From contig JAJCYE010000034.1 in assembly GCA_029263075.1 (NCBI GenBank), positions 1-60,846 of the forward strand: a stretch of 60,846 nt of DNA, read 5' to 3'. Below the pieces are notes generated by a model that made no database searches, had not been told where the DNA came from, and saw only the letters and a program-made list of their open reading frames with translations. Shown piece by piece: positions 1-60,846 of this stretch. Both the position numbers and the translations under genes were made by a program. Within the stretch, counting starts at the first letter, position 1. Every line of letters starts with the position of its first letter. The DNA is from Actinomycetes bacterium. GTDB taxonomy: Bacteria > Actinomycetota > CADDZG01 > JAHWKV01.

Positions 1-188
1 ATGTGAAGCATCTTGCCCCGGTAACGCAGCGTCACCCGGGAGTCCTTGTCCACCTTGTCGTGACGAACCCGTGCGTCGACTGGGAGATTTTTGACCTTGG
101 CTGCTGATGGGACCGCCTTGTCCCGGCCGGCAAACGCCTCGGCCGGTGTCATTCGGTCTCTTGCCCGATGGGGCCTGGTCTGTTGTAA
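1..188 (-). mobile_element. IS481-family transposase C-terminal remnant (runs off window edge)
   Basis: Minus strand reads YN-(1-nt slip)-TRPHRARDRMTPAEAFAGRDKAVP...RVRHDKVDKDSRVTLRYRGKMLH, matching the YNxxRPHRAL...TPAEA...RVRxDKVDxxGxVTLRY tail typical of actinobacterial IS481 transposases. Not in the ORF track. Confidence 0.65.
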
Positions 189-1050
189 CGCATGGCCGTG
201 CGCAGCACCTCCTGCCACTCCTGCAGGTTGGCGTCCAGTCCCACCAGCGATGATTGGCAGGCCCGAATCTCCTGGCCAAGTCGGTCCTGTTCCGCCTTTA
301 GCATCGGAACATCGATGGCGCCGGCGTAGTAGGCGTCGAGCAGCTTGCGCTTCTGTGTCTCCAGCTTCGCCAGCCGCCGGGTGGCAAGCTCTCGTTCGGC
401 CGAGCTGCGGGATTGGCGGGCAATGACCTCCGCCTCCAGATCCTCTTCCAGCCGCTCCAGCCAGCCATCCGGTAGCTGCACTCTGCGGTACAGCTTGACG
501 ACCTCGTCCTCCAGGATGTCGGCGGCGATGTAGCGCTCCCGGCAACCGGTCGGGTACCGGGCGCTCTTTTGGCCCAGGCAGTAAGAGTACAGATAGCGGC
601 CCTTGGATAGCTGGCAGGAAAGCGCGCGACCGCATACGCCGCAGTACAGCACGCCCTTCAGGTAGTGATTGTGGCGGCACTCCCGGGTGCCTCGGACCGA
701 GCGGGCCTCCAGCAGATCCTGCACCTTCTGGAACGTGGCCGCATCTACCAGCGGCTCGTGCTGGCCGGGGTACTCGACGCCGGACCACTCAACCACCCCG
801 GCGTAGACCTTGTTGGACAGCAGCTTGGCCACTCCAGACACCGACAAAGGCTTGGGCTCGTAGTCGGCTCTTCCGCGATTGGTAAGACCCGGTGGGCAGC
901 TCCTTGGTCAAACTCTCCACCGTCCACTCTCCGGTGGAGTACAGACGAAATGCCTCGACAACCAGCTCGGCTCGATTCGGGTCTGGCACTATGTGGGCGA
1001 CTTGCCGCCCGCCGATGGTCTTCCGGACGTTGCGGTAGCCCACGGGAGCG
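149..1050 (-). pseudogene. Large serine recombinase/integrase pseudogene (recombinase, zinc ribbon and coiled coil; catalytic N-terminus missing)
   Basis: ORF 789-1073 has APVGYRN...PDPNRAELVVEAFRLYSTG. After a frameshift near 885-900, ORF 149-847 continues LLSNKVYAG...HEPLVD...FQKVQ...YLKGVLYCGVCG...YSYC...C. No resolvase catalytic domain upstream; the C-terminus is replaced by IS sequence. Confidence 0.85.
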
Positions 1051-1172
1051 CCCAGCCCGACGAGCGGGACCACCGTACGGCAGACGTTAAAAAGCGAGAG
1101 TTCGTCGACCGCTACCGTCTACTCCCATCTGCTCGCCTGGCGGAGCGGCCGATGCGGCATCGGAAAGAGCGT

Positions 1173-1544
1173 TTAGTTGCCGTCGAGTTTATTCGGGCGC
1201 CCTTGGAGTCCATCCAGGCAACCCTCGTAGGCTCCCTGATGTGCGGGACCCTCTTTCGTTCCTTCAGCGAGCCAAAGGGCAGCATCGATCGGATCAGTGG
1301 TGCCTGCCTGCCGGAACGTTTCTTGCGGATCGTGTGAGCACGTCAGATAGGAAGCGTTGTACTGGATTGAGTAAACATCCGGAGGGCTTATCTGTGTTTC
1401 CCGAGCTGAGTCGCCGGAAGTACTCGATGAGTTCCCAGAAGAGCTTCCGCGGGAAGAACTGGAATCAGGTGAGCAACCAAACAAGACCAAGACGGCCCAC
1501 AGCGCGAGAGCTAGATTGGCCCCCCTTAGCGCTCGGCGATTCAT
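1173..1544 (-). CDS. Hypothetical lipoprotein
   Basis: Signal peptide with lipobox LFGC, Ser-rich linker, two further Cys; ATGA overlap with upstream ORF. Confidence 0.65.
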   Translation of the reverse strand: MNRRALRGANLALALWAVLVLFGCSPDSSSSRGSSSGNSSSTSGDSARETQISPPDVYSIQYNASYLTCSHDPQETFRQAGTTDPIDAALWLAEGTKEGPAHQGAYEGCLDGLQGRPNKLDGN

Positions 1545-1804
1545 GGCGCCGGCCCTGTTCCCTGGAAGGAGACATCAACCCTGCCACCGCTTTGCCCGAT
1601 TCGCTCAATGATGATTTGCCCTCGGCCGCCGTCCTGCAGGACAAGCGTGTGAACTTCCCCACGGTCGAGGGTAGCAGGCGCTCCGATGATAGAATCAGCC
1701 CAGGACTTTAGGCCGCCGGCCTCTTCGACAACATCGAAGACGACCTCAATGTCGTCGGCTACGATTTCTTCGTTGGCCTCGAGGTGTCCTAGCGCTTTCC
1801 TCAC
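1541..1804 (-). CDS. Hypothetical protein
   Basis: GTG start after AGGGG SD-like sequence; globular-looking composition; stop coupled to the lipoprotein start. Confidence 0.5.
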   Translation of the reverse strand: MRKALGHLEANEEIVADDIEVVFDVVEEAGGLKSWADSIIGAPATLDRGEVHTLVLQDGGRGQIIIERIGQSGGRVDVSFQGTGPAP

Positions 1805-1963
1805 TAAATTCCCCTATGTGCTAATCGGTCCGAAAGGGCGGTTAATGTTGGTTTACGGTCAAGGTACAGTACGGCAGGTGCGTTTGCTCCGACAGTGGCC
1901 CGACACATCAACCTCGAAGGAGCGCGTGAGACGAGATTCCTCCTTGGATTGAGTTCGACGCAA

Positions 1964-2440
1964 CTACGAAGCCGTCTGCAGCCACGGATCGGGGCCCGGA
2001 TCGCCTCCGGCACCGGCCACCTCGAGGCGAGCGAGGAAGTGCCTCCAGCCTTCGGTGTGTGCTTCTGCCATCTGCCGGCTGGGGAGTGCGGAGTGGACAA
2101 GCGACAGGACGGTGCCGCCCCCATCGGGTTCCAGCGTTATCCGGACCTTGCTGGACCCTACCGGCAGGGGGCTCCCTTCCCCCTCCCATCCCCAACTGAA
2201 CGAGACGGAACGTGGGGGGTCGATCTCAAGGTACTCACCCACCGCGATCGAACCGGGCTTGACCACCACCCGGAAAATCCCTCCCGGGCGGGGGTCAAGT
2301 TGGGCCTCCACGCCCTTCCATAGCAGCATCCGGCGTTCATCGACCAGGAACTGGAACACCGTTTCCGGCGAGGCTTCGATGCGAACCCGGCACCCGGCCA
2401 TAAAGTCCGCAAGCGGCGACACCTGCTTAACTTGTTCCAC
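1964..2440 (-). CDS. SRPBCC/AHSA1-like domain protein
   Basis: RIEASPETVFQFLVD...DPRPGGIFR...GEYLEIDPPR.VSFSWGW...HTEGWRHFLARL; overlaps the ArsR gene, a common pair. Confidence 0.9.
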   Translation of the reverse strand: MEQVKQVSPLADFMAGCRVRIEASPETVFQFLVDERRMLLWKGVEAQLDPRPGGIFRVVVKPGSIAVGEYLEIDPPRSVSFSWGWEGEGSPLPVGSSKVRITLEPDGGGTVLSLVHSALPSRQMAEAHTEGWRHFLARLEVAGAGGDPGPDPWLQTAS

Positions 2441-2747
2441 GACTCTTTCTCCTCTCTTCCCACTCGGCCGCCTGCTTCAGGCGCATCAGCCCCTCCGACC
2501 AGAACTCCTCCAAAAACTGCTGGACGTCCTTCAAGCCCTCCGGCCGAGCGATGTAAAGGCGGCGGGTCCCCTCCCGGCGTTCGGTCACCAGTCCTGCCTC
2601 CTTCAACACGCTCAGGTGCTGCGAGATGGCCGGACGGGTTACGTCGAAAGAACCGGCGATCTCTCCCGCCGACAGTTCGTTGTCCCGCACGAGCCGGAGA
2701 ATTTCCCGGCGCCGGGGTTCGGCAATCGCCTTGAGAGCAGCATCCAT
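2427..2747 (-). CDS. ArsR/SmtB family transcriptional regulator
   Basis: ALKAIAEPRRREIL...AGEIA...TRPAISQHLSVLKEAGLV.ERREG. Confidence 0.93.
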   Translation of the reverse strand: MDAALKAIAEPRRREILRLVRDNELSAGEIAGSFDVTRPAISQHLSVLKEAGLVTERREGTRRLYIARPEGLKDVQQFLEEFWSEGLMRLKQAAEWEERRKSRGTS

Positions 2748-2754
2748 TTGCAGT

Positions 2755-2783
2755 AGTTAAGCACTCACTTACGTAAGTGTCAA
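2755..2783 (-). promoter_or_regulatory. arsR promoter with palindromic operator
   Basis: TTGACA (2783-2778), 17-bp spacer, TTAACT (2760-2755), with ATG 7 nt later (leaderless). Perfect dyad CACTTACGTAAGTG at 2766-2779 overlaps the -35. Confidence 0.7.
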
Positions 2784-2832
2784 CTAACGAATAGTCGAGC
2801 CGTGACTGCCGCTGCCCTGAAACCCGGCTCCG

Positions 2833-3906
2833 CTACTTCCGGAGGACGTGGAGTTGGAAGAAGCCGGCGTCGACCTCCAGACGTTCAACGGAGGTGAAGC
2901 CCGCTTCCAGGGCGAGGCGGCGCACCACCGGCGCCCGGATTACTGTGCCTATGGCTGCCGACGGCTGCTCGGACATGGCGGCCGGCAGGCAGTGGGTCAC
3001 GCTCCAGCCGTACATCATCCGCTCCAGTTCGTCGCCCGGCGCGGTGAACTCATCGGCGACCTTCTCGTCGGCCACCAGCACCACCCCGCCCTCGGAGAGC
3101 ACCTCGGCGGCGGCCCGCAACACCTCCACCGGGTTGGACATGTCGTGCAGGGCTTCCAGAATCGTGACCAGGTCGAAGGGCCCCTCCCGCACCATGGCGG
3201 CCGCGTTGGCCGGCTCAAAACGCACCTCGACCCCGGACGCAGCCGCGTTCTCGCGGGCGGCGGTGATGCTGGCGGGGTCCAGGTCCCAGCCGATGACCGA
3301 GGCGCCGGGGAGGTGCCGGGCCATCCCGATCGCCGCCCACCCGACACCACACCCCAGATCGGCGATGGACCCGCCGTCGTTCAGGCGGTCGACCAAACCC
3401 TCTATCGACCCGATCCAGGACGGGACCAGGTCGTGGGTGAACGCGGGCCGGTTGATTGCTCCCTGCCCGTGCATCATGTGCGGGCCGTAGTCGGCAAAGC
3501 TCACTCCCCCGCCGGTGACGAAGGCGTCGGTCACCCGGTCCAGGGTCTGACCGATGCCCGCCAGGATGTCGGCCAACGGAGAAACATGGCTCGGGTCCTG
3601 TTCACCCGTGAAGATGGCCGCCTCATGGGCGCCCAGGCGGTAGGTCCGTTCGTCGGCAACGCCCGCCGGGTCGTCAACCGAAATGAACCCCGCGACCGCC
3701 TGCTGTTCCAGCCACTCGCGGGCGTACCTCGGGTGGATCCCCGCCGCGGCCGCCAGCTCCGCCGGCGTGCGCGGTGCAGCAGCCAGAGCCCGGTAGAGGC
3801 CCAGGGTGCGGCCGATGTGGACGCAGAACATCTCGAGCGTTGCGGTCGCCGCCGAGATCAGTCGATCCTCGAGCGCGGCCGGGGCGGGGGCAACTGAAGT
3901 GGTCAT
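2833..3906 (-). CDS. Class I SAM-dependent methyltransferase with N-terminal wHTH (Rv2258c-like)
   Basis: HPRYAREWLEQQ wHTH; IADLGCGVGW SAM motif; EALHDMSNP; HCLP. Confidence 0.9.
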   Translation of the reverse strand: MTTSVAPAPAALEDRLISAATATLEMFCVHIGRTLGLYRALAAAPRTPAELAAAAGIHPRYAREWLEQQAVAGFISVDDPAGVADERTYRLGAHEAAIFTGEQDPSHVSPLADILAGIGQTLDRVTDAFVTGGGVSFADYGPHMMHGQGAINRPAFTHDLVPSWIGSIEGLVDRLNDGGSIADLGCGVGWAAIGMARHLPGASVIGWDLDPASITAARENAAASGVEVRFEPANAAAMVREGPFDLVTILEALHDMSNPVEVLRAAAEVLSEGGVVLVADEKVADEFTAPGDELERMMYGWSVTHCLPAAMSEQPSAAIGTVIRAPVVRRLALEAGFTSVERLEVDAGFFQLHVLRK

Positions 3907-3924
3907 GACTTGTCCTTTCCACGA

Positions 3925-3969
3925 ACCGACTAATTAGTCTGTAGTATGTGGACCGACTAGTTGGTCTGT
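3925..3969. promoter_or_regulatory. Two TetR operator copies over the methyltransferase promoter
   Basis: ACCGACTAATTAGTCTGT (3925-3942) and ACCGACTAGTTGGTCTGT (3952-3969), each an imperfect dyad, flanking a minus-strand TTGACA-18-CATACT promoter. Confidence 0.7.
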
Positions 3970-3992
3970 CAAGGGGTTACAATCAAACCATC

Positions 3993-4607
3993 GTGAGGAA
4001 CCCAACCGATACCCGCCGGAGGATTCTGGACGCCGCCCAGGAGTTGGTACTGGATCGCGGGTTCAGCGGGACCACGGTCGACGCCGTCATCGACGCCGCC
4101 GGCATCTCCAAAGGGGCCTTTTTCCACCACTTCTCATCAAAGGGCGAACTCGGGCAGTCGATGCTCCAGCGCTACGCAGCAGCCGACGCCGAAGTCCTTG
4201 AAACCTTCATGGCGCGGGCGGAGGCCTCGTCGGACGACCCCGCCGAACAGTTGGTGAACTTCGTCCGTGCGTTCGAGGACGTGTCCGACGAGATGTACGC
4301 GGAACCCGGGTGCCTTTTTGTCTCCTTCGTCTACGAGCGGATGCCGGGCAGCCCCGAGGCCCACGCCGTCATCCGCCGCAACATCGGGCTCTGGCGGGAC
4401 CGGCTCGGCGGAAAGATTGAGCGGGCGCTTGCGTCCCGTTCGGTCGACGCCGACCCCTTTTCGCTGGCAGATCTGATGTTCACCGTATTCGAGGGGGCGT
4501 TCATCCTGGCCCGGGCCACGGCCCAACCGGCCGAGGTGGGCCGCCATCTCGGCCACTACCGACGATACCTGGAGCTAGTGCTCGGCCTACCGGAAGATCC
4601 GCGATAA
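3993..4607 (+). CDS. TetR/AcrR family regulator
   Basis: TRRRILDAAQELV..RGFSGTTVDAVIDAAGISKGAFFHHFSSK; GTG start chosen just downstream of TACAAT -10. Confidence 0.93.
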   Translation: MRNPTDTRRRILDAAQELVLDRGFSGTTVDAVIDAAGISKGAFFHHFSSKGELGQSMLQRYAAADAEVLETFMARAEASSDDPAEQLVNFVRAFEDVSDEMYAEPGCLFVSFVYERMPGSPEAHAVIRRNIGLWRDRLGGKIERALASRSVDADPFSLADLMFTVFEGAFILARATAQPAEVGRHLGHYRRYLELVLGLPEDPR

Positions 4608-4614
4608 TTGCACC

Positions 4615-4893
4615 ATGTCTGAGTCGGCCTTCTGGTATTTCGAGCCCTGCGAGGCAGAGCGGGTAACCATCACCGTGGCCGACATGCCCGAAAATCCCGG
4701 GTACTGGGTGCGGGAACAGGGCCTGGTGGGGACCGACAGGGCTGCGGTCAAGGTGACCTACCGCAAGACGACCTTCTACCTGGACGACGAATTCGGCAAA
4801 GGATGGCGCAAGGTCACCGAGGAGCAGGGCAGCCCGCAGGCGGCTCACGCCGAACTCCACCCGGTCGAAGGCTCCGTGAGGCCCCGGCCCTAG
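4615..4893 (+). CDS. Hypothetical protein
   Basis: GC3-biased codons; leaderless geometry GATAAT-6nt-ATG. Confidence 0.7.
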   Translation: MSESAFWYFEPCEAERVTITVADMPENPGYWVREQGLVGTDRAAVKVTYRKTTFYLDDEFGKGWRKVTEEQGSPQAAHAELHPVEGSVRPRP

Positions 4894-5564
4894 CCGGTTT
4901 CGACGGTCTCCGAGGGTCCCAGGTCCAGGCGGAACGGCGGGTAGTCGTCGGTCATAAGCAGCGCGTAGGACCACACCCGGTAGACCCATCGGTTCATCCC
5001 CAGGTTCAGGTTGAACAGGGTTTCCGGGTACCGCCCGGTAAACAGCAAGGCGATAGCTGCGATGAACGCCAGCAGGCCTATCAAGCCCGGGTACGTCAGG
5101 TTCAGCGAAGTGTCGCCCGCAGCCACTTCGTACGAGAACCCTACGAAAAAGGCGACGATGAGGTAGTGCGGGATCGCCAGCAGCCAGGCTTTGACAAGCA
5201 CCAGGCCCCGGGACAACTTCTCCGGGTATTCGACGTTCAGTCGCGCCGGGTAGTCCGGGTCGTCTTCCAAGGAGAACGGCGGGTACCGGTCGGTCCCCAG
5301 CACCTCAAACGCGTAGAACGAAACTCTCCAGCCCCACCGCATGACCCCTACGTTGTAGTCGAAGAGGGCCCGCGGGTACCTGCCGGTAAAAAGGATGGCA
5401 AACCAGGCGGCGATCGAAGCCAGCACGGCACCTATCGCCAGGACGATCAGCACGAATACGTGGGGTAGGGCAAGAAACCACTTCACCAGCCACTTCCACC
5501 GAGACAAACCTTCGTCCAGGTGGCCTTCGATCGAAACCGGATACTTGCCGGGGCTAAGCGACAT
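4890..5564 (-). CDS. DUF4389 domain membrane protein
   Basis: Two repeats of LSRxxxLVKWxLAxPH...LFTGRYP...RWxxRV...TDxYPPF. Confidence 0.9.
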   Translation of the reverse strand: MSLSPGKYPVSIEGHLDEGLSRWKWLVKWFLALPHVFVLIVLAIGAVLASIAAWFAILFTGRYPRALFDYNVGVMRWGWRVSFYAFEVLGTDRYPPFSLEDDPDYPARLNVEYPEKLSRGLVLVKAWLLAIPHYLIVAFFVGFSYEVAAGDTSLNLTYPGLIGLLAFIAAIALLFTGRYPETLFNLNLGMNRWVYRVWSYALLMTDDYPPFRLDLGPSETVETG

Positions 5565-5666
5565 CTGACCTCCCTCTTTGGGACCTGGACCTGTCGGGCG
5601 ACGAGGCTACTTACACTGTAAACCTCCCGATGGGCCCTGTCACGAACATCCTGCCGCCGAACCCGC

Positions 5667-5698
5667 TTGACCTTGGAGTCGGCTCCAAGGTGTACGCT
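5667..5698 (+). promoter_or_regulatory. MerR/ZntR-type promoter-operator with 20-bp spacer
   Basis: TTGACC (5667-5672), 20-bp spacer, TACGCT (5693-5698); dyad ACCTTGGAG-tcgg-CTCCAAGGT at 5670-5691. Confidence 0.85.
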
Positions 5699-5705
5699 CC
5701 TGACT

Positions 5706-6185
5706 ATGGGACTGAAGGTATCGCAGGTGGCCAAGAAAACGGGGATCTCCCCCGATGCAATTCGCTACTACGAGGAGTTGGGGCTGCTGCCCGCGGCCGA
5801 GCGGACGGCGTCCGGATACCGGCAGTTCGGCGAAGAGACGGTGAAGCGGATCGGATTTATCAAGGACGCCCAGAGCCTGGGTCTTCGTCTCGATGAGATC
5901 GGCGAACTGCTCAAGATTCAAGACGACGGGGCTTGTCCCTGTGGCCACACCAAGCTGCTCCTCGAGCGCAAGCTGGAACAGGTGAACCGGGAGCTAGAAG
6001 TCCTCACCGGCCTGAAGAGGCAGCTTGAGCGCCTCAGCGCCCAGGAATGTTATTCGGACCCAGACACCCCGGTCTGGCCGTGCGAGATCGAGCTGAAGAG
6101 AGGGGGTGAAACCATGACCGAACCCGACTGCCCCTGCGGCTGCACCTGCGGAAGCAACGATGGACCGTGCACCTGCGGCTGCTAG
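5706..6185 (+). CDS. Heavy-metal-responsive MerR family regulator with Cys-rich C-terminal tail
   Basis: LKVSQVAKKTGISPDAIRYYEELGLL...RTASGYRQF...IKDAQSLGLRLDEI; ligands ACPCG, ECY, WPC; tail DCPCGCTCG...CTCGC. ATG lies 7 nt after the -10. Confidence 0.92.
   Translation: MGLKVSQVAKKTGISPDAIRYYEELGLLPAAERTASGYRQFGEETVKRIGFIKDAQSLGLRLDEIGELLKIQDDGACPCGHTKLLLERKLEQVNRELEVLTGLKRQLERLSAQECYSDPDTPVWPCEIELKRGGETMTEPDCPCGCTCGSNDGPCTCGC
6114..6185 (+). CDS. Putative nested metallothionein-like peptide MTEPDCPCGCTCGSNDGPCTCGC (in frame with merR)
   Basis: In-frame ATG preceded by AGAGAGGGGGTGA-aacc, a near-consensus SD; 7 Cys in 23 aa, arranged as CxCxCxC and CxCxC. Confidence 0.55.
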   Translation: MTEPDCPCGCTCGSNDGPCTCGC

Positions 6186-6268
6186 CAACCCGGCGATAGC
6201 CCCCTGAGGGGCAACCGGTGCGACGGCGGGCCCTCCCGATCGGGCCGTCGATCCGGCATCACCAACGA

Positions 6269-6766
6269 TTATCCGGCACTGTTGGGCGGCTGGAACGCCA
6301 CTCCGGGGTGCACCCCGGGTGCCAGCCCCTGCGCGGTCGCCACCTTGCCGAGCAGGCCTACCAGCTGAACTCTTTCCGCCTCGCTAAGGCCCTTGGTGAG
6401 TTCCGTCTCGTGATCGGCGCTTATCTTCATCACCGTATTCAGGATCTCTCGTCCCCTGTCGGTGAGGTGAAGGGCCCTGATCCGCCTGTCGTCGGGGTTG
6501 GGTCGCCTCTCCAAAAGGCCCAGATCTTCAAGCTCGTCGACGAAGGCCACCATCCGGCTAGGCGGGAGCCGCATCTGCGTACCCAGCGCCAGTTGAGAGC
6601 GGCCCTCCTCCACGCTCACCAGCCTCAACAACACCACGTGCCTGGAGTCGAGACCCAGTTTTTTCATGCGTTCCCGCCAAATCTGACCGGAGTGCACACC
6701 GACCTGCGACATTAAGAACGCCGCACCCGGAACCACAATCTTTTTCGGATCGCCTCTTTCGCTCAC
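6269..6766 (-). CDS. MarR family regulator
   Basis: SQLALG...PPSRMVAFVDELEDLGLLERRPNPDDRR...LTDRG. Confidence 0.92.
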   Translation of the reverse strand: MSERGDPKKIVVPGAAFLMSQVGVHSGQIWRERMKKLGLDSRHVVLLRLVSVEEGRSQLALGTQMRLPPSRMVAFVDELEDLGLLERRPNPDDRRIRALHLTDRGREILNTVMKISADHETELTKGLSEAERVQLVGLLGKVATAQGLAPGVHPGVAFQPPNSAG

Positions 6767-6784
6767 GGCTCATATCATGCCATC

Positions 6785-6811
6785 ATTGAAATGATTCAAT
6801 CTTCGAATCAT
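6785..6811. promoter_or_regulatory. Candidate MarR operator in divergent intergenic region
   Basis: Overlapping dyads ATTGAA-atga-TTCAAT (6785-6800) and ATGATTC-N7-GAATCAT (6791-6811) in an AT-rich gap. Confidence 0.5.
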
Positions 6812-6841
6812 TCGGTCGCTAAATCGATTACGGAGGTGGGT

Positions 6842-7408
6842 ATGGTTAGCGAGCGTTCCGTCGCTCTGTTCGTCCACATTCTCGGAGCCGTCGCCCTTGC
6901 TATTGCGATGGGCATGGTCCAGGTTGTCGGATCCCGGATCCGTACCGCTTCCGACATCACCGAGCTACGCCTGTGGCTCGGTCTGATGAAGAGCACGGGA
7001 GCACTCTGGCCCGCCTCTTTCGGGACAATTTTGTTGAGCGGCCTCTACTTGGCCGGAACCGGATGGTCGTTCGGCTCCCCGTGGATCGTCACCGCCATCG
7101 GGTCGGTCGTGGTCATGGGCGCGCTGGGCAGAGGGGTGGTCGGGCGGTCGTTCGCGTCTCTCGGGCAGGGGGCGGGTCGGGCCTCCCAACTGGACCTGGA
7201 GTTGATAGCCCGGGTTAACCGTCCGGGGCTGTGGGCCACAACCACCGCACTGAACGGGATGGCCATCGGGGTGCTGTGGCTCATGGTGAGCAAGCCGGGC
7301 TGGGGCCAGTCGCTGAGCGTGGTCGTCTTGCTTGGGCTGCTAGGAGCCGGCGCCGGCGAGAGGTTGGCCCGCCGGTCAGGCGTCGCGCAGCGGGGCGTGC
7401 TTGATTGA
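6842..7408 (+). CDS. DUF2269-like integral membrane protein
   Basis: ALFVHILGA...LLSGLYL...WIV...WLMVSKP, 4-5 TM; GGAGG SD before ATG 6842. Confidence 0.75.
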   Translation: MVSERSVALFVHILGAVALAIAMGMVQVVGSRIRTASDITELRLWLGLMKSTGALWPASFGTILLSGLYLAGTGWSFGSPWIVTAIGSVVVMGALGRGVVGRSFASLGQGAGRASQLDLELIARVNRPGLWATTTALNGMAIGVLWLMVSKPGWGQSLSVVVLLGLLGAGAGERLARRSGVAQRGVLD

Positions 7409-7894
7409 AGCCTCGTTCGGCTTGCTGAAGATGTTGACGCCCTGCGTCCACAGGGGCGCCTGGTCGTTGTCGAACCAACGGTCGGCGGTCTCGGTCAGGC
7501 ACTCCCGATGTCCCCACCTACGCTCAGCCCTCCCCTGGGTGGTGGAGAGGACAAACCCCTCGCCCTCCACCGGCTTGGCGCTGCAGATGTCACAACCGCC
7601 GGCGTTGGCCTTGACCTCTTCGAGAATCTGCTTGGCCAGAGAGGTGTCTCCGGACTCAACCGCCGCAACGATCTCCGCTTCGCGACCTTGAATCTTGACC
7701 TCGCGCCAGTCTCGCGAGTCGACATGTACGGCTTCTTCCCGGGTGGCGGCACCCCGCGCCGCGGCCTCCCGGAGTTCTTTGGTCATTTCAGGGGCTTGGG
7801 GCGACAGGCGGTCCGGCGCCGATCTCTGCTTGGCCCGCCGGGCCATCTCCGCGCCGCCGGGGCCCTTGCGCTTCTTTCGGTTCTGTTTTCCCAC
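7376..7894 (-). CDS. Hypothetical protein with CxxC...HxxC zinc-finger-like motif
   Basis: Basic N-terminus, CDIC and HREC; leaderless TAGTCT-6nt-GTG. Confidence 0.65.
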   Translation of the reverse strand: MGKQNRKKRKGPGGAEMARRAKQRSAPDRLSPQAPEMTKELREAAARGAATREEAVHVDSRDWREVKIQGREAEIVAAVESGDTSLAKQILEEVKANAGGCDICSAKPVEGEGFVLSTTQGRAERRWGHRECLTETADRWFDNDQAPLWTQGVNIFSKPNEASIKHAPLRDA

Positions 7895-7929
7895 GGCCCC
7901 AGACTAGTGCCTCGCGGGCACCCGGCCGC

Positions 7930-8196
7930 TCAAGCGGTCCATCCGAAGATCATCGAACCCCCCTGAATCACCAAAAACCACACCAGCGCCGACACCAGGG
8001 GAACCACCAGAACGCTGGGGCGGTGCCGGATCGTGTACCCCCAAAAGGTTAGACCGACCCAGATGACCAGGAGCAGGACCACCGCCCACAACGGCGCAAG
8101 CAGACCCGAGGCAAAGAAGAAAAACCCTGCAACCAGTTGCAGGGCGATAGCCACGACCAAGATCACCCATTGGCCGGCGGAGACTTTAGCTTTCAC
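7930..8196 (-). CDS. Small membrane protein
   Basis: 3 hydrophobic segments, FGWTA end; GAGGT SD before GTG. Confidence 0.7.
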   Translation of the reverse strand: MKAKVSAGQWVILVVAIALQLVAGFFFFASGLLAPLWAVVLLLVIWVGLTFWGYTIRHRPSVLVVPLVSALVWFLVIQGGSMIFGWTA

Positions 8197-8317
8197 GTCG
8201 CTACCTCACCCCATGAACACGAACAGACCAATTGGGTGCCCTCTCCAGTCGACGCCCGCGAGGTCTGGGCGGCACCTCACAACCATATTCCCGCCGGGCC
8301 GGATTCGTGCGGATGAT

Positions 8318-10870
8318 TTAGCCCAGAACGGCCGCAAATCTTTCCGCCTCCCGATCCCTGAGCCTGACCATGTTCCGCATCCGCTCCAGATTCTGAGCAA
8401 GGGTCTTTTCCCCTTGAGGAACCGGGTTTGCAGCGAAGAATTCTTCTACTTCGGCGGCCCAGACGGAGTCGGCTATCGCGGTGATCCCGCCTGTCATCCT
8501 TACGATGCTCCCGGCAGGCAGTCGCTGCAGCAACAGGTCCCAGTTCGCCACCATAAAATCCCACGCATGCCGTCCGGTCTCCCGCCTGCCCAGGGCCCGG
8601 CCCAGGGTAAACGGCGCATCCTGGGTGCGCACCTCGGTGACGATGAGGTCCAACAGCCGGGCGATCAGGTCCGGGTCCTTGAACCGGGCCATTGAGTGCA
8701 GATAGCGAACCGACAGTTGGGGACTGACGGAAGAGTTGTGCCGCTGCCAGAACAGCTCGAAATCCTCGGCACCGCCGGTATCGGCGATGACCCCGATTGC
8801 GGCAGCCGCCAGAGCCGGGTCGACCGAAGCCGGTTCCGCCAGGAACCGGGTGTGTATGGCCCGGGACCTTTCGATTGCCTCATCATCGGCACCCAGCGAG
8901 CCGAGAGTTTCCAAGAGCACCCCCCGCAGTTGAGAGGTTCGTTCATCCTCACCCGCTGAAGGCTCCCAACCGAGACGGGCCAAAGCGGGTCCGACCAAGT
9001 CCCGGACCTGCTTGCGGAAGGCCTGGCGGGCGGAACCCTCGACCAACCGGTCCAGGCTGCCGAGCGCTCCGGCTATCCGCTGCCAGACCGAAAGGTCACC
9101 TTCGCCGGCAAAGCGGCGGAGAAGTTCCAGATACTCGGCGGCGGTCGTCCTCCCGGCCACCAACGCGGCGTAGTGGTCGTCGACAACGCCGTAGCGTTCA
9201 CCGGCCGTAAGGGAGTCGAGACCGGCGCCCATAAGGCCGTCGAGGAGTTCTGCCGAATAGTGGACCCGGTAAAAACCTGTGGCGCCGGCGTTGACCACCA
9301 ACCAGTCGGGGCGGAACATCAGGTCGAACTCGTTTTCTGCCGAGTCCAGCATCAACTTGGCGCTGCCCTTGAACTCACCCTGCCCGTAGCGGATCAGGAC
9401 CGGCACCACCCACCTCTGACCCGGGTCGGGTCCGTCCTGGTAGGTGAACCGCCTCTGGCGAAGCCGCAACTTCGGCTGCCACTCGTCGCCGCCGATGTCG
9501 GCCGAGATGAGCGGGAACCCGCCGCGGAAAATCCAGCCGTCCATGGTGCGCCGGACCGGAGCGGCCGTGGAGTCCTCCAGGGCATCCCAAAGGTCGGTGG
9601 TGTCGGTGTTGCCGTAGGCGTTGATCTTCAAGTAGTCGCGCACCCCGTCCCGGAACAGGTCCTCGCCGAGGTACTGCTCGAGCATCCGGAGCACGGCGGC
9701 GCCCTTTTCGTAGGTCAAGATGTCGAACATGCCGTCGGCGTCTTTGGGCGACACCACCTCGAACTCGATGGGGCGGGTGCTTTCAAGCGAATCCACCTCG
9801 AACGCCGCGGTCCGGGAGATGCCGAAGTCGGTCCATCGGTCCCACTGGGGGCGGAACGCGTCGGTGCATTTCATCTCCATAAAGGTGGCGAAGGCCTCGT
9901 TCAGCCACAGCCCGTTCCACCAGCGCATGGTGACCAGGTCCCCGAACCACATGTGAGCTATCTCGTGATGGACTACGTCGGCAACCCTCTGCAACTCCTG
10001 CTGGGTGGCCGCCTCGGGGTCGACCAGCAGGGCCGTCTCCCGGAAGGTGATACACCCCAGGTTCTCCATCGCCCCGGCGGCGAAGTCCGGGATCGCCACC
10101 AGATCCAGCTTGTCCGCCGGATAGCCGATGTCGTAATAGCCGGCAAAGTAGTTGAGGGCGAACTTTCCGGACTCGAGGGCAAAATCGGTGAGTCCGTCCC
10201 GGCCCGGCGGGTACGCCACCCGGAGTGGAGTACCTCCGGCGTCGGCGGGTTCGGTGATCCCCAAAGGACCCACTACAAAGGCCACCAGGTAGGTGGACAT
10301 CTTCATGGTTTCGGCAAAGACCACCCGGCGGCGCCCGTCACCGGTGGGCTCGTCGGAGACCTGAGCGCTGTTGCTCAGGGCCAGCACTCCCTCGGGCACC
10401 ACCAGGGTCACGGCAAACGTCGCCTTGAGGTCCGGCTCGTCCCAGCAGGGAAAGGCCAGCCGGGCGTCCGTCGACTCGAACTGGGTGGTCGCCAGAACCC
10501 GTTCCGAACCGGAAGCATCCTTGAAGCTGGACCGGTAAAATCCTTCAAGCTTGTCGTTCAGTACCCCGCGGAACCGGCTCCTGAGCGTCCACGGACCGGG
10601 CTGGGCAACGGCGCTCAGCTTGAGCAGGCAGCGTTCGGTTTCGGTTTCGAAAGTGGCCGACGCTTCGATGCGGGTGCCGTCCTGCTCCAGCCAGACCTCA
10701 TCGATCTCAAGTTCTTTGGCGTTGAGGACTATCTCGCCGACCGGCTCTTTGACCTCAACCGAAACCGCAACCTCGCCGGCAAAACGTGCCGCGGAGAGAT
10801 CGGGCTCTAGGGTCAGCTCATACCTGGACGGGAGGACGGTGCGGGGAAGGCGGTAGCGGTCGATTTCCAT
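8318..10870 (-). CDS. pepN: M1 family aminopeptidase (aminopeptidase N / puromycin-sensitive-like)
   Basis: TQFE, AFPCWDEP, GAMEN, HEIAHMWFG...LNEAFA, YEKG; ERAP1-like C-terminus. Confidence 0.95.
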   Translation of the reverse strand: MEIDRYRLPRTVLPSRYELTLEPDLSAARFAGEVAVSVEVKEPVGEIVLNAKELEIDEVWLEQDGTRIEASATFETETERCLLKLSAVAQPGPWTLRSRFRGVLNDKLEGFYRSSFKDASGSERVLATTQFESTDARLAFPCWDEPDLKATFAVTLVVPEGVLALSNSAQVSDEPTGDGRRRVVFAETMKMSTYLVAFVVGPLGITEPADAGGTPLRVAYPPGRDGLTDFALESGKFALNYFAGYYDIGYPADKLDLVAIPDFAAGAMENLGCITFRETALLVDPEAATQQELQRVADVVHHEIAHMWFGDLVTMRWWNGLWLNEAFATFMEMKCTDAFRPQWDRWTDFGISRTAAFEVDSLESTRPIEFEVVSPKDADGMFDILTYEKGAAVLRMLEQYLGEDLFRDGVRDYLKINAYGNTDTTDLWDALEDSTAAPVRRTMDGWIFRGGFPLISADIGGDEWQPKLRLRQRRFTYQDGPDPGQRWVVPVLIRYGQGEFKGSAKLMLDSAENEFDLMFRPDWLVVNAGATGFYRVHYSAELLDGLMGAGLDSLTAGERYGVVDDHYAALVAGRTTAAEYLELLRRFAGEGDLSVWQRIAGALGSLDRLVEGSARQAFRKQVRDLVGPALARLGWEPSAGEDERTSQLRGVLLETLGSLGADDEAIERSRAIHTRFLAEPASVDPALAAAAIGVIADTGGAEDFELFWQRHNSSVSPQLSVRYLHSMARFKDPDLIARLLDLIVTEVRTQDAPFTLGRALGRRETGRHAWDFMVANWDLLLQRLPAGSIVRMTGGITAIADSVWAAEVEEFFAANPVPQGEKTLAQNLERMRNMVRLRDREAERFAAVLG

Positions 10871-10919
10871 GCCCCGAGACTATCTCTCCCGGGGCAGTTT
10901 GGCAGCCGTGGGCCCCGCC

Positions 10920-11057
10920 TCAGGCGGCGGCTGCCCGGGCCTGGAACGCCACCTTTAAGTTGCCGTACTGATCCGTAGACGTACCCAGAAACTCCAGATC
11001 CAGCGTCACCGGGCGGGTCACTCCGAGAAGCGTGAGGTCTCCGGTCAGCTTGCCGAA
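10920..11057 (-). pseudogene. YceI-family fragment
   Basis: Short frame FGKLTGDLTLLGVTRPVTLDLEFLGTSTDQYGNLKVAFQARAAAA*, the YceI core motif with both ends missing. Confidence 0.7.
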
Positions 11058-11184
11058 GGCTAGGGCGGGTTGGGCTCCCGCGAACAATCGGCGCACCAAA
11101 AGAGCCGGTTACCCGAAGGAAACCGGCTCTCTTGCCAAGCCACATCGAGGGGCGTCTGCAATCCAGACCAACCCGGCTGCGGAC

Positions 11185-12582
11185 CTACAGGTTGATGCGG
11201 GCCACCACGCCTTCCTCGTTGCCCCCGGATGCTGCATCGGGACCCATCCACCCCGCCACGGTCGCCCGGGACCCGTCCTCATCGAGCGCAATGGAGAAGA
11301 ATGAGTCGGTCTGGCCTCCCAGGTCGATCCGCAGAATGCCACCCCGGCCGAAGGTCTCGTCCAGGTCACCGTCCTCCGTGAGGAGCACCAGCATGCCGTT
11401 CATGTCCGACTCGGTTGGCTTGCCGCTGCCGGCGATGAGAATCCCCCCGTCCTCCAGCACCACCAGGTCGCGGCCCCGGTCGTCCTGCCCCGCAATATCG
11501 ATGCGGACCAACCCGTCCTCGCCAAACTCCCTGTCCCACTCACCGTCGGACGTGAACCTGGCTGCAATGAGGTCCACCTTCTCCCCTTCGGCCGCCCGTC
11601 CGTACCCGGTGATGATGAAGTCTTCTCCCTGGAGGCCGACCTCGTAGGCTTCGGCGACGGCAGGCAACATTTCGGCCGTGGCAACACCGCCGGTGCCGAA
11701 GTCGTCCACCAGTTCGCCCCGGTCGTCGAGCTTGAACAGGACCGGCGAGATCGGTCCATCACCCACTCCCGAGTAGCCGCTCACCACTACTGCGCCGTCC
11801 TCCAACTCAACCGCCTGGCGCGGAGACTCGTTGCCGTCCTTGAGATCCATCACGAACAGCCCATCGGTGCCGAATGAAGTATCCCTATCGCCGTCGGCGG
11901 TCAGCCTGAGAACAGCAAAATCCCTGTCGGTTTCGTCTGGGCCGTCGTGAAGCTTCGCCCCGACCAGCACCAGCTTGTCGTCCCCCAAAACGGTCATGCC
12001 GAACATGGTGTCGCCCACGAAGTTGTCCCCCACCGCCCGGCCGTCGCCCAGGTTGAAGCGGGCGATCCCGCCTTCGCCGAAGGTGGCGTCCAGCGTGCCG
12101 TCCGGCTTGATCCGGACCGCCGCAATGTCGGTGTCCCGGCCGGCTTCCCCGGCGGCACCCGGGTCGTGTTCGATGGGTCCGGCCAGGACCACCGAGCCGT
12201 CCGACTGCACGCCGACCGCGCTCGCGCGCTCCCCGGTCCCGCCGCCGGCGGCAACGTTGACGCTGGTAAATCCGGTCCCCGCAAATCCCGTATCCAGATC
12301 TCCGCTCTCGTCGAACCGCGCTACAGCCATGGACTGGTCCCCGGCCGCCGTGACAAACCCGGCGGCGTAACTGCCGCCTTCAGTAGCCACAACCGAGACG
12401 AAGCGGTCCGCCTCCGCCGACATCGACACCCGGGTGAATCCCCCGAGTCCGAACGACGGATCCAGTGCCCTGACCGGCACGGCGGACGCCTTGTCATCGG
12501 TGCTCGCAGTCTGCGCACACCCGCCGGTAACTCCCAAAGCCAGGACCGTCAACAGTCCCAAACCACGCCTGCTCCCAATCAT
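11185..12582 (-). CDS. Secreted lipoprotein with delta-60 (DUF5122-like) beta-propeller repeats
   Basis: Signal peptide ending TGGC; seven (L/R/V/W)DxxF(G/A)xxG repeats: LDPSFG, LDTGFA, LDATFG, RDTSFG, VDDFG, WDREFG, LDETFG. Confidence 0.85.
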   Translation of the reverse strand: MIGSRRGLGLLTVLALGVTGGCAQTASTDDKASAVPVRALDPSFGLGGFTRVSMSAEADRFVSVVATEGGSYAAGFVTAAGDQSMAVARFDESGDLDTGFAGTGFTSVNVAAGGGTGERASAVGVQSDGSVVLAGPIEHDPGAAGEAGRDTDIAAVRIKPDGTLDATFGEGGIARFNLGDGRAVGDNFVGDTMFGMTVLGDDKLVLVGAKLHDGPDETDRDFAVLRLTADGDRDTSFGTDGLFVMDLKDGNESPRQAVELEDGAVVVSGYSGVGDGPISPVLFKLDDRGELVDDFGTGGVATAEMLPAVAEAYEVGLQGEDFIITGYGRAAEGEKVDLIAARFTSDGEWDREFGEDGLVRIDIAGQDDRGRDLVVLEDGGILIAGSGKPTESDMNGMLVLLTEDGDLDETFGRGGILRIDLGGQTDSFFSIALDEDGSRATVAGWMGPDAASGGNEEGVVARINL

Positions 12583-12605
12583 CTACAAATCCCTCCGCCA
12601 AAGTA

Positions 12606-12687
12606 TTAGGTGAGACACATCTTCTGTTGTAGCCTCCCTGCCCTCAGATATTAGGCAGCCCTAATATAGAAGGTAAGTCTCAACATA
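12606..12687. promoter_or_regulatory. Cluster of IdeR/DtxR-like iron boxes
   Basis: TTAGGTGAGACACATCTTC (12606-12624), ATATTAGG-cagc-CCTAATAT (12648-12667) and GAAGGTAAGTCTCAACATA (12669-12687) versus consensus TWAGGTWAGSCTWACCTWA; about 12-14/19 each by hand. Confidence 0.55.
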
Positions 12688-12734
12688 ACAAGGCGACCCC
12701 CGCCGGGGGAGCCCGGAGTTGTTAGCCTTGCCGG

Positions 12735-13565
12735 ATGCGAGTTGCGGTTGTCGGACACATCGAGTGGATCGACTTCATCCGGGTAGCCCGCATGCCTCGC
12801 CCCGGGGAGATAGTTCATGCGGAACAAGCGTGGGCCGATGTGGGAGGCGGTGGCGCCGTCTCCGCGGTCCAACTGGCCAGACTGGCGGGCTCGGCCGACT
12901 TCTACACCACCATCGGGGACGACGAACTCGGCCGGCGCGCCCGGCATCAACTCGTCGAGATGGGCCTTTCGGTCCACAGCGCCGTAAAAAACAACGCCCA
13001 ACGGCGAGCCATTACCTACATCGACGACTCGGGCGACCGGTCCATCACGGTCCTGGGGATCAGGTCTTCGCCGTCCTCGTCCGATCCCCTCCCCTGGGCG
13101 GAACTTGAGAGAACAGATGCGGTCTACCTGACTGCAGGTGACCCCGAGGCGATTCGGCTGGCCCGCAAGGCCCGGGTCCTGGTGGCGACCTCCCGGATCC
13201 TGCCTCTGCTCCAAGACGCCGGGGTGGAACTGGACGCCGTGGTGGGAAGCAAGCTGGACCCGGCCGAGCAGTACAGGGAAGGGGACCTGATCCGCACCCC
13301 CGGTCTGGTCGTGCGCACCGCAGGCGCCGCAGGGGGGACCTATCAGGCTGCCGGCGGGTCCGAGACGCCATACCCGGCCACCCGGCTGCCCGGACCGGTT
13401 GTCGATACCTACGGCTGCGGGGACAGTTTTGCCGCCGGGCTGACCTTCGGGCTGGGCCTGGGTCTACCCCACGAAGAGGCTTTAACTCTTGCCGCCAGGT
13501 GCGGAGCTGCCGCGGCGACCGGCCGGGGACCCTACCAAACTCAGCTCACCGCTTCGGATCTTTGA
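12735..13565 (+). CDS. PfkB family carbohydrate kinase (ribokinase-like)
   Basis: GGGGAV..VQLARL, GDDELG, VVDTYGCGDSFAAG. Confidence 0.92.
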   Translation: MRVAVVGHIEWIDFIRVARMPRPGEIVHAEQAWADVGGGGAVSAVQLARLAGSADFYTTIGDDELGRRARHQLVEMGLSVHSAVKNNAQRRAITYIDDSGDRSITVLGIRSSPSSSDPLPWAELERTDAVYLTAGDPEAIRLARKARVLVATSRILPLLQDAGVELDAVVGSKLDPAEQYREGDLIRTPGLVVRTAGAAGGTYQAAGGSETPYPATRLPGPVVDTYGCGDSFAAGLTFGLGLGLPHEEALTLAARCGAAAATGRGPYQTQLTASDL

Positions 13566-13611
13566 ACCGGAGAGCGACCCAACCATGGGCCGGCCGCCTA
13601 CGGGCGAATGC

Positions 13612-15270
13612 CTAGATCCAGCCGCATTTGAGGCCCCCGCAATCGAACATCGGCATCCACATCAGGCGGCGCCAAAGTTCGTAATCGATGCTGATCGCCG
13701 AGAGGATCGGGAAAAAGATCACCGTCATCACCAGCACTCCGACCACCAGATAGCCCAAGACCAGCCTCCTCGGAACCTTGCCCCTCCGGCGGATCCGGTT
13801 CAGGCCCGCAGCCAGTCCGATCAACAGGAAGGGGACGGCGGGCGTCATGTAAAAAAAGAACAGGGGCCTGCTGACCGCCAACCAGGGCAGGTACTGGGCG
13901 GCGAACGCCGCCAAGACGAACGACTCGGGGCGCCAACTGCGGAGGCTACGGACCGCCAGCCAGATCAGAGCGACGATCGCCGCGTACCAGACGGCCGGGT
14001 TGGCCATTCCTATGATCTCGACGGAGTTGCCGTACGCCCCATCGTAGTAGTACGACACCGGCCGCAGGATGAACAGCCAGGTCCACGCCTTCGACTGGTA
14101 CGGGTGGGTGGCCGTGAGATGCAGGTGATAGTCGGCCACCCGGTCGTGGAGGTCGGCGAAGTTGAGGGCCAGCCCGGGAACACCGTTCAGGCACTCGCCC
14201 TCCACCAGCCCGTAAAAGCCGGCGCTGAAGTAGCGCTCGGCGGACTGCGCAGGAACCGTGTAGGCGCACGGCCGGGAGTTTTCGCGCACGAACCACTCGG
14301 TGTAGGAGAAGAGATACACGACGAGGGGGACCAGACCAAAGACGAGCGCCGTAACAAGAGCGTCCTTTGCCAGCGCCGAGCGTCGGGGCCCGGTATCCGG
14401 GGCTTGCGGCCGGGAGCCCTCCTCGCCCGGGGCGGACTCCTCGCCCAGCTCGCCCGGGGCGGACTCCTCGCCCAGTGCGGACTCCTCCGCCGGCGAGACT
14501 CGCGTTTGCCTGCGGCGGATCCGCCAGAGGCCTACCGTCCAGCCGAAGCCGAGGAGGGCGGCGGCGGCAAGGGCGTAGACCGCAGACCACTTGACCGATA
14601 GCGCAAGGCCAAAGGCCACGCCGGCCGCCAGGCGGTTAACCAAACTACGGACCGGAGGCGGGCCGGGTTCACCGGAGTCAAGGTGCGCCCTGACGGCCAC
14701 CACCTTCTCCCGATCGATAGCAAGGAACAAGAACCCGAGGGCGATAAAAAAGGCCAGGAAGATGTCCAGCATGGCAATCCGGCTCTGGACGAACAGCAAG
14801 AAGTCCGTAGCAACCAGAAAACCGGCGGTCATTGAGATCCACCGGTTCTTGAACAGCCGCTGCGCCAGCAGGTAGGTCACAAGAACCAGCCCGACTCCAC
14901 ACACCACTGCGCTTATCCGCCAACCCATTGAGTTGTTGCCGAAAACCTTGATCCCGGCGGCGATCAGCCACTTGCCCAAAGGTGGGTGGACATAACTTTG
15001 TTCGGTGGTGCCGGTCAGCCCGCAGGTGTCCGGGAGATTGCCCAGGTAAAGGCAGGCGTCCTTGGCGTAGTAGGTCTCGTCGAAGACCAACTCCTCAGGC
15101 TCAGCCAGGCGCACGTATCGGATGATCGCGGCGAAAGCGAGGAGGATCACCACGGCCCAACGCGCCTCCCACCAGTGGTGGCGGCCACGTTTGTTGTTAC
15201 CTTTGGTCCCCTCCAACAAGCCCGGCCCCGACTTCAGTGGGTCCGATTCCTTGGTGGGGGGCGACGTCAT
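13612..15270 (-). CDS. pmt: Polyprenol-phosphate-mannose protein O-mannosyltransferase
   Basis: VFDETYYAKDA, VHPPLGKWLIA, GWR, SRIAMLDIF, KWS, HPYQS.AWTW, RPLFFFY. Start could be 15297. Confidence 0.92.
   Translation of the reverse strand: MTSPPTKESDPLKSGPGLLEGTKGNNKRGRHHWWEARWAVVILLAFAAIIRYVRLAEPEELVFDETYYAKDACLYLGNLPDTCGLTGTTEQSYVHPPLGKWLIAAGIKVFGNNSMGWRISAVVCGVGLVLVTYLLAQRLFKNRWISMTAGFLVATDFLLFVQSRIAMLDIFLAFFIALGFLFLAIDREKVVAVRAHLDSGEPGPPPVRSLVNRLAAGVAFGLALSVKWSAVYALAAAALLGFGWTVGLWRIRRRQTRVSPAEESALGEESAPGELGEESAPGEEGSRPQAPDTGPRRSALAKDALVTALVFGLVPLVVYLFSYTEWFVRENSRPCAYTVPAQSAERYFSAGFYGLVEGECLNGVPGLALNFADLHDRVADYHLHLTATHPYQSKAWTWLFILRPVSYYYDGAYGNSVEIIGMANPAVWYAAIVALIWLAVRSLRSWRPESFVLAAFAAQYLPWLAVSRPLFFFYMTPAVPFLLIGLAAGLNRIRRRGKVPRRLVLGYLVVGVLVMTVIFFPILSAISIDYELWRRLMWMPMFDCGGLKCGWI
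14422..14475. repeat. 27-bp perfect tandem duplication inside pmt (LGEESAPGE x2)
   Basis: ctcgcccggggcggactcctcgcccag at 14422-14448 and 14449-14475, plus a degenerate third copy. Confidence 0.85.
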
Positions 15271-15315
15271 CGAATCGATCCTGATTCTCCTGCCCAAACG
15301 GAATTGGGTCAGTAT

Positions 15316-15684
15316 ATGGACGCCCGCACCATGCTCAAGGAGAAGCCTGTGTTCCTAGTCGATCCGGACAACCCGAGCGCCGTTGTTGAGGTGTGGGAGC
15401 CGCTGGGACTCTTCGGGCGAGCCAGGGGCCTTTTGGGCACTACAAGCGTCGGCCGCGGACGGGGATTTCTCCTTAGGGCCAAACAGGTGCACACAATAGG
15501 AATGGTGTACCCCATCGATGTCATCCACATCTCTCGCAAAGGAGTAGTGGTGAGAGTACAGACCATGCAGCCGGGCCGGATAGGCCACTTCACAGTCAGG
15601 GCCCGATGGACATTGGAGATGGACATCGGGGAGGCGGAGCGGCTGGGGATCAAAGTCGGGGGAAGGCTGGTCCGGCAACCATGA
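15316..15684 (+). CDS. DUF192 domain protein
   Basis: RARGLLG...VHTIGMVYPIDVI...LEM..G.AERLGIKVG. Confidence 0.88.
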   Translation: MDARTMLKEKPVFLVDPDNPSAVVEVWEPLGLFGRARGLLGTTSVGRGRGFLLRAKQVHTIGMVYPIDVIHISRKGVVVRVQTMQPGRIGHFTVRARWTLEMDIGEAERLGIKVGGRLVRQP

Positions 15685-16499
15685 CCGGGCGCCTCTATGT
15701 GTGCGCCACTCCAATCGGCAACCTGGAGGACACCTCGCTGCGGCTGATCCGTATCCTTGCCGAGGTCGATCTAATTGCCGCCGAAGACACCCGGCGAACC
15801 CGCAAACTCCTCACCCACCACGGCATCCACGCCCAACTGACCTCGTACCACCAGGCCAACGAACACAAGCAGACGGACTGGCTGGTCAATAAGCTCCAGC
15901 AGGGCGCCCGGGTTGCACTGGTAAGCGACGGCGGCATGCCCGCAATCTCCGATCCCGGATACATGCTGGTCCGGGCTTGCATCAAGGCCGACCTTCCCAT
16001 CGAGGTGGTTCCGGGCCCATCGGCGGTTCCGACCGCACTGGTCCTATCGGGGCTACCGACCGCCCGGTTTGTCTTCGAAGGCTTCTTGCCCAAACCCCAG
16101 GGGGAGAAGCGCACCCGGCTCGAACAACTGGCGGCGGACGAGAGGACACTTGTCTTCTTCGAGGCCCCTAGCCGGGTGCGCCCTACCCTCAAGGCGATGC
16201 TTCAGGCTTTTGGAGACCGGCAAATAGCGGTTGCCCGCGAACTCACAAAAGTCCATGAAGAGGTGTTGCGAGGAACGATAAATGAGGTGCTTCTCCTACT
16301 GGAGGAGAACCTACGCGGGGAGGTGGTACTGGTCATTGAAGGCGCAGACACACTTCCCGCGAGCATTTCTGATGCGGTGGCCTTGGCTCAACAACTCGTT
16401 GACGGGGGAATGACCAAATCGAAGGCGGCTGCCCAGGCGGCTTCTTCGCTGGGGACTCCGAGACGGTCCGTCTACGAGGGGCTGATCGGACGCATCTGA
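15681..16499 (+). CDS. rsmI: 16S rRNA C1402 2'-O-methyltransferase
   Basis: LYVCATPIGNLED, AAEDTR, VSDGGMPAISDPG, FEGFLP, ARELTKVHEE. Confidence 0.97.
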   Translation: MTGRLYVCATPIGNLEDTSLRLIRILAEVDLIAAEDTRRTRKLLTHHGIHAQLTSYHQANEHKQTDWLVNKLQQGARVALVSDGGMPAISDPGYMLVRACIKADLPIEVVPGPSAVPTALVLSGLPTARFVFEGFLPKPQGEKRTRLEQLAADERTLVFFEAPSRVRPTLKAMLQAFGDRQIAVARELTKVHEEVLRGTINEVLLLLEENLRGEVVLVIEGADTLPASISDAVALAQQLVDGGMTKSKAAAQAASSLGTPRRSVYEGLIGRI

Positions 16500-16523
16500 G
16501 TGAACCTCGGGTTGAAACTCCCG

Positions 16524-16826
16524 CTACGCTGTTAGGGAGTCCAATCCGACAATGCATGAGGAGCAAATCATTCTTCCGCTGTATTCCTTGAGTTCTGAGC
16601 GACTGCCGCAGAAAACGCAGGAGTCCTGGCGGGGCGTGAGAATGATGCGATCCTCCTCCAGCGAGATGTCCAGTACACCGCCCTCTTTGAGGTCGAGTGA
16701 CTTGCGGATCTCCGCGGGAATGACGATTCGACCGAGTACGTCCAACTTGCGGTTCATGCCTGTGTTCTTCAAACCATTCGATAGTATCCGCACTTCGGAT
16801 ACATCTCCGGAAGCTCGCTTCGCCAT
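16524..16826 (-). CDS. abrB: AbrB/Abh-type transition-state regulator with C-terminal Cys4 motif
   Basis: KNTGMNRKLDVLGRIVIPAEIRKSLDL; CVFC...CSSC; AAGGAG SD before ATG 16826. Confidence 0.85.
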   Translation of the reverse strand: MAKRASGDVSEVRILSNGLKNTGMNRKLDVLGRIVIPAEIRKSLDLKEGGVLDISLEEDRIILTPRQDSCVFCGSRSELKEYSGRMICSSCIVGLDSLTA

Positions 16827-16865
16827 ATTTCTCCTTTTAAACGGTCTAGAAAGTCCCCATTCCCC

Positions 16866-35669: not shown

Positions 35670-36677
35670 TCAGTCGTAGTGGATTCCCGAGTACTTCATG
35701 AGCTTGGTCCACTGGTGCTCTGCGGTGATCGTCCGCACCGTACCGGACCTGGAACTCATAACCAGCGAATGGGTGGTGGCACCGTCCGCCCGGTACTGGA
35801 CCGCCGGGAGAAGGTCCCCGCCGGTGATCCCGGTGGCGGCGAAGAAAGAGTCACCCACGCACAACTCGTCCTGATTCAGGACCTGGGTCAGGTCGTATCC
35901 GGCGTCGATGAGGTCCTGCCGCTCCCCATCGCTCTGGGGGTCGAGGCGTCCCTGCAGACATCCGCCCAGCGCCTTGATCGCCGCCGCGGTGATCACCCCC
36001 TCCGGGGTGCCGCCGGTGCCCAGCAACAGGTCGACACCGCTCCGGTTGGTGGCCGCCGAAAGACCGGCCGCAACATCACCGTCGGTGATAAGCCGGATCC
36101 GGGCGCCCGCTTCGCGGATCTGGCGGATCAACTCCTTGTGCCGGGGTTTGTCCATCAGGATGACGGTGACGTCCTCCACGTCGATCCCTTTGGCCTTGGC
36201 TACTGCCTTGATGTTGTCGGCGACCGGGGCCTCCAACTCAACCACGTCGGCGGCTTCGGGACCGGTAGCAATCTTCTTCATATAGAACGCGGGCCCCGGG
36301 TCCCACATGGCGCCCCGGCCTGCCACCGCGATAACCGCGATTCCTCCGGGCATGCCGCGGGAGGTAATTGTGGTTCCTTCAACCGGGTCTACGGCCACGT
36401 CCACCTCGGGAGGAACGCCGGTCCCCACCCGCTCTCCGTTGGAGAGCCACGGGGCGTCGTCCTTCTCGCCCTCGCCGATGACGATAATGCCGTCCATCTG
36501 GCAGGTTGCGATCATCAGGCGCATGGCATCGACGGCAGCACCGTCGGCTGCCTCCTTGTCTCCACGTCCCATCCAGCGGCCGGCGGCCATAGCCCCCGCC
36601 TCGGTTACACGCACGAGTTCCATCCCCAGGTTGCGGTCCCCGGAGGTCAGGCTGAATACTTCGGTTTCGTCGGTCAT
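35670..36677 (-). CDS. glpX: Class II fructose-1,6-bisphosphatase
   Basis: ELVRVTEA, GEGEKDDAP, AVDPVEGT, DGDV, GGTPEGV, FAATGIT. Confidence 0.96.
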   Translation of the reverse strand: MTDETEVFSLTSGDRNLGMELVRVTEAGAMAAGRWMGRGDKEAADGAAVDAMRLMIATCQMDGIIVIGEGEKDDAPWLSNGERVGTGVPPEVDVAVDPVEGTTITSRGMPGGIAVIAVAGRGAMWDPGPAFYMKKIATGPEAADVVELEAPVADNIKAVAKAKGIDVEDVTVILMDKPRHKELIRQIREAGARIRLITDGDVAAGLSAATNRSGVDLLLGTGGTPEGVITAAAIKALGGCLQGRLDPQSDGERQDLIDAGYDLTQVLNQDELCVGDSFFAATGITGGDLLPAVQYRADGATTHSLVMSSRSGTVRTITAEHQWTKLMKYSGIHYD

Positions 36678-36775
36678 AGGCGCATATTAACTGAAACAGC
36701 CGGGAGCGCCGCCCCGTCCTAGGGGTCGCAGCACCCCTTTCGGTGTTCTTCCCAAACCAGCGAGGCTAGACTTTA

Positions 36776-37060
36776 ATGATGAGGCCCCAAGATACCCAGC
36801 AGTTCGACAGGGCACGAACGCGTGAAATGCCCCGGGTATCCGCGGTCAAACACACCAAGCGGCTCCTGGTTTTGGCTTTGGGCTCAACACTGATCGCGGC
36901 GGGACTTGTCCTCCTGGTTCTTCCCGGACCCGGCATCGCCGTCCTATTTTTGGGTCTGACCGTACTCTCCTGGGAGTTCCCCGCGGCCAAGCGCCTTTTG
37001 TTCAAGATGAAGATGAAGATCAAGCACCTGCGGGAGTCCCGCAGCCGCAGCCGAAGCTAG
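36776..37060 (+). CDS. PGPGW-domain small membrane protein
   Basis: LLVLPGPGI...LSWEFPAA. Confidence 0.8.
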   Translation: MMRPQDTQQFDRARTREMPRVSAVKHTKRLLVLALGSTLIAAGLVLLVLPGPGIAVLFLGLTVLSWEFPAAKRLLFKMKMKIKHLRESRSRSRS

Positions 37061-37074
37061 GTCTGCGGAAAGCC

Positions 37075-38334
37075 TTGGCGGAGGCGCAACCAACCCAGGA
37101 CATGAGCCCGTTCGAAGCGGTGACTCATTTCTTCAACCGTGCCGCCGACCTCATTCAACTCCCCGACTCCACGCGGTCGGTCCTGCGCCGCAGCTACCGA
37201 GAACTAACCGTTCAAGTGGTACTGCTCAAGGACAACGGGGACCACGACGTACTGACCGGTTTTAGGATCCAGCACAACGGCGCCCGGGGCCCGTACAAGG
37301 GCGGCGTTCGTTTCCACCCCGACGTCGACGCCGACCAGATACGTTCGCTCGCAGCCCTGATGACGTGGAAGGCGGCAGTTGTCGATGTTCCCTTCGGTGG
37401 GGCGAAGGGCGGCATCCAGGTCGACCCCCGCAACCTAACCGTCAACGAACTCGAGCGGATGACCCGCGTCTACACCAACCAGATCTCGCATTTCCTCGGC
37501 AGCCACCGGGACATCCCGGCCCCCGACGTCAATACCAATGCCCAGGTCATGGCGTGGATGATGGACGAATACGGCAAACGACACGGCTACACGCCGGAAA
37601 TCGTCACCGGCAAACCCATCGCCCTCGGCGGATCCTACGGGAGGGACGCCGCAACCGGGAGGGGCACCGTGATCGTCATGCACGAAGCGGCCGAACGTAT
37701 GGGACTGACTCCCGGGGAGTGCCGGGTAGCCATCCAAGGATTCGGGAACGTCGGCGGGTGGGCCGCCCGGGTTGCACACGAGCGGGGCTACAAGGTGATC
37801 GCAGTCTCCGATGTCGAAGGCGGGATCCTCAACGAGGACGGCCTGGACATCCCGAAACTGCTGGCCCACCACACCGAGACGGGATTTGTGGGAGGTTTCC
37901 CCCGGGCGCAGCCCATCTCCAACGCCGATCTGTTGGCCCTCCCGGTAGAGGTGCTGCTCCCGGCGGCTATGGGCCGGGCCATCCACTGCGGCAACGTCGA
38001 CAGCTTGAGGTGCCGCATAGTGGTGGAGGGAGCGAACAACCCCATCACCCCCGAAGCCGACGAGGTCCTTAACCGCCGGGGCGTGCTGATCGTTCCCGAC
38101 ATCCTGGCCAACGCCGGCGGCGTCATCGTCAGCTACTTCGAGTGGACCCAGAACATCCAGCAGTTCCGGTGGGATGAGGTCGACGTCAACCGGCGTCTCA
38201 CCACCAGACTGGTCGCCGCGTACGACCGGGTCGCCACCTTTGCCCGGCTCCAGAACGTCTCGATGCGTGAGGCGGCGTTTGCCATCGCCGTCCAGCGGGT
38301 TGCCGAGACCGCCCACCTGCGCGGCTACATCTAG
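37075..38334 (+). CDS. gdhA: Glu/Leu/Phe/Val dehydrogenase (glutamate dehydrogenase)
   Basis: RGPYKGGVR, PFGGAKGG, PAPDV, ATGRG, QGFGNVG, EGANNP, ANAGGV. Confidence 0.93.
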   Translation: MAEAQPTQDMSPFEAVTHFFNRAADLIQLPDSTRSVLRRSYRELTVQVVLLKDNGDHDVLTGFRIQHNGARGPYKGGVRFHPDVDADQIRSLAALMTWKAAVVDVPFGGAKGGIQVDPRNLTVNELERMTRVYTNQISHFLGSHRDIPAPDVNTNAQVMAWMMDEYGKRHGYTPEIVTGKPIALGGSYGRDAATGRGTVIVMHEAAERMGLTPGECRVAIQGFGNVGGWAARVAHERGYKVIAVSDVEGGILNEDGLDIPKLLAHHTETGFVGGFPRAQPISNADLLALPVEVLLPAAMGRAIHCGNVDSLRCRIVVEGANNPITPEADEVLNRRGVLIVPDILANAGGVIVSYFEWTQNIQQFRWDEVDVNRRLTTRLVAAYDRVATFARLQNVSMREAAFAIAVQRVAETAHLRGYI

Positions 38335-38439
38335 CGTTCAACCCGGCCGCAGGAGCGGACACCCGTCGGACGCGTCGAGGCCTAGCGACCAACCTCCCGG
38401 TGCCGTCCACCCACGGCACGCCACCGTCGCCGTAAGATT

Positions 38440-39768
38440 GTGATTCTGAATACGACCCCTGCCCCCACCACGAGGAGCCCCTCATACCTACGTCTCCTTC
38501 TGGTCGTCCTGGGCACGGCGACTTTCTTTGAGGGTTTCGACACCGCGATCAGCGCGATCGTCCTCAAAGACCTGGCCGAGTCGTTCAATATCCCCCTCGA
38601 TGAGACCGCTCAAATCACGGGGCCCCTCATACCCATCGGCCTCGGCGCCTTCGGGGCGCTGGCCGTCACCATGCTCGGCGACCGCATCGGCCGGCGGCCC
38701 CTACTGGTGGGTACGACCTTCCTCTACGCAATATTCACCGGCCTGACTGCCACTTCGCAGACTCTCACCATGTTCGTGGTCTTCCAGTTCTTCGCCCGCA
38801 CCTTCCTGCTGGCGGAGTACGCCACGGCGATCACGATGGTCACCGAAGAGTTCCCCGCCGAGCGAAGAGGCCGGGCCCTGGGAACATTGACGGCGCTGGG
38901 GGCGCTGGGGCTCCCCATAGTTGCGGTCCTGCACCTGCTGGTAAAGGACACCGCCCTCGGCTGGCGCATCCTCTACCTCGTAGGCCTGATCCCGCTGGTT
39001 GTCGTCGGCTTCTTGAGGCTGAAGCTGAAAGAAACGGAACGATGGACAACGGCCAAGGCCGAGGGGTCCACGCTCAATCACCACAAGATCCGCCAACTGC
39101 TTCATCAGGCCGACCGTTCGATCATCTGGAAGGTCGGGGCGCTCTACTTCTTCTCTCACTTCGCCCTATTGGGTGCGGTGACCTGGTGGCCGTTTTATGC
39201 GGGCGTCCACCTGGATTACAGCGACGCCACCATTACCCTGCTGCTGGGGGTCGCCTACCCGCTGGGGGTGACCGGCTACTACCTGGCCGGCCGGCTCGCC
39301 GACCGATACGGCCGGAGAAGAACCGGCACCCTGTTCCTATTCGTCGGCATGGTTTTCGGGATAGCGGTGTTTCAGATCTCGGACGCCACCTTGATGTTCC
39401 CGGCTCTGGTGCTTGCGGTCTTCTTCGGATTCGGGATGAACCCCATCCTGGCGGCGATAGCCTCCGAACTGTTCCCCACCGCCCTCAGGGCCACCGCGGT
39501 CGCCTTCGTACGGTCGATCTTCGGGACCATCGGCGGGATCGCCGGACCCATCACGGTGGGAGTCCTGGCCGGTGCCAGCGCCGCCGAAAGGTTCCCCTCG
39601 ATGCCCCTGCTCGGAAATATGGGGGACGTGGTGGCGATGGTCGCTCTGATGAACATCCCGGCGGCGATCATGCTCTGGAAGCTGCCCGAGACCGCGGGAA
39701 CCGAACTGGAGGACATAGGGACCGGTTCAACCAAACCCGGCGACGAACTACAGCCCGACGCCTCCTAG
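38440..39768 (+). CDS. MFS transporter
   Basis: GDRIGRR, EEFPAERRG, ADRYGRR, ELFPT.LRA, LPET. Confidence 0.93.
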   Translation: MILNTTPAPTTRSPSYLRLLLVVLGTATFFEGFDTAISAIVLKDLAESFNIPLDETAQITGPLIPIGLGAFGALAVTMLGDRIGRRPLLVGTTFLYAIFTGLTATSQTLTMFVVFQFFARTFLLAEYATAITMVTEEFPAERRGRALGTLTALGALGLPIVAVLHLLVKDTALGWRILYLVGLIPLVVVGFLRLKLKETERWTTAKAEGSTLNHHKIRQLLHQADRSIIWKVGALYFFSHFALLGAVTWWPFYAGVHLDYSDATITLLLGVAYPLGVTGYYLAGRLADRYGRRRTGTLFLFVGMVFGIAVFQISDATLMFPALVLAVFFGFGMNPILAAIASELFPTALRATAVAFVRSIFGTIGGIAGPITVGVLAGASAAERFPSMPLLGNMGDVVAMVALMNIPAAIMLWKLPETAGTELEDIGTGSTKPGDELQPDAS

Positions 39769-39784
39769 GTAGCGACGATCCGGG

Positions 39785-41797
39785 TCAGTGGGAAGCCAGG
39801 GCCACCGAACCCCACGACAGCAAGAACAGAGCGGTCATCATGACCAGTGGGATCGTCGTCCACAACACCTCGATTGCCAGCACCCGCAACCGCCCGGGTG
39901 CCTCCTCGGGCCTGCGGTAGCCGATCACGCCAACCAGGATAGCGGCCGAGAAGCCGACGAAGATGGTACCGGCGGCCACCAGCACAACCTGGTAGATCGA
40001 CTCGATGGCCGGGACGTTCAGCAGGACGTCCGCCGCCAGCGCAACGAACACCACCACCAGATACATGATCGAAAAGTGAAACAGGCTCATCGCCTGCTTG
40101 CCGTCCGGGTTCTTGCGGAGCCGCAGGGAGTAGAACACGAAGGCCAGGCCCATGACGCTGGCGGACGCCAGGTACAAGACTCCTAGCTGGGCCACCGGGT
40201 ACATCAGCAGGCTCACGGCAAACAGCACCACCGAGTAAAGGACAATCTGGCGCGTCGTCTCCTGAACGCCCCGGACCACCGGAAGCATCGGCACGCCTGC
40301 CGCCTTGTAGTCATCCGAATACCTCAGCGCCAGCGCCCAAAAGTGCGGGGGCGTCCAGTAGAAGATGATTGCGAACAGGACCCAGGCCGGACGGCCGACA
40401 TCGCCGGTGACCGCCGCCCACCCGATCAACGCGGGAGCGGCCCCCGCCGCCCCTCCGATGACGATGTTGGACGGCGTGTATCTCTTGAGCCCGATCGTGT
40501 AGACAAAGACGTAAAAAAGGATGGCGGCCAGCGACCACCAGGCCGCAGGCATGTTGATTGTCAACGCCATGAAGATGAAGCTGACAACTCCCAGGATGAC
40601 CCCGAACCTGAGGGCGTTGGCCGGGGTTACATCGTGACTCGGCAGGGGCCTGATCGACGTCCGCTGCATCTTTTCGTCGATGTCACGATCCAGATAGCAG
40701 TTGATGCAGTTGGCCGATCCGGCAGCCATGCTTCCACCGACGAGGGTCGCCAGCACCAGCCAAGGCGCCGGCCATCCCCGCTGGGCGACGATCATCGCAG
40801 GGACCGTGGTAATCAGCAGCAACTCGATAATCCGGGGTTTGGTGAGCATGAAGTAGGCCTTGATCCGGCCGCCTCCGCCACCCTTGGCCCCGGCACCCTC
40901 CGCTTCCCTCCCACCCGCAGGTGCGGCCACCCCGCCCTTGCGGTAGGCGAGGATACTCAACGACACCAGCGCCACCCACAACAACTCACCGGTAAGGACG
41001 TGGCCCACAATGGTCCACGGCGCCGAACCCGACAGGACATTGAACCCGCCCAGAAGCACCTGCACCAACCAGAGCGCAAACGCGCCGTGACCGAGCATGA
41101 GCAACGTGCGGTCCTTGGGGTCCCGCTTGGTGATGCGGTAAGCGAGCAGACCGATGGACACACCCAACAACGCGGCAACCAGCCGGTGGGTGTAGTGCAA
41201 CAGGGGTTTGGCGCCGTCGGGCGGTAGGAGCGAGCCGTTCATCAACGGCCAATCGGAAAACACTTCCGCTCCGGCCCGCTGCTGGACCACCGAAGCACCC
41301 ACCATCAGGACGATGAACGCCGCTGCCGTGGTCCACGCGGCCAGCCGGGACACCCGATCCCACCCTCCCCCGCGGGAGTGGAAGCTGTTCACCGTGGCGG
41401 TGGCCAGCAGCCCCACCAGAGTCAGCGACAAGAAGAAGTGAAGGACCACCGTGTCGGCGTGAAGCTCGTCGAGCACCACCTGGCGGCCGACGCCGGCCTG
41501 GATGATGACCGCCACCAGAGCGAGCAGCGAAGGCCAGAACACCGCGGGCCTCGTCCGCTGCTTCAGCCAGGCGACTACCGCCAGGGCCAGGACCAGGAAG
41601 CCCACGATCGACGCCACCAATCGGTGGCTGTACTCGATGATGGCCGTCTTCTCCAACGGGGGAATCCAATTACCGTGGCAACGGGGCCAGTCCGGGCAGC
41701 CGAGCCCCGATCCGGAGGCGCGCACCACAGCGCCGACCATTACCAGGATCATGGCCATCACGGTAGTGGCCGATGCGAGCTTCTGAAAACGGGTCAT
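39785..41797 (-). CDS. ctaB: Fused heme A synthase (CtaA) - heme O synthase (CtaB) with extra C-terminal TM hairpin
   Basis: CtaA: SGLGCPDWPRC, EYSHR, HRL; CtaB: LTKPRI, DRDIDEKMQRT.RPLP, NIVIGG, WTPPHFWAL, DY.AAGVPM. Confidence 0.93.
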   Translation of the reverse strand: MTRFQKLASATTVMAMILVMVGAVVRASGSGLGCPDWPRCHGNWIPPLEKTAIIEYSHRLVASIVGFLVLALAVVAWLKQRTRPAVFWPSLLALVAVIIQAGVGRQVVLDELHADTVVLHFFLSLTLVGLLATATVNSFHSRGGGWDRVSRLAAWTTAAAFIVLMVGASVVQQRAGAEVFSDWPLMNGSLLPPDGAKPLLHYTHRLVAALLGVSIGLLAYRITKRDPKDRTLLMLGHGAFALWLVQVLLGGFNVLSGSAPWTIVGHVLTGELLWVALVSLSILAYRKGGVAAPAGGREAEGAGAKGGGGGRIKAYFMLTKPRIIELLLITTVPAMIVAQRGWPAPWLVLATLVGGSMAAGSANCINCYLDRDIDEKMQRTSIRPLPSHDVTPANALRFGVILGVVSFIFMALTINMPAAWWSLAAILFYVFVYTIGLKRYTPSNIVIGGAAGAAPALIGWAAVTGDVGRPAWVLFAIIFYWTPPHFWALALRYSDDYKAAGVPMLPVVRGVQETTRQIVLYSVVLFAVSLLMYPVAQLGVLYLASASVMGLAFVFYSLRLRKNPDGKQAMSLFHFSIMYLVVVFVALAADVLLNVPAIESIYQVVLVAAGTIFVGFSAAILVGVIGYRRPEEAPGRLRVLAIEVLWTTIPLVMMTALFLLSWGSVALASH

Positions 41798-41828
41798 CGG
41801 GCTACTTCAGCGGTCGGGAGACCGGAGA

Positions 41829-42467
41829 TCAATGTTCTCCAGCGGGAACTTCGCCGCCCGACGACTCACCCTCTGCCGCAATCACTTTCCCGTTCATCGT
41901 GGGGTGAACGTCGCACTGAAAGTAGTACTCGCCGGCGGCGATGGGATCTACCTTCTCCTCGACTTCTTTGGGGCCGGTGATGATGGCACCCCGGAACAAG
42001 GCGTTGGTGGAACCCGCTGCCTCCAGGATGGAAACGTTGTGGGGCTGGGCTTCTTTGTTGTCGAAGGCGATGATGAATTCTTTGTCCGCCGGGATAGAGA
42101 GTTCCGTCTGCTCGAAGGCCAGGTTATCGGCAACCAAGTCAACCTTCACAATCTCTTCGCCGTGGCCCTCCTCTTCGGGAAAGCTAACGACACCGGCAGC
42201 CGCAGCCCCACCCAAAACCAGCGGGACCACCGCGATGATCCCCAGGAACATCGCGAGGGGTTTCCCGGCGCTCGGTTTGGCTGCCATCACGCTGAATGCG
42301 ACAAGCAAGTTGATGGCCGTCATTATCGCTACCGAGGTGGCGATCTCTGCCGGTACGTTCAGCAGGATCTGGGACATGACCAACGCCAGGAACAGGACAA
42401 AGGCCAGTGCTCCCACCGGAATAAGGATGGGAAGGATCAGCCGGTCCCGCATCTTGTCGTCACTCAT
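41829..42467 (-). CDS. Membrane-anchored type-1 copper cupredoxin (plastocyanin/azurin-like)
   Basis: 3 TMs, then HNV...GEYYFQCDVHPTM.G (H, C, H, M ligands). Confidence 0.88.
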   Translation of the reverse strand: MSDDKMRDRLILPILIPVGALAFVLFLALVMSQILLNVPAEIATSVAIMTAINLLVAFSVMAAKPSAGKPLAMFLGIIAVVPLVLGGAAAAGVVSFPEEEGHGEEIVKVDLVADNLAFEQTELSIPADKEFIIAFDNKEAQPHNVSILEAAGSTNALFRGAIITGPKEVEEKVDPIAAGEYYFQCDVHPTMNGKVIAAEGESSGGEVPAGEH

Positions 42468-43342
42468 CGCGTCTCCACCTTGTTCAACTCCCTTTCGAGG
42501 TCTTGCCACTTTGTGGCATCCGGGGTACCCGACTCCTGCTGGGCGGCCCATTTGAAGAAAAGTACGGCAATTATCGTCCAAAGTAGCAGACCGCCGCCCA
42601 CCTTCATTATCAGGCCCGACACACCCTGATCGGCAACCGCGCTAAATCCCGAGATCAACCTGGGCGCTTCGGCGTACGACCGGTACAAAGGGTACTCGCC
42701 AAACGTAAGGAACGACGCCGGGACCGTGGGTACGATCGTCTGCCCGAACAGGTAGAGCATCTGGCCCGGCATCGATAGCCTCGGCAACTCGGGCATGGGA
42801 CTGAGGACCGGCCACCACATCAAGAGCGAGGTCGCTACCAGCAGGATGTGGGCGCCGAAGTGGAACGCCTCGTTGGAGGTGGTCTCGTTGACAAATCCCG
42901 GCCAGTGGGTGAACACCAAAAATACGTTGAAAATAATCAGCGCCGGAAGGGGCCTGGTAAGGCGGCGCATGATCGCCATCGCCCACCGGGGCCGAAGGAT
43001 CCGCCGGGCCAACCAGTCCGGGGTACCCATCAGGACCAGGGCCGGCGCGATCAGCGAAAACATAAGGTGCTGCAGCATGTGCATGCTGAACAGGTAGTTT
43101 TCGCTGATTTCGTGCATCGGCCAGTCGGCGCCGATCCAAAACACCAGGATTCCCGACACGAAATACCCGACCTGCGACTTGGTCGCCGCCGGTTCGCCGG
43201 GCGACACGTACCGAGGGCCCCAGAACTTTAAGGCTGCCCAGTACCAGGCCAGCACTGCGCCCATGATGAGCCAGACATCCAGGTGCGGCGCCCATAACCA
43301 GGGTCCGCCCACCTGTCCATGGGCCAGCAGGTCCGTCGCCAC
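42464..43342 (-). CDS. ctaG: caa3-type oxidase assembly protein
   Basis: YLFSMHMLQH, LMWWPV, DQ..SGLIMK. Confidence 0.9.
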   Translation of the reverse strand: MATDLLAHGQVGGPWLWAPHLDVWLIMGAVLAWYWAALKFWGPRYVSPGEPAATKSQVGYFVSGILVFWIGADWPMHEISENYLFSMHMLQHLMFSLIAPALVLMGTPDWLARRILRPRWAMAIMRRLTRPLPALIIFNVFLVFTHWPGFVNETTSNEAFHFGAHILLVATSLLMWWPVLSPMPELPRLSMPGQMLYLFGQTIVPTVPASFLTFGEYPLYRSYAEAPRLISGFSAVADQGVSGLIMKVGGGLLLWTIIAVLFFKWAAQQESGTPDATKWQDLERELNKVETR

Positions 43343-43354
43343 GAAAGGCCGCGT

Positions 43355-43687
43355 TTAGCTAGCTGCCCCGGCGAGGCGCTCGGCGAAGGTAAAGGTCCAC
43401 AGGACGACGCCGTAAATGGCCATAGCCAGGATGATCCCAAGGATAAAAAAGCGCCGGAAGATCTTCGAATCGAACTTCAGGTGCATGAAGTACCCGGCCA
43501 CCGCTACAAACTTGACGATCATCATGGCGCTAAGAATCGGCACGATCAAGTTCGTCAGCGAGTCGATGTAGACGACCACCACCTCCAACGCCGTGACGAT
43601 GCCCAGGAAAATGGCGATCTTTACGTATTGGAACTCGGATGGGTGATCGTGAGCGTGCTCTTCCAAAGAAGTCTCCGTTGTACTCAT
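43355..43687 (-). CDS. ctaF: Cytochrome c oxidase subunit IV
   Basis: LGIVTALEV, KF..V..YFMHLKFD. Confidence 0.9.
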   Translation of the reverse strand: MSTTETSLEEHAHDHPSEFQYVKIAIFLGIVTALEVVVVYIDSLTNLIVPILSAMMIVKFVAVAGYFMHLKFDSKIFRRFFILGIILAMAIYGVVLWTFTFAERLAGAAS

Positions 43688-44298
43688 GGGAACAGGTAAA
43701 CGACGGTGAAGATGACAATCCAGATGATGTCCACGAAGTGCCAGTACAGACCCACCATCTCGACCTTCTTAGCTCCCTCCGAGAACGGATCGAGCTTGCC
43801 CAACTTCGACAGCGTGTACATGGTCAGCAGCATCAGGATCCCGATGGCGACGTGGGTTCCGTGGAACCCGGTCAGGACGAAAAAGCTGGATCCGAAGGGG
43901 CTGGTCTGAAGCGTCAGGCCCTTGTGGACGAATTCGGTGAACTCGAAAAACTGCCCGCCGATGAAGCTGGCGCCCAGCAACGAAGTTGCCAGCAGCCAGA
44001 TCCTCAGCTTGCGATGGTCGCCCCGCTGAATGGCCGCGAGGGCCAGCACCATGGTCAGCGAACTCATCAACAGGACGAACGAGGACACAGAGGTGTAGGG
44101 AATGTCGTAGACATCGTGCCTGGTGGGCCCGGTGCCGGTTCGGTTCCGGTAAAGAAGGTGTGAGGCGATCAGTGCACCGAAGAACAGGCACTCCGATCCC
44201 AGGAAGGCCCACATCGCCAGCTTGACGTTGTCCAAACCGGTGTAAGTAGCATGCGGGTCGTGCTCCGCGTGGGTCTCCTCGACTGTGGCGTCGTGCAT
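43684..44298 (-). CDS. ctaE: Cytochrome c oxidase subunit III
   Basis: MWAFLGSECLFF, LTGFHGTHV, GLYWHFVD. Confidence 0.95.
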   Translation of the reverse strand: MHDATVEETHAEHDPHATYTGLDNVKLAMWAFLGSECLFFGALIASHLLYRNRTGTGPTRHDVYDIPYTSVSSFVLLMSSLTMVLALAAIQRGDHRKLRIWLLATSLLGASFIGGQFFEFTEFVHKGLTLQTSPFGSSFFVLTGFHGTHVAIGILMLLTMYTLSKLGKLDPFSEGAKKVEMVGLYWHFVDIIWIVIFTVVYLFP

Positions 44299-46185
44299 TT
44301 AGTGCTCCTCCGCCGTAGCCGGCTCTAGTACCCAACCGTAGAACCCCGCCAGGGTGATGACCGTTCCGACGATACCCAACGGCCACGAGTGCAGAATCAC
44401 CGCGAAACCGGCAACCGGCATCCCGATGGCAGCAACGAGCGGGAAGTAGGACGGCGACGGCATGTGGATGCCGTGGCCGGCGTCGTGTTCGGCGTCCTCC
44501 GAGTGCTCCTCCGAGCCACCCACGGGAACCGGGACCGGCCGGCCCTTCTTGTCCTCTTTGTACTTGCGGTGCCAGAAGTCATCGCGCTCGGTGACGGTGG
44601 GTATCACTGCAAAGTTGTATTCGGGGGGAGGCGACGGGATGGTCCACTCCAGCGTACGAGCGTCCCACGGGTCGTTCCCGGCGATCTCGCCCTTCCGCTT
44701 GCTCTTCACCCAGTTGTGCATGAAGACCAGGGTGGAGGCTGCAATCAGGAAGGCGCCCACCGTGGAGAGCATGTTCCACATTTCCCAGCCGAGGCCGGCC
44801 TGGTAGGTGTAGTAGCGACGGGGCATGCCCTTGAGGCCGAGGATGTGGAAAGGACCGAAGGTCATGTTGAAGCCGATGAGCATCATCCAAAAGTGGATCT
44901 TGCCCAAGCGCTCGTCCATCATTTTGCCGTAGATCTTCGGGAACCAGAAGTACAGACCACCGAACAGACCGATGATGGCGCCACCGAACAGCACGTAGTG
45001 GAAGTGGGCCACGATGTAGTAGGTGTCCTGCTGCTGGGCGTCGTGGGGGACAATCGAGTGCGTAACTCCCGACAGGCCACCGATGATGAACATGGCGATG
45101 AAGCCGATGGAAAACAACATGGGTGTCTTGAACTTCAGCGAACCGCCGGCCATGGTGGCCATCCAGTTGAAGATCTTCACCCCGGTCGGCACTGCGATGA
45201 ACATGGTGGAGACGGCGAACGCCGAGTTGGCGGCCGGACCCAGGCCCACGGTGAACATGTGGTGCGCCCACACGCCCCAACCCATAAAGCCGATGGCCGC
45301 TCCGGAGAACACCACGAAGCTGTAGCCGAACAGCGGCTTGCGGGAGAAGACCGGGAGGATCTCCGAGACAATTCCCATCGCCGGGAGGATCAGGATGTAC
45401 ACCTCGGGGTGCCCGAACAACCAGAACAGGTGTTGCCACAGGATCGGGTCACCGCCACCCGCCGGCGCAAAGAACAGGGCGCCGAAGGTGCGGTCGAAGG
45501 TCATGAAGAAAAGGGCGACCGCGATCACCGGCATGGCGAACAGGAGCAAGAAGTTGACGACCAGCGACATCCAGATGAACACCGGCATCTTCATCAGCTT
45601 CATGCCTGGCGCCCTCATGTTGAGGATGGTGGTGATGAAGTTGGCCGAAGCCACGATCGATGCGACACCCAGGATCTGCAGACCCAGCGCGTAAAAGTCG
45701 ATCCGGTGATCGCCGGGCAGGAAACCCGCCGAGCTCGACAGGGGGGCGTAACCGAACCAACCGCCGTCGGGTGCTCCACCGAAGAACCAACTCGAATAAA
45801 GGAACAGGCCGCCGAACAAAAAGACCCAATACGATAACGAGTTCAGTCTGGGAAAGGCCACATCTCGGGCCCCGATCATTAACGGGATGAAGTAGTTGAA
45901 GAAGGCCGCACCCATTGGCATGACCACCAGGAAAATCATGGTTACGCCGTGGGTGGTGAAAAGCTGGTTGTAGAGGTCGGCGCTGATCAGCTTGCCCTCA
46001 GGGGTAGCCAACTGAGCGCGGATCAGGAGGGCTTCCAAACCGCCGAGGATGAAGAACACAAAGGCGGTGTAGCCGTACATGATGCCGATTCGTTTGTGGT
46101 CGACCGTGGTTACCCAGCTCCAGATGCCGTGGCTGGCCTTGGGCCGGCGAAGGAACCATGGGGTCGGCGTAGTTACCATAGCCAT
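44299..46185 (-). CDS. ctaD: Cytochrome c oxidase subunit I (A1 type)
   Basis: DHKRIG, FGHPEVY, WAHHM, VAHFHYV, GMPRR; two extra C-terminal TMs. Confidence 0.97.
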   Translation of the reverse strand: MAMVTTPTPWFLRRPKASHGIWSWVTTVDHKRIGIMYGYTAFVFFILGGLEALLIRAQLATPEGKLISADLYNQLFTTHGVTMIFLVVMPMGAAFFNYFIPLMIGARDVAFPRLNSLSYWVFLFGGLFLYSSWFFGGAPDGGWFGYAPLSSSAGFLPGDHRIDFYALGLQILGVASIVASANFITTILNMRAPGMKLMKMPVFIWMSLVVNFLLLFAMPVIAVALFFMTFDRTFGALFFAPAGGGDPILWQHLFWLFGHPEVYILILPAMGIVSEILPVFSRKPLFGYSFVVFSGAAIGFMGWGVWAHHMFTVGLGPAANSAFAVSTMFIAVPTGVKIFNWMATMAGGSLKFKTPMLFSIGFIAMFIIGGLSGVTHSIVPHDAQQQDTYYIVAHFHYVLFGGAIIGLFGGLYFWFPKIYGKMMDERLGKIHFWMMLIGFNMTFGPFHILGLKGMPRRYYTYQAGLGWEMWNMLSTVGAFLIAASTLVFMHNWVKSKRKGEIAGNDPWDARTLEWTIPSPPPEYNFAVIPTVTERDDFWHRKYKEDKKGRPVPVPVGGSEEHSEDAEHDAGHGIHMPSPSYFPLVAAIGMPVAGFAVILHSWPLGIVGTVITLAGFYGWVLEPATAEEH

Positions 46186-46202
46186 AGGTGCTCTCCCATC
46201 AG

Positions 46203-47243
46203 TTATTTCAGGCTCAACAGGTAGGCGGTCAGATCGTCGATCTGCTCATCCGTCAGGTTCAGCTGCGGCATCTTTGAACCGGGCTTGAGCTCCGGAGGAT
46301 CGTTGAGCCACGCCTTCAAATTTTCTTCGTTCATCTCGAACATCGAGCCTGCAAACCGGGTGCGACTGCCCACGTGGGTGAGGTTCGGGCCGACAATGCC
46401 CGCCGCGTCGCTGCCTTGGACTGCGTGACAGGCGACACACATCTGGCCATCGGCGAAGACGCCGGTCATAAACAGGTCTTCACCTTCCTGTACCGACGCG
46501 TCGCTCGCTGCATCTTCCAGTTGATCGGCAACCCACTGGTCGAAGTCGGCCGGCTCGTGGGCAATGGCCTTGGCACGCATGTTGGCATGCGACAAACCGC
46601 AGTACTCCGCACACTGGCCCAGGTACTCGCCCGGCTTGGTTGCCTCAATGGTCATGTGGTTGATCCGGCCCGGAACCACGTCCTGCTTGCCGGCCAGCTT
46701 GGGAATCCAGTAGCTGTGGATGACATCAACCGACTTGAGAGTCAGGTAAACCGGACGGTCGGTGGGGATGTGCAGTTCGTTGGCGGTGACGACACCGTTG
46801 TCGTACTTGTACTCCCACCACCACTGGTGTCCGATGACTTCAACCTGGAGTGCATCCGCAGGCTCCCGGGCCTGGTCGAAGATCACCGGGACGGTCATGA
46901 ACGCGATGCCGGTGAGGATGACGGCCGGGATGGCGGTCCAGATCAACTCAAACTTGGTGTGTCCTTCGATCTGGCGGGGCGAACCATGGGCTTTGCCCTC
47001 ACGGTATTTGAAGAGGATGAAGATGAGGCCACCCTCCACCGCAATGAAGACGAAGGCGGCGATGCCGAAGGTCACGTCCCACAGGCGGTCGGCCTGAATG
47101 GCCCGGGGGCCCTCGGGGTACAGGTAGTTCATCGGGGCATCCGCCGAGATACACGCGCTTAGCAGCAGCGTGGAGGCGAGGGCCACCAAACGAACGACGT
47201 AATTAAGTTTGCTTCGAGCGCGTTTGCGCAGAGGTCGATCCAT
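46203..47243 (-). CDS. ctaC: Cytochrome c oxidase subunit II with fused cytochrome c (caa3)
   Basis: Lipobox LSAC, QWWW, DVIHS, CAEYCGLSHANM (CuA), CVACH...KPGSKMP (heme c). Confidence 0.96.
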   Translation of the reverse strand: MDRPLRKRARSKLNYVVRLVALASTLLLSACISADAPMNYLYPEGPRAIQADRLWDVTFGIAAFVFIAVEGGLIFILFKYREGKAHGSPRQIEGHTKFELIWTAIPAVILTGIAFMTVPVIFDQAREPADALQVEVIGHQWWWEYKYDNGVVTANELHIPTDRPVYLTLKSVDVIHSYWIPKLAGKQDVVPGRINHMTIEATKPGEYLGQCAEYCGLSHANMRAKAIAHEPADFDQWVADQLEDAASDASVQEGEDLFMTGVFADGQMCVACHAVQGSDAAGIVGPNLTHVGSRTRFAGSMFEMNEENLKAWLNDPPELKPGSKMPQLNLTDEQIDDLTAYLLSLK

Positions 47244-47294
47244 CGGAATTGGATGCTAGCAGATACAGTGGATCGATCCCCTTGGAAACGTCCT

Positions 47295-48413
47295 ATGAAC
47301 GCTAAAAAGTCTGTAGTTGGGCAGAAGTCCAGCCTGGAGACGGTCCGATCTCAGATCGATCTCGCCCTCCAAACGCGCCTGGACGAGGTCCGAGCCGGGT
47401 TTGTGGCGAGCTCAAGCCAACGAATCGTCGAGGAAGTTACGAGGGCAACCATTCGCCAGGGAGGCCGGATCCGGCCCCTACTCTGCTGCTGCGGTTACGC
47501 CGCGTGCGGGGGCGCCGGAGGCCCCTCGGACAAGCGAATAATCCAGGCCGCGGCCAGCCTCGAACTGCTGCACACCTTCGCGATCCTGCACGACGACGTC
47601 ATGGACGGATCGTCCCTTCGCCGGGGGGAACCGACCGTTCACCGGAGGCTGGCCGACGAACATCGGTCGTCCGGGGTGCCCGGAGACTCAGAGCGCCACG
47701 GCATCTCGGTGGCGATACTGGCCGGCGACCTGGCGCTCGTTATCTCCGACTACCTGATGGCCCAGTCCGGATTCGGTTCCGACCTGCTGGCCGACGCCGC
47801 AGTCCCGATTACCCGGATGCGCCTGGACGCCATCGCAGGCCAGTACCTGGACCTCAACCACAGCGGCCGGGGAGTGGCCGACCCCAACCTGACCGCCCGA
47901 ATCGCCCGGCTGAAGACCGGAAGCTACAGCGTCGAGGGCCCACTGCTGGTGGGAGCCACGCTCGCAGGAGGCGGCGAGGCGGCCATCGACGCCCTCCAGA
48001 GATTCGCCCGGCCGCTGGGCGAAGCGTTCCAGTTGACCGACGATCTGTTGGGGATGTTCGGGGACCCGCAGGTGACGGGCAAGAGCGCAGAGGCCGATCT
48101 GCGACAGGGCAAGCCGACCTCGCTCATGGCCCAGAGTCTTGCCCTGGTAGACACCACGACCAGACAACACATCCTCGAGGTTTGGGGGAACCCCGACGCG
48201 TCGGATGAGGACCTTCAGATCCTGCGCAAGGTGGTCTACGAGTCCGGGGCCGTCAAGTCGATGATCCGGTCGATCAAACTCTTGGTCTCCGAGGCCAACG
48301 CAGCGATCGAAGACCCACCGAGCGTCGGGCTGCTTCCCGGCCCCTGCAAGCAGATGTTGAAGCTGGCCGAGTCGATAGTCGCCCGGGCTCGCGAGCTCGG
48401 ACGGCCGGGCTAA
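47295..48413 (+). CDS. Polyprenyl synthetase (GGPP/FPP synthase family)
   Basis: GGRIRP, ELLH...LHDDVMD...RRG, GQYLD, KT, FQLTDD; start uncertain (47253 possible). Confidence 0.9.
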   Translation: MNAKKSVVGQKSSLETVRSQIDLALQTRLDEVRAGFVASSSQRIVEEVTRATIRQGGRIRPLLCCCGYAACGGAGGPSDKRIIQAAASLELLHTFAILHDDVMDGSSLRRGEPTVHRRLADEHRSSGVPGDSERHGISVAILAGDLALVISDYLMAQSGFGSDLLADAAVPITRMRLDAIAGQYLDLNHSGRGVADPNLTARIARLKTGSYSVEGPLLVGATLAGGGEAAIDALQRFARPLGEAFQLTDDLLGMFGDPQVTGKSAEADLRQGKPTSLMAQSLALVDTTTRQHILEVWGNPDASDEDLQILRKVVYESGAVKSMIRSIKLLVSEANAAIEDPPSVGLLPGPCKQMLKLAESIVARARELGRPG

Positions 48414-48414
48414 G

Positions 48415-48999
48415 TTGGCTTCGTTCGGCGGGCCGTTTAGGGTCCGCCGGCCCTCGTCGGACAGGCTTGAGCAGCTCTTGGAGCACCAGCGGACCCTCCC
48501 ACTGACCTACTCCGAGGTCGGGGCCACCCGGGGAATCACACCGCCCGGTTACGTCGCCGAACACCTTTCAGTTCGGCTCGGCTCGGGGTCGCAAACCTTC
48601 CTGCGAGGGGCCTCTGCCCTGCGGGATTGGGCAGCTCAACGTGGAGCGGGGATCCAGCTGACCCCGAGAAGCCCTGAAATCGCTCAGGACGAGTGCGTTT
48701 TGATGCTGCTACGCCTCATGGGCGGTTACGTCACCGCGACCGCACGGATCGTCTACGTCGTGGATGAGCCGGATCGTTTTGGATTTGCCTACGGCACCCT
48801 CCCCCTCCATCCCGTCCGCGGGGAAGAGGCGTTCATGGTGAGCCGGGACGCCGGCGGCAACGTCACCTACAGCATCGACGTTTTCTCTAAACCGAACCAC
48901 CTCCTGACGCGCCTCGGTCGCCCCTTCTCCCGGCTGGTCCAAAAAAGCACCACCCGCCGGTACATGCGGTCAATGCAGGAGGCGGTCCGAGCCGAATAG
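48415..48999 (+). CDS. DUF1990 family protein
   Basis: LTYSEVGAT, LGSG..F, RFGFAYGTLP.HP..GEE.F. Confidence 0.9.
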   Translation: MASFGGPFRVRRPSSDRLEQLLEHQRTLPLTYSEVGATRGITPPGYVAEHLSVRLGSGSQTFLRGASALRDWAAQRGAGIQLTPRSPEIAQDECVLMLLRLMGGYVTATARIVYVVDEPDRFGFAYGTLPLHPVRGEEAFMVSRDAGGNVTYSIDVFSKPNHLLTRLGRPFSRLVQKSTTRRYMRSMQEAVRAE

Positions 49000-49008
49000 C
49001 CCCGGACG

Positions 49009-49044
49009 CGCAGGAGCCCCCGGATCGCTCCGGGGGCTCCTGCG
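49009..49044. terminator. 16-bp-stem hairpin between convergent DUF1990 and groEL
   Basis: CGCAGGAGCCCCCGGA-tcgc-TCCGGGGGCTCCTGCG. Confidence 0.8.
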
Positions 49045-49062
49045 AGACAGTTCGGGAAGGCT

Positions 49063-50712
<1,650 letters not shown>

Positions 50713-50773
50713 ACAAAACCTCCTCTGAGGGCTGACCCGCCCTCCTAGAGCTGGCAGTCCTACCACTAAAGCG

Positions 50774-50800
50774 TTAGCACTCCCGAGTCTAGAGTGCTAA
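50774..50800. promoter_or_regulatory. CIRCE (HrcA operator)
   Basis: Perfect TTAGCACTC-N9-GAGTGCTAA; degenerate extra half-site CTGGCAGTC at 50751-50759. Confidence 0.95.
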
Positions 50801-50960
50801 CCGGGTTATGACAAATGGTTGCCATCGGAGTGTTCGCAGTCCGGGCAAGACCGACGCGGCAGGGTCGCTCGCCACAACTTGGCTTTGATTTATCCCTATT
50901 AGTCACTTACTATTGTGCCGAAGCATTCGGCGGCAGATTTTCAGGTTGTAGGAGAGACAT

Positions 50961-51401
50961 TTGGCTCACCCCAAACAAGTAGATTCCGCAGTTCCCCGGG
51001 CTAAGGCTGCCCTTCACTTCGCGTTGCCCGCGATCGCCTTCCTTATCGGCCCGTCGCCGGCGCAGTTCATTTTGGCTTTCACCGGTTTGATCATGGCCGC
51101 CAGCGTGCTGGGCGGACCCCGGTTCAGCCTGTTCGGGCGCCTATTCAAAGCGGTGCGTCCGGCGCTGGGTATCGGACCGGGCAAGTTGGAAGCCGTGACA
51201 CCCCACCGTTTCGCCGAGGCCGTCGGGTCCGCAACCTTGCTGGCCGCGGCTGCCCTCTACGCCGCCGGAGCCAGCGTTGGCGGAGGGGTCCTCACTTTGA
51301 TTGTCGCTTCCCTTGCGCTGCTGAACGCAGCCGCCGGTATCTGCATCGGATGCCAGATGTACCTGCTGCTCAAGCGCTTCAGCGGCGGGGCGACCGCCTG
51401 A
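50961..51401 (+). CDS. DUF4395 membrane protein
   Basis: VD...PR, P.RFAE.VG, LNAAAGICIGCQMY. Confidence 0.88.
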   Translation: MAHPKQVDSAVPRAKAALHFALPAIAFLIGPSPAQFILAFTGLIMAASVLGGPRFSLFGRLFKAVRPALGIGPGKLEAVTPHRFAEAVGSATLLAAAALYAAGASVGGGVLTLIVASLALLNAAAGICIGCQMYLLLKRFSGGATA

Positions 51402-51805
51402 TGGAACTGGCCTTTCGTCTGTTGATACTGCTGGGGGTGGGTGGAGCCGCGACTTTCACCAGCTTCGCACTCAAAAGGTACTTCAACAATGCCGAGCTAC
51501 CGACCCGGTTCGACCGGGCCGACGTCGAACTGTCGCACCAGGGGCCGATGCTCGTGGAGTTCACCAGCCCCTACTGCTACGAGTGCCAGCAGGCGTACCC
51601 CCTACTGCAAGCCGCGTCGGCCAAGCACTCCGCGCCCCTTGCGGTGATCGACGCCAAGGACCGGCCCGACCTGACCGCCAAGTACTCCATCCGCACCACG
51701 CCGACCATCCTCGTGGTGGACGGCAAAGGGAAGGTGATCACCGGCTGGCTGGACATGAGCCCGTCGCCGGATCAATTGACCGAGGCGCTGGCCGTCGTCC
51801 GCTAG
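51401..51805 (+). CDS. Membrane-anchored thioredoxin family protein
   Basis: N-terminal TM, EFTSPYCYEC, cis-Pro TTPT; TGATG coupling to DUF4395. Confidence 0.88.
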   Translation: MELAFRLLILLGVGGAATFTSFALKRYFNNAELPTRFDRADVELSHQGPMLVEFTSPYCYECQQAYPLLQAASAKHSAPLAVIDAKDRPDLTAKYSIRTTPTILVVDGKGKVITGWLDMSPSPDQLTEALAVVR

Positions 51806-51859
51806 ACCGGGCCCCCAAAGGTCCGGGTTGTGCCCGGGCCGGCGGGAAAGTTATGTTCG

Positions 51860-52126
51860 CTAGCCGCCCGCTACCGCAGGCAGGATAGACACCAGGTTGC
51901 CGCTGGCCAGCGGCGTGTTGAGGCCATCCAGGAAACGTACGTCCTCATCGCCGACGTAAATATTTACGAAGCGACGGATTTCGCCCTTTTCATCCAGAAG
52001 GCGATCGGCCAAATCCGGGTGCTCCAGCTTGATCTTGCCCAGCAACTGGCGCATATCCGAAGCACCGTCAACGCTCAACTCGGCCTGGCCGCCGGTTAAC
52101 GTGCGCAACTGGGTGGGGACTTTCAC
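51860..52126 (-). CDS. moaD: MoaD/ThiS sulfur-carrier protein
   Basis: PTQLR...RRFVNIYV..EDVRFL.GL.T...ILPAVAGG with C-terminal GG. Confidence 0.93.
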   Translation of the reverse strand: MKVPTQLRTLTGGQAELSVDGASDMRQLLGKIKLEHPDLADRLLDEKGEIRRFVNIYVGDEDVRFLDGLNTPLASGNLVSILPAVAGG

Positions 52127-53367
52127 TCGTACGCTGATAGCAGCCTCATCTCCTCTTCGAATTTCTCCAGGTCACCCGAGATGTGAACATTGGGGCCGAC
52201 TCGGCCCGTAAGGGCTTCCGCGGTCTTCAGGCCCATCCCGGTGATCAGTGCCACCACCGACTCTCCCGGCTTAAAGGCGCCCCGCTCGGCCATTTTCTTC
52301 AATGCGCCAATGGTTACGCCGCCGGCGGTCTCGGCAAATACACCTTCGGTTGACGCCAGCAGGCGGATCGCGCTGACGATCTCCTCGTCGGTGACGTCCT
52401 CCCCCATGCCGCCGGTGTCGTTGACGGCCGACACCGCATAGTAGCCGTCGGCAGGGTTGCCGATTGCCAGCGACTTGGCGATGGTGTCCGGCCTGACCGG
52501 GCGGATGGTGTCGACGCCTGCCTTAATGGCGGTCACCACCGGATTGCAACCCAGCGCCTGAGCGGCATGGACCTTGGTGTGGGGAGCGGCGTCGGTAATC
52601 CCGACCTTGTAGAACTCCTCCAGGCCCTTGCGGAACTTGGTCAACAAAGACCCACTTGCCACCGGCACCACAACGTGGTCGGGGGCCTGCCATCCGAGTT
52701 GCTCGGCCACCTCGAACGCCAGCGTCTTGGAGCCCTCGGAGTAGTACGGCCGCAGATTTACGTTGACGAAGCCCCACTCCCCCTTCTGGGCGATCTCCGA
52801 GCACAACTTGTTCACGTGGTCGTAGTTGCCGTCCACGGCGATGACGTTTCCCCCGTAAACGGCGGTGGTCAGGATCTTGTTCTGTTCCAGGTTGGCCGGG
52901 ATGAACACGAAGGACCTGAGGCCGGCCCGTGCCGCGTGGGCCGCCACTGCGTTGGCCAGGTTGCCGGTGGAGGCGCAGGCAACCGTGTTGAAGCCCATCT
53001 CGCGGGCAACGGTAAGGGCCACACTGACCACCCGGTCCTTGAACGAGTGGGTGGGGTTGGCGGTGTCGTTTTTGATGTAGAGGTTGTCGATCCCCAACTC
53101 CGCACCCAGACGTGGGCACTTGAGGAGCGGCGTAAGGCCGGCGCCTATGTCGATCCGATCGGTCTCCGAGTCCACCGGGAGAAGATCAACGTACCGCCAG
53201 ATGGACTGAGGGCCCGCCTGAATCGTCTCGCGGGTCATGCGGTCGGCTATCGATCCGTAGTCGTAGACCGGCTCCAGGGGGGCGAAACAGAAGTCGCAAA
53301 CATAGATGGCGGCGGCTTCGTAGGTACGTCCACACTCTCTGCATTCCAGCTTCTCTACTCTGGCCAC
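52123..53367 (-). CDS. thrC: Threonine synthase-like PLP enzyme (probably sulfur-carrier-dependent homocysteine synthase type)
   Basis: CRECG/CDFC, NPTHSFKDR, CASTGNLA, EGSKT, KSLAIGNPADG, TG.GLKT. Confidence 0.9.
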   Translation of the reverse strand: MARVEKLECRECGRTYEAAAIYVCDFCFAPLEPVYDYGSIADRMTRETIQAGPQSIWRYVDLLPVDSETDRIDIGAGLTPLLKCPRLGAELGIDNLYIKNDTANPTHSFKDRVVSVALTVAREMGFNTVACASTGNLANAVAAHAARAGLRSFVFIPANLEQNKILTTAVYGGNVIAVDGNYDHVNKLCSEIAQKGEWGFVNVNLRPYYSEGSKTLAFEVAEQLGWQAPDHVVVPVASGSLLTKFRKGLEEFYKVGITDAAPHTKVHAAQALGCNPVVTAIKAGVDTIRPVRPDTIAKSLAIGNPADGYYAVSAVNDTGGMGEDVTDEEIVSAIRLLASTEGVFAETAGGVTIGALKKMAERGAFKPGESVVALITGMGLKTAEALTGRVGPNVHISGDLEKFEEEMRLLSAYE

Positions 53368-53384
53368 TTTTACACCCTTCAAAT

Positions 53385-53411
53385 AAAAAATCGCCTACCG
53401 ATGGCAGGCGA
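53385..53411 (-). terminator. Riboswitch expression-platform terminator
   Basis: TCGCCTGCC-atc-GGTAGGCGA followed by TTTTTT on the minus strand. Confidence 0.8.
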
Positions 53412-53427
53412 CCCGGATGTTGACCTG

Positions 53428-53538
53428 CTCATCTTCCCCGGGATCAACCGGGCGGGAATTAGCACCTTTCAGTCGTTGTTAGCCGACTGACGGCTGCCGA
53501 GGCGTCACAGGGCCCGTCCCTAAGCCTCTCTTGATGAG
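53428..53538 (-). ncRNA. SAM-I (S-box) riboswitch
   Basis: CUCAUCAAGAG-AGGCUUAGGGA-CGGGCCCUG-UGACGCCUC-GGCAGCC...GGUGCUAAUUCC...GGAAGAUGAG; P1 CUCAUC/GAUGAG. Confidence 0.93.
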
Positions 53539-53602
53539 GAAATAACCATCGCACCGACCCCTGTCCGTGTCAAACCAGATCTCAGGGAAAGAATGTTTGT
53601 AC

Positions 53603-54889
53603 TTAGGATCCCTTTTTGGCCTCGGCGGGTTTCTCGCTCCGGGTGGGGGGCTCGGTGCCGCCCCCCTTGGACTTCGGCAGGCGTTTGGTGGTGGCGTCGG
53701 CCGGCAGTTCGGGTTCTGGGATCCCGGGCTCGACGTCCGGATGATCGACACCGGCCGCGGCGCGTTGGTAGTCCCAGTTCCCCAGCACCCGGGTTTCGTA
53801 GTAGTGGACGAACAGGATTTTGGCGACGCCCATCATGGGTACAGCCAGCAACATGCCCCAGATGCCACCCAGCGACGCACCGAGAATCAGGGCGATCATC
53901 ACCGCCACCGGGTGGAGGCGCACAGCCCAGCCCATCACTTTTGGGCTGATGAAATGGTTGTCGATCTGCTGGACTATCAACATCGCCACTGCCGCCTTGA
54001 TCGATAGGGAAGGTCCGCCCTCAATGGCCCCCACGATTGTGGCGGCGGCCCCTCCAACGAACGGTCCGATAAGCGGAATGATGTTGAAGAACCCCGCGAG
54101 CAGCCCAATGGGCAGCCAGAAGGGCAGGCCGATGATGGCAAATGCCACACAGGACATCACACCGACGATCGCGGCAACCAGGAGCTGGCCCCTAAAGAAG
54201 GCCCCCACGGTGTTGCCGATTCGCTCCAGGACCGGTAGCAACTCCTCCCGGTACCGAGGAGGCATGTAGTGGAGCCCGGCTTTTTTGATTTTGGGCAGGT
54301 CTATCAGCAGGTACGCAGCAAAAACCGGCGCCAGGATGAAGTTGAGGATGGTGTGGAGTGCGCCCGTGGCGAACCGGCCGGCGCCGGCAAACAACCGGCT
54401 GCCCCAATCTTCAATGAACGAAGATCCGCCCGCACCGTTGCCATCCCCCACCTGCCCTTCGTCCACCAGGGTGCCTAGACCAACCGCGCTCAGGTCGATG
54501 TTGAGCCGGTCGGCAAAGCTCTCGATGCCAGAAATGGTGTCGGCCTGGATTTGGGGGCCCCGGTCAACAAGGGCGTTGATTTGCGCGGCAAGCGGAGGCA
54601 CCAACAACGAAAGCCCCAATGCGACCGCCCCAATGAACACCAGGTAGATCAAAGCGGTTCCCAGGCCCCTACGGACCCGGTGGCGCTCCAACCGGCTAAC
54701 CATAGGGTTCAGCAGGAATATCAGGATCAGCGCCAAAGCAATGGGGGGGAACACATCCCGCAGATAGGCGAGCAGATAGGCAACCGAGCCGGCCAGGGCA
54801 AGGCACCCGATCAATGACCACGACACAATTCCGGCCCGCCGAAAGCTGTCACTCGGTTTTGCGCCCTGGCGACGATTGGTGACAGTCAC
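53603..54889 (-). CDS. AI-2E family transporter
   Basis: LLNPMV, FRGQL, IPLIGP, QQIDNH.ISP, LHPV...LLAVP. Confidence 0.92.
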   Translation of the reverse strand: MTVTNRRQGAKPSDSFRRAGIVSWSLIGCLALAGSVAYLLAYLRDVFPPIALALILIFLLNPMVSRLERHRVRRGLGTALIYLVFIGAVALGLSLLVPPLAAQINALVDRGPQIQADTISGIESFADRLNIDLSAVGLGTLVDEGQVGDGNGAGGSSFIEDWGSRLFAGAGRFATGALHTILNFILAPVFAAYLLIDLPKIKKAGLHYMPPRYREELLPVLERIGNTVGAFFRGQLLVAAIVGVMSCVAFAIIGLPFWLPIGLLAGFFNIIPLIGPFVGGAAATIVGAIEGGPSLSIKAAVAMLIVQQIDNHFISPKVMGWAVRLHPVAVMIALILGASLGGIWGMLLAVPMMGVAKILFVHYYETRVLGNWDYQRAAAGVDHPDVEPGIPEPELPADATTKRLPKSKGGGTEPPTRSEKPAEAKKGS

Positions 54890-54966
54890 CCCCGAAGTAT
54901 AAGGTCGGTGCCCCCCCGTTCGGCGGAGCGAATTTCAGCGATGAAGTCCTCGGGTAGTCTTGTGAC

Positions 54967-56499
54967 GTGTCTGATACAGAACCTGTGCCAAGCCCGCTGA
55001 ACGACCCCTCCTTTTCGCTGTCCGAGGTCCTTAAGGACCGCTCTCTGGTGATCGCCTCCAACCGGGGGCCGGTCAAGTACGAGGCCGATGAACAGGGCGA
55101 TCTCGTCGCCAGCCGCGGGGCCGGTGGTTTGGTTACCGCACTTACCGACGTGATGAAGCACGCGGACGGCCTGTGGGTCGCAGCTGCGCTCACCCCCGGC
55201 GACCGAAAGATGGTCCGCAACCACCCGGAAGGCCACCTGGTAGCACCCCTGGACGACGCAGAACTGCGACTGCGCTATCTGACCTTCGACCGCGACACCT
55301 TCGACCGCTACTACAACCGAATCTCCAACTCGGTCTTTTGGTTCTTGAACCACAGCATGTGGAACCTGCCTATGCACCCCCGCTTTACCGCCCGCTGGCG
55401 GCGGGACTGGGATGCCTTCAAAGAGGTCAACCGCATTTTCGCCGAGGCGCTGGCTCAGGAGATCTCCGGCTCCGAATCGAAAACGCCGGTGATGCTCCAC
55501 GACTACCACCTGACCCTGGTCGCCAAGTACCTGCGGGAACTGGTCCCGTCGGCGTTCGCCTACCACTTCACCCACACCCCGTGGGCCCAACCCGACATGA
55601 TGCGGGTACTGCCCGGCGATATGGCCAAAGAGATCCTCGAAGGCATGCTGGCCAACGATCTTGTCGGATTTCAGGCCCGGCGGTGGTCCCAGAACTTCAT
55701 GTTGTGCTGCCAGGATCTACTGGGTGCCGACATCGATTTCGAACACGGTTTGGTCCACCACAAGCAGATCAGCACCGTGGTGCGGGACTACCCCATCTCC
55801 ATCGATGCCACGGCGGTCCGCAAACTGGCGCACTCGCCCGACGCCGCCAAACACCTCCGGTGGCTGGACCGGGTACTGGAGGGTCGCAAACTGATCCTCA
55901 GGATCGATCGCCTGGAACTCTCCAAGAACGTGGTCCGGGGATTTAAGGCCTACGAGACCATGCTCAACAGCCATCCCGAACTGATGGGCCGGGTGGTTCA
56001 CGTCGCTCTGCTCTACCCATCACGCCGGGCTATCCCCGAGTACCGCAACTACGAAGCTGAGGTTCTGGCCTTCCACGACCAGGTCAACAAGGAGTTGGGT
56101 ACCGACGACTGGCAGCCGATCGTGCTGATAAACGAGGACAACTACGTCAGGGCTTTGGCGTGTAGCCGCCGGTACGACGTGCTTATGGTCAACCCCATCC
56201 TCGACGGAATGAACCTGGTCGCAAAAGAGGGACCCACCGTCAACGAGGTCGACGGGGTGGTCGTCCTATCGAAAAACGCCGGGGCCTGGTACGAGTTGGA
56301 GTACGGAGTACTCGGCATCAACCCCTACGACATCGAGGAGATGTCGGAAGCGCTTTACCGGGGCCTGACGATGGAGCCGGAGGAGAAAAAGCGGATGGCC
56401 AAGCTCAACCGGGAAATCATCGAGCGCAACTCACCGAGCAAATGGGTCTGGCGGCAACTCAACGACATCACCCGCCTACACGACGAGTCGGGCGTTTAG
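54967..56499 (+). CDS. otsA: Trehalose-6-phosphate synthase (GT20)
   Basis: ASNRGP, GAGGLV, HDYHL, HTPW, DRLELSKN, DGMNLVAKE. Confidence 0.9.
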   Translation: MSDTEPVPSPLNDPSFSLSEVLKDRSLVIASNRGPVKYEADEQGDLVASRGAGGLVTALTDVMKHADGLWVAAALTPGDRKMVRNHPEGHLVAPLDDAELRLRYLTFDRDTFDRYYNRISNSVFWFLNHSMWNLPMHPRFTARWRRDWDAFKEVNRIFAEALAQEISGSESKTPVMLHDYHLTLVAKYLRELVPSAFAYHFTHTPWAQPDMMRVLPGDMAKEILEGMLANDLVGFQARRWSQNFMLCCQDLLGADIDFEHGLVHHKQISTVVRDYPISIDATAVRKLAHSPDAAKHLRWLDRVLEGRKLILRIDRLELSKNVVRGFKAYETMLNSHPELMGRVVHVALLYPSRRAIPEYRNYEAEVLAFHDQVNKELGTDDWQPIVLINEDNYVRALACSRRYDVLMVNPILDGMNLVAKEGPTVNEVDGVVVLSKNAGAWYELEYGVLGINPYDIEEMSEALYRGLTMEPEEKKRMAKLNREIIERNSPSKWVWRQLNDITRLHDESGV

Positions 56500-57269
56500 A
56501 GCAGACGCTTCAACAGTTCAACTACTTCCTGCGGTGAGCCGACCTGCAGGTCCGAGTTCTCGAGCATCCCCGCAGGCGCCTCCGCGGAAACCACCCCCAC
56601 CCGGATCAGGGTTCCGGGAACCACCGAAACCGACCGCTCCATCATCCCGACATCGGCGGAGTCATCGCCGGCGACCAAGACGTTGTGAACACCGGACGCG
56701 TGCACCAGGCGCTCGAAGGCCTCCGCCTTGGAGACCGACTGCGGCTTCAACTCAAGAACCATCCGGCCCACTTCGACTTTGAAGTTGTGGGCGGCGGCGG
56801 CCCGGTGCGACCACTCGGTTAGCGGGAGCGGCGCTTCGGTAAGCCCGGACTTGCGATAGTGAAGGGACAGAGCCAGGTCCTTGTTCTCCGCCTCACAACC
56901 GGTGAGCCCACGGGATCGGATCAACTCCACCGCCTCTTCGTACATCTGCTCGACGGCCAACCTCCAGCCGGCGGCCATCGGGGACTGCACCAGGCCGGAG
57001 GTGGTCATCTCCTCCGCTCCGTAGAGCCCAAAGAACCGGGGGCCCTCCACGCCCACCCTGGCAAACAGGTCCTCGGCGCCCCTGCCCGAGACAAACGCCA
57101 CCAGGGGGTAGAGCCCGGCAAGGGCCGAAAGCACCTCGGGCGCGCCGGGGACGATGGCGGCAGCACCCCTGTCCCGCACTATCGGGGCCAGCGTCCCGTC
57201 AAAATCCAAGATGATCCCGGTCCGGCTGCGCTCCCGGCGCAACAGCGCTAACTGCTCGGTGTTATCCAC
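56496..57269 (-). CDS. otsB: Trehalose-6-phosphate phosphatase
   Basis: LDFDGTLAPIV, VSGR, E.K...LHYR, GRMVLELKP, GDD..D. Confidence 0.93.
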   Translation of the reverse strand: MDNTEQLALLRRERSRTGIILDFDGTLAPIVRDRGAAAIVPGAPEVLSALAGLYPLVAFVSGRGAEDLFARVGVEGPRFFGLYGAEEMTTSGLVQSPMAAGWRLAVEQMYEEAVELIRSRGLTGCEAENKDLALSLHYRKSGLTEAPLPLTEWSHRAAAAHNFKVEVGRMVLELKPQSVSKAEAFERLVHASGVHNVLVAGDDSADVGMMERSVSVVPGTLIRVGVVSAEAPAGMLENSDLQVGSPQEVVELLKRLL

Positions 57270-57319
57270 CCCCCCACACTAGCGTCCCCAGTTCGTCCGG
57301 ACCTACTAGACTGCCCTCT

Positions 57320-58132
57320 GTGAAAAGGTTTGGGCGTCCGGCGGTGCTTGCGTTGCTGCTGGTGCTTGTTTCCTGCTCGAGCGGAACCATCCCCCTTGAA
57401 TACCGTTTCGATGACAACGACGGCACCCGCTACCTTTGGACCATCGACTCCAAGACCTCGGTCAACTCGACCAGCGAACAGAGCGTCACCACCACCAAGA
57501 TGGTGGTTGCCGTTCACGAGCAGGTTGCGCCGGCCAAAGGCCGCCAGAACGCACTGCTCACCATCTCCCTCACCCCCAGGAGCCTGAGTCAGGGAGGCCA
57601 CTCCGTGAAACTCCCGGAGCCGGTGACCGTGAAGTATGAGTTAGGTAAGCAGGGTGAAATCGTCAAGGTGATCACCGAAGAACTCACCCCCCAGGCCGCT
57701 TCGGCTCTTCAGCTCGGGGCTACGCTGATCCACAGCCGGATCGATCTTCCCGTGGATGAGGTCGGAATCGGCGACGAGTGGGACACCCCGCTGATCCTGG
57801 ACGGGGATCTGGGCAACATAGATCTGACCGGACACGGCAAGCTTCTCGGATTCGAGCTCAAGGGCAAACGCAAGCTGGCTCGAATCGAAACCACACGGGA
57901 GGGCGAGATCGTCACCCACCAACAGCAGGGCGGAGTACCGGTCCGCCTCCGGGGTACCTCCACCAGCAAAGCAATGTCCAGCCTGGACGTCGACAACGGA
58001 GTCCTCTACTCCTCCAACGCCCGGCTAACTACCGACTTCGACATCGCCTCTCAGGAAAGCGGGAAGTTGTTGGGCACCATGCAGGTAACCCTCAACAGCA
58101 AACTGAGTTTGGAGCCGTCCTCCACCGCTTAG
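57320..58132 (+). CDS. Hypothetical lipoprotein
   Basis: Lipobox LVSC; beta-rich body with LP...VGIGDEW. Confidence 0.8.
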   Translation: MKRFGRPAVLALLLVLVSCSSGTIPLEYRFDDNDGTRYLWTIDSKTSVNSTSEQSVTTTKMVVAVHEQVAPAKGRQNALLTISLTPRSLSQGGHSVKLPEPVTVKYELGKQGEIVKVITEELTPQAASALQLGATLIHSRIDLPVDEVGIGDEWDTPLILDGDLGNIDLTGHGKLLGFELKGKRKLARIETTREGEIVTHQQQGGVPVRLRGTSTSKAMSSLDVDNGVLYSSNARLTTDFDIASQESGKLLGTMQVTLNSKLSLEPSSTA

Positions 58133-58151
58133 GCTAAAGACTCGGTCGGCT

Positions 58152-58685
58152 TCAGCCGGCGTAATCCGCTCCGACGACCACCGTTACCGGTATCGAGGGG
58201 TCGAGCCGGAGGTCGCCCACCGGTTGCACCAGGGTGGCGCCCAAAAGACTCGCCACGGCTTCCCCAAGTTGCTGGCTGCCCGGATGGTAAAAGACTGTGG
58301 TCAATTCACGTGGGGTGGCTGCGGTGCCCTTGGCAACGACTTCGTACCCGGCTTCCTCCAACTTGGCCTCGGCTGCGTCAAGCCTGGCCTGTGAATCGCT
58401 GCCGTCTAGGACCTGCGCCTTCCCCGTCGCCGGCGGCGCTTCCGAGGGCACCGGTTCCGCGCTGGGGGTGGCCTCAGGTGGCGGGGTTTCTTCCAGGAAC
58501 GGGTCGGTGGGGAGCGGCGAAAGCGTCTCTTCGGTGTCCGGGGTTGCGCCGTCATTCTCAAACGCAACTTTGTAGATCCCAAACGCTACGGCTGCCACCA
58601 CGGCCACCAAGACCAAATAGCGGAGTCCCGCAATTGTTACTGCCCGCCAAAACCCGGGGCTATCCGGAAGTGAGTGCTTTCCCAT
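58152..58685 (-). CDS. LytR C-terminal domain protein
   Basis: MGKHS, TM, Pro-rich linker, QVLDG...L..AGY...TTVFY...VVVGADY. Confidence 0.88.
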   Translation of the reverse strand: MGKHSLPDSPGFWRAVTIAGLRYLVLVAVVAAVAFGIYKVAFENDGATPDTEETLSPLPTDPFLEETPPPEATPSAEPVPSEAPPATGKAQVLDGSDSQARLDAAEAKLEEAGYEVVAKGTAATPRELTTVFYHPGSQQLGEAVASLLGATLVQPVGDLRLDPSIPVTVVVGADYAG

Positions 58686-58704
58686 GAGTGGACCTGATTA
58701 TCTG

Positions 58705-58986
58705 CTAACCGTTCTCGGACAGGTGAATGCCGAGTCGGCGGGCCATGCGCTGGCGCTGCCGGAAGGCCCGCAAACGCTGAAGCCGCTTGACCAGAATTGG
58801 GTCGTGGGCGAGCGCCTCGGGCATGTCGATTATCTCGTTCAACAGCGAGTAGTAGCGGGTGGCCGAGAACTCGAATAGTTCCCGGATTGCCCGCTCCTTG
58901 GCGCCTGAGTATTTCCACCAGTTCCGCTCGAACTCGAGGATCTTGGCTTCGCGTTCGCCGAACTTGGTATCGGAGCCGGGACTCAA
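58705..58986 (-). CDS. DUF3263 domain protein
   Basis: EREAKILEFERNWW...GAKERAIRE.F..SATRYY..LN..ID...P.LVKRL; TTG start inferred. Confidence 0.9.
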   Translation of the reverse strand: MSPGSDTKFGEREAKILEFERNWWKYSGAKERAIRELFEFSATRYYSLLNEIIDMPEALAHDPILVKRLQRLRAFRQRQRMARRLGIHLSENG

Positions 58987-59128
58987 GGCGCGACCCGAAT
59001 GACATAGGTGTAATTCATTGTCCCTAACCTTAGGTAAACGGACTGCCCGAAGCAAGGACCGACGCTCGCCCGCCCCGGGCGCCGCCAGGAGGGGACGTGG
59101 GCGGCGGGGGGCCGCCAGGCTGGGGGCA

Positions 59129-59229
59129 GCCGCCGGGCAGCCCCGCCGGGCAAGTGACGCGGGCGCCGCCGGGCAGCCCCGCCGGGCAAGTGAGGCGGGC
59201 GCCGCCGGGCAGGCCCGCCGGGCAGAGTG
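59129..59229. repeat. 36-bp GC-rich tandem repeat (~2.8 copies)
   Basis: gccgccgggcagccccgccgggcaagtga(c/g)gcgggc at 59129-59164 and 59165-59200, partial at 59201-59229. Confidence 0.85.
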
Positions 59230-59291
59230 CAGCCCAGGGGGAAGTTGGGGGCGATAATGGGGTACAGCAAGGGGGCCCGAGCCCCCAACTG

Positions 59292-59365
59292 GCTGGTGTG
59301 GCGCAATCCGGTAGCGCAACCGACTTGTAATCGGTAGGTTCCCAGTTCGAATCTGGGCACCAGCT
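59292..59365 (+). tRNA. tRNA-Thr(TGT)
   Basis: Acceptor GCTGGTG/CACCAGC, anticodon arm ACCGA-CTTGTAA-TCGGT, T-loop GTTCGAATC; CCA not encoded. Confidence 0.95.
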
Positions 59366-59485
59366 CTTAGTTGAAACAGCCCGGCACGGCCGCCGTCTAT
59401 CCGGGGCGAAAATTGGGCTTGCCTTTCAACTCCCCGGGGAGTTGAATACGCGTGATTCGGTAGTCGACTCGGTTAGGCGGACCCA

Positions 59486-60133
59486 ATGGGCGACGAAGAC
59501 TTCTCGAAGCTGGCGGGCAACAGCGCATTCCTAGCCGCAACGGCGGGCATCCTTTACACGGGCACTTTCGTGGCCGCGGTCAAAGGTCAAAGCTGGGCGG
59601 GGCGACCCAGTGCCCTGCTGCTGATGTTGACCGGGTTGTTCGCGATCCCGGTGGTGGTTGCTCTTTACGAGCGCTTGAAGACGGCTGGCTCGGGCTTGGC
59701 GCTATTGGGTCTGATCTCCGGCGTCCTCGGGGGCGCGGGCGCTCTTGTGCATGGTGGGTACGAACTTGCCGTCATCCTGCACCCCGCAGACACCAGACTG
59801 CCGGCCAGTCAGGCCGACCCCCGCGGCCTTCTGACTTTCGCCGCAACCGGAATCGGCGTCTACCTGTTCGCCCGGTTGATGGCGACCACCGGCACCTACC
59901 CGAAGTCTCAGACCACGATCGGGTACGTCCTGGCGGCACTCCTGGGGATCATCTACCTGGGTCGGCTGTTGCTGCTGGACCCAAATCAGCCGGTCCTGGG
60001 CGTCTCGGCGGTGGCGGCGGGCCTGGTAGTCGGGCCCGCCTGGTACCTGCGGCTGGGCACACTCCTCAAAGGTCAAGCTGCTCCTCAGGCGGCTACGTCG
60101 AGCACAATCCCCGAGGGCGGAGCAACAACCTAG
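59486..60133 (+). CDS. Hypothetical integral membrane protein
   Basis: About 6 TMs, DPRGLLTF motif. Confidence 0.8.
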   Translation: MGDEDFSKLAGNSAFLAATAGILYTGTFVAAVKGQSWAGRPSALLLMLTGLFAIPVVVALYERLKTAGSGLALLGLISGVLGGAGALVHGGYELAVILHPADTRLPASQADPRGLLTFAATGIGVYLFARLMATTGTYPKSQTTIGYVLAALLGIIYLGRLLLLDPNQPVLGVSAVAAGLVVGPAWYLRLGTLLKGQAAPQAATSSTIPEGGATT

Positions 60134-60134
60134 C

Positions 60135-60846
60135 TCATCCGCTCCGGTGCCAGCGGGTTCCCGCCGGTGTGTCCTCGACGATGATTCCCAGACCGGCCAA
60201 CTGGTCCCTCAACCGGTCCGACTCGGCCCAGTTCTTGCTCTTGCGGGCGTCATTGCGCCGCTCCAGAAGCTCTGCCTCCTCCGCGGAAAGCGTCGGTTCT
60301 TCGGCTTCGCCGGCACCGGCCGGGTCATATGAGATCCCCAAAACTCCCGTCATCTGGTTGAATGCCGCCACCAGCCCGGCGACCCGCGGCTTGTCACCGG
60401 ATTCGATGGCGGTGTTCCCCGCCTTCACCAGATCGAACATCACGCTGATGGCCAGCGGAGTGTTGAAGTCGTCGTCCATGGCGGTCCGGAATCGGTCCAG
60501 GAACCCGGTGCCCTCTTCCGAGACCTCCGCGGCCGGGCTGCCTGCGGCCCGCGAGAAGTTTTCAAATCGCTCGACCCCCCGGCGGGCCTGCTCCAATGAG
60601 GCTTCGCCGAAGTCGACGTCACTGCGATAGGCCGCCGAGACCGCCATCATCCTCAGCACCGCCGGCTTCACCTCGTTGAGCAGGTCCTTGACCAAAGCTA
60701 TGTTGCCCAGCGACTTGGACATCTTCTCCGAGTCCATTTTCACCATGCCGCCGTGGAGCCAGTACCGCACAAACGGCTCGGACCCGGTGGCGGCTTCCGC
60801 CTGGGCGATCTCGTTTTCGTGGTGGGGGAAGACCAGGTCGGAGCCG
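60135..60846 (-). CDS. cysS: Cysteinyl-tRNA synthetase (3' part)
   Basis: DLVFPHHENEIAQ, WLHGG, KMSKSLGN, MDDDFNTP, anticodon-binding R..ARK.KNWA.SD.LRD. Confidence 0.97.
   Translation of the reverse strand, partial: GSDLVFPHHENEIAQAEAATGSEPFVRYWLHGGMVKMDSEKMSKSLGNIALVKDLLNEVKPAVLRMMAVSAAYRSDVDFGEASLEQARRGVERFENFSRAAGSPAAEVSEEGTGFLDRFRTAMDDDFNTPLAISVMFDLVKAGNTAIESGDKPRVAGLVAAFNQMTGVLGISYDPAGAGEAEEPTLSAEEAELLERRNDARKSKNWAESDRLRDQLAGLGIIVEDTPAGTRWHRSG

Follow-up and report, generated by a model that had tools for sequence, protein, structure and literature searches.

A MerR-type metal sensor gene with a nested Cys-rich peptide ORF: a candidate sensor-and-sink cassette in Actinomycetota

Background

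The merR-family gene described here raises the question of whether a single short gene can encode both a metal sensor and the chelator that removes the inducing metal. It lies in the window, by which we mean the whole stretch of 60,846 nucleotides that was analysed, and the first-pass annotation of this DNA had read it as a one-gene sensor and sink in which a self-activating MerR carries a nested mini-metallothionein. The host is an uncultured soil/biofilm actinobacterium. Literature searches found no published description of such a cassette, a sensor with a nested peptide. We propose that the merR cassette is a self-contained metal sensor-and-sink, made up of a leaderless self-activated sensor and a mini-metallothionein, and we give this reading a probability of about 0.6. 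The features on which it is built are collected in Table 1.

Table 1. Features of the merR cassette (positions are those of the window)
Feature	Position	Strand	Remarks
-35 hexamer TTGACC	5667-5672	+	MerR-type promoter; aligns with the -35 of E. coli PzntA
Operator dyad ACCTTGGAG-N4-CTCCAAGGT	5670-5691	.	inside the 20-nt spacer; perfect 9+9
-10 hexamer TACGCT (TANNNT type)	5693-5698	+	20-nt spacer from the -35 hexamer
merR-family ORF, leaderless layout	5706-6185	+	159 aa + stop; wHTH, dimerisation helix, predicted Cys/His metal site, Cys-rich tail
Internal Shine-Dalgarno (SD) AGAGAGGGGGTGA	6097-6109	+	13 nt, purine-rich; inside merR codons K-R-G-G-E
Nested 23-codon ORF (MTEPDCPCGCTCGSNDGPCTCGC) + stop	6114-6185	+	in frame with merR; stop 6183-6185; final 72 bases of merR
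Two GC-rich hairpins after the stop	6199-6256 (6199-6212, 6215-6256)	+	possible terminator, weak

Results

A MerR-type promoter with a 20-bp spacer and a dyad, pointing at merR itself, had been claimed at first and every one of these features was found; as in operators of MerR activators, whose two hexamers are 19-20 nt apart, the dyad lies inside the spacer. The resemblance to the E. coli zntA operator, which had also been claimed, was borne out because 25 of 32 positions are identical to PzntA in the K-12 record and both promoters have a 20-nt spacer. No second match to the dyad occurs in the window at up to three mismatches (0.03 expected), nor a second perfect copy anywhere in the 2.4-Mb genome. 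A match with three mismatches on contig C35 was rejected as a second operator; it lies within a ValS-like ORF and is taken as chance because the reversed-pattern control also gave one match. The merR ATG (5706) is 7 nt downstream of the -10 hexamer and therefore there is no space for an SD upstream of merR. The strict pattern TTGACN-20-TANNNT-6..8-ATG was present upstream of merR in 34 of 38 related loci, showing that the self-directed, leaderless layout is kept, and on visual inspection the remaining four have a like layout in which the -10 is a variant or the start is shifted. All 34 pattern-matching loci have a 20-nt spacer, and in them the dyad scores 7-9 of 9 and the -10-to-ATG distance is 6 nt (28 loci), 7 nt (5 loci) or 8 nt (1 locus).

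The 159-residue protein has the Pfam domains MerR_1, MerR and MerR-DNA-bind. Its MerR-type winged helix-turn-helix (wHTH) was recognized by PF13411 (1.7e-16) and PF00376 (2.1e-16), and the dimerisation helix with the Cys loop by PF09278 (7.7e-16). The AF2 model has helices and strands at residues 5-74 (pLDDT 86-91) and a helix at residues 81-112, and gives the Cys-rich tail a pLDDT of less than 56. Among solved structures the best relative is the Bacillus Hg-MerR, 4ua1; the alignment puts C79 of the query on C79 and C115 on C114, and if it is extended C126 comes to stand at C123. A Cys at MerR-family position 79 is the mark of divalent-metal sensors. Residues C77, P78, C79, G80, H81, T82, C115, W124, and C126 are invariant in 25 homologues. 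The sensor scores below the curated cut-offs of all four NCBIfam equivalogs, namely, MerR(Hg), ZntR, CadR/PbrR, and CueR, the bit scores and cut-offs being 94.3 and 150.85 for TIGR02051, 90.3 and 167.95 for TIGR02043, 87.4 and 151.45 for TIGR02047, and 87.4 and 147.4 for TIGR02044. The TipAS effector domain (PF07739) is absent among its Pfam matches at E ≤0.01.

The absence of a nearby efflux pump or chaperone, as had been claimed, was borne out for about 3 kb on both sides of merR, where the neighbours are a methyltransferase, TetR, DUF4389, MarR, DUF2269, and an M1 peptidase. Both P1B ATPases encoded in the genome were rejected as targets; they are on other contigs and have CsoR-like palindromes upstream instead of the dyad. 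No MerA scoring above the cut-off was found in the genome. The GC hairpins said to follow the stop are present but their fold is unremarkable against shuffled sequence (z = -0.65; 51 of 200 shuffles were as good), and a scan for consensus terminators downstream of the ORF found none. A hairpin containing CCGATCGG recurs past the peptide gene in five related loci (L003, L004, L005, L007, and L008). A search of Rfam with 9 loci at E ≤1 returned nothing relevant, the matches being a tRNA in L007 and three sub-threshold chance matches.

Two claims had been made about the 3' end of merR and both are correct: a near-consensus SD that codes for K-R-G-G-E is located 4 nt (AACC) ahead of an in-frame ATG at 6114, and the tail that begins there has 7 Cys in 23 residues. 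The SD matches GGAGGTGA in 7 of 8 positions, having GGGGG in its core instead of GGAGG, with a gap of 7 nt between core and ATG. Its pairing rests on the universal anti-SD, the 16S of this genome being assembled at model positions 9-902 without the 3' end. The codons that make up the SD are a rare choice, since AGA, GGG, GGT, and GAA have shares of 2.6%, 24%, 16%, and 32%, respectively, among synonymous codons, and the joint probability of AGA-GGG-GGT-GAA is 2.4e-4. The nested peptide has no F, W, Y or H and has the composition by which metallothioneins are operationally recognized (small, about 30% Cys, CxC/CxxC-type motifs, no aromatics or His), and from this composition it is predicted to bind metal. 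Neither the window peptide nor five orthologous peptides belong to any Pfam or NCBIfam family at E ≤10, and the prokaryotic metallothionein profile (SmtA/BmtA, Metallothio_Pro) did not match any of them. A search with the 40-residue tail region among proteins of 30-86 residues in a collection of 5.8 billion proteins gave no match; the peptides themselves fall under the length cut-off of the protein collection.

We compared 40 distinct related Actinomycetota loci, the window included, which together hold 45 peptide ORFs. In these 40 loci an ORF of 16-27 residues with 5-9 Cys is found at the merR 3' end behind the same SD and start codon, while the detector for short Cys-rich ORFs was positive in 8 of 960 random windows used as a control. 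Of the 43 loci with a CPCGH motif in their MerR, 37 carry such an ORF. It overlaps the end of merR in another frame in 29 loci, follows behind a gap in 6, and is fused in frame in 5, so that the peptide is a separate ORF, behind a GGAGGTGA-type SD, in 35 of the 40. Among the 45 peptide ORFs the SD matches GGAGGTGA in 8/8 positions in 28 and in at least 7/8 in 42, the background in 22-nt windows being 0.14% and 1.3%, respectively, and the spacing from SD to start is 5-9 nt in 42. It had been suggested that orthologs be aligned to see if the internal SD and ATG are conserved as nucleotides and if there are species in which the two ORFs are split. Both are the case: the SD is kept across three frames, where merR reads R-G-G-E, R-R-stop or K-E-V-N, and also where it is intergenic, and the split is the common arrangement. 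Third codon positions vary in all 13 core codons of one peptide type whereas first and second positions vary in 3 each, and in another type third positions vary in 8 of 9 core codons, first positions in none and second positions in one. Such variation, mostly in third positions, points to selection at the protein level. Judging from these patterns the peptide of the split relatives is a real, separately translated gene, and the overlapping two-gene operon is the ancestral and commonest state. The description of the cassette as one gene therefore holds for a minority of loci, that of the window among them, and not for the other arrangements, in which there are two ORFs.

Short ORFs packed with Cys codons can have another role. 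Mycobacterial polycysteine leaderless short ORFs are reported to act as cysteine-responsive attenuators (bioRxiv 10.1101/834739), and if the Cys-rich ORF were such a leader the peptide product would be irrelevant. An attenuator ORF would be expected to stand first (5') in an operon and to precede the genes that it regulates. The ORF here stands last (3') in the transcript and has an SD, and the gene that comes next in the window is a convergent MarR gene; in 27 of the 40 loci a convergent long ORF comes next by crude longest-ORF calling, in which shadow ORFs inflate some counts. The residues between the Cys are also kept under synonymous change, and we consider an attenuator extremely unlikely. 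The size and Cys content of the peptide would likewise suit the precursor of a ribosomally made and modified natural product (RiPP). This is very improbable, because no modifying enzyme, protease or exporter recurs beside the 40 loci and the peptide has no division into leader and core. Clustering of the flanking ORFs found no recurrent partner gene of any kind in the 40 loci, with transposases in 6 loci, methyltransferases in 4, and P-type ATPases in 4, although longest-ORF calling was used and shadow ORFs inflate some of these counts.

That the peptide is always paired with one regulator subfamily while other neighbours are unconserved also allows a different role, in which it is not a bulk sink but a regulator or metallochaperone that supplies the MerR site with metal, or takes metal away from it, and so sets the threshold or resets the sensor. 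CopZ acts in this way for CopY and MerD for MerR, and these serve as models. Fusion to the sensor is tolerated and no efflux partner is visible in the regulon of the genome, as would be expected for such a peptide. However, at least six peptide sequence types occur alongside very similar sensors and two peptides stand in tandem in 5 of the 40 loci. Since such diversity is easier to reconcile with generic chelation by thiolates than with contact to a specific protein, we regard a regulator or metallochaperone as rather improbable and prefer a mini-metallothionein.

The frame of the fusion hangs on one base. In same-genus orthologues (68-79% identity) the spacer between SD and start is 5 or 8 nt and the peptide is separate in the +1 frame; the spacer in the window is 4 nt, one base apart from these split forms. 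An indel from assembly or sequencing in this homopolymer-rich stretch could thus have fused a pair that is really split, and a split-type relative that has one more A behind 6113 does co-occur in two of the sequencing runs compared. Such an artefact is very unlikely because an independent contig from a second sample (13,944 nt, depth 15), which covers 5550-6350, has two substitutions, no indel and an identical fused junction, a relative of about 91% identity from another study spans 6032-6281 without gaps, and the identical protein is on 3 contigs of the protein collection. The in-frame fusion in the window is no assembly error.

If the fusion is real then the fused peptide could be a C-terminal metal-binding extension of the sensor and nothing more, with the SD and ATG as relics and no free peptide; the His-rich C-terminal tail of CadR is a known comparison. 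Two of the five fused loci have a perfect SD, compared with 26 of the 35 that are split, and this together with the GGGGG core suggests that internal initiation may be weakening where the tail is fused. In a related strain TTG replaces ATG 6114; TTG is the start codon of 6 of the 45 related peptide ORFs and equally a Leu codon. The fused forms make up a whole clade, with 11 fused-length homologues among the 120 protein-database matches listed, which indicates that the fusion is a stable state. Against this, the rare SD codons are retained and the two most diverged fused loci have an 8/8 SD. Seven of the 11 fused-length homologues among the matches listed keep a Met at the right distance, two to three residues past GGE/GGD, and the other four have a Leu at that place as judged from protein sequence. 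The fused or split state also changed at least twice on the MerR tree, and repeated switching is easiest to explain if the start of the peptide works in both states. A tail without free peptide is thus unlikely, though it deserves to be taken seriously, and we favor a gene in which the second in-frame start, whose SD and start signals are present in the window and kept in relatives, is still used.

Discussion

Since close relatives encode the peptide as a separate overlapping gene, a single short transcript probably gives rise to two products, a metal sensor and a tiny metal-binding peptide that has escaped annotation so far. The split orthologues, the kept SD, the rare SD codons, and the kept promoter all support the original interpretation of a sensor with a nested mini-metallothionein, and from them the following mechanism can be suggested. 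By analogy with its family, an apo MerR dimer would sit on the dyad between the hexamers 20 nt apart and hold the promoter poised or repressed. A thiophilic metal would then bind between the two subunits, at C79 from one and C115/C126 from its partner, in a site extended by C77 and H81, and divalent Cd, Zn, Hg or Pb would be a likelier inducer than Cu(I). The metal-bound sensor would distort the DNA and activate the promoter as MerR, ZntR, and CueR do. From the layout, the transcript should start at or beside ATG 5706, in which case the merR message is leaderless and induction would raise the level of the sensor, which is positive autoregulation. Ribosomes would also initiate at ATG 6114 behind the internal SD and release the free peptide, probably in excess over the sensor. 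As a minimal metallothionein the peptide would chelate the inducing metal, free metal would drop, and the circuit would switch off. In the fused lineage the one-base change in the spacer between SD and start would give a full-length sensor with a chelator tail, with the free peptide still possible.

Taken together, it is somewhat better than an even chance that these loci represent a widespread unannotated family of 16-27-residue metallothioneins in Actinomycetota, the shortest known in bacteria, always made from a near-perfect SD within the final codons of a MerR sensor that is leaderless and activates itself, in which single-base indels flip an overlapping pair to one gene with two products and back, the whole being a portable sensor-plus-sink of less than 600 bp and the metal counterpart of TipAL/TipAS. 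If this is true, a new and very short class of bacterial metal-binding peptide has been missed by gene callers, and the autoregulated one-gene arrangement of a MerR sensor with a sequestering product, known for antibiotics (TipA, AlbA), extends to metals. The split, overlapping, and fused encodings of the same two products would form a natural series for the study of translational coupling and gene fusion. Because it is so small and apparently has no need for other components, the cassette could serve as a ready component of metal biosensors or of bioaccumulation systems when its metal has been identified.

Among known systems, the sensor shares the wHTH, the dimerisation helix, the Cys loop, the Cys at position 79, and two loop Cys with the metal-sensing MerR group (MerR, ZntR, CadR/PbrR, and CueR), and its promoter is like PzntA in sequence and in having the dyad within the spacer. 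It differs from this group in that the predicted site has an extra Cys and His (CPCGH) and a longer loop (C115 to C126), and its 87-94 bits are well under the equivalog cut-offs of 147-168. Unlike promoters of the ZntR group, that of the window drives the regulator's own leaderless gene rather than a divergent or distant pump gene, and the dyad is on no pump gene of this genome.

The closest parallel in layout would be tipA of Streptomyces lividans, which, according to a published account, encodes TipAL and, from a second start codon, TipAS, and activates its own promoter; TipAS is described there as the predominant product that sequesters the ligand/inducer (PMC7762955). As in TipAL/TipAS, and also AlbA/AlbAS, the layout proposed here has a self-activating MerR N-terminal part and a second in-frame start that would give the C-terminal part. 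In TipA the ligand is an antibiotic and the C-terminal part is the folded TipAS domain, which was not found here, whereas the tail in the window is 23 residues without a sensing role, the sensing site being upstream of it, and in most relatives the two products are separate ORFs.

Bacterial metallothioneins (SmtA/BmtA, Pseudomonas MTs, and MymT) are likewise small and Cys-rich, the CxC and CxCxxxC motifs of the peptide are typical of metallothioneins, and induction and sequestration are presumed for the peptides described here. These peptides are 2-3 times shorter than the bacterial metallothioneins, lie outside the profile families, stand under a MerR-type activator, and overlap or are nested in the regulator gene. 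In size and Cys count the peptide resembles the fungal Cu-metallothioneins, which have about 25 residues. SmtA/BmtA and MymT are under SmtB or CsoR/RicR-type repressors. For MymT, control by a Cu-sensing repressor has been described (PMC11672702). The claim in the first-pass annotation that known metallothioneins are under such repressors has to be softened, because CadR of P. aeruginosa was described in 2025 as an activator of zrd, a metallothionein-like zinc-ribbon gene (PMC12301328). There the small Cys-rich protein, which its authors liken to metallothionein, is switched on by a Cd/Zn sensor of the MerR family, much as is proposed here. However, zrd is a separate and longer zinc-ribbon gene with its own promoter, its product has mononuclear Cys4 sites, and it is neither nested in nor overlapping the regulator gene.

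The merR gene, its promoter and its sensor domain

The promoter, the dyad, the merR-family ORF, the internal Shine-Dalgarno (SD) sequence and the in-frame ATG of the Cys-rich peptide all lie exactly where the first-pass annotation had placed them.

Features of the merR-peptide gene and its flanks in the window
Feature	Position	Strand	Remarks
DUF4389 gene	4890-5564	-	divergent
Sigma-70-like site GTGACA-17-TACAGT	5615-5643	-	faces the DUF4389 gene
-35 hexamer TTGACC	5667-5672	+	read in the sequence
Dyad ACCTTGGAG-N4-CTCCAAGGT	5670-5691		perfect; inside the 20-nt spacer
-10 hexamer TACGCT	5693-5698	+	20-nt spacer from the -35
merR ATG	5706	+	7 nt past the -10
merR-family ORF	5706-6185	+	159 aa; MerR_1, MerR and MerR-DNA-bind domains
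Purine run AGAGAGGGGGTGA	6097-6109		13 nt
Nested ORF start ATG	6114	+	in frame, 4 bases past the purine run; opens MTEPDCPCGCTCGSNDGPCTCGC
Stem-loop containing CCGATCGG	6215-6256		

The dyad is the sole match within the window at up to 3 mismatches (0.03 expected) and there is no second perfect copy in the genome of 2.4 Mb and 142 contigs. The one match with 3 mismatches elsewhere in the genome was rejected because it lies inside a ValS-like ORF and a reversed-pattern control scored equally. The likeness to the E. coli zntA promoter that the first-pass annotation had stated proved right against the K-12 record: 25 of 32 positions from the -35 to the -10 are identical and both promoters have a 20-nt spacer. 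The strict pattern TTGACN, 20 nt, TANNNT, 6 to 8 nt and ATG holds in 34 of the 38 related loci having upstream sequence; all 34 keep a 20-nt spacer, and between the -10 and the ATG 28 of them have 6 nt, 5 have 7 nt and 1 has 8 nt. The remaining 4 have by eye the same layout, in which the -10 is a variant one or the start is shifted. Both the architecture of the promoter and its conservation can be read directly from these comparisons. Since merely 6-8 nt separate the -10 and the ATG, use of this promoter would necessarily give a merR message without a leader, and the transcript would start at the site that the promoter predicts. Gene calls of this merR are often extended upstream through its own operator, as in P0005, P0008, P0030, P0066, P0069 and P0108 of the protein collection, with N-termini like ...LDLGVDSKVY, a systematic mis-annotation that is due to the leaderless start. 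Distant homologues from Acidobacteriota also have a self-directed leaderless layout with another dyad and, therefore, the self-directed MerR promoter is a trait of the whole branch and not of the window gene alone. In these homologues (L079-L088) the dyad is CCCTGTAG-N4-CTACAGGG, and the gene after merR either encodes a membrane protein with a CGRVHC motif or is thioredoxin-like. The operon with the sensor first and a small cargo second is far wider than the Cys-peptide clade.

Among solved structures, 4ua1, the Bacillus MerR with bound Hg, is the best match to the window MerR (E = 5.6e-21); CadR, Tn501-type MerR and CueR come next. In the ungapped part of the 4ua1 alignment C79 falls on C79 of MerR and C115 on C114, and C126 comes to the place of C123 by alignment extension only. 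Across 25 aligned homologues there is no variation at C77, P78, C79, G80, H81, T82, C115, W124 and C126. These comparisons make both the family membership and the ligand residues evident. The protein scores 87-94 bits, well below the curated cut-offs of 147-168 for the MerR, ZntR, CadR/PbrR and CueR equivalogs, and hence belongs to the metal-sensing MerR group but is none of the named sensors. Cys at position 79 is the mark of divalent-metal sensors in the MerR family, CueR having Ser there, and therefore Cd, Zn, Hg or Pb is favoured over Cu(I) as the metal that is probably sensed. The AlphaFold model made with the 25-sequence alignment has a winged helix-turn-helix and a long helix (residues 81-112), followed by residues 113-159 with pLDDT of 38-56 and without secondary structure, as would be expected of an apo metallothionein-like tail.

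The peptide gene in the window and in related genomes

The purine run is made of the codons AAG AGA GGG GGT GAA for K-R-G-G-E. These SD codons are rare in the 25 long ORFs of the window (AGA 2.6% of Arg, GGG 24% and GGT 16% of Gly, GAA 32% of Glu) and the joint probability of this choice is 2.4e-4. Family profile searches matched the peptide to no curated family, and it may be called a metallothionein in the operational sense only. According to 10.1101/834739, mycobacterial polycysteine short ORFs reportedly act as 5' attenuators, a role against which the position of the ORF in the window speaks.

Loci were gathered from 61 related genomes and one scan of the genomes of 185,579 species and, with duplicates removed, 70 had the 3' end of merR in view. 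An ORF of 16-27 aa with 5-9 Cys, starting at or just past the end of merR, is present in 40 of them; when applied to 960 random windows of those loci, the identical detector scored in 8. Two tandem peptide ORFs occur in 5 of the 40, and this makes 45 peptide ORFs. These counts include the loci L011, L013, L015, L017 and L018 from unpublished genomes, among which L011, L017 and L018 duplicate the public records L042, L053 and L054 exactly; the cassette is in 19 of the 61 related genomes, five of the 19 being unpublished. Where MerR carries the CPCGH motif (43 loci), the mini-ORF is present in 37. The six without it are L022, L024, L025, L065, L059 and L026, and the downstream ORF is 37 aa with 6 Cys in L065, 20 aa with 3 Cys in L059 and a thioredoxin-like gene in L026. 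L022, L024 and L025 (44-46% identity) have a similar sensor and the same SD, followed by a Cys-rich ORF of about 75 aa in which two CxCGC-type clusters precede a predicted coiled-coil segment. This ORF could be a longer relative or a different cargo. The MerR of L025 ends in eight tandem copies of the 5-residue repeat TNVGK.

Split orthologues, which the first-pass annotation had suggested looking for, were found and are the majority: by its position the peptide is a separate, separately translated ORF in 35 of the 40 loci, and it is fused in frame as the tail of merR in 5 (the window, L007, L008, L038 and L048). The first peptide overlaps the end of merR in another frame by 1-23 nt in 29 loci and lies behind a gap in 6, including L076 whose merR is broken. 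In the public same-genus relatives L033, L034 and L035 (68-79% protein identity) the end of merR lies 11-14 nt inside the peptide gene, and the peptides MDPDCPCGCTCGSDGTPCTCGCC, MDEANCPCGCTCGTDGGPCTCEEGCPC and MEPDCPCGCTCCSDGGPCTCGC, respectively, are producible only from their own start because they are encoded in the +1 frame relative to merR.

The in-frame fusion in the window is authentic. A second sample gave a 13,944-nt contig of depth 15 that has two substitutions and zero indels over 5550-6350, and a relative from another study, about 91% identical, spans 6032-6281 without a gap and has TTG at 6114. Two sequencing runs also contain a split-type relative that has one more A behind 6113, and the identical protein is on 3 contigs of the protein collection. 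The gap between GGTGA and ATG is 4 nt in the window as against 5 or 8 nt in split relatives, and so the fused or split state hangs on one base. The state toggles: on a maximum-likelihood tree of 39 sensors and 2 outgroups (L076 excluded for its broken merR) 3 changes are needed to explain the fused label, at least 2 of them required by well-supported branches, the bootstrap being not fully settled. Among the protein matches listed, 11 are fused-length homologues and have Met (7) or Leu (4) two to three residues past GGE/GGD, a tally from protein sequences in which the codons are not seen.

Conservation of the internal SD and start, which the first-pass annotation had proposed to check, holds at the nucleotide level beyond the R-G-G-E reading. 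Of the 45 peptide ORFs, 28 are preceded by a full 8/8 match to the 8-mer GGAGGTGA and 42 by one of at least 7/8, compared to a background of 0.14% and 1.3%, respectively, among 22-nt windows of these loci. The distance from the SD core to the start is 5-9 nt in 42 of 45, and the start codons are ATG (35), TTG (6), GTG (3) and CTG (1). In most loci the SD is translated R-G-G-E, in L010 it reads R-R-stop, in the fused proteins P0029 and P0037 K-E-V-N, and in L012, L014, L022 and L024 it is intergenic; therefore, it is the bases that are kept and not the amino acids. The main doubt for the window is whether internal initiation persists there, because its SD core is GGGGG and a perfect SD is rarer in fused loci (2 of 5) than in split loci (26 of 35).

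The variation by codon position shows that selection acts on the peptides at the protein level. In the type CPCCGCPCG... (15 sequences, 13-codon core) the variable positions are 13 of 13 third, 3 first and 3 second positions, and in the type CDCGPECPC (11 sequences, 9-codon core) they are 8 third, 0 first and 1 second. Invariant columns number 9/13 and 6/9 in the peptide frame of the two types versus 0-1 in other frames. The window's own type has only four close sequences, with which this test is without power.

The GC hairpins that had been noted after the stop exist, but their stability does not exceed that of shuffled sequence (z = -0.65). The stem-loop containing CCGATCGG recurs in L004, L005, L007 and L008, and with the window 5 window-type loci carry it. 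Another stem-loop, 3' of the peptide stop in the type-A loci L009, L010, L013, L017, L038, L039, L044 and L048, has a constant loop GTTGCTAGCGCG and varying complementary arms. A conserved loop sequence is unusual in a plain terminator. Neither stem-loop had a match in Rfam.

Gene neighbourhood and other metal genes

Within about 3 kb of merR are genes for a methyltransferase, TetR, a family-less ORF, DUF4389, a convergent MarR, DUF2269 and an M1 aminopeptidase; no efflux pump or chaperone is among them, in agreement with the first reading. A link between DUF4389 and merR is unlikely because the relatives do not conserve DUF4389 beside merR; the sigma-70-like site facing the DUF4389 gene is about 30 nt from the MerR dyad. 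No recurrent neighbour of the merR-peptide pair was found across the 40 loci, where a P-type ATPase was within 3 kb in 4, transposase-like ORFs were near in 6 and a methyltransferase in 4. From these contexts the cassette looks self-contained and mobile.

The two P1B ATPases of the genome are on other contigs and behind GC-tract palindromes, which we take to be of the CsoR-operator type, and not behind the merR dyad. No MerA above cut-off was found in the genome. The palindromes are ATACCCCC-C-GGGGGTAT at about 680-700 of L091 (contig G000:C79) and TACCCTAG-GGGG-GTAGGGTA, beside a TTGAC upstream of the ATPase start, in L092 (G000:C15). In L092 there are also about 5 tandem copies of the 13-nt unit CCCTTTCCGGTAG, about 100-170 nt 5' of the ATPase and just before the promoter region. 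A small HMA-domain gene precedes one of the ATPases, and the other ATPase has a His/Gly-rich N-terminus.

Proposed mechanism and comparison with known systems

We propose that metal, presumably divalent, would activate the promoter, that ATG 6114 would be used in the fused state and that the peptide would exceed the sensor in amount and would chelate metal. Full-text searches of freely accessible articles turned up no account of a metal-sensing merR that is overlapped by, or contains, a gene for a Cys-rich peptide. The one recent precedent for a MerR-family sensor activating a metallothionein-like protein is CadR and zrd, according to PMC12301328. The domain search found no TipAS domain in the window gene and, therefore, it is not a member of the TipA class. 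AlbA/AlbAS is reportedly described like TipAL/TipAS. In TipAL/TipAS, as PMC7762955 describes it, a single MerR-family gene is autoregulated and has two start codons, from which come a regulator and a short product; the short product predominates and sequesters the inducer, and by analogy the layout of the window gene would work alike, with a sensor and a short product.

Follow-up and report, generated by a model that had tools for sequence, protein, structure and literature searches.

A probable subunit II-derived transmembrane hairpin at the C-terminus of CtaA-CtaB heme synthase fusions in one order of uncultured Actinomycetota

Overview

A known fusion enzyme, the CtaA-CtaB heme O/A synthase, carries in one order of uncultured Actinomycetota a previously unannotated, selected module derived from cytochrome oxidase subunit II (CoxII). 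The module is a C-terminal tail of about 75 residues beyond the CtaB domain, and by sequence comparison it is very probably truly homologous to the transmembrane hairpin of subunit II, originating from a ctaAB-coxII fusion. The best overall explanation, to which we assign a probability of roughly 0.4, is that the hairpin was captured, came under selection, and tethers the synthase to subunit I (CoxI).

The protein studied here is encoded in a contig of an uncultured actinobacterium, known from a metagenome-assembled genome (MAG); "the window" denotes the whole stretch of DNA analysed, 60,846 nucleotides. CtaA-CtaB fusions as such are already in print (available text of PMC9145763 and PMC8239418), and fusions with an identical two-domain arrangement also occur in two other families of the phylum (f8 and f40), where the proteins instead end at about residue 594, without a tail. 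Literature searches turned up, in the available text, no account of such fusions bearing a subunit II-like tail; supplements may list architectures of this kind.

The fusion gene and its operon

The ctaA-ctaB gene with its C-terminal hairpin (39785..41797, minus strand; an ORF of 670 aa plus stop) is the last gene of a minus-strand operon with the order coxII-coxI-coxIII-coxIV-ctaG-cupredoxin-ctaAB. By Pfam, coxII (46203..47243) encodes COX2_TM, COX2, and cytochrome c domains and is of the caa3 type; it is followed by coxI (44299..46185), whose 628-aa product is the proposed docking partner, and coxIII (43684..44298). Pfam also identifies prokaryotic coxIV (43355..43687), the Caa3_CtaG assembly factor (42464..43342), and, directly upstream of ctaAB, an ORF for a membrane-anchored cupredoxin (41829..42581). 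On the other side of ctaAB, a convergent MFS transporter gene ends at 39768, 16 nt away, and no remnant of a CuA domain was found downstream of the tail, either in the window or in loci L063-L066. The genome has a single copy of ctaAB. Of its two A-type oxidases, the second (contig C133) is f8-like, with CoxI 56% and CoxII 41% identical to those of the f8 genome G293. Among the order's 27 genomes, only seven have CoxII orthologues of this f8-like oxidase.

Pfam and structural matches place COX15-CtaA and UbiA domains in one polypeptide, which makes the protein a member of the CtaA-CtaB fusions. The heme A synthase domain (COX15-CtaA, E 5.2e-37) covers residues 7-278 (40964..41779, minus strand) and the heme O synthase domain (UbiA/CtaB, E 1.1e-69) residues 327-575 (40073..40819, minus strand); between them lies a Gly/Ala-rich linker (residues 286-312; 40862..40942, minus strand). 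The tail comprises helix 1 (residues 599-626; 39920..40003), the probable homologue of CoxII TM1, a basic loop with the sequence YRRPEEAPGR... (residues 627-635; 39893..39919), and helix 2 (residues 636-668; 39794..39892), the probable homologue of CoxII TM2, all on the minus strand. Within helix 2, EVLWTTIP (E643-P650; 39848..39871, minus strand) is an instance of the ExxWTxxP motif, with E643, W646, T647, and P650 as the motif residues, and the C-terminus follows 20 residues after P650. The initial annotation had set this octapeptide beside ELIWTAIP at 46926-46949, which is E99-P106 of the operon's CoxII, and both sets of coordinates are exact. Pfam models run on the fusion protein found no COX2 CuA domain (PF00116) after the hairpin and, for Surf1 (PF02104), no match at E<=10. 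Precomputed Pfam annotation of the tail-bearing proteins consists of PF02628 and PF01040 only; the subunit II-derived domain is thus overlooked by the current Pfam annotation of these proteins.

Homology of the tail to subunit II

Taken singly, the window's tail offers thin evidence of its ancestry. An alignment with the operon's own subunit II had been proposed by eye, and BLASTP reproduces it, weakly, at E 2e-4 with 14 identities in 69 positions (20%); the CoxII proteins of other families proved closer (see "Origin of the tail"). Against the Pfam model COX2_TM (PF02790), the single tail scores 17.6-17.9 bits (E 0.0045), below the cut-off of 22.8 bits. These two results are what would speak for a chance resemblance between two hydrophobic helices with no homology to subunit II.

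It is the pooling of orthologous tails that makes the homology convincing. A profile was built from 14 full tails of the same order, 31-85% identical to the window's tail, and each of its 12 matches at E<=1 in the PDB is a heme-copper oxidase subunit II, among them those of Rhodobacter sphaeroides (the best, 1.6e-5), Paracoccus denitrificans, Bacillus subtilis aa3-600, and Thermus thermophilus caa3. COX2_TM was matched individually by 10 of the 14 tails (E<=1; best 1.5e-5), and other families by at most 3 tails each; the decisive comparisons are those made with the profile. Searched against 1.84 billion representative proteins, the same profile gave 762 matches with E<=1e-3, of which 58 reach E<=1e-10, the best at 3e-16. 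Among the best 150 of these 762, PF02790 scored above its cut-off in 145 (75/78 and 70/72); the exceptions are two full fusions (P0146 and P0200), two CtaB C-terminal fragments with tail (P0145 and P0254), and P0258, a hairpin-like protein of 75 aa, listed without its genomic context.

Direct profile-profile comparison (hhalign) of the 14 tails with 19 actinobacterial CoxII sequences yielded a probability of 99.05% and E 2.2e-18 over 70 columns at 31% identity. The E, W, T, and P of ExxWTxxP are mutually aligned, and they are invariant in 14/14 tails and in 19/19 CoxII sequences, in keeping with the expectation that the hallmark motif would be conserved in orthologues. Positions invariant in the 14-tail alignment are F21, E51, W54, T55, P58, and W70, the first five of which correspond, in our own reading of the hhalign output, to the invariant CoxII residues F61, E95, W98, T99, and P102. 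In the profile alignment with the PDB, the signature Glu of the tails is matched to the Glu that R. sphaeroides subunit II has within SPLEIAWTIVP. Taken together with the colinear synteny described below, the library-wide E-values, the prevalence of COX2_TM among the best matches, and the hhalign result refute a chance resemblance, which we regard as having next to no prospect of being correct. The original perception of a subunit II hairpin is accordingly borne out.

The likeness to COX2_TM thus extends over about 70 homologous columns, with two helices and a basic loop; helix 1 has a conserved Phe, and helix 2 carries ExxWTxxP and is followed by SW. The position differs: the tail stands at the C-terminus of a heme synthase, whereas COX2_TM is the N-terminus of subunit II. 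The tails also lack the loop motif LPPQxHGN of actinobacterial CoxII, whose invariant residues P85, Q87, and G90 are not kept, and they have neither its signal peptide/lipobox nor its CuA cupredoxin domain. Several proteins that appeared to carry COX2_TM at the C-terminus (P0143, P0168, P0169, P0172, P0174, and likewise P0188, P0204, P0177, P0250) were rejected on inspection as hairpin fusions, being Arg-rich miscalled or frameshifted ORFs around a real CoxII.

Origin of the tail

The tail is nearer to the CoxII hairpins of other Actinomycetota families (35-43% identity; E, calculated per genome as in all genome searches here, down to 6.6e-11) than to the CoxII of its own operon (20%). Of 24 CoxII loci retrieved from such families, 15 have a ctaA-ctaB fusion homologue upstream on the same strand; those fusions end at about residue 594 of the query, and the CoxII hairpin matches query residues 598-663. 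The gene order in G293 (f8) and G235 (f40) is ctaAB, coxII with a C-terminal cupredoxin, coxI, coxIII, with ctaG interposed on the opposite strand between ctaAB and coxII in G235. In G293, the stop codon of ctaAB overlaps an ATG of coxII (ATGA). The window's protein is colinear with such a "ctaAB | coxII" arrangement minus the CoxII signal peptide/lipobox (about 45 residues) and the part following helix 2.

Because of this adjacency, the overlapping stop and start, and the colinearity, the tail would seem to be a 5' fragment taken over from another coxII that once lay next to ctaAB, not a copy of the operon's CoxII. An ancestral ctaAB would have become joined to the 5' portion of the downstream coxII; the CoxII signal peptide/lipobox would have been dropped, the last CtaB helix (running from inside to outside) taking its topological place, and the CuA domain would have been lost. 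Purifying selection has since probably retained the hairpin in one order.

Distribution and selection

Taxonomic groupings are given here as coded orders and families, the window's own family being f1. A word-indexed search of residues 580-670 against 5.8 billion proteins returned 21 clusters, of which all the named ones are Actinomycetota MAGs. Tail matches occurred in 67 of 401 genomes sampled across the phylum, with fused tails in f1 (4/4) and f2 (1/1) only; the other matches inspected are N-terminal hairpins of genuine CoxII proteins with the CuA motif. A class-level sample of 113 genomes showed the CtaA-CtaB fusion in all 26 other genomes of the order (19 in f1, six in f79, one in f2). 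Family f3 of the same class (match in 81/86) has two neighboring genes, one for CtaA and one for CtaB, in place of the fusion, and the CtaB alignments stop near residue 590-605; two f3 genomes considered as tail-bearers, G460 and G325, were rejected when their C-termini were read and found to end 3 and 18 residues after the anchor. No CtaB with hairpin was found outside the order among the best 150 of the 762 library matches. Across the genomes and matches covered, hairpin-bearing ctaAB was seen in a single order of uncultured Actinomycetota; independent fusions may occur elsewhere.

Within the order, 26 genomes are readable at the tail, the window's own included, G465 having been left out since its tail is cut by a contig end. 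Helix 1 is present in 26/26 and the whole hairpin in 17/26; the remaining 9/26 have helix 1 only (f79, 6/6, and the f1 genomes G473, G474, and G475), with an R(W/Y)RR-like stretch just before the end of the protein. With the f8/f40 fusions as root, a tree built from residues 148-594, from a quick search that leaves several nodes unresolved, places full-hairpin forms at the base and requires three state changes, equivalent to at least two or three losses of helix 2. The initial annotation had not remarked on these repeated losses, within the order, of the helix that bears the hallmark motif. Across the 27 genomes of the order, no correlation was seen between presence of helix 2 and the second (f8-like) oxidase.

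Some of these states derive from genomes flagged as unpublished: the full tails of G336 and of G148, the sole genome from f2, and the helix-1-only tails of G474 and G481, as well as the Surf1 states of G336, G148, and G481 given below. Genomes so flagged also supply one locus of the synteny comparison (G088, L020) and rows of the 14-tail alignment and of one further alignment.

Within the genus (15 pairs from six genomes), dN/dS is 0.126 for CtaA, 0.088 for CtaB, 0.411 for the fast-evolving linker, and 0.151 for the tail, in which helix 1 has 0.148 and helix 2 0.128. The tail values are near those of the enzyme domains, and the tail is therefore constrained as they are. It is likely, then, that the hairpin has a function under selection.

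Structure and topology

An AlphaFold2 monomer model built on a 26-row alignment (mean pLDDT 84.1, pTM 0.68) has eight helices in CtaA, nine in CtaB, ending at residue 592, and two in the tail (599-626 and 636-668). Confidence falls below pLDDT 50 at linker residues 291-306. In the tail, block means are 85-90 for helix 1 and 73-77 for helix 2, and the lower values of the latter are as compatible with a helix that depends on a partner as with a relic that is only loosely attached. Foldseek with the full model returned B. subtilis heme A synthase (6a2j) as the top match, together with structures of the UbiA family; these were its only matches, and none was to the tail.

CtaA has both termini in the cytoplasm, enzymes of the UbiA family have nine helices, and positively charged loops tend to stay inside (the positive-inside rule). 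The tail loop contains four Arg and its flanks none. With eight plus nine helices preceding it, the hairpin would run out-in-out with the Arg-rich loop facing the inside, which is the orientation of native subunit II; the sidedness is deduced from helix count and charge.

Relation to Surf1

Surf1 is proposed to act at delivery of heme a to subunit I, before subunit II joins (available text of PMC5249081). The step would be the same as that envisioned for the tail, to which Surf1/Shy1 is unrelated in sequence; the chaperone is encoded by a gene of its own here, and the tail is without a periplasmic domain. The idea that the tail replaces Surf1 as heme A chaperone began from the absence of Surf1 from this operon, which is correct, and could draw on four full-hairpin genomes (G461, G463, G464, and G314; 89-95% complete) in which no Surf1 match was found. 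It founders on the gene itself, which stands on contig C139 of this genome (PF02104, E 1.6e-34, 120 bits) as the genome's sole match. In the order as a whole, Surf1 is present in 16/27 genomes, comprising 13/17 with the full hairpin, 2/9 with helix 1 only, and G465; all seven genomes of the genus have it. The suggested anticorrelation between tail and Surf1 is not seen in these counts, for which no statistics are claimed, the lineages being few and related. Replacement of Surf1 must be judged very improbable.

What the hairpin may bind

Subunit I is the partner that we favor, tentatively and at somewhat under even odds. The hairpin would retain its ancestral packing on subunit I, at the place where the subunit II helices bind, and the cell's single heme O/A synthase would be tethered to unassembled subunit I before the real subunit II arrives. 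Heme A would then be produced beside its insertion site, with the tail acting alongside Surf1, not instead of it. In the available text of PMC5249081, the farnesyl chain of heme a3 lies between subunits I and II, and insertion of heme a probably precedes binding of subunit II. On that basis, a synthase bearing subunit II helices could be positioned exactly where heme is inserted, while the site is still open. The alignment of the tail Glu with R. sphaeroides subunit II and the single ctaAB of the genome count in favor of docking. Against it are the missing helix 2, which bears the motif, in the nine helix-1-only genomes, its two or three losses meaning that it is dispensable in those lineages, and also the loss of LPPQxHGN. 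For P. denitrificans, the same source, in the text available, reports "no clear indication" that CtaA associates with the oxidase. Since so few genomes of the order have the f8-like CoxII, most tails would face a CoxI only about 48% identical to the ancestral partner. Prediction of a complex between CoxI (50 alignment rows) and the tail (14 rows) scored 0.00 in two runs, in which the controls were unfolded and the fold of the partner was uncertain; it speaks neither for docking nor against it.

A stronger form of the docking proposal seems rather unlikely to us: the tail would be the synthase's subunit II decoy, plugging the vacant subunit II site, handing heme A over, and then being displaced by subunit II. 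Such a decoy would place the synthase at the cleft where the farnesyl tail of heme a3 will lie. A parallel can be drawn with NDUFAF2 and NDUFA12 of complex I, an assembly factor and the paralogous subunit that replaces it in the mature enzyme (available text of PMC10897435). The placeholder logic is the one proposed for the tail, whose paralogy with subunit II is shown by hhalign; the complex and the fold are different, and the placeholder role of the tail is a proposal by analogy.

Two other readings deserve to be weighed against docking on subunit I. The hairpin may be a domesticated relic that serves the synthase alone, through folding, stability, oligomerization, or placement of the C-terminus, with no contact to subunit I. 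Retention of helix 1 in every readable genome, modelled confidently with the body of the enzyme, agrees with this, as do the losses of helix 2 and of the CoxII loop motif and the fact that most of the order lacks the oxidase that was the ancestral partner. What a relic leaves unexplained is that the E, W, T, and P invariant in CoxII TM2 are invariant too in tails only 31-35% identical to the window's tail, and that helix 2 is constrained within the genus; we consider this reading a serious one that is nevertheless somewhat doubtful. Alternatively, the hairpin could anchor a hub, binding some other partner (Surf1, CtaG, the real CoxII, or a TlpA-like thiol reductase) and so organizing an oxidase maturation complex. 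The hairpin of G461 (P0146) runs on into an AhpC-TSA/Redoxin domain, the tail of G464 is followed by a thioredoxin-like gene with 51% identity, and Surf1 is found more often with the full hairpin than with helix 1 only. The thioredoxin fusion occurs in one genome only, though, and the Surf1 pattern reflects few lineages whose members, as kin, are not independent; we consider a hub anchor improbable. Docking on subunit I remains our preferred reading of what the hairpin binds, a reading drawn by inference.

Concluding remarks

The finding bears on the route by which heme A passes from its membrane-bound synthase into subunit I. If the decoy reading were true, these Actinomycetota would possess a built-in placeholder for cofactor insertion of a kind not described for any heme-copper oxidase. 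Even if the hairpin is a mere relic, it would be a clean case of exaptation, in which the membrane anchor of a neighboring gene was captured by way of an overlapping stop and start and has been kept under selection.

Second oxidase and Surf1 in the source genome

The genome from which the window derives (G000) also carries a second A-type oxidase, a CoxII-CoxI pair (L002) on the minus strand of contig C133 at about 11600-14067, with a CoxIII-like match at 5513-5983. This enzyme is nearer to the f8-type oxidase (f8 being another actinobacterial family) than the window operon is; its CoxII reads E..YT..P in place of E..WT..P in helix 2, and orthologues of this CoxII type occur in only 7 of the 27 genomes of the order. 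A Surf1 gene (L004) lies apart from both oxidase loci, on the plus strand of contig C139 at 24593-25228. Its reading frame extends well beyond the domain at the N-terminus, and the next ORF after the gene resembles a low-molecular-weight phosphatase.

Neighboring components of the window operon

The 628-aa CoxI of the window (44299-46185, minus strand) has a COX1 domain at residues 32-480 only. Several close homologues have precomputed matches to PF12270 (actinobacterial subunit IV), and these suggest a putative CoxI-subunit IV-like fusion; the window protein itself gave no match to PF12270 at E<=0.001. Between ctaG and ctaAB, a membrane-anchored cupredoxin (41829-42581, minus strand) is homologous to the cupredoxin domain fused at the C-terminus of CoxII in families f8 and f40, with identity of at most 46% (L061/L062), and some relatives (L063, L064) have two tandem copies.

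Hairpins in other protein contexts

Where actinobacterial coxII genes are rich in GC, the genes annotated there in public databases include look-alikes of novel architectures, in which a real CoxII hairpin is embedded in a long Arg-rich ORF. Nine such proteins (P0143, P0168, P0169, P0172, P0174, P0188, P0204, P0177, and P0250) were rejected as genuine new architectures, since these ORFs are apparently out-of-frame or frameshifted. P0258 (75 aa) comprises little beyond one subunit II-like hairpin, reading LELTWWAIP. No Pfam model matched it at E<=1e-5 or at E<=0.001, and it may be either a piece of a larger protein or a hairpin that stands alone.

A single genome, G461, extends the CtaA-CtaB-hairpin protein from helix 2 into an AhpC-TSA/Redoxin domain, which is thioredoxin-like and bears WASWCGPC (L048, 521-3025, minus strand; identical to P0146; 827-835 aa in total). 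In G464, a separate thioredoxin-like ORF, 51% identical, follows the tail after a gap of roughly 100 nt (L064, 10413-10811). Both the fusion and the neighboring ORF fit a periplasmic location for the C-terminus beyond helix 2.

The ctaAB-coxII junction

At an f8 locus (L061, genome G293), the stop codon of the ctaA-ctaB fusion overlaps a candidate coxII start in the tetranucleotide ATGA (8802-8805). Stop/start overlaps of this kind typically go with translational coupling, and the loss of a short stretch at this point would join ctaAB to coxII.
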